Source: Escherichia coli
GTDB lineage: Bacteria; Pseudomonadota; Gammaproteobacteria; Enterobacterales; Enterobacteriaceae
Direction: 5' to 3' (one strand)
Assembly (NCBI RefSeq): GCF_013122565.1
Contig: NZ_CP053258.1
Length of the DNA stretch: 64,000 nucleotides
Both the position numbers and the translations under genes were made by a program. Position 1 is the stretch's first letter. Each line of letters starts with the position of its first letter. Under the pieces are notes generated by a model. That model made no database searches. It saw only the letters and a program-made list of their open reading frames with translations, and was not told where the DNA came from. Positions 1 to 64,000 of this stretch are shown here, piece after piece.

Positions 1-240
1 GCACTTAAATTAAATTTCCACAATAGATAACCGGGAATATATATCTCAAGAGATATTGCATCAATATCAATCAACTCACCACAATAATAATACCTATCAA
101 TATCATGGGGTTAAAATATAAAAATCATCAACCAGGACTAATCTTAACAACGAAGCGGCAAATATTTGCCATGCTGAATGTGCTTTATAAATCTGCGATC
201 CGTAGCAGACACCATAAATACACAGACACGGAGAATCACT

Positions 241-456
241 ATGTTTACTTATTATCAGGCAGAAAATTCAACAGCAGAACCCGCTCTGGTTAATGCCATT
301 GAGCAAGGCCTTCGGGCAGAGCACGGTGTTGTCACTGAAGATGACATTCTCATGGAGCTGACCAAATGGGTGGAAGCTTCTGATAACGACATCCTCAGTG
401 ATATCTACCAGCAAACGATCAATTATGTGGTCAGTGGCCAGCACCCTACGCTTTAA
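241..456 (+). CDS. bdm: Biofilm-dependent modulation protein Bdm (71 aa)
   Basis: ATG at 241 inside track ORF 178..456; translation MFTYYQAENSTAEPALVNAIEQGL... matches Bdm as I recall it; position upstream of sra/maeA as in K-12. Confidence 0.8.
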   Translation: MFTYYQAENSTAEPALVNAIEQGLRAEHGVVTEDDILMELTKWVEASDNDILSDIYQQTINYVVSGQHPTL

Positions 457-557
457 GGTGCTATGCTTGATCGGCAACCTAATTTAGGGGTTTAGCACGT
501 GTTTCTTCGCTACGGCGATGTTGTCCTTAAAACTAGCAACAGGATTGAGGAGTTAAA

Positions 558-695
558 ATGAAATCGAACCGTCAGGCACGTCATATTCTTGGACTGGACC
601 ATAAAATATCTAACCAGCGCAAAATAGTTACCGAAGGTGACAAATCCAGCGTGGTAAATAACCCAACCGGCAGAAAACGCCCCGCTGAAAAGTAA
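558..695 (+). CDS. sra: Stationary-phase ribosome-associated protein Sra / RpsV (45 aa)
   Basis: Not in ORF track (<60 aa). Hand translation [45 protein letters not shown]; GAGGAG Shine-Dalgarno 7 nt upstream; strong terminator follows. Confidence 0.8.
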
Positions 696-725
696 TTCAT
701 AACCATCAGTCCTCAATGACGATTA

Positions 726-760
726 AACACCATTGCCTGCGCAATGGTGTTTTTGTTTTT
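726..760 (+). terminator. Rho-independent terminator after sra
   Basis: Perfect 11-bp stem aacaccattgc / gcaatggtgtt with 4-nt loop, followed by TTTTTGTTTTT. Confidence 0.65.
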
Positions 761-851
761 ATCTGCTTTATACTTGGGGCCGACGCCCTGGCGGTAAAGC
801 AAAGACAATAAAAGCCCCCCAGGGATGGATATTCAAAAAAGAGTGAGTGAC

Positions 852-2549
852 ATGGAACCAAAAACAAAAAAACAGCGTTCGCTTTATATCCCTTACGCTG
901 GCCCTGTACTGCTGGAATTTCCGTTGTTGAATAAAGGCAGTGCCTTCAGCATGGAAGAACGCCGTAACTTCAACCTGCTGGGGTTACTGCCGGAAGTGGT
1001 CGAAACCATCGAAGAACAAGCGGAACGAGCATGGATCCAGTATCAGGGATTCAAAACCGAAATCGACAAGCACATCTACCTACGTAACATCCAGGACACC
1101 AACGAAACCCTCTTCTACCGTCTGGTAAACAATCATCTTGATGAGATGATGCCTGTTATTTATACCCCAACCGTCGGCGCAGCCTGTGAGCGTTTTTCTG
1201 AGATCTACCGCCGTTCACGCGGCGTGTTTATCTCTTATCAGAACCGCCACAATATGGACGATATTCTGCAAAACGTGCCGAACCATAATATTAAAGTGAT
1301 TGTGGTGACTGACGGTGAACGTATTCTGGGGCTTGGTGACCAGGGCATCGGCGGGATGGGCATTCCGATCGGTAAACTGTCGCTCTATACCGCCTGTGGC
1401 GGCATCAGCCCGGCGTATACCCTTCCGGTGGTGCTGGATGTCGGGACGAATAACCAACAGCTGCTTAACGATCCGCTGTATATGGGCTGGCGTAATCCGC
1501 GTATCACTGACGATGAATACTATGAATTCATTGATGAATTTATCCAGGCGGTGAAGCAACGCTGGCCGGACGTGCTGTTGCAGTTTGAAGACTTCGCTCA
1601 AAAAAATGCGATGCCGTTACTTAACCGCTATCGCAATGAAATTTGTTCTTTTAACGATGACATTCAGGGCACTGCGGCGGTAACAGTCGGCACACTGATC
1701 GCAGCAAGCCGCGCGGCAGGTGGTCAGTTAAGCGAGAAAAAAATCGTCTTCCTTGGCGCAGGTTCAGCGGGATGTGGCATTGCCGAAATGATCATCGCCC
1801 AGACCCAGCGCGAAGGATTAAGCGAGGAAGCAGCACGGCAGAAAGTCTTTATGGTCGATCGCTTTGGCCTGCTGACTGACAAGATGCCGAACCTGCTGCC
1901 TTTCCAGACCAAACTGGTGCAGAAGCGCGAAAACCTCAGTGACTGGGATACCGACAGCGATGTGCTGTCACTGCTGGATGTGGTGCGCAATGTAAAACCA
2001 GATATTCTGATTGGCGTCTCAGGACAGACCGGGCTGTTTACGGAAGAGATCATCCGTGAGATGCATAAACACTGTCCGCGTCCGATCGTGATGCCGCTGT
2101 CTAACCCGACGTCACGCGTGGAAGCCACACCGCAGGACATTATCGCCTGGACCGAAGGTAATGCGCTGGTCGCCACGGGCAGTCCGTTTAATCCAGTGGT
2201 ATGGAAAGATAAAATCTACCCTATCGCCCAGTGTAACAACGCCTTTATTTTCCCGGGCATCGGGCTGGGTGTTATTGCTTCCGGCGCGTCACGTATCACC
2301 GATGAGATGCTGATGTCAGCAAGTGAAACGCTTGCTCAGTATTCGCCGCTGGTGCTGAACGGCGAAGGTCTGGTACTACCGGAACTGAAAGATATTCAGA
2401 AAGTCTCCCGCGCAATTGCGTTTGCGGTTGGCAAAATGGCGCAGCAGCAAGGCGTGGCGGTCAAAACGTCTGCTGAAGCTTTGCAACAAGCCATTGACGA
2501 TAATTTCTGGCAAGCCGAATACCGCGACTACCGCCGAACCTCAATCTAA
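852..2549 (+). CDS. maeA: NAD-dependent malic enzyme (565 aa)
   Basis: Track ORF 825..2549; 565-aa form starts at internal ATG ([23 protein letters not shown]...). Malic enzyme family, recognised from sequence. Alternative start 825. Confidence 0.93.
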
Positions 2550-2556
2550 GCCTGTA

Positions 2557-2597
2557 CCCGGTAGTGAAGGCTACCGGGCAATTTTCCTCCTCTTTTT
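2557..2597 (+). terminator. Putative terminator hairpin after maeA
   Basis: Stem cccggtag / ctaccggg, then T-rich caattttcctcctcttttt. Confidence 0.4.
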
Positions 2598-2681
2598 CAG
2601 ATCTCATCCATACTGGGTAGTGGTGATTAAATCTCATTTGCCTCACCTGCTATGCAGAACATCATCCGAAAAGGAGGAACT

Positions 2682-3692
2682 ATGAAGGCTGCAGTTGTTA
2701 CGAAGGATCATCATGTTGACGTTACGGATAAAACACTGCGCTCACTGAAACATGGCGAAGCCCTGCTGAAAATGGAGTGTTGTGGTGTATGTCATACCGA
2801 TCTTCATGTTAAGAATGGCGATTTTGGTGACAAAACCGGCGTAATTCTGGGCCATGAAGGGATTGGTGTGGTGGCAGAAGTGGGTCCAGGTGTCACCTCA
2901 TTAAAACCAGGCGATCGTGCCAGCGTGGCGTGGTTTTACGAAGGATGCGGTCATTGCGAATACTGTAACAGTGGTAACGAAACGCTCTGCCGTTCAGTTA
3001 AAAATGCCGGATACAGCGTTGATGGCGGGATGGCGGAAGAGTGCATAGTGGTCGCCGATTACGCGGTAAAAGTGCCAGATGGCCTGGACTCGGCGGCGGC
3101 CAGCAGCATTACCTGTGCGGGGGTCACCACCTACAAAGCCGTTAAGCTGTCAAAAATTCGTCCAGGGCAGTGGATTGCTATCTACGGTCTTGGCGGTCTG
3201 GGTAACCTCGCCCTGCAATACGCGAAGAATGTCTTTAACGCCAAAGTGATCGCCATTGATGTCAATGATGAGCAGTTAAAACTGGCAACCGAAATGGGCG
3301 CTGATTTAGCGATTAACTCACGCACTGAAGACGCCGCCAAAATTGTGCAGGAGAAAACCGGTGGCGCTCACGCTGCGGTGGTAACAGCAGTAGCTAAAGC
3401 TGCGTTTAACTCGGCAGTTGATGCTGTCCGTGCAGGTGGGCGTGTTGTGGCAGTCGGTCTGCCGCCGGAGTCTATGAGCCTGGATATCCCACGCCTTGTG
3501 CTGGATGGCATTGAAGTGGTCGGTTCTCTGGTCGGCACGCGCCAGGATCTAACCGAAGCCTTCCAGTTTGCCGCCGAAGGCAAAGTGGTGCCGAAAGTCG
3601 CCCTGCGTCCGTTAGCGGACATCAACACCATCTTTACCGAGATGGAAGAAGGCAAAATCCGTGGCCGTATGGTGATTGATTTCCGCCGCTAA
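2682..3692 (+). CDS. adhP: Zn-dependent alcohol dehydrogenase, propanol-preferring (336 aa)
   Basis: Track ORF 2652..3692; start at MKAAVV with AAGGAGGAA SD; GHEGIGVV and CGHCEYC zinc-ADH motifs. Confidence 0.93.
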
Positions 3693-3837
3693 GAGGCCTT
3701 TGCTGCGACTGCCATGTTCGGGTCGCAGCATCGCACACTCTCCAACATGAAATGGCTAAATGGATTATTGTTGCGTAGGAAGGAACAATAATGATAGTGT
3801 TCCCAGAGAAGGAACGCTACTGAGAGTAAAGACACTA

Positions 3838-4122
3838 ATGAAAATGGCCAATCATCCCCGCCCGGGGGACATTATTCAGGAATCACTGGACGAACTTAAT
3901 GTCAGCCTGCGCGAGTTTGCCAGAGCAATGGAAATTGCTCCCTCAACGGCAAGCCGATTGCTGACAGGAAAAGCAGCTTTGACGCCAGAAATGGCAATTA
4001 AACTTTCCGTGGTGATCGGCAGTTCGCCGCAAATGTGGCTGAATCTGCAAAACGCCTGGAGTCTGGCAGAGGCTGAAAAAACGGTGGATGTGTCGCGATT
4101 ACGCCGTCTGGTTACGCAATAA
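3838..4122 (+). CDS. yddM: HigA-family XRE/HTH antitoxin-like regulator (94 aa)
   Basis: Track ORF 3760..4122; 94-aa form starts [56 protein letters not shown] (HTH). No toxin partner visible upstream. Confidence 0.75.
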
Positions 4123-4174
4123 AAAAATGGAACTTTATAAAGCGCCATTTAGAACTGATGACAAACGCAACATT

Positions 4175-4290
4175 GCCTGATGCGCTACGCTTATCAGGCC
4201 TACATGTTCACTGCAATCTATTGTATTTGAAGGGTTTGTAGGCCGGATAAGGCGTTCACGCCGCATCCGGCATGAACAAAGCCTACGTTG
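4175..4290. repeat. REP/BIME-type extragenic palindromic repeat cluster
   Basis: gcctgatgcgctacgcttatcaggcctac and ggccggataaggcgttcacgccgcatccggca, typical E. coli REP units, in the convergent yddM/fdnI gap. Confidence 0.6.
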
Positions 4291-4350
4291 TCTACAATAT
4301 GAAAATGACGCCTTTTACAGCGCCATTTTCAGCTTAAAGTTCAAAAGAGA

Positions 4351-5004
4351 TTATATCCCTTCTTCACTCTCTTTTTTCGCTTCTGCCTTCTCGATTTCAC
4401 GATACCAGCGCGGATGGTGTTTCTTCGCCCAGCGACGGCTCACCTTCCCTTCGATCATCCCTTTAATCGATCCTTTCACCCAGAATGCCATATACATATG
4501 GATCAGGATGGCGTGGATCAGGATGATACCCGCAGCCGCGTGGATCAGCAGGCTGTAGCGAACAACTTGCATCGGGAAGTACTGCGCAAAGTACGGACGC
4601 CAGATAATTACCCCGGTCACCAGCAGCACAAAAATCATACTCATGATTGACCAGAACATCATCTTTTGCCCGGCGTTGTACTTACCAACATCCGCCACTT
4701 TATGCTCATTGCCTTTCAATACTTCGACAATGTTCAACAGCCACGGAATATCTTTCTTATCCGGGATGTTGTGATGCACAAAACGCACAAACATAAACAT
4801 CAGCGCGACGAAAATCGCAATGCCGAAGAACGGGTGCAAAATGCGTCCCATCTGCGGCGTACCGAAGGTTTGCGTCAGCCATTGCAGCGTCGGGAAGAAG
4901 AACGAAATCCCGGACAGCGCCACCAGGAAGAAGCAAATCACCACGGTCCAGTGACAGGCGCGATCAATAAATTTGGTGCGCACAATCATTTTCGACTTAC
5001 TCAT
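4351..5004 (-). CDS. fdnI: Formate dehydrogenase-N gamma subunit, cytochrome b556 (217 aa)
   Basis: Track ORF 4351..5046; 217-aa form starts [19 protein letters not shown]; hydrophobic helices with His ligands; overlaps fdnH stop by 8 nt. Confidence 0.92.
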
Positions 5005-5881
5005 GATGATCCTCCTCGTCATCGTCCACTTCCTTATTCGGGCCAATACCGATGTAGTGGAAAATCAACCCGGCAAAAGTGGCAATAAAGCCAGCCGCTG
5101 CCAGCGGTTTCAACGCGCCTTTCCACAGGCTTACCGAGGTGTCGATCTTCGGATCTTTCGGCAGACCGTGATACAGCTCCGGCTGATCGGCGTGATGCAG
5201 CACGTACATAACGTGCGTACCACCGACCCCTTCCGGGTTGTAGACGCCAGCATGTTCGTAACCACGCGCTTTCAGTTTCGCCACGCGCTGTTCCGCCAGC
5301 TCCAGCATCTCCTTCTTGGTGCCGAAGTGGATAGCCCCGGTCGGACAGGTTTTCACACAAGCCGGTTCCTGGCCGACGCTGACGCGATCGACGCAGAGCG
5401 TGCATTTATATACCCGGTTATCCTCTTTGTTGAGGCGCGGAATATTAAACGGACACCCGGCAATGCAGTAACCACAGCCGATGCAGTTTTCCGACTGGAA
5501 ATCGACAATCCCGTTAGCGTACTGAATGATTGCACCAGCAGATGGGCACGCCTTCAGGCAGCCGGGATCTTCACAGTGCATACAGCCGTCTTTACGGATC
5601 AGCCACTCCAGCTTGCCGTTCTGTTCGGTTTCGCTAAAGCGCATCACCGTCCAGGACTTGGCGCTCAGATCGGCGGGGTTATCGTAAACCCCGACGCAGT
5701 GCCCCACTTCATCACGGATGTCGTTCCACTCCGAACACGCCACCTGACAGGCTTTACAACCGATACAGGTGGAAACGTCGATAAGCTTCGCGACTTCTGC
5801 TTTGTAATCACGCACCTGAGAAGGCGGCGTGATGGAGTTAGTTGCGGACCTTTTGATAATGTCCTGCGTTTCCATAGCCAT
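4997..5881 (-). CDS. fdnH: Formate dehydrogenase-N beta subunit, 4x[4Fe-4S] (294 aa)
   Basis: Track ORF 294 aa; multiple CxxCxxCxxxCP ferredoxin motifs ([45 protein letters not shown]). Confidence 0.93.
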
Positions 5882-5893
5882 CTGTTCGCCCCC

Positions 5894-8800
5894 TTACGCC
5901 TTCTCGATGTTGACTAAGAACGCTTTATATTCCGGCGTTTGCGAGTTTGCATCACCGACATTCGGCGTCAGAGTGTTAGCGATATAACCTTTACGCGCGA
6001 CACCCTCAAAGCCCCAGTGGATCGGAATACCCACCGTTTCAACCTGCTGACCATTTACATTCAGCGGTTTCAGACGGCGCGTTACCACCGCCACCGCGCG
6101 GATAAAGCCACGCTTGCTTGAGACAGTGACACGATCGCCATTATTAATGCCTTTCGCCGCCGCCAGCGTTTCGCTGATTTCCACAAACTGTTCCGGCTGA
6201 GCAATTGCGTTGAGCAACGCGTGCTTGGTCCAGGTGTGGAAGTGCTCGGTCAGACGATAGGTCGTACCCACATACGGGAACTGCTCTTTTTTACCCATCC
6301 GCAGCGCGTCTTGTTCATACAGACGAACGACCGGGTTAGACACCACGTTCGGATGCAGCGGGTTAGTGCCCAGCGGCGTTTCAATCGGCTCGTAGTGTTC
6401 CGGGAACGGACCTTCCGCCATTTTGTTGATGGCAAACAGGCGTCCCATCCCTTCCGGCTGCATGATAAACGGCCCGGTTGGCGTACCCGGTGCGGCATTG
6501 CCGAAGTCCGGAATATCGTTACCCGTCCACTTGCTGCCGTTCCACTGGATCAGCATCCGTTTCGGATCCCACGGTTTACCGTTGATATCCGCCGAAGCAC
6601 GGTTGTAGAGTACGCGACGGTTGAGCGGCCACGCCCAGGCCCATCCCAGCGTATTCCCCAGACCGGACGGGTCGGAGTTATCGCGGTTAGCCATCTGGTT
6701 GCCCTGCTCTGTCCAGCTACCGGTGTAGATCCAGCAAGAAGATGCGGTTGTACCGTCATCACGCAGATGCGCAAAGCTACTCAGCAACTGACCTTTCTTC
6801 GCAATCAGCACGCCATTTGCGTCATAGAGATCTTCCAGCGCATAGCCGTTGTTCTCTTTTGCCACTTCGTCAGATTGCGGTTCGTGCGGCTGCTTGTAGT
6901 TCCAGCTCATCTTCATCAGCGGTTCTACGCCTTTACCACCTTCGGCCTGGTACAGCTCGCGCAGATGATGGTAGATACCCGCCAGAATTTCGCCGTCGTT
7001 ACGCGCTTCGCCCGGCGCGTCCTGACCTTTCCAGTGCCACTGCAACCAGCGACCGGAGTTAGCGATAGAACCATCTTCTTCGGCAAAGCAGGTCGAAGGC
7101 AGACGGAATACTTCAGTCTGAATAGACGCCGGATCGACATCGTTCGACTCGCCGTGGTTCTGCCAGAAGGTAGAGGTTTCAGTCACCAGCGGATCGATAA
7201 CCACCATGTACTTCAGCTTGCTCAGGCAGCTCACCACTTTGTTTTTGTCCGGGAAGGACGCAACCGGGTTAAAGCCCTGGCAGAAATAACCGGTGACTTT
7301 GCCTTCGTCCATCATGTTGAAATACTTGATGACGTCGTAGGTCTGGTCCCACTTCGGCAGCCAGTCATAGCCCCAGTTGTTCTCTTTCTGCGCGGCATCG
7401 CCATAGAAAGATTTCATCAGGCTAACGAAGAACTTCGGATAGTTGCTCCAGTAGTTCACCTGATCAGCCAGCGTCGCTTTCGGCGTGTTCGCTTCCAGAT
7501 ACGACTGCAAATCAACCTGTTTTTCTGACGGCAGCGTCAGATAACCTGGCAGGCTGGTAGAGAGCAGGCCTAAGTCAGTCAGGCCCTGAATGTTGGAGTG
7601 ACCACGCAATGCGTTCACGCCGCCACCGGCCATACCCATGTTACCGAGCAGCAACTGGATCATCGCCATAGTACGGATGTTCTGCGCACCCACGGTGTGC
7701 TGCGTCCAGCCCAGCGCGTACAGGAAGGTGGTTGTGCGATCCGGTGCGCTGGTGGAGGCCAGCACTTCACACACTTTCAGGAAGTCGGCTTTTGGCGTAC
7801 CGCAGATGTTTTCAACGACGTCCGGCGTGTAGCGGGAAACGTGCGCTTTCAGCAGGTTCCACACACAGCGCGGATGAGTCAGTGTTTCATCGCGTTTCGC
7901 ATAGCCGTTTTCATCGAACTGATAGTTCCAGGACGATTTATCGTATTGCCGTTTTTCAGCGTCGTAGCCGCTGAACAGACCGTCTTCGAAAGCAAAATCA
8001 TCACGCACCAGCAGGCTGGCGTTGGTGTAATGCTTAACATATTCGGCGTTGATTTTGTTGTTTTCGATCAGGTAGCGCAAAACGCCAGACAGGAACGTAA
8101 TGTCCGTACCGGAACGAATAGGTGCGTAAATATCCGCCACAGAAGCGGTACGCGTAAAACGGGGATCGACAACGATCAGGGTTGCATCGTTGTTGTTTTT
8201 CGCTTCCATCGCCCAGCGGAAACCGACGGGATGCGCTTCCGCAGCGTTACCGCCCATTACCATTACGACGTTAGCGTTTTTGATATCCACCCAGTGGTTG
8301 GTCATCGCACCGCGACCAAATGTTGGAGCAAGACTTGCTACCGTTGGTCCGTGTCAGACGCGCGCCTGGTTGTCTACCGCCAGCATCCCGAGGGAGCGGG
8401 CAAATTTCTGGGTCAGCATCCCGGTTTCGTTGCTGGCACCGGAGGCACACAGCATACCGGTAGAAAGCCAACGGTTTACCGTTACGCCCTGCTCGTTCTT
8501 TTCAATAAAGTTAGCGTCACGGTCAGCTTTCATCAGCTTCGCAATACGGGTGAATGCTTCTTCCCAGCTAATGCGCTGCCATTTGTCAGAACCTGGCGCA
8601 CGATATTCCGGGTAGCGCAGACGGTTTTCGCTGTTGACGTAATCCAGCAAACCGGCCCCTTTCGGACACAGCGCACCACGGCTTACCGGATGATCCGGGT
8701 CACCTTCAATGTGATAAATCGCTTCTCTGGCGTTTTTCGCGCCATCACCCAGGCTATACATCAATAGCCCGCAACCTACGGAACAGTATGTGCAGGTGTT

Positions 8801-8941
8801 ACGGATCTCTTTAGCGCGTAATAATTTGTAGTTTCGCGCCTGAGCCAGTGCTTGCTTCGGGGCAAAGCCCAATGCCGCTACTGTTGTTCCAGCCATACCG
8901 CCCGCGCAGATTTTAAAAAATTGTCTGCGACTGACGTCCAT
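5894..8941 (-). CDS. fdnG: Formate dehydrogenase-N alpha subunit, selenoprotein (1015 aa with Sec at codon 196)
   Basis: Two track ORFs (8354..8941 and 5894..8305) in the same frame, separated only by TGA at 8354-8356, with no stop in the 16 codons between. Twin-arginine signal MDVSRRQFFK. Molybdopterin oxidoreductase. Confidence 0.92.
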
Positions 8942-8989
8942 TGCTTTCCTCTTTTTTCAGGGGTATTACTGCGCGAGGAAACTAACAGT

Positions 8990-9085
8990 AAAATTCTGAA
9001 TCTTTTTGCGCGAAATCAAAAAGAACACGTGTTTGCCACAAAATAATCCGCCTGCGCAAATTGACCTACCTCAATAGCGGTAGAA
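8990..9085 (-). promoter_or_regulatory. Putative fdnG promoter region with FNR-like and NarL 7-2-7-like sites
   Basis: Top strand TTGCGCGAAATCAA (bottom strand TTGATttcgCGCAA, FNR-like half-site pair) near 9007-9020, and inverted heptamers TACCTCA-at-AGCGGTA near 9067-9082. Matched by eye to consensus; fdnGHI is known to be nitrate/anaerobically induced. Confidence 0.4.
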
Positions 9086-9172
9086 AAACGCACCACTGCC
9101 TGACAGGCCAGTTAAAAAAATGCTATAAAATTCAGCTTAATTTTTAACGGCAAGAGAGACAAAACAGCGAGC

Positions 9173-10054
9173 ATGACACGACAAAAAGCAACGCTCATAG
9201 GGCTAATAGCGATCGTCCTGTGGAGCACGATGGTAGGATTGATTCGCGGTGTCAGTGAGGGGCTCGGCCCGGTCGGCGGTGCAGCTGCTATCTATTCATT
9301 AAGCGGGCTGCTGTTAATCTTCACAGTTGGATTTCCGCGTATTCGGCAAATCCCGAAAGGCTATTTGCTCGCCGGGAGTCTGTTATTCGTCAGCTATGAA
9401 ATCTGTCTGGCGCTTTCATTAGGGTATGCGGCGACCCGTCATCAGGCGATTGAAGTGGGTATGGTGAACTATCTATGGCCCAGCCTGACAATTCTCTTTG
9501 CCATTCTGTTTAATGGTCAGAAAACCAACTGGCTGATTGTACCAGGATTATTATTAGCCCTCGTCGGCGTCTGCTGGGTGCTAGGCGGTGACAATGGGTT
9601 ACATTATGATGAAATCATCAATAATATCACCACCAGTCCATTGAGTTATTTCCTGGCGTTTATTGGTGCGTTTATCTGGGCAGCCTATTGCACAGTAACG
9701 AATAAATACGCACGCGGATTTAATGGAATTACCGTTTTTGTCCTGCTAACGGGAGCAAGTCTGTGGGTTTACTATTTTCTCACGCCACAACCAGAAATGG
9801 TATTTAGCACGCCCGTCATGATTAAACTCATCTCTGCGGCATTTACCTTAGGATTTGCTTATGCTGCATGGAATGTCGGTATATTGCATGGCAACGTCAC
9901 TATTATGGCGGTAGGTTCGTATTTTACGCCCGTACTTTCCTCAGCGCTTGCAGCCGTGCTGCTCAGCGCCCCGCTGTCGTTCTCGTTCTGGCAAGGCGCG
10001 CTAATGGTCTGCGGCGGTTCCCTGCTCTGCTGGCTGGCGACACGTCGTGGTTAA
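9173..10054 (+). CDS. yddG: Aromatic amino acid exporter, DMT superfamily (293 aa)
   Basis: Track ORF 293 aa, polytopic membrane protein; position downstream of fdnG as in K-12. Confidence 0.88.
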   Translation: MTRQKATLIGLIAIVLWSTMVGLIRGVSEGLGPVGGAAAIYSLSGLLLIFTVGFPRIRQIPKGYLLAGSLLFVSYEICLALSLGYAATRHQAIEVGMVNYLWPSLTILFAILFNGQKTNWLIVPGLLLALVGVCWVLGGDNGLHYDEIINNITTSPLSYFLAFIGAFIWAAYCTVTNKYARGFNGITVFVLLTGASLWVYYFLTPQPEMVFSTPVMIKLISAAFTLGFAYAAWNVGILHGNVTIMAVGSYFTPVLSSALAAVLLSAPLSFSFWQGALMVCGGSLLCWLATRRG

Positions 10055-10313
10055 AATAACTGCCGGGTCTACGGCCCGGCAGTTAATCAGATAAATTCCG
10101 ACAATATTAAAAAAATAAACTTCAAATACCAGTAATTCACCTTATATCTCATTTCGACTTCGATCACATATCGATAAATAATATTATTTCATCTATTTTT
10201 CTCATTGTTTTTAATCACCGTTCTATTTTAAAAACAGTATGTCATTTATAAATGACGCCGTTTAAAATTCGTTTAGAAAATACGTTTAACGATAATTAAA
10301 AGGATTCTGTTAA

Positions 10314-11414
10314 ATGAAATTAAAAATAGTTGCGGTGGTTGTAACTGGTTTGTTAGCTGCGAACGTAGCACACGCTGCCGAAGTCTATAACAAGGATGGT
10401 AATAAACTCGACCTTTATGGCAAGGTTACCGCTCTACGTTATTTTACTGATGATAAGCGTGACGATGGTGATAAAACTTATGCCCGTCTCGGCTTTAAAG
10501 GAGAAACGCAAATCAATGATCAAATAGTTGGTTTTGGTCACTGGGAATATGATTTTAAAGGCTATAACGATGAAGCCAACGGCTCGCGCGGCAACAAGAC
10601 CCGTCTGGCCTATGCAGGTTTAAAAATTAGTGATTTTGGCTCTCTGGACTATGGTCGTAACTACGGTGTCGGCTATGACATTGGTTCATGGACCGATATG
10701 TTGCCAGAATTTGGTGGCGATACCTGGAGTCAGAAAGATGTCTTCATGACATACCGTACCACCGGTGTAGCAACCTATCGCAACTACGATTTCTTTGGCT
10801 TAATTGAAGGGCTGAACTTTGCCGCGCAATATCAAGGCAAAAATGAACGTACTGACAACAGTCATCTTTATGGTGCTGACTACACGCGCGCCAACGGTGA
10901 CGGTTTCGGTATCTCCTCAACTTATGTTTATGATGGCTTTGGTATCGGTGCGGTATATACCAAATCTGATCGGACAAATGCGCAGGAAAGAGCCGCTGCT
11001 AATCCTCTCAATGCCTCCGGTAAGAATGCAGAACTGTGGGCTACAGGTATAAAATATGGTGCCAACAACATCTACTTTGCAGCTAATTACGCTGAAACAT
11101 TAAACATGACCACCTATGGCGATGGTTATATCTCGAACAAAGCACAAAGTTTTGAAGTGGTGGCGCAATATCAATTCGACTTCGGCTTGCGCCCATCACT
11201 CGCTTACCTGAAATCGAAAGGCAGAGATCTGGGCCGCTACGGCGACCAGGACATGATTGAGTATATCGACGTTGGTGCGACGTATTTCTTCAACAAAAAT
11301 ATGTCGACCTATGTTGATTATAAAATCAACCTGATTGATGAAAGCGATTTTACCCGTGCCGTAGATATTCGCACCGATAACATCGTCGCTACGGGCATTA
11401 CCTATCAGTTCTAA
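10314..11414 (+). CDS. yddL: General porin, OmpC/OmpF/PhoE family (366 aa), intact
   Basis: Signal peptide [27 protein letters not shown], porin-typical GxxYxF beta-strand periodicity and C-terminal ...GITYQF. Symbol is by position; this locus is a pseudogene in K-12 as I recall. Confidence 0.85.
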
Positions 11415-11426
11415 CATCCTCTCCTG

Positions 11427-11452
11427 ACCAGCCCTTCTCTGGGCTGGTTTTT
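11427..11452 (+). terminator. Rho-independent terminator after porin gene
   Basis: Stem accagccc / gggctggt with loop ttctct, followed by TTTTT. Confidence 0.6.
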
Positions 11453-11583
11453 GATGTAAGTGCTGCTGTATGAATCCTTAAGTAAAAATGAGCAATTTTT
11501 GATATTTCTGAACATTCACCTCAATTAATATTATTCCATACCCTCCGGGGACATCTTACTATAATATTTATTGATGAGTGATT

Positions 11584-21933: not shown

Positions 21934-22610
21934 TTCAGTATCTGAACGTCTTTTTTTACGATATCTACCCGTACATTTGCGCGACGGTGTTTTTCCTCGG
22001 CAGCTGGCTGCGCTACGACTACGGGCAGTACACCTGGCGCGCCTCCTCAAGTCAAATGCTCGATAAACGCGGGATGGTGATATGGTCGAATCTGTTCCAT
22101 ATCGGCATTTTGGGGATCTTCTTCGGGCACCTGTTCGGCATGTTAACGCCGCACTGGATGTACGCGTGGTTTTTGCCAGTGGCAGCGAAACAACTAATGG
22201 CGATGGTGCTCGGCGGTATTTGCGGTGTGTTGACGTTGATTGGCGGCGCAGGACTGCTGTGGCGCAGGCTGACAAATCAGCGCGTGCGTGCCACTTCTAC
22301 TACGCCGGATATCATCATCATGAGCATTTTGCTGATCCAGTGTCTGTTGGGGCTAAGTACCATACCGTTTTCAGCACAGTATCCTGATGGTAGCGAAATG
22401 ATGAAGCTGGTGGGTTGGGCGCAAAGCATTGTCACTTTCCGAGGTGGATCGTCAGAAATGCTTAACGGCGTAGCGTTCGTTTTCCGCCTGCATCTGGTGT
22501 TGGGAATGACCATCTTCCTGCTCTTCCCGTTCACCCGACTGGTGCATGTGTGGAGCGCGCCGTTTGAGTACATTACTCGTCGGTATCAGATTGTGCGCTC
22601 GCGGCGATAA
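21930..22610 (+). CDS. narV: Respiratory nitrate reductase 2 gamma subunit, cytochrome b (226 aa)
   Basis: Track ORF 226 aa; start overlaps narW stop (ATGA); five hydrophobic helices. Confidence 0.9.
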
Positions 22611-22689
22611 TTTTCACCCTGGCCGGATAGCCCTTCGCTCTCCGGCCACTTGCAGGCTATGATAGTTCTCCAGCCACAGGAGAACGTTA

Positions 22690-23583
22690 ATGAAACCGCA
22701 GGTTTACCACGTCGATGCTTTTACCTCTCAACCATTTCGCGGCAATTCTGCCGGTGTTGTTTTCCCCGCCGATAATCTTAGCGAAGCACAAATGCAGCTT
22801 ATCGCCCGCGAATTAGGTCATTCGGAAACCGCTTTTCTGCTGCACAGCGACGACAGCGATGTACGCATCCGCTACTTTACGCCAACGGTTGAGGTGCCGA
22901 TTTGCGGACACGCGACTGTGGCAGCGCACTATGTACGATCGAAAGTGTTAGGTTTGGGGAATTGCACCGTCTGGCAAACATCTCTTGCGGGACGTCATCG
23001 CGTGACTATCGAAAAGCACAACGATGATTATCGTATTTCGCTGGAACAAGGTACGCCGGGCTTTGAGCCACCGCTGGAAGGTGAAACACGTGCGGCGATT
23101 ATCAACGCGCTTCATCTCACTGAGGACGATATTCTGCCAGGCTTGCCAATTCAGGTGGCAACAACAGGACACTCAAAAGTGATGATTCCGCTGAAACCAG
23201 AAGTGGATATCGACGCCCTTTCGCCTGATCTTGCTGCGCTGACCGCTATCAGTAAACAGATTGGCTGCAATGGTTTCTTCCCGTTCCAGATCCGCCCAGG
23301 CAAAAACGAAACCGATGGTCGTATGTTCTCGCCTGCCATTGGTATTGTGGAAGATCCGGTGACCGGTAATGCCAATGGCCCGATGGGCGCATGGTTGGTA
23401 CATCACAACGTATTGCCCCACGATGGCAACGTGTTGCGTGTTAAAGGCCATCAGGGGCGCGCATTGGGGCGTGACGGCGTGATTGAAGTGACGGTGACAA
23501 TTCGTGATAACCAACCGGAAAAAGTCACCATTTCTGGCACAGCGGTGATTTTGTTTCATGCCGAATGGGCAATTGAACTCTGA
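22690..23583 (+). CDS. yddE: PhzF-family isomerase-like protein (297 aa)
   Basis: Track ORF 297 aa; MKPQVYHVDAFTSQPFRGNSAGVVF is the PhzF/DapF-fold N-terminus. Confidence 0.88.
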   Translation: MKPQVYHVDAFTSQPFRGNSAGVVFPADNLSEAQMQLIARELGHSETAFLLHSDDSDVRIRYFTPTVEVPICGHATVAAHYVRSKVLGLGNCTVWQTSLAGRHRVTIEKHNDDYRISLEQGTPGFEPPLEGETRAAIINALHLTEDDILPGLPIQVATTGHSKVMIPLKPEVDIDALSPDLAALTAISKQIGCNGFFPFQIRPGKNETDGRMFSPAIGIVEDPVTGNANGPMGAWLVHHNVLPHDGNVLRVKGHQGRALGRDGVIEVTVTIRDNQPEKVTISGTAVILFHAEWAIEL

Positions 23584-23590
23584 AACCTCT

Positions 23591-23666
23591 GCCTGATGCG
23601 CTTCGCTTATCAGGTCTACAACCGAGCTAATGTATGCCGGATAAGGCGTTTACGCCGCATCCGGCA
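23591..23666. repeat. REP/BIME extragenic palindromic repeats
   Basis: gcctgatgcgcttcgcttatcaggtctac and gccggataaggcgtttacgccgcatccggca between convergent yddE and nhoA. Confidence 0.6.
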
Positions 23667-23678
23667 ACCTGACATAAA

Positions 23679-24524
23679 TTATTTTCCCGCCTCCGGGTGC
23701 GTATCAAACGCCGCCATCACCAGCGCTAACTCATCCACGGTAAAGCCATGTTTCGCATCATCCACCCCCAGACCAAACCGTTCCTGCATCACGGCATATA
23801 ACGACGCCACATCCGGTAGATTTCGCTGCCCCACCGCGTGCCCATTTTCATAATGGGTAAAATGAAAATTGGTCAGCGTTAGCTTGCCACCGTCCGCCAA
23901 ATGGCGGCACATCAGCAAATGATGGCGAAAATGCGACTGTGGCCAGTGCGCCGACCAGAAATTGCCCATCACATAATCGCTTTGTTGCTGCTCGCAGAGA
24001 TCAAAACGGTACATCGACTGCCAGTGCTGATGATGATTAAACTGCAACACCCAATCATCACCCTCCTGCAACAACCGATACTCTCCGTGTGGCGTGGTCT
24101 GCACGAGCTCGGGAACTAACCGAATCGGCGCGGTTAGCGTCTGTCCACCGAAACCGACATCAGCAATCCATTTTTCCCCTTCCAGTTCCACCAACAGCAA
24201 ACGATGGGTGCGCGGCGGTAATGCTGGCGGATTTGATAACACTACGCGCCCTAACAAGCTGCGAACGTTAAACCCCAGCTCGCGTAACACCCGCTCAAAC
24301 ACGCCATTCTGCTCAAAACAGTAACCGCCACGACGGGCTGTCACCAGTTTCTCTTCCAGCGATTGATCATCAAGCTGTATTTCCCTCGGCAGCAAAACGT
24401 CGAGGTTTTCAAACGGAATGGTGCAATTGTGTTTCAGGTGCAATGCACGCAGCGTATCAATATTGACCGCAGCAGCTCCCGACCAGTTAATACGGGCAAA
24501 ATAGTGATTCAGAATGGGCGTCAT
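23679..24524 (-). CDS. nhoA: Arylamine N-acetyltransferase / N-hydroxyarylamine O-acetyltransferase (281 aa)
   Basis: Track ORF 281 aa; NAT family with catalytic Cys in RRGGYCFEQN. Confidence 0.9.
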   Translation of the reverse strand: MTPILNHYFARINWSGAAAVNIDTLRALHLKHNCTIPFENLDVLLPREIQLDDQSLEEKLVTARRGGYCFEQNGVFERVLRELGFNVRSLLGRVVLSNPPALPPRTHRLLLVELEGEKWIADVGFGGQTLTAPIRLVPELVQTTPHGEYRLLQEGDDWVLQFNHHQHWQSMYRFDLCEQQQSDYVMGNFWSAHWPQSHFRHHLLMCRHLADGGKLTLTNFHFTHYENGHAVGQRNLPDVASLYAVMQERFGLGVDDAKHGFTVDELALVMAAFDTHPEAGK

Positions 24525-24698
24525 CAGGCGTTTCCCTTAGTGGTTTTCTCAACTTATAACCTGGAATAGACGACGCACCGGCTATTTTGTGCGATCGCGG
24601 ACATGCATCACGTTCGCAAATCGCCAATCCCGTTAATTTCGTTACTTATTGCGTTACGAGCTACGCTTTTAAAACAACCTTCTTCGCGAGGCGATACC

Positions 24699-25268
24699 AT
24701 GAGCCGATTTATCCCCGTCGAATTACACCATGCCAGCCGTCTGTTAAATCATGGTCCAACTGTCATGATCACCAGTTTCGATGAGCAATCCCAGCGGCGT
24801 AACATTATGGCTGCGGCCTGGTCAATGCCGGTGGAGTTTGAACCGCCACGCGTGGCGATTGTGGTAGATAAATCGACATGGACCAGGGAGTTGATTGAAC
24901 GTAACGGTAAATTTGGCATAGTTATCCCGGGCGTTGCAGCAACTAACTGGACGTGGGCGGTGGGAAGTGTGTCAGGGCGTGATGAAGATAAATTTAATTG
25001 CTATGGCATTCCGGTTGTGAGGGGCCCGGTACTTGGTTTGCCTCTGGTCGAGGAAAAATGTCTGGCGTGGATGGAGTGTCGATTGCTACCTGCGACTTCT
25101 GCGCAAGAAAAATACGACACGCTGTTTAGCGAGGTGGTATCAGCAGCGGCAGACGCACGGGTTTTTGTCGAAGGCCGCTGGCAGTTTGATGATGATAAAC
25201 TCAATACGTTGCATCATTTAGGTGCTGGCACGTTTGTTACCAGCGGCAAGCGAGTCACCGCGGGCTAA
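24699..25268 (+). CDS. yddH: Flavin reductase-like domain protein (189 aa)
   Basis: Track ORF 24603..25268; 189-aa form starts MSRFIPVELHHASRLLNHGPTVMITS; flavin-reductase-like fold. Confidence 0.82.
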   Translation: MSRFIPVELHHASRLLNHGPTVMITSFDEQSQRRNIMAAAWSMPVEFEPPRVAIVVDKSTWTRELIERNGKFGIVIPGVAATNWTWAVGSVSGRDEDKFNCYGIPVVRGPVLGLPLVEEKCLAWMECRLLPATSAQEKYDTLFSEVVSAAADARVFVEGRWQFDDDKLNTLHHLGAGTFVTSGKRVTAG

Positions 25269-25334
25269 AGAATCATATGCAGCAACCAGGTTGCTTAAGC
25301 AATATTTCCATATGAGTTAAAAGCATATTTTATC

Positions 25335-25801
25335 TCACGATTGCATATTTTTAGTGAAGATTACTTTATCCTCACCAACATCATAGTAATTGCGTATTAT
25401 CGCCTCATTGATAAAGCCCTGTTTTGTATAAAATGCGCGGGCGGCACTAAAATCGATATGGCTAGAGGTCTCTACTAAAAGTAGTCTAGCCTGTTTAATT
25501 GTGAGTTTTTTTCTATTTCGTTGATCAGCAGATGTCCCACTCCCTGGCGCTGATGGGAAGGACTGATCCAGAGCAATAATAAATTCCAGACATCATTTGT
25601 CATCACTTCAGGAGCACAATAGGCAATCCCTGCCAGTCCTAAGTGTTCTGCACTAAACCATAAATCGGCAGATTGACCTGAGAAATAATGTGTTAGTGTT
25701 TTTTGTACATGATGAAGGCCATCTTGATCAAATTGTCCACTGGCAAGCAGCATATCCAGTAATGGTTCAACATCTGAAGGTTTGACTGGTCGTATAAACA
25801 T
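25335..25801 (-). pseudogene. GNAT-family N-acetyltransferase interrupted by a frameshift at an A7 homopolymer
   Basis: Track ORF 25475..25801 (108 aa, ends ...HQRQGVGHLLINEIEKNSQLNRLDYF*) is the N-terminal part. The next frame continues from the A7 tract (top-strand T7 at 25506-25512) as KKLTIKQARLLLVETSSHIDFSAARAFYTKQGFINEAIIRNYYDVGEDKVIFTKNMQS* to a stop at 25335, a RimI-like GNAT C-terminus. One extra A would restore a ~157-aa protein. Confidence 0.6.
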
Positions 25802-26094
25802 GGAATTCCTTATCTATTTATGAATGTTTGAAAATTGTTTGCGTGGAACACGGTCAATCTGAAGTCAATATTTTTGAGAAAGAATAGATGGGTATTTATA
25901 TAAACAAAGAAGCCATTTCTTTAAATATTAATTAAAGTATAACATTAACACCGGACTTCATTGCGACAGGACACGACAAAGCAATTTTGCGGTTTTTTCA
26001 GGGTGCATTACAAAAATTGAATCCTTTATGGACTAATGTGAGAAAATTACGAGGCATAACTATTTTGATATAGTGGACAATCAAGCGTCTCGAA

Positions 26095-26847
26095 TTAACA
26101 ATGACTTTCAGATGCTAAACCATGCAATTGGTAGTATGTCGGATATAGGACAACATTAGGAAATCGGACAGAAAATTCAGCATAATAAAATGACAACTTA
26201 TCTCTTTCTCTCACTTTCTGAGAAATTTCACAAAAGTATAAACTGAGCCAATATGCCTTTATATATAAAAAATACTCATGCTTATTTTTATCGGAAAAAG
26301 CCAAAATTGTGTCAAGTCCATCAAAAATATCTTTATCATGATTTATATGTACTCTTGATGAATTTACAATATCTTTTAATTCGCGGTAAATCTTATTAAA
26401 TAGCGCAACCGATTCACTGTTATTGAATCCATAGTTGATAAAAAGACATGATTTAACATCCGATATTAGTAAGTCGTCATAATCTATCTCAATTCCACAC
26501 AATTTCACGATATACTCAGCTATAGTATTACTTTGCAAGGACTCAACAACTGACAGTAAAACAGATGGATGCAATAATATTTCAAGAAGACTTCTGTCGA
26601 TATTTTTATACACGTTTATTGCAAATTCATCACTCGTCCCATCGATGGTGTCAGATATTAAAAAAAATACATACTCGGGGAGTTCATACCACATATTAAT
26701 TTTAATAATATCACGACACGTATCTTCTAACTGTTGTAATCTATTACCTTTATTCATAACAACCTTAATGTTATTATATGGAATCTTTAGCGTAATCTTC
26801 TTAACTCCGAGGAATTTTACTAAACCGTTGTTAGAGAAAATATGCAT
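26095..26847 (-). CDS. Hypothetical protein (250 aa), AT-rich island ORF of unknown function
   Basis: Track ORF; AT-rich, Asn/Ile/Lys/Tyr-rich; own upstream region of ~270 nt containing a 10-bp inverted repeat. No family recognised. Confidence 0.55.
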   Translation of the reverse strand: MHIFSNNGLVKFLGVKKITLKIPYNNIKVVMNKGNRLQQLEDTCRDIIKINMWYELPEYVFFLISDTIDGTSDEFAINVYKNIDRSLLEILLHPSVLLSVVESLQSNTIAEYIVKLCGIEIDYDDLLISDVKSCLFINYGFNNSESVALFNKIYRELKDIVNSSRVHINHDKDIFDGLDTILAFSDKNKHEYFLYIKAYWLSLYFCEISQKVRERDKLSFYYAEFSVRFPNVVLYPTYYQLHGLASESHC

Positions 26848-27115
26848 ATCACTGACAGCGTGTTATTAATTCACTCTGGTGTTATATAACAAAAATATCC
26901 CCTCCTGTTTTCACCTCTTTGTATTCATGATAGTTAAGGGGAGTGCTAACTTAATATAACACCTGTATTTTCTCACTTTTAGCAAAAACACAAGTTTACT
27001 AAAGAACATAACATTACTGGTTAAACTGTAAAAACAATTGATAACGAAGAGCATCATAAGTTAATAATTTGATTGTTTTCAATGCATTATTACAACTGCA
27101 TTCAGAAGTATATTT

Positions 27116-27676
27116 TTACATAAAGTGTTTATTGATGATTTTTACCAGTTCATCTTTTGCAATAAGCTCTATATTTAAATTAACACACTCAACAATCTGA
27201 AGAAATGTGTCACTTAGTATATGTTCATGATCACCTTTCGTATGCATTTTGACAAAAAGGCCAAAAGATGCGCGAACAAAAGATATCTCGGGGTTATCCC
27301 ATGTAAACCATCGTACTCCACCACCTTCATTCATATACTCCCTTATTCTATGCTGTTCATTATTAAAACTTGAAAAATTAACGTTTTTTTCAAAGAAGGC
27401 ATTTTGCGCTAAAGATATTATTTTCCTGGATAATTCATTACAAACACGAGGGTTCGTGTCAAGAATAAATACCATTACATCAAGTGTAAAATGACGTATT
27501 TTATCTATATTTTTCCTTTTCATTGGTCCTAGCAATGAACCGTAAACTTTATCAATACGTTCATCAAGCAATCTTACCATATTTTTTCTTTCTATTTCGA
27601 TGTAATAATCTGGTTGATTATGTATCCCGCTATTATTTTGATGGTTCATTGTTTTAATTTTTTTGCTTTTTTTCAT
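27116..27676 (-). CDS. Hypothetical protein (186 aa), AT-rich island ORF of unknown function
   Basis: Track ORF; GAGG SD 4 nt upstream of ATG; Lys-rich N-terminus MKKSKKIKTMNHQNNSG; no family recognised. Confidence 0.55.
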   Translation of the reverse strand: MKKSKKIKTMNHQNNSGIHNQPDYYIEIERKNMVRLLDERIDKVYGSLLGPMKRKNIDKIRHFTLDVMVFILDTNPRVCNELSRKIISLAQNAFFEKNVNFSSFNNEQHRIREYMNEGGGVRWFTWDNPEISFVRASFGLFVKMHTKGDHEHILSDTFLQIVECVNLNIELIAKDELVKIINKHFM

Positions 27677-27783
27677 TGTTACCTCGTTGTGTCATGATTT
27701 TAGTAGTGGATGAAAAATAACACCGACTCATCAGATTTTAATTAAGTTTTCATGTTGGCTAATTCGTTTGAAGAGTTACTACT

Positions 27784-28206
27784 TTATTCAATCCAGTAAG
27801 CTAGTCGCTCTCCAGAGCTTAGATTTTCCCTTTTGTAATAAAATACTGTATCGAAATTAAGTGAAATGGTTTCTGCTATAACTTTAAACTGTAATATTGA
27901 CTCGGAATAAAACTCGAGAACAATATTAGCATCATTATTATCATTGATTATTTTTAGTTTCATAAAATCATCAAGAGGATCACAAGTCCAGTACGTATCA
28001 CCACTCATGTAAGATGGTGCATTTATTATTATTTCAAAATTATGATAATAAGAAAGATCACTACTGCCAACGATAATTAATCGCCCATTACTATAGAGAT
28101 AAATTTCAAAATCTATCCAACAGTTATTTCTGTAATTACGCCTGATTTCGTCCACTACATTTTGTTGTTTCATTTTGGATACTTGTAAAATATAATTACT
28201 ACGCAT
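27784..28206 (-). CDS. Hypothetical protein (140 aa), AT-rich island ORF; possible immunity-type protein
   Basis: Track ORF; starts 44 nt after the upstream ORF stop; no family recognised. Confidence 0.5.
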   Translation of the reverse strand: MRSNYILQVSKMKQQNVVDEIRRNYRNNCWIDFEIYLYSNGRLIIVGSSDLSYYHNFEIIINAPSYMSGDTYWTCDPLDDFMKLKIINDNNDANIVLEFYSESILQFKVIAETISLNFDTVFYYKRENLSSGERLAYWIE

Positions 28207-28250
28207 TGATAAAGTGATATATGATCTTATATAGGTCGCACCTGTAAAAT

Positions 28251-28583
28251 TTAAAATGTGTTAACTTCCCTTCTTAACAATACAAACCCCTCAAGGCTTA
28301 ATATTTTATTTTTTAACTCATCATGCCTGATCGTATCATTGATATAGAGAAGATAAGTATACTCAGGATAATCGACCTCATCCACTACACCATCCAAAAC
28401 ATCATAATTTTCTTTTAGAAGAAAATGTTCATGGCTTTTGTCTCCGGACAATAAATAGATTCCGCCATAATAAAGGCTTTCTTTCTCTTTAAATGTGATT
28501 TTTATTACATCTTCTAACATCTTCAGCGCATCATAGATTCCTACTCCAGAATATCCATACAAGTCATAATAACTCATTCCCAT
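28251..28583 (-). CDS. Hypothetical protein (110 aa), AT-rich island ORF; possible immunity-type protein
   Basis: Track ORF; AGGTG SD; starts 21 nt after the upstream ORF stop (operon-like coupling); acidic, Tyr-rich. Confidence 0.5.
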   Translation of the reverse strand: MGMSYYDLYGYSGVGIYDALKMLEDVIKITFKEKESLYYGGIYLLSGDKSHEHFLLKENYDVLDGVVDEVDYPEYTYLLYINDTIRHDELKNKILSLEGFVLLRREVNTF

Positions 28584-28604
28584 TTCACCTGTTTGAATTT
28601 GTAT

Positions 28605-28877
28605 TCATTTACCCTCACGGGATTTAGTAATTACATTCAGCAGTGGCTTTAAGTGTGATGTTACAAAACTATCACGCCTTTGCTCAATTATCATTTGGAT
28701 ATACTGTTTTGTATCAGTGTTACCATACTTAGCCATATAGAACATTACTGCGTCCATTATATCTCTTTCATAGTTTTCTATTGCATCAACATAGACATCA
28801 ACCAGAGTATTAACTTCTTTATTTGATGGATGTTCTGAAAGATTACTCTCAAATTGTGAGAATCTGAATCGTACCAT
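28605..28877 (-). CDS. Hypothetical protein (90 aa), first ORF of the AT-rich island next to yncG
   Basis: Track ORF; occupies the slot where K-12 has yncH/rhsE; no family recognised. Confidence 0.45.
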   Translation of the reverse strand: MVRFRFSQFESNLSEHPSNKEVNTLVDVYVDAIENYERDIMDAVMFYMAKYGNTDTKQYIQMIIEQRRDSFVTSHLKPLLNVITKSREGK

Positions 28878-29143
28878 TACGATTCTCTTAGAAATATCAT
28901 TAAATACGCTACCGCCCTACCCTGATAACATGATCTGCACGGCGCTATCATATCGGTATGTTTCTCTATATGCGAAAAGATGTTTTATTTTCAGATTAAA
29001 TCAAATAGATATTTAATATAAAAAACGAAATTTCATCAATCATATAAATAGTTGTACTAACTTCAATTACCATTCATAGCAAACAAATAGACGCCCAGTT
29101 AACTTTGCCGATGATTTATTAACATTAATCTCCGGCATTATTG

Positions 29144-29761
29144 TTAAATAATGGCATTCCTTTTTAGTACTTCTTGTAACTTTGGTATCTGACATACAGC
29201 ATCAGCAATCGCACTGATATTCGTGGCATTATCCTGAAACCATTCATGCCCAGGCCCCCATGTGCGCATAGTGCAAAGATAACAGTCCACCAGCGTTAGT
29301 TGCTCACCAAACGCATAAGGTTCAGCGGTCAATTGTGAATTCAGCCAGATATAAAGCGATTTACGATATTCAATAACATTCTCCTTTAACTGTTCGGGTG
29401 CGTCAGGAGCCCAACGCTCAGGGTAATCGGCGAAAGTGAATGTTGGATAGACATTAGCAACCAGCCAGACCAATAGCCGTTGAAACTGCTGACGTTCGGC
29501 GCGCCCAACCGGTGGCACAAGGTCCGGGCGACGATCGAGAACCATCAATGCAATCGCCGCTGTCTCCGTCATAATCTCGTCATTTTCCAATGCCAGTGTC
29601 GGAACCTGGCACAACGGGTTCAGGGTTTTCAATAACTCGCGTGAAGCTCCCTCGTGGTCAAAACCACTGACATCAACGAACTGATAAGGAATATCAGCCA
29701 GTGTTAGCATCAGCTCACTGATTGTAGAGCCCCATCCGGGTACGCCATACACCTTAATCAT
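29144..29761 (-). CDS. yncG: Glutathione S-transferase homolog (205 aa)
   Basis: Track ORF 205 aa; MIKVYGVPGWGSTISELMLTLADIPYQFVDV is a GST N-terminal thioredoxin-like fold. Confidence 0.88.
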   Translation of the reverse strand: MIKVYGVPGWGSTISELMLTLADIPYQFVDVSGFDHEGASRELLKTLNPLCQVPTLALENDEIMTETAAIALMVLDRRPDLVPPVGRAERQQFQRLLVWLVANVYPTFTFADYPERWAPDAPEQLKENVIEYRKSLYIWLNSQLTAEPYAFGEQLTLVDCYLCTMRTWGPGHEWFQDNATNISAIADAVCQIPKLQEVLKRNAII

Positions 29762-30027
29762 ATGCCCCTCACAATCTTTTAAAGATTAAGTGTAGGACAG
29801 TACACAGGTTAACCAGCAAAAGGATTTGTCATTTTTTCGTCAGTTGTATTAATCCCCTTCAGGATTGTAAGGGGATGTTTTGCATCGTTTATCGATAACG
29901 GGTAGGATGCTGCGCCGATAGTTTTATACCCATAAAGAATAATGGTGATAACTACCATCGCCAGGATGAATAAACATTGTTCATGGCAACTTATATGACT
30001 TTTTCATTAAAGCAATCAGGGAGAGCA

Positions 30028-31527
30028 ATGAGTAAACACGACACCGACACTTCAGATCAACACGCCGCGAAACGCCGCTGGCTTAATGCCCACGAAGAGG
30101 GGTATCACAAAGCGATGGGCAATCGCCAGGTACAGATGATTGCCATTGGCGGCGCGATTGGCACCGGCTTGTTTTTAGGCGCGGGAGCCCGACTGCAAAT
30201 GGCGGGGCCAGCACTGGCACTGGTCTATTTGATCTGCGGCCTGTTTTCATTTTTTATTCTGCGTGCATTGGGTGAGCTGGTGTTACATCGCCCTTCCAGT
30301 GGCAGCTTTGTTTCTTATGCCCGTGAGTTTTTAGGAGAGAAAGCCGCTTATGTTGCTGGCTGGATGTACTTCATCAACTGGGCGATGACGGGGATTGTTG
30401 ATATTACCGCCGTCGCTCTGTATATGCATTACTGGGGGGCGTTTGGCGGCGTGCCGCAGTGGGTCTTTGCGCTCGCTGCGCTGACCATCGTTGGCACCAT
30501 GAATATGATCGGTGTGAAATGGTTTGCGGAGATGGAGTTCTGGTTTGCGCTTATTAAAGTGCTCGCCATTGTGACCTTTTTGGTCGTGGGTACAGTGTTC
30601 CTCGGTAGCGGCCAGCCGCTGGATGGCAACACCACTGGCTTTCATTTAATTACCGATAACGGCGGCTTCTTCCCCCACGGTTTGCTGCCTGCGCTGGTGT
30701 TGATTCAGGGCGTAGTGTTTGCTTTTGCCTCCATTGAAATGGTGGGTACAGCTGCCGGAGAATGTAAAGATCCGCAGACCATGGTGCCTAAAGCGATTAA
30801 CAGTGTGATTTGGCGTATTGGCCTGTTTTACGTCGGCTCCGTGGTGTTGCTGGTTATGTTATTGCCGTGGAGCGCGTATCAGGCGGGGCAAAGTCCTTTC
30901 GTGACGTTTTTCTCTAAACTGGGTGTGCCGTACATCGGCAGCATTATGAACATTGTGGTGCTGACCGCTGCCCTCTCCAGCCTGAACTCAGGTCTGTACT
31001 GCACCGGACGTATTCTGCGCTCGATGGCGATGGGCGGTTCCGCACCGAGTTTTATGGCGAAAATGAGTCGTCAGCATGTGCCGTATGCCGGGATTCTGGC
31101 GACACTGGTTGTGTATGTCGTCGGCGTATTCCTCAACTATCTGGTGCCGTCGCGCGTATTTGAGATTGTGTTGAACTTCGCGTCGCTGGGAATCATCGCT
31201 TCATGGGCGTTTATCATCGTGTGCCAGATGCGCCTGCGTAAAGCGATTAAAGAAGGCAAAGCAGCGGATGTCAGTTTTAAACTGCCTGGCGCGCCCTTCA
31301 CTTCCTGGCTGACATTACTGTTTTTACTGAGTGTCCTGGTGCTGATGGCGTTCGATTACCCGAACGGGACTTATACTATCGCGGCGCTGCCGATTATCGG
31401 TATTCTGCTGGTTATAGGCTGGTTTGGTGTGCGCAAACGTGTTGCTGAAATTCACAGCACTGCGCCAGTCGTCGAGGAAGATGAAGAAAAACAGGAAATT
31501 GAGTTTAAACCTGAAACGGCGAGTTAA
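30028..31527 (+). CDS. ansP: L-asparagine permease, APC family (499 aa)
   Basis: Track ORF 29977..31527; 499-aa form starts MSKHDTDTSDQHAAKRRWLNAHEEGYHKAMGNRQVQMIAIGGAIGTGLF (APC signature). Confidence 0.9.
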   Translation: MSKHDTDTSDQHAAKRRWLNAHEEGYHKAMGNRQVQMIAIGGAIGTGLFLGAGARLQMAGPALALVYLICGLFSFFILRALGELVLHRPSSGSFVSYAREFLGEKAAYVAGWMYFINWAMTGIVDITAVALYMHYWGAFGGVPQWVFALAALTIVGTMNMIGVKWFAEMEFWFALIKVLAIVTFLVVGTVFLGSGQPLDGNTTGFHLITDNGGFFPHGLLPALVLIQGVVFAFASIEMVGTAAGECKDPQTMVPKAINSVIWRIGLFYVGSVVLLVMLLPWSAYQAGQSPFVTFFSKLGVPYIGSIMNIVVLTAALSSLNSGLYCTGRILRSMAMGGSAPSFMAKMSRQHVPYAGILATLVVYVVGVFLNYLVPSRVFEIVLNFASLGIIASWAFIIVCQMRLRKAIKEGKAADVSFKLPGAPFTSWLTLLFLLSVLVLMAFDYPNGTYTIAALPIIGILLVIGWFGVRKRVAEIHSTAPVVEEDEEKQEIEFKPETAS

Positions 31528-31531
31528 TTGC

Positions 31532-31558
31532 AAAATTGCCCGGCTACGTGCCGGGCAA
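31532..31558. terminator. Hairpin/terminator between convergent ansP and yncE
   Basis: aaaattgcccggc-tacg-tgccgggcaa hairpin; the U-run is on the minus-strand reading, so it fits yncE best. Confidence 0.4.
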
Positions 31559-31580
31559 ATTGAAGGTGCTCTTTACTTCA

Positions 31581-31614
31581 TGCCGGATGCGGCAAGCGCC
31601 TTATCCGGCCTACG
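31581..31614. repeat. REP element
   Basis: tgccggatgcggcaagcgccttatccggcctac. Confidence 0.55.
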
Positions 31615-31637
31615 AAAGACAAACTCCCCCATATCTA

Positions 31638-32699
31638 TTACAGCGCAATACGAATCACATCGTCCGGCTGGGTAGCTTCCTGCTGTTTAGTGGATTTTTG
31701 TTTCACACTGACATACAGCGTTTTGCCATCGGCAGACAGCGCCAGGCTGTTCGGATGAGTCGGCGTATCGAACGTTTTCACCACTTTATAGCTTTTCGCG
31801 TCAATCACACTGACTTTACCTGCCTGACGATGCGTCACGTAGGCTTCATTACGCGCGGGGTTAAACAGCACAGCCAGTGATTCCGGTGCCGCAACCTTCG
31901 CCAGAATATTGCCATTACGGGTATCGACCACTAACACTTCTGCCGCTTTAGAATCGGTAATAAATGCACGCTGCCTGGCGGTATCAAGGCTGATGTTGAT
32001 AAAGAAGTGCTCTTTGCCGTCATCCAGCAGCTTTTTACGGCTGAGGATTTTATTGTCGGCGGTGTCGATAGTAATCAATTCGCCGTCAGCGTTAGTGGTG
32101 TAAAGACGTTTGCCTTTGCTATCCAACGCCAGACCGGTACTCATTTTACCGGTGTTCTGGATGGCGGTTTTCAGTTTGATATTCTCGCCATCAACGACCC
32201 AAATCACGCTATCTTTACCAATACCACTGATGTAAACGGTGTTCGTGGCATCGTCAGCTACCAGCTCACGCGGTTGCAGCGGGCGCACCTCTTCCGTGCG
32301 CTTACGCTCATCCAGCACCAGACGACCTTTCACCTCGCCCGTTTTGGCATCTATCGCCGTGACCGCGCTGTTTACGGTATTACCAAACCACAACGTCTGA
32401 GTCGTGTTATTGATGGTGGCACCAAACGGCTTGAGATCGTTATGGATCGCCTGCGTCACTTCCAGAGTGACCGGATCAAGTCGATAAACCACACCACCTT
32501 TATCCAGTTTGCGGCTTTGCGAAGTGGCGAGCCACAGCGCGTTTTCTTGCTGGCTATAAGCCATTTCGTAGGCGCCTTTACCTACCGCTTTACGCAGCAT
32601 TTCTTCTGCGGCCTGCGTACTGAATGATGAAGCAACAAGCAATGAACCTAACAGTAATGAACCACGCAGGCGCGATGAAAACAGATGACGTAAATGCAT
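31638..32699 (-). CDS. yncE: PQQ-like beta-propeller periplasmic protein (353 aa)
   Basis: Track ORF 353 aa; signal peptide; repeated beta-propeller blades (..GKRLYTTNADGELITID.., ..GKTLYVSVKQ..). Confidence 0.88.
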   Translation of the reverse strand: MHLRHLFSSRLRGSLLLGSLLVASSFSTQAAEEMLRKAVGKGAYEMAYSQQENALWLATSQSRKLDKGGVVYRLDPVTLEVTQAIHNDLKPFGATINNTTQTLWFGNTVNSAVTAIDAKTGEVKGRLVLDERKRTEEVRPLQPRELVADDATNTVYISGIGKDSVIWVVDGENIKLKTAIQNTGKMSTGLALDSKGKRLYTTNADGELITIDTADNKILSRKKLLDDGKEHFFINISLDTARQRAFITDSKAAEVLVVDTRNGNILAKVAAPESLAVLFNPARNEAYVTHRQAGKVSVIDAKSYKVVKTFDTPTHPNSLALSADGKTLYVSVKQKSTKQQEATQPDDVIRIAL

Positions 32700-32785
32700 G
32701 ACGACTCCCTTTGATGAACCGATATTTTTGCTGCTTCACAATGCTTCGCTAAGCGTAATCATCGTTACGCTCTTGTTATAAATGG

Positions 32786-32804
32786 GAATGGTAATCATTA
32801 TTTT
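32786..32804. promoter_or_regulatory. Putative Fur box in the yncE/yncD divergent promoter region
   Basis: gaatggtaatcattatttt matches the core Fur consensus AATGATAATCATTATC at about 14 of 16 positions (hand alignment), ~90 nt upstream of yncE and ~140 nt upstream of the TonB-dependent receptor yncD. Confidence 0.45.
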
Positions 32805-32940
32805 CTCAAATGTGGAGCATTTCTTGCCGTTACGACTACAATTTTCTCAATTACTTAACGTATCGTGCCGTTTCGTTTTCCATAAATTTACAATTTTATT
32901 ACCATGACGGCGTTTTCCCATTCTTAACCTGGCTTTTTTC

Positions 32941-35043
32941 ATGAAGATTTTTTCCGTCCGACAGACCGTTTTGCCCGCACTGCTTGTCCTTTCACCCGTT
33001 GTTTTTGCCGCTGATGAACAGACCATGATTGTCAGTGCCGCACCGCAGATGGTTTCCGAGCTGGATACCCCAGCAGCCGTGAGCGTGGTGGATGGCGAGG
33101 AGATGCGCCTGGCAACACCGCGCATTAACTTGTCTGAATCACTGACCAGCGTGCCTGGTTTGCAGGTACAAAACCGGCAGAACTATGCGCAAGATTTACA
33201 GCTGTCGATTCGCGGATTTGGCTCCCGCTCCACTTATGGAATTCGCGGTATTCGCCTGTATGTGGACGGTATTCCCGCTACCATGCCCGACGGACAAGGG
33301 CAGACATCCAATATCGATTTAAGCAGTGTGCAAAATGTGGAAGCGCTGCGTGGTCCCTTCTCTGCCCTGTATGGCAACGCGTCTGGCGGTGTAATGAATG
33401 TCACCACCCAGACCGGACAACAGCCACCAACCATTGAAGCCAGTAGTTACTACGGCAGTTTTGGCAGCTGGCGCTATGGGCTGAAAGCAACGGGCGCAAC
33501 GGGCGACGGCACACAGCCCGGCGATGTCGATTACACCGTCTCAACCACGCGTTTTACGACCCACGGCTATCGTGACCATAGTGGCGCACAGAAAAATTTA
33601 GCCAATGCCAAACTGGGCGTACGCATTGATGAAGCCAGCAAATTAAGCCTGATTTTCAATAGCGTGGATATCAAAGCAGATGACCCAGGTGGATTAACCG
33701 AAGCAGAATGGAAGGCGAATCCGCAACAAGCGCCACGCGCTGAACAGTACGACACGCGAAAAACCATCAAGCAAACTCAGGCTGGGTTGCACTATGAGCG
33801 TAGCCTGAGCGCACAAGATGATATGAGTGTGATGATGTATGCCGGAGAGCGAGAAACGACCCAGTACCAGTCAATCCCGATGGCCCCCCAACTTAATCCG
33901 TCGCATGCGGGCGGCGTGATTACTCTGCAACGCCATTACCAGGGGATAGACAGTCGCTGGACACACCGCGGCGAGCTGGGCGTTCCGGTCACGTTCACTA
34001 CCGGCCTGAACTACGAAAACATGAGTGAAAACCGCAAGGGCTACAATAACTTCCGCCTGAATAGCGGCATGCCGGAGTACGGGCAAAAAGGTGAGTTGCG
34101 TCGCGACGAACGCAATCTGATGTGGAATGTCGATCCCTATTTACAGACGCAGTGGCAGCTGAGCGAAAAACTGTCGCTGGATGCTGGCGTGCGCTACAGC
34201 TCTGTATGGTTTGATTCCAACGATCATTACGTTACTGCGGGTAACGGCGATGACAGCGGTGATGCCAGTTATCACAAATGGCTACCTGCCGGTTCGTTAA
34301 AATATGCAATGACCGATGCCTGGAATATCTATCTGGCAGCCGGGCGTGGTTTTGAAACGCCGACGATTAATGAGCTGTCTTATCGCGCTGACGGGCAAAG
34401 CGGTATGAACTTTGGTTTAAAACCATCCACCAACGATACAATTGAGATCGGCAGTAAAACGCGTATTGGTGATGGGCTGCTTAGTCTCGCATTGTTCCAG
34501 ACCGACACCGATGATGAAATTGTTGTCGATAGCAGTAGCGGTGGGCGTACGACTTACAAAAATGCCGGAAAGACCCGTCGTCAAGGTGCTGAACTGGCAT
34601 GGGATCAACGTTTCGCGGGAGATTTTCGCATAAACGCGACCTGGACCTGGCTTGATGCGACCTATCGCAGCAATGTGTGCAATGAACAGGATTGTAACGG
34701 TAATCGGATGCCAGGGATCGCCCGTAATATGGGCTTTGCGTCGATAGGTTATGTACCGGAAGATGGCTGGTATGCAGGCACGGAGGCGCGTTATATGGGC
34801 GATATTATGGCAGATGATGAAAATACGGCCAAAGCGCCGTCTTATACTCTCGTCGGCTTATTCACCGGGTATAAATACAATTACCACAATTTAACTGTGG
34901 ATTTATTTGGTCGTGTCGATAATTTATTCGATAAAGAATACGTTGGTTCTGTCATTGTCAATGAGTCAAACGGGCGATATTACGAACCTGCGCCCGGGCG
35001 AAATTATGGTGTCGGCATGAATATTGCGTGGCGATTTGAGTAA
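32941..35043 (+). CDS. yncD: TonB-dependent outer-membrane receptor (700 aa)
   Basis: Track ORF 700 aa; signal peptide, plug domain, C-terminal ...NIAWRFE beta-barrel terminus with aromatic last residues. Confidence 0.9.
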   Translation: MKIFSVRQTVLPALLVLSPVVFAADEQTMIVSAAPQMVSELDTPAAVSVVDGEEMRLATPRINLSESLTSVPGLQVQNRQNYAQDLQLSIRGFGSRSTYGIRGIRLYVDGIPATMPDGQGQTSNIDLSSVQNVEALRGPFSALYGNASGGVMNVTTQTGQQPPTIEASSYYGSFGSWRYGLKATGATGDGTQPGDVDYTVSTTRFTTHGYRDHSGAQKNLANAKLGVRIDEASKLSLIFNSVDIKADDPGGLTEAEWKANPQQAPRAEQYDTRKTIKQTQAGLHYERSLSAQDDMSVMMYAGERETTQYQSIPMAPQLNPSHAGGVITLQRHYQGIDSRWTHRGELGVPVTFTTGLNYENMSENRKGYNNFRLNSGMPEYGQKGELRRDERNLMWNVDPYLQTQWQLSEKLSLDAGVRYSSVWFDSNDHYVTAGNGDDSGDASYHKWLPAGSLKYAMTDAWNIYLAAGRGFETPTINELSYRADGQSGMNFGLKPSTNDTIEIGSKTRIGDGLLSLALFQTDTDDEIVVDSSSGGRTTYKNAGKTRRQGAELAWDQRFAGDFRINATWTWLDATYRSNVCNEQDCNGNRMPGIARNMGFASIGYVPEDGWYAGTEARYMGDIMADDENTAKAPSYTLVGLFTGYKYNYHNLTVDLFGRVDNLFDKEYVGSVIVNESNGRYYEPAPGRNYGVGMNIAWRFE

Positions 35044-35078
35044 TTACCTTGATGCCCGGTATTTGCCGGGCATTTACC

Positions 35079-35744
35079 TTAACGATTGTATTGCTGGTAT
35101 AGAATAGCAATATTTTGTTGCATAATTTCAGCAAGACAATGTCTGCATCCCTCTTTGTCTTTTGCTTTTAGCGCGGCGAGTAATAGATGATAGTTTTCTA
35201 TACGCTCCCGTAATTCCGCTGGATTAATCGCTTCATAGAGATAATGTAAACCAGGTCCCATCCTGACCCACAGTTGCTCAATCATCTCACACAGAATGGG
35301 CATATTTGAACGATGATAAATTGCTAAGCGAAATAGCCTGTTCGCATTAATGATTCGTTCCATGTCGCCCTTTTCTTGCGCCTGCTGTAATTTCTCAAGC
35401 AATTCCTGAAGTTCCTCCAGGTCTGGCGGGGTGAGGTTTTCAACAGCCAGAGTAACTGCCATTAATTCCAGTTCGTAGCGGATCCGATTGATTTCGTCTA
35501 ATTGACATTTCCCCACTTCCGGAACTGTAAATGCTTGCGCTGGTGCGACAGAAAGCGCATTCACCGAAACCAGACGTAATAATGCTTCACGCACAGGTGT
35601 AATACTCATACCTAATTGCTCCGCCAGATTTTTAGTAATCAGGCGTGCGCCAGGTTTTAGTGCGCCAATACTAAGCTGATGTTTCAGGTCGTTCTCAACC
35701 TGCAGAGTCAAACTGACATGTTTCATTTTTCCCGTTCCAGGCAT
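35079..35744 (-). CDS. mcbR: GntR-family transcriptional regulator (221 aa)
   Basis: Track ORF 35079..35801; 221-aa form starts MPGTGKMKHVSLTLQVENDLKHQLSIGALKPGARL; GntR HTH plus FCD domain. Confidence 0.82.
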   Translation of the reverse strand: MPGTGKMKHVSLTLQVENDLKHQLSIGALKPGARLITKNLAEQLGMSITPVREALLRLVSVNALSVAPAQAFTVPEVGKCQLDEINRIRYELELMAVTLAVENLTPPDLEELQELLEKLQQAQEKGDMERIINANRLFRLAIYHRSNMPILCEMIEQLWVRMGPGLHYLYEAINPAELRERIENYHLLLAALKAKDKEGCRHCLAEIMQQNIAILYQQYNR

Positions 35745-35941
35745 TTTAATTCCTTCGCGTGTTTTCTGTCCAACCCTGCCTGCATGGCAGAAGGAGTTCA
35801 CCTGGTGTATTAAAGTGAATAATCATAAACCACTCACCTTTGTTGTTATTAGCAGCAGAACAATGACGTGGTTAGTTAATTAAAGCTGAAAATAAGCTTT
35901 TTGCCTGGATTTTTATGGCGGCTTACGCCGCCGTTGAAACT

Positions 35942-36979
35942 TTAATCATCACCCGCCACGCGGATCACCACTTTGCCGAAGTTTTTACCCTTCAGCAGGC
36001 CGATAAACGTCTGTGGCGCATTCTCTAAACCGTCAGTAATTTCTTCGCGGTAGTGGATTTTATCCTCTTTCACCCATTGCCCCATCTCCTTCTGAAACTC
36101 ATGGATGCGGTGACCATAATCCTGAGCAATAATAAACCCTTGCAAGCGAATACGTTTTTTCAGCACCGTAGCCATCAACAAAGGTAATCGATCCGGACCG
36201 GGTGGTAGCTCTGTAGCGTTATAGCTGCTCACTAAGCCGCAGACGGGAATGCGCGCAGATGTATTAAGTAACGGTAGCACCGCATCAAATACCTTACCGC
36301 CCACGTTTTCATAATAGATATCAATACCTTTTGGGCACGCTTTCGCCAGTTGATCGGCAAAATCATCCGCGTGGTGATCAAGACAAACATCGAAGCCCAG
36401 CACCTCGGTAGCATGGCGGCATTTTTCCGCGCCACCGGCAACCCCCACCACCCTGCAACCTTTAAGTTTGCCGATTTGCCCCACCGTTGCTCCCACAGGA
36501 CCTGTCGCCGCCGCAACCACCAGCGTTTCGCCCTCTTTAGGCTGACCGATATCCAGCAGGCCCATATAAGCGGTAAAGCCTGGCATCCCCAGCACACCTA
36601 GCGACCACGATGGATTTTGCGGATGATCGCCAAGTTTCACCAGTTCATCACCATTGGATATGTCATAGTCCTGCCATCCACTGTAGCCCAGCACCCAGTC
36701 GCCAGGCTGATAATCAGGATGATTCGACTCCACGACACGGCTCACCGTACCGCCGACCATCACGCCGCCAATATCAACCGGCGGTGAATAAGATGGCTCA
36801 TCGCTCATACGTCCACGCATATACGGGTCCAGTGACAAATAAACTGTGCGCAGTAACACCTGTCCTTCACCCGGTGTGGCGACATCATCTTCTTCAAGAC
36901 GGAAATTCTCCGGAACCGGCGCGCCATGCGGACGCGAGGCCAGAACCCAACGGCGGTTACGCTGCTTTTGTTGCCCCAT
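35942..36979 (-). CDS. curA: NADPH-dependent curcumin/dihydrocurcumin reductase, MDR family (345 aa)
   Basis: Track ORF 35942..37072; 345-aa form starts MGQQKQRNRRWVLASRPHGAPVPENF; medium-chain reductase Rossmann motif GAATGPVGATVGQ. Confidence 0.88.
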   Translation of the reverse strand: MGQQKQRNRRWVLASRPHGAPVPENFRLEEDDVATPGEGQVLLRTVYLSLDPYMRGRMSDEPSYSPPVDIGGVMVGGTVSRVVESNHPDYQPGDWVLGYSGWQDYDISNGDELVKLGDHPQNPSWSLGVLGMPGFTAYMGLLDIGQPKEGETLVVAAATGPVGATVGQIGKLKGCRVVGVAGGAEKCRHATEVLGFDVCLDHHADDFADQLAKACPKGIDIYYENVGGKVFDAVLPLLNTSARIPVCGLVSSYNATELPPGPDRLPLLMATVLKKRIRLQGFIIAQDYGHRIHEFQKEMGQWVKEDKIHYREEITDGLENAPQTFIGLLKGKNFGKVVIRVAGDD

Positions 36980-37159
36980 AATGCTCTCCTGTGCTTTTGG
37001 CATGAATCCATCAATAGTAGCAGGCTCGCAGGATTGGTTTTGTTTGCAGCCGTCACATCCCCTCTGCAACACGCAATAATTTCATCGAGGAATCCGTTGC
37101 TTCGGGCTGTTTTCGATAGTATTGATAACATCATCATCATTATTTTATCGAGGCCAGAC

Positions 37160-37678
37160 ATGTCCATCCGTTTTGCCCGCAAAGCCGATTGCGCTGCTAT
37201 TGCGGAAATTTTTAACCACGCCGTGTTGTATACGGCGGCTATCTGGAATGACCAAACGGTGGATGCAGATAACCGCATTGCCTGGTTTGAAGCGCGGACC
37301 ATAGCAGGTTATCCGGTGCTGGTAAGTGAAGAAGATGGCGTAGTGACGGGATATGCCTCGTTTGGCGACTGGCGTAGTTTCGATGGTTTTCGCCATACCG
37401 TGGAACATTCGGTTTATGTCCATCCCGATCATCAGGGCAAAGGTCTGGGGCGTAAATTGTTAAGCCGATTGATTGATGAAGCGCGGGATTGCGGGAAGCA
37501 TGTCATGGTCGCCGGGATCGAATCGCAAAACCAGGCCTCGCTGCATCTGCACCAGTCGCTGGGATTTGTCATCACCGCACAAATGCCGCAGGTAGGCACT
37601 AAATTTGGTCGTTGGCTGGATCTGACATTTATGCAGTTGCAACTCGACGAACGCACTGAACCGGACGCGATTGGATGA
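37160..37678 (+). CDS. mnaT: GNAT L-amino acid N-acyltransferase (172 aa)
   Basis: Track ORF 36926..37678 has a long N-extension overlapping curA; real start MSIRFARKADCAAIAEIFNHAV; GNAT motif HQGKGLGRKLL. Confidence 0.85.
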   Translation: MSIRFARKADCAAIAEIFNHAVLYTAAIWNDQTVDADNRIAWFEARTIAGYPVLVSEEDGVVTGYASFGDWRSFDGFRHTVEHSVYVHPDHQGKGLGRKLLSRLIDEARDCGKHVMVAGIESQNQASLHLHQSLGFVITAQMPQVGTKFGRWLDLTFMQLQLDERTEPDAIG

Positions 37679-38124
37679 ATCAGTCGCTCACCCTTGCCTT
37701 TTTGATTGCCGCCGGAATTGGTCTGGTAGTCCAGAACACGCTGATGGTGCGCATCACCCAGACCTCCTCTACCATTCTCATCGCCATGTTGCTGAACTCA
37801 CTGGTGGGGATTGTGCTCTTTGTTTCTATTTTATGGTTTAAACAAGGTATGGCGGGGTTTGGCGAACTGGTGTCCAGCGTGCGCTGGTGGACACTTATAC
37901 CTGGCTTGCTGGGATCGTTTTTTGTCTTCGCCAGTATCAGCGGATATCAGAATGTGGGAGCGGCGACAACTATTGCAGTACTGGTCGCCAGCCAGCTGAT
38001 TGGCGGTCTGGTGCTGGATATCTTCCGCAGTCATGGCGTACCACTACGGGCGTTGTTCGGCCCAATTTGTGGCGCAATTTTACTTGTGGTTGGCGCCTGG
38101 CTGGTGGCCAGACGCTCATTTTAA
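37675..38124 (+). CDS. ydcZ: DMT-like inner membrane protein, DUF606 (149 aa)
   Basis: Track ORF 149 aa; start overlaps mnaT stop; four hydrophobic helices. Confidence 0.82.
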   Translation: MNQSLTLAFLIAAGIGLVVQNTLMVRITQTSSTILIAMLLNSLVGIVLFVSILWFKQGMAGFGELVSSVRWWTLIPGLLGSFFVFASISGYQNVGAATTIAVLVASQLIGGLVLDIFRSHGVPLRALFGPICGAILLVVGAWLVARRSF

Positions 38125-38358
38125 TCACAGGATGGTGCCGCCTTTGGTTAACTGTTCGTGGCGCGCTTCCATATCTTCTTTATGCTTGCGACCGTGATGG
38201 GCGATCGCTGTGCGCAGACGTTGCTGCTGGGTGTAGCGATCTTCCCGACTTAACTCCGCGTCATCGCTCAGGGCGATTAATAATTCGTTCATATGGGCAA
38301 TGACGCTCTCTTCAATCGCGGCATCCACGCGCGCGATGACTTCATCCAGATGCGACAT
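38125..38358 (-). CDS. ydcY: Small protein YdcY (77 aa)
   Basis: Track ORF 77 aa; conserved position. Confidence 0.75.
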   Translation of the reverse strand: MSHLDEVIARVDAAIEESVIAHMNELLIALSDDAELSREDRYTQQQRLRTAIAHHGRKHKEDMEARHEQLTKGGTIL

Positions 38359-38443
38359 ACTTTCTCCTTAGCCACTTGTGAAATTTATCGATTCATCCAA
38401 ATGATATAAGTCTGCGTGGTGCCGTCAAGCCAGTGAGTAAGAT

Positions 38444-38617
38444 TTAAAACAGTGAAAACAACAGCGCCACCGGGAAACTCATCGGCCATGTTGCCCCCAC
38501 CAGAAAGGCGCTTAAGAAACGGATGCGTTTCTTATCGTGAGAAAGAAACCAGGTGATAAGAAATGCGATTGCTGCCATAACCGCATAAAAAACAAGCATG
38601 TGTTGATAGAGAGACAT
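38444..38617 (-). CDS. ortT: Small membrane orphan toxin OrtT / YdcX (57 aa)
   Basis: Track ORF 38444..38692; 57-aa form starts MSLYQHMLVFYAVMAAIAFLITWFLSHDKKRIRFLSAFLVGATWPMSFPVALLFSLF (two TM helices). Confidence 0.7.
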   Translation of the reverse strand: MSLYQHMLVFYAVMAAIAFLITWFLSHDKKRIRFLSAFLVGATWPMSFPVALLFSLF

Positions 38618-38811
38618 GTACGGGCGTCCAGCCAGATGAATAAAACGCGCGCAAATATGCGTCATTTTTTGACATGCATCAAGTTTTTTCACCAGTTTGA
38701 GAAAAAATCATCAAACAGCAACTTGCCCTTATCCATCTTCAGAATGAGTATTATTGCGGATTTTCTTAACCCGTACTATACACATAGGGGCAATGATAAA
38801 AGGTGGCAAAA

Positions 38812-38907
38812 ATGAATGTTTCCAGTAGAACTGTAGTACTGATAAATGTCTTTGCTGCTGTTGGTTTGTTTACTCTTATCTCTATGAGATTTGGCTGGTT
38901 TATTTGA
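38812..38907 (+). CDS. yncL: Small membrane protein YncL (31 aa)
   Basis: Not in track. Hand translation MNVSSRTVVLINVFAAVGLFTLISMRFGWFI*; AAAGGTGG SD 8 nt upstream; single TM helix. Confidence 0.6.
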   Translation: MNVSSRTVVLINVFAAVGLFTLISMRFGWFI

Positions 38908-38928
38908 TGTAGTGATTTTGCACGCAGC

Positions 38929-38965
38929 ACGTACTGTCAGAGAAAACAACTCTCTGACAGTACGT
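38929..38965. terminator. Long perfect hairpin between yncL and patD
   Basis: 15-bp perfect stem acgtactgtcagaga / tctctgacagtacgt with 7-nt loop; no clear U-run on either side. Confidence 0.4.
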
Positions 38966-39003
38966 AAGATCATCTCATACTCTTACGATCTGCAATATTA
39001 TCC

Positions 39004-40428
39004 TTAATGTTTAACCATGACGTGGCGGACGACGGTGTAATCCTCCAGCCCATAAAGTGACATATCCTTGCCGTAACCAGAAAGTTTCTGCCCACCGTGC
39101 GGCATTTCACTTACCAGCATGAAATGGGTATTGACCCAGGTACAACCATATTGCAGCCGTGCGCTGACGCGATGCGCCCTGCCCACATCTTTCGTCCATA
39201 CCGAAGATGCAAGTCCGTACTGGCTGTCATTCGCCCAGTTTACCACCTGTTCTTCGTTGTCGAAGAGCGTAACACTCACTACTGGACCAAATACCTCTTT
39301 TTGCACGATGGCATCGTCCTGTAATGCGCCAGCCAGCAGCGTCGGCGCATAGTAATAGCCATTACCCTTGCGCTTTTCACCGCCAGTGATCACTTTGATG
39401 TGCCCTGTCGCTTTCGCCTCTTCTACCGCTTTGCTAACGCGTTCGAGATGCGCCAGCGAGCTTAAAGGTCCAAGCTCCGTAGACTCGTCATCCGGCGCAC
39501 CAGATTTTAACGTTGCCACTGCAGCACCGAGTTTTTCCACCAGCGTATCGTAAATGCCTTTTTGCGCGTAGATCCGACAAGCCGCAGTACAATCCTGTCC
39601 GGCATTGTAATAGCCAAATGTACGTACACCTTCGACCACTGCTTCAATATCCGCATCATCAAAAACAATCACTGGCGCTTTGCCACCAAGTTCCATATGA
39701 GTTCGCTTAATGGACGGCGCGGTATGGCTGATGATGTGCTCGCCGGTGGCGATAGAGCCCGTCAGCGACGCCATCCGCACTTTGGGATGACCGGTCAGCG
39801 GATCGCCCACCGTTTTGCCTCTGCCAAACAGTACGTTAATCACGCCTGCCGGGAAGATATCTTTCGCCAGCTCTGCCAACTTCAACGCGGTCAGCGGGGT
39901 AATTTCTGATGGTTTAAGCACTACGCAGTTCCCTGCCGCCAGCGCCGGAGCCAATTTCCACGCTGCCATCATCAGCGGATAATTCCACGGTGCGATCGAA
40001 GCCACGACCCCCAATGGATCGCGACGGATCATCGAAGTATGACCTTCAAGATATTCACCTGCCGCCAGACCATTCAGACAGCGCGCCGCACCAGCGAAAA
40101 AGCGAAAAACATCGACAATCGCCGGGATTTCATCATTGAATGCACTATGCAGCGGTTTGCCACAATTACGGGATTCCAGTTCGGCAAAAACCTGACCATT
40201 TTCTTCGATAACATCCGCCAGTTTCAGCAGGCATTCCGCACGCGCTTTCGGCGTGGTTTGCCCCCATTCGGCAAATGCTGCATCTGCCGCGCGCACAGCA
40301 GCATCCACCTGCTCTACGGATGCCTCGGCAATCTCCAGTAAAACGTCCCCCGTTGCCGGATTATAAACAGGCTGTTTTTCCCCTTCGCCGCTAACCAGTT
40401 CTCCGTTAATCAGTAACTTATGTTGCAT
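39004..40428 (-). CDS. patD: Gamma-aminobutyraldehyde dehydrogenase (474 aa)
   Basis: Track ORF 474 aa; aldehyde dehydrogenase family (MELGGKAP, catalytic Cys in GQDCTAACR). Confidence 0.93.
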
Positions 40429-40449
40429 AGCATATTCCTGTATCAGTGG

Positions 40450-41244
40450 TTATTGACCATTGTCGCCTTCGCGGGTTAGCCACCAGGCCCCCAGGATCGG
40501 CAAGGTTGTTACCAACATAACCAGCAGTGCCACCACGTTGGTTACCGGTACATCACGCGGTCGCCCAAGCTGATTGAGCAACCACAACGGTAACGTTCGT
40601 TCATGACCTGCCGTAAAGGTCGTAACGATGATTTCATCGAACGACAAGGCAAACGCCAGCATTCCTCCTGCCAGTAGCGCCGAACTGAGATTCGGCAACA
40701 CTACGTAGCGGAAGGTTTGCCAGCCATTGGCCCCAAGATCCATTGACGCCTCAACCAGATTCCACGAGGTGCGGCGAAAACGGGCGATGACATTGTTAAA
40801 CACCACCACTACGCAAAAAGTCGCATGACCGACCACGATGGTGAAAAATCCCGGCTCCAGATTGATGGTTTTAAAAGCGGTTAATAGCGCCAGACCAGTG
40901 ACAATGCCCGGCAGCGCAATGGGCAGCAGCAGTAACAGCGAAATGGCGTTTTTGCCGAAAAAGTCTCGTCGCCACAGCGCGGCAGCTGCCAGCGTCCCTA
41001 ACACCAGCGCGATTAATGTCGCCAGCGCTGCCACTTTAAGTGACAGTGTCACTGCATCAAGAATATCACTACGCTGTGCTGCCACGCTAAACCAGCGCAG
41101 CGTCAGGCCTTGCGGTGGAAAACTAAACGCCGCATCTTCAGTGTTAAACGCATAGGCGGCGATAATCAGGATGGGAAAATGTAGGAAAACCACGCCGCCC
41201 CAGGCCGCCAGTTTGAGGAAAAACGGTGCGCGTTCAGAGTGCAT
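40450..41244 (-). CDS. ydcV: ABC transporter permease (264 aa)
   Basis: Track ORF 264 aa; polyamine-type ABC permease; overlaps ydcU by 11 nt. Confidence 0.88.
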
Positions 41245-42175
41245 CGAACGCTCCCAGACGTTTCACGAACGCCAGGTACAGTGCGATGAGAATAATCGGC
41301 ACCAGGGTGAATGCCGCCGCCATCGGCATATTGCCAATCGCCCCCTGCTGGGAATAAACCATATTGCCGATAAAATATCCTGGAGGACCAACCAGCTGCG
41401 GGACGATAAAATCGCCCAGTGTGAGTGAGAAGGTAAAGATAGAGCCAGCGGCAATACCCGGGATTGCCAGCGGCAGCACCACATAGCGAAAGGTTTGTCG
41501 TGGACGTGCGCCGAGATCAGCTGACGCCTGCAACAATGACGGAGGCAAACGCTCAAGCGCCGCCTGCACGGGCAGGATCATGAACGGCAGCCAGATATAG
41601 AGAAACACCAGAAAGCGCCCCAGCCCGGAAGTTGACAGAGTATTGCCGCCCACCGCAGGTAATGTAAGGAACGCAGTCAGCAGTGGTTCCAGCCCAAGAT
41701 GTTGTAAAAACCACTGAGCCACGCCATCTTTTGCCAGCAATAACGTCCAGGCATAGGCTTTCACAATGTAGCTCGCCCACATCGGCAACATTACCGCAAT
41801 ATAAAAAAACGCTTTCATTTTCCCGCTGGTATAGCGCGCCATATACCACGCCATTGGAAAAGCCAGAATACCGCTGGCGATAGTGACTGCCACAGCCATA
41901 GTCAGCGTGCGGAGAATGATGTCGTAATTCGCCGGATTAAACAGCGCACGGATATTCTCCAGCGTCAGCTCCGGCGTTACCGACATGGTGAAATCGTCAA
42001 AAGTATAAAATCCCTGCCATAACAGTGTCAGCAGCGAGCCGAAATAGACAATGCCAAACCACATTAGCGGGCCAAGCAGCAGTAAAAACAGCCCCAGCCC
42101 CGGATTACGCCAGAAGAAACCGGACACCTTACCCAGACCTGGACGTGAAGGTGATTGCAATACGTTCATCGCCAT
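41234..42175 (-). CDS. ydcU: ABC transporter permease (313 aa)
   Basis: Track ORF 313 aa; membrane permease. Confidence 0.88.
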
Positions 42176-43189
42176 TCACCTCTCCTCAACCAGCGGCACC
42201 ATCACATCACGCGACCAGGAAACCATCACCTGTTGTCCGGGCGTGAGCGTGGAAGGCAGTTCTTCGCCTGTCATATTGGCCTGACTCACCAGCAGTTTTT
42301 CACCGCCGTTCAGTCTCAGTTCAAAACGGGTCGCCGCGCCCTGATACTGCACCGCCTGGATCGTGCCATTAGCCTGCACTTCGCCGGGGATGTTGAAGCG
42401 GATATGTTCCGGTCGCAGGGCGAAGCTTCCCGTCATGCCACAAAGTTTGTCTGCCATCAGTGCATCAAAAACATTCGATGTCCCGACGAACCCGGCAACA
42501 AACGGCGTGCGCGGGCGCATATAGAGATCGCGCGGGGAATCGACCTGTTCAATGCGTCCATTATTGAAAACCGCCACACGATCGGACATCGATAACGCTT
42601 CGCCCTGATCGTGGGTAACGAAGATAAAAGTGATACCGAGAGACTGTTGCAGCTTTTTCAGTTCCAGCTGCATCTGCTCACGCAATTTGAGATCCAGTGC
42701 GCCGAGCGGTTCATCCAACAGCAATACGCGCGGTTCATTCACCAATGCTCTGGCGATAGCAACCCGCTGGCGCTGACCACCAGAAAGTTGTGACGGTTTG
42801 CGTTGCTGAACAAAACCCAGCGCCACTTTCTCCAGCGCCTCTTGCGCCATTGCGTGCCGCTGCTTTTTATTCACGCCTTTGACCATCAGCCCGTAGCCTA
42901 CGTTGTCAAGAATCGACATATGCGGAAAAAGCGCGTAGTCCTGAAAGACGGTATTCACGTCCCGCTCCCACGGTGGCAGATTGCTGGCGGGTTTACCAAA
43001 GATAGAGATAGCCCCGCTGGAAAGCTGTTCGAAGCCAGCAATCAGGCGTAGGCAGGTGGTTTTGCCGGAGCCGGACGGCCCCAGCATAGAGAAGAACTCA
43101 CCATCTTTTATCGCAATACTGACGCCATCTACTGCGCGCACGTCACCGTACAACCGCGAGACGTTGTCAAACTCCACTGCGTACGTCAT
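42176..43189 (-). CDS. ydcT: ABC transporter ATP-binding protein (337 aa)
   Basis: Track ORF 337 aa; Walker A GPSGSGKTT, ABC signature LSGGQRQR, Walker B LLLDEP. Confidence 0.9.
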   Translation of the reverse strand: MTYAVEFDNVSRLYGDVRAVDGVSIAIKDGEFFSMLGPSGSGKTTCLRLIAGFEQLSSGAISIFGKPASNLPPWERDVNTVFQDYALFPHMSILDNVGYGLMVKGVNKKQRHAMAQEALEKVALGFVQQRKPSQLSGGQRQRVAIARALVNEPRVLLLDEPLGALDLKLREQMQLELKKLQQSLGITFIFVTHDQGEALSMSDRVAVFNNGRIEQVDSPRDLYMRPRTPFVAGFVGTSNVFDALMADKLCGMTGSFALRPEHIRFNIPGEVQANGTIQAVQYQGAATRFELRLNGGEKLLVSQANMTGEELPSTLTPGQQVMVSWSRDVMVPLVEER

Positions 43190-43206
43190 AAAGCACCCCA
43201 GCGAAG

Positions 43207-44352
43207 TTAGCGACCGCCCATAATGGCAATGTAATCCTGCGTCCAGCGACTGTAGGGAACAAACTTGCCCCCTTCTGCTATAGGCGTTTTCCAGAAGGCG
43301 ATTTTATCGAAATAGTTAAAACCGTTTGTTTCACACCCTTTCTCGCCTAATAACGGACTGGCTTTACATCCTTCCGGCACTACCGGTAACGAGCCAAACC
43401 AGGCCGCCACATCGCCCTGCACTTTTGGCGTTAATGACCAGTTCATCCATTTGTAGGCGCAAACCGGATGTTTCGCTTCGCTATGCAGCATGGTGGTATC
43501 AGCCCAACCGGTAACGCCCTCCTTCGGGAAAACGGTAGCAACAGGCTGGCCTTCGGCTTTCAGGGCGTTGGCCTGATAGGGCCATGCACTGGAAGCAACC
43601 ACACCCTCGTTTTTGAAATCGCTCATTTGCACGGTAGTGTCATGCCAGTAGCGATGGATCAAACTATGTTGATCGCGCAGCACTTTCAGCACCGACTGGT
43701 ACTGTTCTTCGGTGAGTTGATACGGATCGCTGATGCCCAACTGCGGCTGAGTGGCTTTAACGAACAACGCAGCGTCCGCAATGTAGATAGGGCCATCATA
43801 AGCCTGGACGCGGCCTTTATTGCTCTTGCCGTCCGGCAGATTCTGCTCAACAAAAACCACTTGCCAGCTATCCGGCGGCGTCGGGAAGGTTTTAGTGTTG
43901 TACATCAGCAGGTTCGGCCCCCATTGGTAAGGTGTGCCGTAAACTTTGCCGCCAACGTTAAACCAGTCGCCTTTAACCACGCGCGGATCGAGCGTTTTCC
44001 AGTTGGGAATCAAGGCGGTATTAATCGGCTGCACGCGTTTGCCCATAATCAAACGCAGCGAGGCATCGCCAGATGCCGTAACCAGATCGTAACCCCCTTT
44101 GGCCATCAGACTGACCATTTCATCGGAAGTCGCCGCAGTTTTCACATTCACCGCGCAACCTGTTTCTTTTTCAAATTGCGTCACCCAGTCGTATTGTTTA
44201 TCGGTTTGTCCGCGTTCGATGTATCCCGGCCAGGCGATAATATCCAGTCGCCCTTCCGGTTTATCTAAATTGGTAGGCGGTTCGGCGGCGTGAGCGGTCA
44301 TTATTGTCATGCTGAGCGCACACAGGCTGCTGCGGGCAAATGTCTTGCTCAT
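43207..44352 (-). CDS. ydcS: Periplasmic substrate-binding protein of the ABC transporter (381 aa)
   Basis: Track ORF 381 aa; signal peptide MSKTFARSSLCALSMTIMTAHA; spermidine/putrescine-binding-like. Confidence 0.88.
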   Translation of the reverse strand: MSKTFARSSLCALSMTIMTAHAAEPPTNLDKPEGRLDIIAWPGYIERGQTDKQYDWVTQFEKETGCAVNVKTAATSDEMVSLMAKGGYDLVTASGDASLRLIMGKRVQPINTALIPNWKTLDPRVVKGDWFNVGGKVYGTPYQWGPNLLMYNTKTFPTPPDSWQVVFVEQNLPDGKSNKGRVQAYDGPIYIADAALFVKATQPQLGISDPYQLTEEQYQSVLKVLRDQHSLIHRYWHDTTVQMSDFKNEGVVASSAWPYQANALKAEGQPVATVFPKEGVTGWADTTMLHSEAKHPVCAYKWMNWSLTPKVQGDVAAWFGSLPVVPEGCKASPLLGEKGCETNGFNYFDKIAFWKTPIAEGGKFVPYSRWTQDYIAIMGGR

Positions 44353-44596
44353 AAGGTCTTACTCCTGTCGTAATTAATTGTTCAGCCGCCGTGCCGTAAA
44401 AATATCTCCTTGTTTAACCATAGACGGCGGCTTGCAGGCACACCTTCGCCCCTGAGAAAATTTAATCAGGTTGTGAGCTACCGCGCATTATGCCGTCTGT
44501 AAGGTTATCTTCTGGAGTATAGTCAAGGAGTTAGGAAATATGACTGCTATTCGAAATTCATATTACCCAATCTAAGAGGAATTAAATTAAACGCTA

Positions 44597-46003
44597 TTAC
44601 AGCCGTTCTTGAATAAGTTTGCCTAATTGTTTTACCGCCTGTTCTTCACGTTCTCCCCACTGCCACGCGGTATTAAAACGAAAAAAACGTGACCAGTTTT
44701 CACCGGTAGAAAACATTTTACCCGGCGCAATACTGATATGATGCGTCAGTGCCGCCAGGCTTAATTCGCCGGCATCTAACGGCTCGGGGAGCTCCAGCCA
44801 GAGAAAATAACCGCTGTCATTATGATGAATTTTCACTTCCGCAGGCAGATAACGCAGCAGTGCCTGCCAGGCACGTTGTTTACGTTCCGCAAGCTGGCGA
44901 CGCAGGCGACGAAGATGGGCGTCGTATCGGCGCGTGGAAAGGTAATCCACCAGCGCAAGCTGCATCGGTGAGCTGGTGGAAAGCGTACTCATCAACTGCA
45001 ATCGTTGAATTTTACGTGCATGTTTTCCGGCGGCGACCCAACCAATACGAAAACCAGGCACCAGACATTTCGAAAACGAAGAGCAATGCAAAACGCCATC
45101 GTGGCGATCCCACGCTTTCGCAGGCAGCGGTTTTTCCCGTCCAAAATAAAGTTCGCTGTAAACGTCATCTTCAATCAGCGTTACGTTGTACTGATTGAGC
45201 AACGCCACCAGTTGTGCTTTTTTTTGTGGCGTTAAGGTAAATCCGAGTGGATTCTGGCTATTAGTCATCAGCCAGCACGCTTTCACCGGATACTCCTGCA
45301 ACGCCAGTTCCAGCGCCTGAAGATCGATCCCTTCTTTAACATCCGTCGCCACCGATAACGCCTTCAGCCGTAGCCGCTCCAGCGCCTGCAACGCGCCGTA
45401 GAAACAAGGATTCTCTACTATCACCCAATCGCCCGGTTCAGTTACCGCTTGCAAACTGAGGTTTAATGCCTCTAACGCCCCGGCAGTAATGACAATTTCA
45501 TCAGGAGAAATGGTGATGCCCTGTAAGGCATAGCGACGGGCAATAGCCTGACGCAGTTCTGCGTTTCCTGGCGGCAAGTTTTCAATCACGCTCATCGCCG
45601 TGGCGGTTTTGCTTACCTGCGCCAGCGAGCGGTTTAGTTGTTGGAGGGGGAAAAGTCGCGGGTCGGGAAAGGCCGAGGCAAACGGAACTACCGACGGATC
45701 GCGACTGGCCTGCAACATATCAAAAATATAGGTGTTGATATCGACTGCTTCATCTCGAGTGACTGGAATGACTGGCGCTTTCGGCATTTTTATTGCCTGT
45801 GGCGCAACGTAATAACCCGACTGCGGTCGCGCGATAATATGTCCCTGACTTTCGAGCAACTGATAGGCATGGCTGACAGTCATAAAGCTCATGCCAGAAA
45901 GCGCCACCTGGTCACGCAACGAAGGCAAACGATCGCCGGATTGCCAGATACCAGACGCAATCTGTTCGCGTAATTGTTCTGCAAGCTGCTGATATTTTTT
46001 CAT
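44597..46003 (-). CDS. ydcR: MocR-family regulator, GntR HTH fused to aminotransferase-like domain (468 aa)
   Basis: Track ORF 468 aa; N-terminal HTH then PLP-fold domain. Confidence 0.88.
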   Translation of the reverse strand: MKKYQQLAEQLREQIASGIWQSGDRLPSLRDQVALSGMSFMTVSHAYQLLESQGHIIARPQSGYYVAPQAIKMPKAPVIPVTRDEAVDINTYIFDMLQASRDPSVVPFASAFPDPRLFPLQQLNRSLAQVSKTATAMSVIENLPPGNAELRQAIARRYALQGITISPDEIVITAGALEALNLSLQAVTEPGDWVIVENPCFYGALQALERLRLKALSVATDVKEGIDLQALELALQEYPVKACWLMTNSQNPLGFTLTPQKKAQLVALLNQYNVTLIEDDVYSELYFGREKPLPAKAWDRHDGVLHCSSFSKCLVPGFRIGWVAAGKHARKIQRLQLMSTLSTSSPMQLALVDYLSTRRYDAHLRRLRRQLAERKQRAWQALLRYLPAEVKIHHNDSGYFLWLELPEPLDAGELSLAALTHHISIAPGKMFSTGENWSRFFRFNTAWQWGEREEQAVKQLGKLIQERL

Positions 46004-46081
46004 TATCGAATCGTAATTATGTGCAGATGATTCGGCAGTCTATATCAGTTGTTAAAAATGACAACTTTTCATTAACTGTTA

Positions 46082-46498
<417 letters not shown>

Positions 46499-46543
46499 AA
46501 TTTCGACTGTCTCTCGCATGTCATTAACCTTTTTAATTGGCGA

Positions 46544-46720
46544 TTAACTCAAACCGAGTTGTTTCTGGATTGCTTTACGCAATGGTTCTTTAATCTCATC
46601 GCAGGGGTGACGCGGCATGACACTGCGCATCCCATGAAACCTGACTTTCAAATGGTTGCTGCCATTCGCTACATCGACGCCCTGAGATTCGAGCCAACGT
46701 CTGAACTCGCTTTGTTTCAC
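46544..46720 (-). CDS. hicA: HicA mRNA interferase toxin (58 aa, GTG start)
   Basis: Not in track. Hand translation from GTG: (M)KQSEFRRWLESQGVDVANGSNHLKVRFHGMRSVMPRHPCDEIKEPLRKAIQKQLGLS*; 24 nt upstream of hicB. Confidence 0.72.
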   Translation of the reverse strand: MKQSEFRRWLESQGVDVANGSNHLKVRFHGMRSVMPRHPCDEIKEPLRKAIQKQLGLS

Positions 46721-46941
46721 ATCGCCTCCCTGCCGCTGAGTATATCAACAAAGTAAACATTAGTGTTTACCTCCGTGTGTAATTTGCTCGAAAATAGCAC
46801 TAAATTGCCGCAACGGCAGAATGCAATGCAAAATCAGGAAGGAAGATTCCAGAATTTCTTTGCGCTAATTTGCAAAACTGAATAATAACCTCAAGAAACG
46901 ATCGGCATCATAGCGGCAAAAGGTAAGAAAAAGGTGGCAGG

Positions 46942-47172
46942 ATGTTTACGAAGGCGTTATCGGTTGTCTTATTAACGTGTGCGCTGTTCTCAGGACAACT
47001 CATGGCAGGGCACAAAGGACATGAATTTGTGTGGGTAAAGAATGTGGATCATCAGCTGCGTCATGAAGCGGACAGCGATGAATTGCGTGCTGTGGCGGAA
47101 GAGTCGGCGGAAGGTTTGCGCGAGCATTTTTACTGGCAAAAATCGCGCAAACCAGAAGCGGGACAACGTTGA
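46942..47172 (+). CDS. yncJ: Secreted small protein YncJ, DUF2554 (76 aa)
   Basis: Track ORF 76 aa; signal peptide MFTKALSVVLLTCALFSGQLMA. Confidence 0.78.
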   Translation: MFTKALSVVLLTCALFSGQLMAGHKGHEFVWVKNVDHQLRHEADSDELRAVAEESAEGLREHFYWQKSRKPEAGQR

Positions 47173-47181
47173 GTCGTTTGA

Positions 47182-47213
47182 TGCCGGATGCGGCGTAACG
47201 CCTTACCCGGCAG
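47182..47213. repeat. REP element
   Basis: tgccggatgcggcgtaacgccttacccggca between convergent yncJ and ydcP. Confidence 0.5.
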
Positions 47214-47263
47214 GCAATATCATGCAGATTCAATAAGTTGTGAGTAACCAGAAAACTGGCGTT

Positions 47264-49225
47264 TTACCCTTTTCGCTTCGGCAATGTTTTCAGCAGCTCA
47301 TCCGGACTTACGGATGCCACTACGCTTCCCGGTAACGGCATTTTCAGTATGTGATTTTTGATTTTGCCAATGACGTGCATCTCGCATGGGCGGCAATCAA
47401 ACTTTAGCGTTAATACTTCATCGCCGTTAACCAGTTGCATTGGCGTCGCCTTCCAGCTTTTGATATTGCCTTTCGCCTGTTTCGGGCACAGATTAAAGGC
47501 AAAGCGCAGACAATGCTTGGTGATCATCACCGGGACTTCGCCCTTCTCTTCATGTGCCTCATACGCCGCGTCAATCAGCTGCACACCATAGCGATGATAA
47601 AATTCACGCGCTTTCTGGTTGTAAACGTTCGCGAGGAAACTCAGATGCGTTTGCGGATAAACCGGCGCAGGATCAGCAACCGGTTTACGGCTGCCGCGCT
47701 GGTAACTGGCAAGACGTGCAGCATCCAGCATGTCGGCGGCTTCGCGGCGGAACTGGTTTAACAGACTGTTTGGTACAAACAGCGCACCCGGCAAATTAAT
47801 TTGCACATCGCGGGCGTAATAGAGGGTTTGACCCAGTTTTGCAAGGCCATCCTTTAGATTGTTCATTGCTTTTTCGGCGTTATTGGCTTCGTCGAACTGC
47901 CCGTCCAGCGTATGCGTGATGCTGACACCCTCTTCACTGGTGAGGGTCAGAATCAGTTGTTCCTGCCAGCCGCCCAGTTCAATGTCTACCGCCACCCGAC
48001 GTTCGCTGGAGGTTTTTGTCAGTGCCTGCTGCCAGTTATGATCAAGATTACGGTTTAGTGGGTGATGCGGGCGAATTTTGTGCAAATCTGCTGGCATTTC
48101 ATTGGGCCAGACGCGGTACTGATTTTCTCCGGTTTTCTCGACCGTATTGGCACGAAAACCGACGACTTCACGTTTAATCAACACGTTCAGGCCATCGCCA
48201 TTTGCCAGTGGCTCGGTAACGGCAACATCGAGATGATCTTTCGCCACTTTCACTACTTCACCTACCGGCAGGCCGATAAATTTCGGCGAATCGAACGCGC
48301 CAATATCGCCTTTACGGGCATTCACAAAATAATCTGTGCTACCACGGTGGAAAGTCTTTTCCGTCGATGGAACAAAGAAATGTTCAGTACGACCTGATGA
48401 AGCGCGCGCCAGATCGCCACGTTCTTCAATAATGGCATCAAGCATCTGGCGATAATGGGCGGTGATATTCTTCACGTAGCTCATATCTTTGTAACGCCCT
48501 TCAATCTTGAAGGAACGTACGCCAGCATCAATCAGCGCGCCGAGGTTGGCAGTCTGATCGTTATCTTTCATCGACAGCAGATGTTTTTCATAGGAAACCA
48601 CCCGCCCCTGATCGTCTTTCAATGTGTATGGCAAACGGCACGCTTGCGAGCAATCGCCACGGTTGGCGCTACGCCCTGTTTGCGCATGAGAAATGTAGCA
48701 CTGACCCGAATAGGCCACGCACAGTGCGCCATGAATAAAGAATTCAATGGTCGCGTCCGTGGCCTGGTGAATCGCGCGGATCTGATCAAGATTCAGCTCT
48801 CGCGCCAGCACAATCTGCGTGAAGCCAACATCAGAGAGGAACTTCGCTTTTTCTACTGTACGAATGTCGCACTGCGTACTGGCGTGCAGTTCAATCGGCG
48901 GAATATCAAGTTCCAGAATCCCCATATCCTGAACAATCAGCGCATCGACGCCGGTCTGGTAGAGGTCGGTAATCAACCGTTGCGCGGGTTCCAGCTCATC
49001 ATCATGCAAAATGGTGTTAAGCGTGACGAAAATTTTTGCACCATAACGATGGGCAAACGGCACCAACTCGGCAATATCTTTCAGGCTATTACTGGCATTA
49101 TGACGGGCACCAAAACCAGGGCCGCCGATATAAACAGCATCGGCACCGTGCAAAATAGCTTCGCGGGCAATGGCGGCATCGCGTGCCGGGCTTAACAGTT
49201 CAAGTCGATGAGAAGATACGGTCAC
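47264..49225 (-). CDS. ydcP: Peptidase U32-family protein, collagenase-like (653 aa)
   Basis: Track ORF 47264..49267 (667 aa, GTG start); 653-aa form from in-frame GTG at 49225 chosen by recalled K-12 length; cysteine-rich U32 core CVAYSGQCYISHAQTGRSANRGDCSQACR. Confidence 0.82.
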   Translation of the reverse strand: MTVSSHRLELLSPARDAAIAREAILHGADAVYIGGPGFGARHNASNSLKDIAELVPFAHRYGAKIFVTLNTILHDDELEPAQRLITDLYQTGVDALIVQDMGILELDIPPIELHASTQCDIRTVEKAKFLSDVGFTQIVLARELNLDQIRAIHQATDATIEFFIHGALCVAYSGQCYISHAQTGRSANRGDCSQACRLPYTLKDDQGRVVSYEKHLLSMKDNDQTANLGALIDAGVRSFKIEGRYKDMSYVKNITAHYRQMLDAIIEERGDLARASSGRTEHFFVPSTEKTFHRGSTDYFVNARKGDIGAFDSPKFIGLPVGEVVKVAKDHLDVAVTEPLANGDGLNVLIKREVVGFRANTVEKTGENQYRVWPNEMPADLHKIRPHHPLNRNLDHNWQQALTKTSSERRVAVDIELGGWQEQLILTLTSEEGVSITHTLDGQFDEANNAEKAMNNLKDGLAKLGQTLYYARDVQINLPGALFVPNSLLNQFRREAADMLDAARLASYQRGSRKPVADPAPVYPQTHLSFLANVYNQKAREFYHRYGVQLIDAAYEAHEEKGEVPVMITKHCLRFAFNLCPKQAKGNIKSWKATPMQLVNGDEVLTLKFDCRPCEMHVIGKIKNHILKMPLPGSVVASVSPDELLKTLPKRKG

Positions 49226-49297
49226 ATTCTTATCCAGTAGCTGAAAAATGGCGGCTATTTTAGCCACAAGCGCGACGTTGCGAAATAGTTTTCCCGC

Positions 49298-49834
49298 TTA
49301 ACTGCGCGGGTAATGGATGAGGGAATGAAAATGTACGGTTTGCTCCCCACCATTACGATAGACATGCGTGACGTCTGCAGCAAATCGAACGCCTTCCCCA
49401 CAATTAAGGCTCTGCCATTCACCATCAACGCACAGATCAAGTTGTCCATCAATGACGACGACATGTTCGATTACCCCCTTCTCATGGGGCGTCGATTCGC
49501 TTATTGCACCGGGTGCCATCTGAATCGAGAAGTGTTCAAAGCAGAGTTGTGGATCATAAGGAAACAGCGAAATGATCACCATCGCCTGCTGTTGTGGATC
49601 ATAAACTGAAGGCGTAGCGGACTGTGGCGGAGAAATAAATGTCGAAAATGGCACGTTCAACCCAGTGGCAATTTTCCATAATGTCGCGACCGTCGGGCTG
49701 GACTCATTACGCTCAATCTGCCCTAACATCGCTTTAGAAACGCCCGTCGCTTCTGCCAGTCGCGAAAGACTCCAGCCGCGCTGCTGGCGTAGTTGTTTAA
49801 GTGTGGTGGATAAAAAGCGAGCGAGATTTTCCAT
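49298..49834 (-). CDS. ydcN: XRE-family HTH regulator with C-terminal cupin domain (178 aa)
   Basis: Track ORF 178 aa; N-terminal HTH LRQQRGWSLSRLAEATGVSKAMLGQIERNESSPTVATLWKIA. Confidence 0.85.
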   Translation of the reverse strand: MENLARFLSTTLKQLRQQRGWSLSRLAEATGVSKAMLGQIERNESSPTVATLWKIATGLNVPFSTFISPPQSATPSVYDPQQQAMVIISLFPYDPQLCFEHFSIQMAPGAISESTPHEKGVIEHVVVIDGQLDLCVDGEWQSLNCGEGVRFAADVTHVYRNGGEQTVHFHSLIHYPRS

Positions 49835-49925
49835 GCGACTCCTCCGGCAAAACGGAAGTTTATCACTTGTGCGTTATAACGGACAAATGCTACGGTGCCT
49901 GTACGCTATAACGCACGAGGTGACT

Positions 49926-51098
49926 ATGCGTCTGTTTTCTGTTCCTCCACCCACGCTACTGGCGGGGTTTCTGGCGGTATTAATTGGCTACGCCAGTTCA
50001 GCGGCAATAATCTGGCAAGCAGCGATTGTCGCCGGAGCCACCACTGCACAAATCTCTGGCTGGATGACGGCGCTGGGGCTGGCAATGGGCGTCAGTACGC
50101 TGACTCTGACATTATGGTATCGCGTACCTGTTCTCACCGCATGGTCAACGCCTGGCGCGGCTTTGTTGGTCACCGGATTGCAGGGACTAACACTTAACGA
50201 AGCCATCGGCGTTTTTATTGTCACCAACGCGTTAATAGTCCTCTGCGGCATAACGGGACTCTTTGCTCGTCTGATGCGCATTATTCCGCACTCGCTTGCG
50301 GCGGCAATGCTTGCCGGGATTTTATTACGCTTTGGTTTACAGGCGTTTGCCAGTCTGGACGGTCAATTTACGTTGTGTGGAAGTATGTTGCTGGTATGGC
50401 TGGCAACCAAGGCCGTTGCGCCGCGCTATGCGGTAATTGCCGCGATGATTATTGGGATCGTGATCGTTATCGCGCAAGGTGACGTTGTCACAACTGATGT
50501 TGTCTTTAAACCCGTTCTCCCCACTTATATTACCCCTGATTTTTCGTTTGCTCACAGCCTGAGCGTTGCACTCCCCCTTTTTCTGGTGACGATGGCATCG
50601 CAAAACGCACCGGGTATCGCAGCAATGAAAGCCGCCGGATATTCAACTCCTGTTTCGCCATTAATTGTATTTACTGGATTGCTGGCACTGTTTTTTTCCC
50701 CTTTCGGCGTTTATTCAGTCGGTATTGCGGCAATCACCGCGGCTATTTGCCAAAGCCCGGAAGCGCATCCGGATAAAGATCAACGTTGGCTGGCAGCTGC
50801 CGTTGCAGGCATTTTCTATTTGCTCGCAGGTCTGTTTGGTAGTGCCATTACCGGGATGATGGCTGCCCTGCCCGTAAGTTGGATCCAGATGCTGGCAGGT
50901 CTGGCGCTGTTGAGTACCATTGGCGGCAGTTTATATCAGGCGCTGCATAATGAGCGTGAGCGCGACGCGGCGGTGGTGGCATTTCTGGTAACGGCAAGTG
51001 GATTGACGCTGGTCGGGATTGGTTCTGCGTTTTGGGGATTAATTGCCGGAGGTGTTTGTTACGTGGTGTTGAATTTAATCGCTGACAGAAACCGATAA
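49926..51098 (+). CDS. ydcO: BenE-family membrane transporter (390 aa)
   Basis: Track ORF 49665..51098 has an implausible N-extension; ATG at 49926 gives MRLFSVPPPTLLAGFLAVLIGY, divergent from ydcN. Confidence 0.82.
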   Translation: MRLFSVPPPTLLAGFLAVLIGYASSAAIIWQAAIVAGATTAQISGWMTALGLAMGVSTLTLTLWYRVPVLTAWSTPGAALLVTGLQGLTLNEAIGVFIVTNALIVLCGITGLFARLMRIIPHSLAAAMLAGILLRFGLQAFASLDGQFTLCGSMLLVWLATKAVAPRYAVIAAMIIGIVIVIAQGDVVTTDVVFKPVLPTYITPDFSFAHSLSVALPLFLVTMASQNAPGIAAMKAAGYSTPVSPLIVFTGLLALFFSPFGVYSVGIAAITAAICQSPEAHPDKDQRWLAAAVAGIFYLLAGLFGSAITGMMAALPVSWIQMLAGLALLSTIGGSLYQALHNERERDAAVVAFLVTASGLTLVGIGSAFWGLIAGGVCYVVLNLIADRNR

Positions 51099-51124
51099 TA
51101 AAAAGCGCCATCTAACGATGGCGC
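51099..51124 (-). terminator. Rho-independent terminator after ydcL
   Basis: Stem gcgccatc / gatggcgc with loop taac, flanked by an A-run on the top strand (U-run for the minus-strand transcript). Confidence 0.55.
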
Positions 51125-51132
51125 GTCTGGAA

Positions 51133-51801
51133 CTACTTTTTGTTAACGTCAAACATGGTGGCATCGGTCGCCATGTCATCAATAACTTGTTTAATATTTT
51201 CGAAAGCCATTGGCGTACTTTCGTTATTCAGGTCTTTACCTTCGCCCTGACGAACGACTTTGATAACCGGTTTATTAGTCGCTGCATCAATCAGCTCACC
51301 TTCAAAATACAAGCGAGTATCCATGGTACGGTGGCCTGTAGCCATTTGCGTCCCCGCAACCACTAATGCAACAGGAACCACTTCATAGAATTGCAGCCCT
51401 TCTTTGCTGGTATCTACACCGGTAATGGCCCCACGGAAAATCAGACTACGCGGCCCCGCGGTGGTAACCAGTGGTTTACGCTGCGCTATCGCTTCTTTCA
51501 TTTCGGTGTTGGTATAGTTCAAAATTTTATCCAGAACTTTCTGCCCTACCTGGGTCGAAGGTTTCGGTACCGGATAATAAGTGATTGGGTTCCAGACGAT
51601 GCTGTCATATTTGCTTTGATCAAAACTCGGGTCTACCCAACGTAAAACCGGTTTACCTGTAGCCGAGGTTGTTTCTTTTAAATCAGAGTAATTGTTTAAA
51701 AAACCAGAATATTTATCTGGCTGGGTGATTTTAGAGGCACAACCAGACAGAGCCAACAAGCCGCATAAAGCTGCAACTTTCGCAAATGATGTGGTACGCA
51801 T
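51133..51801 (-). CDS. ydcL: Lipoprotein YdcL (222 aa)
   Basis: Track ORF 222 aa; lipobox LALSGC in MRTTSFAKVAALCGLLALSGCASK. Confidence 0.85.
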   Translation of the reverse strand: MRTTSFAKVAALCGLLALSGCASKITQPDKYSGFLNNYSDLKETTSATGKPVLRWVDPSFDQSKYDSIVWNPITYYPVPKPSTQVGQKVLDKILNYTNTEMKEAIAQRKPLVTTAGPRSLIFRGAITGVDTSKEGLQFYEVVPVALVVAGTQMATGHRTMDTRLYFEGELIDAATNKPVIKVVRQGEGKDLNNESTPMAFENIKQVIDDMATDATMFDVNKK

Positions 51802-52104
51802 GAATAGTTTCCTGAGATGATTATATTACTTTTTAAGTTATAGCAAAAAGCGCCGCTTCGTGTTGTGGCAAAAAAAGTGTTGGTGAAAATAAAATTTTTT
51901 AGCCCCTTTTCAGACGACATAGTCAATGCCGCAAAAGGGGCTAAGTCAATCATCAGTAGTTAAATTTCAGTAAGTTAAGCTGCTAAAAAACTTCGACTAC
52001 TGTGATTAATTTCACATCCCTTCGATAAAAAATATGCTTACCGAAAAGAAGGACAGTAAACCATCTCAGCGTGGGGAATTTTCACGCGCTTTGTTCTTAC
52101 CGGG

Positions 52105-52698
52105 TCATTTTTTACGTGCCAGCATCGTGGCGAAACGCAGTTTAATACGATTACCGTTGGCGTCGGTGCGGTGCAACTCGCCGACGTCTTCATTGTATTT
52201 CACCATCTCCAAGCCTTCGTAATATCGACGTAATTCTCCCTCTTTGAAGGCAAACGGGAAGCCGACGGTACATGGATAATCAGCGGTATCCATCGCCGCC
52301 ACAATCAGGTTGTAACCGCCAGGTTTAGTGCAACGTTGCATATTGGCAATCAGCCCTGGGATGGTTTTAGCCTCAAGGAACATCAGCACCACAGTCGAAA
52401 GAATAAAATCGTACTGTCCAGCAAATGTGAGGTTATTCAGATCAACGACCCGGGTGTGTAAATTATCCAGATTTTCAATAGATTTAATGCGCTCGACGTT
52501 GGCGATACTCATGGCATTTTTATCCCATGCGTCAACATCATAACCATTGGCTGCCAGGTAAAGACTGTTACGACCATTGCCACAGCCCAGATCCAGCGTT
52601 TTACCCGGTTTAACCACTTTCACCGCTTCCAGTACTTCAGAGTGTGTGCGGGTTAATTCATATTTATCAGTAAAATAGTTTTCGTCACGAATGATCAT
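52105..52698 (-). CDS. tehB: Tellurite resistance SAM-dependent methyltransferase (197 aa)
   Basis: Track ORF 197 aa; SAM motif [15 protein letters not shown]; overlaps tehA stop. Confidence 0.9.

Positions 52699-64000: not shown

Follow-up and report, generated by a model that had tools for sequence, protein, structure and literature searches.

Translation start of Escherichia coli rlhA (ydcP) and the in-frame GTG codon 42 nt upstream

The minus-strand open reading frame (ORF) at positions 47264–49267 of the E. coli DNA analyzed here (the window, a stretch of 64,000 nucleotides from contig NZ_CP053258.1) is rlhA (ydcP), whose product is the 23S rRNA 5-hydroxycytidine C2501 synthase. We conclude, with a probability of roughly 0.93, that translation of rlhA starts at GTG 49225 to give a protein of 653 residues and that the 14 codons upstream are a non-coding stretch forming the core of the gene's own promoter. 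The 667-aa ORF that starts at GTG 49267 is an ordinary longest-ORF artefact running into this promoter. GTG 49225 is already the start in RefSeq and in the K-12 reference, and the choice of start is therefore known and not a new finding. A preliminary description of this DNA regarded the start as ambiguous. This view is not supported, since conservation, a mapped transcription start site (TSS), and a weak Ribo-RET peak all favor GTG 49225, the start in the reference annotations.

The gene and the open frame upstream of it

Of 5426 complete E. coli genomes, 5413 contain a region 95–100% identical to the locus, annotated there as rlhA downstream of sutR. RefSeq gives the name rlhA in all genomes inspected. 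The neighbors in the window are ydcO, sutR/ydcN, yncJ, hicA, and hicB, as in K-12. With the start placed at GTG 49225, the product does not differ from K-12 RlhA (YdcP, b1435, NP_415952.2; peptidase U32 family) at any residue, as compared with the protein of K-12 MC4100. This identity to the characterized K-12 protein covers the Cys residues reported to be essential, and the 80 nt upstream of the rlhA start are identical to those in MG1655. Hydroxylation of C2501 by the identical K-12 RlhA is a result from the literature (PMC5727448). In the PGAP/RefSeq annotations, the rlhA coding sequence is 1962 nt long and starts 72 nt after sutR, that is, at GTG 49225, in every genome inspected (a strain 100% identical to the window, K-12 MC4100, MG1655, and three variant strains). 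The MG1655 gene b1435 occupies 1506781..1508742 and has the same start. Thus, the preliminary description correctly named the gene as ydcP (now rlhA) and correctly gave 653 residues for the K-12 protein.

Two domains are found in the 667-aa ORF in the order of Peptidase_U32 (PF01136, 255.5 bits, residues 93–319) and DUF3656 (PF12392, 74 bits, residues 405–519). NCBIfam has no equivalog model for RlhA, and only models of paralogues matched, all under their cut-offs. TrhP (YegQ) and UbiU (YhbU) were rejected as identities of the window protein, since their scores (171 and 139 bits, respectively) fall far short of the equivalog cut-offs (534 and 440 bits, respectively). Both paralogues have the U32 fold in common with RlhA, and their N-termini open directly at the ELL(S/C)PA strand. 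The TrhP and UbiU profiles align from residues 21–22 of the 667-aa ORF, at profile positions 4 and 1.

The two in-frame GTG codons on the minus strand are located at 49267–49265 and 49225–49223, 42 nt (14 codons) apart as described previously. The ORF encodes 667 residues from the upstream codon and 653 residues plus the stop codon (47264..49225) from the downstream one; the latter extent is given by the annotation, the identity to K-12, the Pfam domains, and the start-codon alignment. No in-frame ATG, GTG, or TTG exists between the two codons. A start downstream of 49225 was also rejected, since there is no ATG, GTG, or TTG before the conserved LELLSPA motif and a later start would remove the motif. 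The nearest in-frame stop upstream of rlhA is the TAA codon (49300–49298) of the upstream gene sutR (ydcN; 49298..49834, minus strand), which bounds the ORF and lies 10 codons (31 nt) upstream of GTG 49267. Only the chance phase of this codon, with no further stop between it and rlhA, gives rise to the 667-aa ORF. A 667-aa form would carry the N-terminus (M)AKIAAIFQLLDK. The 14 codons stay open in every Escherichia sequence examined. Three polymorphisms were found within the 42 nt and, in this small sample, all of them would be non-synonymous if the stretch were coding. Of the 46 ORFs in the window with 200 aa or more, 32 have a second in-frame ATG, GTG, or TTG within 20 codons of the first possible start, and the pair of GTG codons is not beyond chance expectation.

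The best duplex with the anti-Shine-Dalgarno (SD) sequence before GTG 49267 has an energy of +1.2 kcal/mol, which means effectively no SD. The value before GTG 49225 is −3.1 kcal/mol, with a weak GGAU at 49235–49232. The earlier impression by eye that neither codon has a strong SD is consistent with these values.

The start of the neighboring gene ydcO (49665–51098, plus strand) is called in three ways. The longest ORF, of 477 aa, begins at GTG 49665, which would imply an overlap of approximately 170 nt with the oppositely oriented sutR, PGAP places the start at ATG 49887 (403 aa), and the MG1655 protein (b1433, NP_415950.4) has 391 residues. The question of the start is more open for ydcO than for rlhA.

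Conservation of the start among orthologues

A set of 80 orthologous loci, with one genome per species and 75–99% identity over the N-terminal 250 residues, was aligned at the start. In alignment with GTG 49225, 72 of the 78 non-Escherichia species have ATG; in the remaining six loci, the alignment begins a few residues further in. Among the 80 species, E. coli and E. albertii are alone in having GTG at this position. The situation upstream of the aligned start should be noted. None of the 72 species with ATG has a start codon at −14, 26 of them have an in-frame stop inside the 14 upstream codons, and 36 have no in-frame start of any kind ahead of the upstream stop. Among the sequences examined, those from Escherichia (E. 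coli and E. albertii) are the only ones with an equivalent of GTG 49267.

Close homologues open with MRLQSHHLELLSPA, which is in residue-for-residue register with (M)TVSSHRLELLSPA in E. coli. The orthologues from Salmonella, Enterobacter, Citrobacter, and Pseudomonas (annotated as a 654-aa "U32 family peptidase") have the same N-terminus, seven residues ahead of LELLSPA, and a −10 box approximately 35–45 nt upstream as in E. coli. These orthologues use ATG, whereas Escherichia uses GTG. The leader in Escherichia is approximately 6–7 nt shorter than theirs, and residues 2–7 are TVSSHR in place of RLQSHH. The GTG codon, the shorter leader, and the divergent residues 2–7 in Escherichia (49223–49235, minus strand) fit the published idea that E. 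coli tunes RlhA expression to a low level.

More distant homologues give the same register. Among 150 representatives of diverse homologues at 50% identity, the similarity to the 667-aa query begins at residues 15–23 in all but three; one of the exceptions begins at residue 10, and the other two are internal fragments. Of the 144 representatives with an ELLxPA motif, 134 have it at their positions 2–14, while the 667-aa form would have it at position 23. Database versions of RlhA homologues with 660–668 residues are merely other calls of an upstream start.

In translation, the extension gives an impression of weak conservation in some Enterobacteriaceae (…TIAAIL…). The underlying DNA block GACTACAATAGCCGCCATTTT, whose E. 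coli version is GGCTAAAATAGCCGCCATTTTT, is conserved in Enterobacteriaceae, is read in differing frames, and is broken by indels of 1–2 nt. The faint conservation of the peptide is therefore explained by conservation of the block as DNA, not as a reading frame. Conservation of the 14 N-terminal residues across orthologues had been proposed as a check on the start. Judging from the alignments, with a start at −14 in 0/72 species and stops in 26/72, the extension is not conserved as protein. The stops, the indels, and the limits of homology likewise indicate that the 13 codons following the upstream GTG (49226..49264) are non-coding.

Transcription and translation around the two GTG codons

In the favored reading, the 14 codons back to GTG 49267 constitute the core of a sigma-70-type promoter of rlhA. 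The core consists of the −10 hexamer TAAAAT (49262–49257), the TSS at 49250, and a 25-nt leader, and GTG 49267 belongs to the spacer that follows the −35 element, off the rlhA-only mRNA. In SMRT-Cappable-seq Supplementary Data 2 (NC_000913.3; PMC6131387), a unit containing b1435 alone starts at 1506756, corresponding to a C at 49250 in the window. Numbered from this TSS, GTG 49267 is at −17, between the −35 and −10 elements. The rlhA-only mRNA thus begins 17 nt past GTG 49267, and this codon is absent from it. The leader of this mRNA (49226..49250, minus strand) is 25 nt long and includes the weak SD-like GGAU. The accessible part of the Cappable-seq tables from 2016 gave no match for the rlhA start region in either coordinate system.

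The −10 hexamer found in the promoter scan (49257..49262, minus strand) occupies −12 to −7 relative to the published TSS. A −35-like hexamer, TTCGCA (49279..49284, minus strand), matches TTGACA at four of six positions and is separated from the −10 hexamer by a 16-nt spacer. The combination TTCGCA-16-TAAAAT gave one site in the scan against 1.5 expected in shuffled sequences, and the −35 element is conserved only moderately or loosely. The −10 element is TACAAT in nearly all Enterobacteriaceae, and 64 of the 80 species have TAnAAT at 33–48 nt before the start codon, where the chance rate is roughly estimated at 0.05 per 60-nt stretch. Across Enterobacteriaceae, the nucleotides of the −10 element and the adjoining AGCCGCCATTTT are conserved without conservation of the reading frame. 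A sigma-28 SELEX peak near ydcN (PMC5493296) is approximately 500 bp upstream and was set aside as irrelevant to the choice of start.

The discriminator and early leader (AGCCGCCATTTT) and a GGATAA sequence 10–16 nt before the start (49226–49256, minus strand) are conserved in Enterobacteriaceae beyond what a promoter needs, as seen approximately 45 nt upstream of the ATG in loci L005–L022. This conserved segment could be a site for a regulator or a site acting at the RNA level.

The same SMRT-Cappable-seq data (PMC6131387) contain units starting at 1506153, which hold sutR alone and sutR together with rlhA (b1434|b1435). Position 1506153 is 49853 in the window. Since the sutR-rlhA unit begins there, GTG 49267 is present on the read-through mRNA. 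Only 19 nt separate the sutR TSS at 49853 (minus strand) from the downstream sutR ATG at 49834, in the short divergent region between ydcO and sutR.

On the read-through RNA, GTG 49267 forms the 5' end of a hairpin, GTGGCTA-AAA-TAGCCGC (49267..49251), and is therefore paired. The hairpin has seven pairs (four of them G-C) and a 3-nt loop, is followed by CAUUUUU, and appears in both the minimum free energy (MFE) and centroid folds. The scan for terminator-like patterns detected the whole element (49244..49267, minus strand), which overlaps the rlhA promoter. A second small hairpin, CCCGC…GCGGG (49301–49310/49292–49296, minus strand), spans the sutR stop codon. The presence of sutR-only and sutR-rlhA units suggests partial termination at these hairpins. 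The fold of the whole region is no more stable than those of shuffled sequences (z = −0.76), and a structured leader was dropped as a candidate on this basis.

Ribosome profiling had also been proposed as a means to choose between the two codons, and it gives a weak peak at the annotated start. In the re-analyzed in vivo Ribo-RET data of Meydan et al. (PMC9825163, Table S2), ydcP has 5.89 CPM at 1506781 and is scored TRUE. The rule applied there is a peak of at least 5 CPM at 12–18 nt from the start codon. The ydcP peak is thus barely over the threshold, in a data set in which just 780 annotated starts pass according to the authors (PMC9825163). The 12–18-nt range does not distinguish GTG 49225 from an out-of-frame ATG at 49227. 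INRI-seq, performed in vitro, gave no peak at the annotated ydcP start in any of five replicates (PMC9825163), on a template that began 30 nt upstream of the start and did not include GTG 49267. The absence of a peak fits a weak initiation site. The accessible portion of the supplementary text of PMC9825163 mentions no alternative initiation site for ydcP, which is a weak negative. The TRAINSPOTTER N-terminomics data do not list ydcP, rlhA, or b1435, and no N-terminal peptide of RlhA was found in the published data searched.

With AUG in place of the "unusual GUG start codon" of rlhA, ho5C2501 in exponential phase is reported to rise until it is almost complete (PMC8754641). The mutated GUG is presumably 49225, judging from the BW25113 annotation cited by the authors. 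The native-promoter and mobile-plasmid constructs of Kimura et al. 2017 were considered as evidence on the start and were put aside, since they do not discriminate between the two GTG codons.

An out-of-frame ATG directly followed by TGA (AATGTGACC; AUGUGA, 49227–49222, minus strand) overlaps the rlhA GUG in the window and in K-12. This "start-stop" mini-ORF has the same weak ribosome-binding site as the rlhA GUG. The nucleotide T49226 is polymorphic: the window and K-12 have AAT, and E. albertii and three of the four variant E. coli inspected have AAA. Over the 110 nt surrounding the site, two or more differences from the window, at whichever positions, are carried by approximately one-quarter of the 5413 E. 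coli genomes. It is conceivable, and in our estimate quite improbable, that the start-stop traps ribosomes at initiation and that this, combined with the weak GUG, keeps RlhA sub-stoichiometric. The published change of GUG to AUG would also destroy the AUG-UGA element if the mutated GUG is 49225. If the start-stop acts in this manner, strains might differ in the level of RlhA and in the stoichiometry of ho5C2501.

Other readings of the 42 nt and implications

Is GTG 49267 the true and only start, so that RlhA has 667 residues with an N-terminal extension of 14 residues? The codon opens the longest ORF, and both the codon and the open frame are present in all Escherichia sequences examined. However, other species lack the extension or have it disrupted by stops or frameshifts, and no SD precedes the codon. 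The mapped TSS is downstream of it, the weak Ribo-RET peak belongs to the downstream start, and all reference annotations give 653 residues. The three would-be non-synonymous polymorphisms also speak against a coding stretch, within the limits of their small number. The position of the TSS and the conservation data effectively refute this reading, which we regard as having almost no chance of being correct. A milder version is that both starts are used, with most RlhA being the 653-aa form made from the rlhA-only mRNA and a minor 667-aa form being made from the sutR-rlhA read-through mRNA, for example by re-initiation at GTG 49267 after termination at the sutR stop 31 nt upstream. The b1434|b1435 unit from 1506153 that is listed in the SMRT-Cappable-seq data, and a sutR stop that is in frame and only 10 codons away, would suit such a mechanism. 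Contrarily, GTG 49267 has no SD and is paired in the hairpin stem on that very transcript, the extension is not conserved beyond Escherichia, and the part of the PMC9825163 supplement noted above names no second ydcP initiation site. Use of both starts is therefore very unlikely, and we infer that no meaningful initiation takes place at GTG 49267 on the read-through transcript.

The other alternative concerns the function of the 42 nt, not the start codon. The stretch may be mainly the intrinsic terminator of sutR, composed of the hairpin at 49267–49251 and the U-run, in which case its conservation would reflect termination and not the promoter. The terminator-like pattern found by the scan, the presence of the hairpin in both the MFE and centroid folds, and the occurrence of a sutR-only unit beside the read-through unit are in line with this possibility. 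Nevertheless, the conserved block persists where the upstream DNA is unrelated to sutR (e.g., L007, L009, and L012), and the stem is mismatched there, as it is in other Enterobacteriaceae. The capped 5' end is located exactly 7 nt after the −10 box, and the accessible part of the SMRT-Cappable-seq supplementary data (PMC6131387) provided no 3' end or termination-site coordinate in 150674x–150676x. We consider a mainly terminating role unlikely, albeit less so than the use of both starts. The region is non-coding whether it is a terminator or a promoter, and the conclusion on the start codon is unchanged.

With GTG 49225 as the start, the upstream GTG (49265..49267, minus strand) is an unsupported start codon, being confined to Escherichia, lacking an SD, and lying inside the −35/−10 spacer and the hairpin stem. 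The relevance of this case is mainly one of annotation hygiene: the longest-ORF rule over-extends rlhA by 14 codons into its promoter. The weak GUG itself has already been studied as the cause of limiting RlhA and of sub-stoichiometric ho5C2501 in growing cells (PMC8754641).

Follow-up and report, generated by a model that had tools for sequence, protein, structure and literature searches.

The convergent genes ydcO and ydcL directly adjoin each other in the 64,000-nucleotide stretch of Escherichia coli DNA analysed here (hereafter the window), and their junction is very probably the ancestral, never-occupied form of a common insertion polymorphism, produced by a single insertion of the element IS609 and maintained by vertical inheritance. 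We infer both the single insertion event and the ancestral polarity of the empty state. The presence or absence of IS609 at ydcO/ydcL is an ordinary polymorphism that is already annotated and already known; IS609 is here an old, widely shared insertion rather than a laboratory peculiarity of K-12, and a useful by-product of the comparison is its exact target, the pentanucleotide TTTAT, with the insertion point inside the ydcO stop codon.

In the proposed scenario, IS609, which encodes a Y1 transposase (TnpA) and an RNA-guided nuclease (TnpB, named InsQ), would have inserted once and without target duplication, directly 3' of the TTTAT that closes the T-tract of the ydcL terminator. The insertion would have taken place in an ancestor of the lineage to which K-12, the B strains and the O104:H4-type strains belong, with vertical inheritance afterwards, and the lineage of the window, whose locus groups with those of O157:H7 and of West African baboon isolates, would have kept the original 34-bp spacer.

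Flanking genes and terminator hairpin

The ydcO gene lies on the plus strand (49926..51098, from the ORF list, the Pfam BenE domain and the RefSeq annotation of near-identical matches); its start is the one used in RefSeq, which gives 390 codons, while the longest ORF runs from 49665. It ends with its native TAA at 51096-51098 and encodes a BenE-family transporter (PF03594, E 4e-162). The ydcL gene (51133..51801, minus strand; ORF list, Pfam and homologue names) has its stop codon at 51133-51135 and encodes a 222-aa DUF3313 lipoprotein (PF11769, E 4e-63; homologues named DUF3313 or lipoprotein). Both gene names were taken from RefSeq genomes that are 96-99.6% identical across the junction. The exact YdcL sequence of the window is on record from one metagenome contig only.

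The two genes are convergent and their spacer (51099-51132) measures 34 bp, with one hairpin and no IS, which bears out the first-pass annotation in its statement that only a hairpin separates the two stop codons. This hairpin, at 51105..51124, has the form GCGCCATC-GTTA-GATGGCGC, i.e. a stem of 8 bp, 6 of them GC, closed by a GTTA loop, and its RNA fold reaches -16.7 kcal/mol (z = -2.9). Downstream of the stem, the minus strand reads TTTTTATTAT (51104-51095), so that a GC-rich stem-loop directly precedes a T/U-tract, as in a predicted intrinsic terminator for ydcL, and the consensus terminator scan matched this strand only. On the plus strand, which is the sense strand of ydcO, GTCTGGAACTAC comes between the stem and any T run, and the A-tract lies upstream of the stem. 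The hairpin had been described as a terminator shared by ydcO and ydcL: the hairpin itself is present, but because a T-tract follows the stem on the minus strand only, it is to be read as the terminator of ydcL and not as a symmetric, shared one. With its GC-rich 8-bp stem, 4-nt loop and T-tract directly after ydcL it resembles rho-independent terminators between convergent genes; unlike a bidirectional terminator it is one-sided, with no T-tract adjacent to the stem on the ydcO strand, and the consensus scan gives no support for termination in both directions. An Rfam scan of window positions 49000-53000 returned no catalogued sRNA or omega-RNA, its sole match being a sub-threshold miRNA attributable to chance. 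Beyond the convergent gene pair and the ydcL intrinsic terminator, the junction holds nothing functional.

Comparison with K-12 MG1655

The window corresponds, in reverse-complement orientation, to MG1655 positions of about 1556520 down to 1490253, with an identity of 96.7-98.7% depending on the block; this range, together with nearest complete genomes that reach only 99.0%, agrees with the earlier assignment to a non-K-12 lineage. Around the junction, window positions 29146-51097 correspond to MG1655 1526862-1504909 and window positions 51098-63998 to MG1655 1503160-1490253. The MG1655 interval that is absent from the window (1503161-1504908, 1748 bp) is exactly the annotated “insertion sequence:IS609”, which contains an intact insQ/tnpB (b1432, formerly ydcM) and a dead tnpA pseudogene, yncK (b4578); BW25113 has the same arrangement. 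The first-pass annotation had placed an IS609-family transposase gene (ydcM/insQ) between ydcL and ydcO in K-12 and had proposed a whole-window alignment to MG1655 as the check: the K-12 annotation agrees, the alignment breaks precisely at the annotated element, and the window lacks it.

The unoccupied insertion point falls between window bases 51097 and 51098 (51097..51098), within the stop codon of ydcO (TA|A), as placed by the break in the MG1655 alignment, a BLAST split at query position 498/499 and the identity of the flanks. In K-12 the left junction reads ...CCGATA|TTGACATCC and the right junction ...GCACCGG|ATAAAAAGCG (in a longer reading, ...AACCGATA|TTGACATCC... and ...GCGCACCGG|ATAAAAAGCGCC...). 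The 20 + 40 nt beside the window junction are identical to the K-12 flanks once these are joined, and the joined flanks reproduce window positions 51078-51137 base for base with zero duplicated bases. The window is thus the K-12 sequence minus its annotated IS200/IS605-family element; blastn gave no match to IS609 DNA anywhere in the 64-kb window, and neither a duplication nor a scar was present at the junction. A further difference from the K-12 locus is that ydcO retains its own TAA in the window. Since IS609 splits this stop codon, the K-12 protein gains one tyrosine: K-12 YdcO ends in ...DRNRY*, the right end of the IS supplying the TGA (TAT-TGA), versus ...DRNR* in the window.

IS609 and its target

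The TAM-type target of IS609 is the pentanucleotide 5'-TTTAT-3', found in the window at 51098..51102 on the minus strand (read from 51102 to 51098), as the end of the T-tract of the ydcL terminator, directly 5' of the would-be left end of the element. It was defined from four IS609 insertions that were read (ydcO/ydcL, ytfB-tetR, yajI and yfeD-gltX): at all four independent sites, ATAAA on the plus strand (TTTAT on the insQ-sense strand) adjoins the left, tnpA-side end, and the right-end flanks are unrelated to each other. With 279 copies of TTTAT in the window, the motif permits insertion but does not account for the use of this particular copy. The other hallmarks of the family were recovered as well. 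The K-12 junctions display neither target-site duplication nor terminal inverted repeats. The reference loci, outside the window, encode a Y1 (HUH) TnpA (Y1_Tnp, E 2e-41, for the intact tnpA of an O157:H7 copy of IS609) together with a TnpB/OrfB protein, K-12 InsQ carrying the HTH_OrfB_IS605, OrfB_IS605 and Cas12f1-like TNB domains of Pfam. Folding of the top-strand DNA revealed subterminal imperfect hairpins, of 9 bp at the right end (z = -2.5) and weaker at the left end (z = -1.2), both with a CCTTCAGGGC core. An Rfam scan of the K-12 IS609 locus gave no match, hence no catalogued omega-RNA. As far as these sequence features go, the window site is a typical IS200/IS605 target.

In every genome read, the tnpA of the ydcO/ydcL copy is dead, by different lesions: a T287G stop in K-12, REL606 and 13E0725, a 5-bp deletion in O104:H4 and a 1-bp deletion in O112ab:H8. 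The shared nonsense mutation was considered as proof of one ancient, dead insertion and was rejected, O104:H4 and O112ab:H8 having their own frameshifts and no T287G. The 402-codon ORF of insQ is intact in 8/8 IS609 copies, with about as many synonymous as non-synonymous codon differences, which suggests that some constraint may have acted on insQ after the loss of tnpA. The publications found on IS609 and InsQ mention them at the level of annotation, and one reports no transposition of IS609 in mutation-accumulation lines of K-12 (PMC5009759).

Distribution among complete E. coli genomes

The insertion had been regarded as specific to K-12, and this proved incorrect. IS609 with both flanks was found at ydcO/ydcL in 3252 of the 5426 complete E. 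coli genomes (about 60%), including K-12, REL606, HS, O104:H4 and O112ab:H8, a locus being considered as occupied when the K-12 IS609 with its 300-bp flanks was covered on at least 80% in one place. The contiguous junction, recognized by a match to the window junction or to an artificial “empty” K-12 junction, was found in 2135/5426 genomes (about 39%), among them O157:H7 strains and NRG 857C. These proportions mirror the choice of strains for sequencing and not natural frequencies. The site offers a clean marker that separates K-12/B/O104-type lineages from O157:H7, B2-type strains and the window strain.

Among the same 5426 genomes, those nearest to window positions 39001-63900 are the baboon isolate PapM-32-1 and the bovine isolate OkiPb01695 (99.0%), with O157:H7 at 98.7%; the lineage of the window strain is poorly represented among complete genomes.

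Of the best 40 empty-site genomes, EcN_Sk (NZ_CP172017.1) alone had flanks that exceeded 99.5% identity to K-12 (100%). Positions 5968-19805 of its extracted locus (about 14 kb) are 100% identical to MG1655 apart from three clean deletions, which remove exactly the 1748 bp of IS609, MG1655 1509242-1509685 (hicA and part of hicB) and MG1655 1492027-1493665 (hokB/sokB and the 5' part of trg).

Polarity of the empty site

In a neighbour-joining tree of the flanks, the five occupied alleles (K-12, REL606, 13E0725, O104:H4 and O112ab:H8) formed two adjacent subclades, and the empty alleles (the window, O157:H7, PapM-32-1, PapRG-06-5, NRG 857C, 2A, GN04592 and 2014C-3338) all fell outside them; this tree is built on 3.5 kb from a recombining species, its internal branches are short, and polarity rests on a within-E. 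coli comparison. The neighbours of the window in the tree are O157:H7 TR01 (99.3%) and two Gambian baboon isolates (99.1-99.3%). Between K-12 and 13E0725 the IS is 98.74% identical and the flanks 99.47% and 98.85%; the divergence of the IS is therefore close to that of its flanks, as expected under co-inheritance.

The same empty junction would be seen if the window lineage had once carried IS609 and had fixed its loss after a precise, scarless excision by TnpA. Peel-and-paste transposition restores the original sequence exactly (10.1101/2023.03.14.532601), giving the appearance of a never-occupied site, and the window junction has the layout of a donor joint, TTTAT followed by TATCGGTTTCTG. 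Moreover, since the tnpA lesions differ between lineages, with at least three separate inactivations, the ancestral insertion must once have had a working transposase, and excision was therefore possible. EcN_Sk also exhibits the exact 1748-bp loss on a K-12-identical background, but it was set aside as a natural excision: the 14 kb of K-12-identical sequence with clean hicA/hicB and hokB-trg deletions besides that of IS609 looks like engineered, or lab-derived and imported, DNA. Furthermore, every relative of the window that was sampled for this locus is empty and lies outside the occupied group, so that excision requires extra steps; IS609 was static in the K-12 mutation-accumulation lines cited above (PMC5009759); and, according to the published model, loss of the element is opposed by an intact TnpB (10.1101/2023.03.14.532601). 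We consider excision improbable.

Replacement by recombination, in which a strain of an occupied lineage received an empty ydcO-ydcL segment from an empty-site donor, appears very improbable. Recombination is frequent in E. coli, the identity to MG1655 varies between window blocks (96.7% to 98.7%), and 13E0725, which has the tnpA T287G of K-12 but flanks that group with those of O104:H4, attests to mosaicism at this locus; however, the 24.9 kb around the site are uniformly nearest to the same empty-site genomes (99.0-98.7%, in a single aligned piece), and the nearest relatives do not change at the junction. An assembly artefact, i.e. a collapsed or skipped repeat, is barely credible: assembly from short reads sometimes loses an IS element, with nothing here that points specifically to such a loss, but a dropped IS normally breaks the contig rather than leaving a seamless join, and the join in the window is base for base that of 2135 complete genomes. 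A site that was never occupied is the preferred reading of the window junction.

Outside E. coli, the locus of Citrobacter koseri contains genes for an EamA-family transporter and an AraC-family regulator between ydcL and BenE/ydcO (locus positions 3001-6669). Because of these two extra genes, C. koseri is not informative on the polarity of the empty and occupied states; on its basis, the direct abutment of ydcO and ydcL is not conserved outside Escherichia. The 90% cluster of YdcL homologues comprised E. coli names only. The hairpin pattern AAAGCGCCATCNNNNGATGGCGC was also tried as a route to loci from Escherichia outgroups and was rejected, the matches listed consisting of one repeat from an Oscillospiraceae MAG and scattered chance hairpins. 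More than 60 copies of the AAAGCGCCATCNNNNGATGGCGC-type hairpin were counted among the matches listed, over the contigs of MAG CALWWW01 (uncultured Oscillospiraceae, BRZ_BM__bin16); they are a dispersed repeat family, unrelated to the ydcO-ydcL site.

The junction as a putative TnpB target

Excision of IS200/IS605 elements is scarless and regenerates a “donor joint”, in which the TAM adjoins the right-end flank, and the TnpB of the element, with an RNA guide derived from the right end, is able to cut this joint (Meers et al., 10.1101/2023.03.14.532601); the TAM of Geobacillus TnpB2 is likewise TTTAT (10.1101/2023.03.14.532601). The window junction is like a donor joint in that its TTTAT runs straight into TATCGGTTTCTG, the right-end flank of IS609 in K-12, and unlike a joint made by excision in that it is probably the original target. 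A guide RNA composed of the 3' end of K-12 insQ and the right end of the element would be expected to match this junction, the putative guide match beside TTTAT being 16-20 nt, TATCGGTTTCTGTCAG... (within window positions 51078-51110). For another member of the family, H. pylori IS608, the TnpB is reported to be inert. The window thus provides a ready, natural “empty site” for tests of InsQ/TnpB activity in E. coli, as a predicted InsQ target only.

The terminator foot as a possible insertion hot spot

In STO_Bone2 (NZ_CP054161.1), an IS200C copy (net gain of 709 bp; positions 2000-2715 of the extracted locus) lies inside the same A5/T5 run (window positions 51100-51104), 3-5 bp from the insertion point of IS609. 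As read from the sequence of this locus, a second element of the IS200/IS605 family has reached the foot of the ydcL terminator independently. Because IS609 (in the K-12/B/O104 lineage) and IS200C (in STO_Bone2) landed independently within about 5 bp of each other, the terminator foot, with its hairpin and T-tract, might be a structural hot spot for the single-strand transposition of IS200/IS605 elements and not simply one TTTAT copy among many, an idea that we regard as doubtful. If it held, elements of this family would preferentially enter at terminator T-tracts that adjoin a hairpin, and the intact site of the window would be a natural substrate for a cleavage test with InsQ and its right-end guide RNA.

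Other differences between the window and K-12

The alignment to MG1655 also displayed the two further differences from K-12 that had been noted from the window alone, in the content of the rhsE locus and in the yddL/yddK/yddJ region. At the rhsE locus, 3.8 kb of the window (25303-29145), with several minus-strand ORFs of 90-250 aa, stand in place of a 6.4-kb K-12 interval (1526863-1533249; yncH, rhsE, ydcD, yncI, ydcC, pptA side), and megablast detected no similarity between this segment and the K-12 interval that it replaces. The yddL/yddK/yddJ region (window positions 10597-13097) exceeds its MG1655 counterpart by about 2 kb. The ORFs of the window measure 366 aa (10314-11414), 421 aa (11578-12843) and 417 aa (12906-14159) here; in their place K-12 has a yddL remnant of 96 aa, a yddK of 318 aa and a yddJ pseudogene. 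The gapC frame (window positions 63538-64000) is open for the 154 codons present, the codon-39 stop of K-12 being a lysine codon in the window; the window ends at codon 154, with the later K-12 lesions beyond this point, and the earlier description of gapC as intact is supported for these 154 codons only. Finally, two MG1655 alignment blocks overlap at window positions 4133-4328 (K-12 about 1552192-1552208, between fdnI and yddM), which indicates a duplication of about 180 bp, or an extra repeat copy, relative to K-12.
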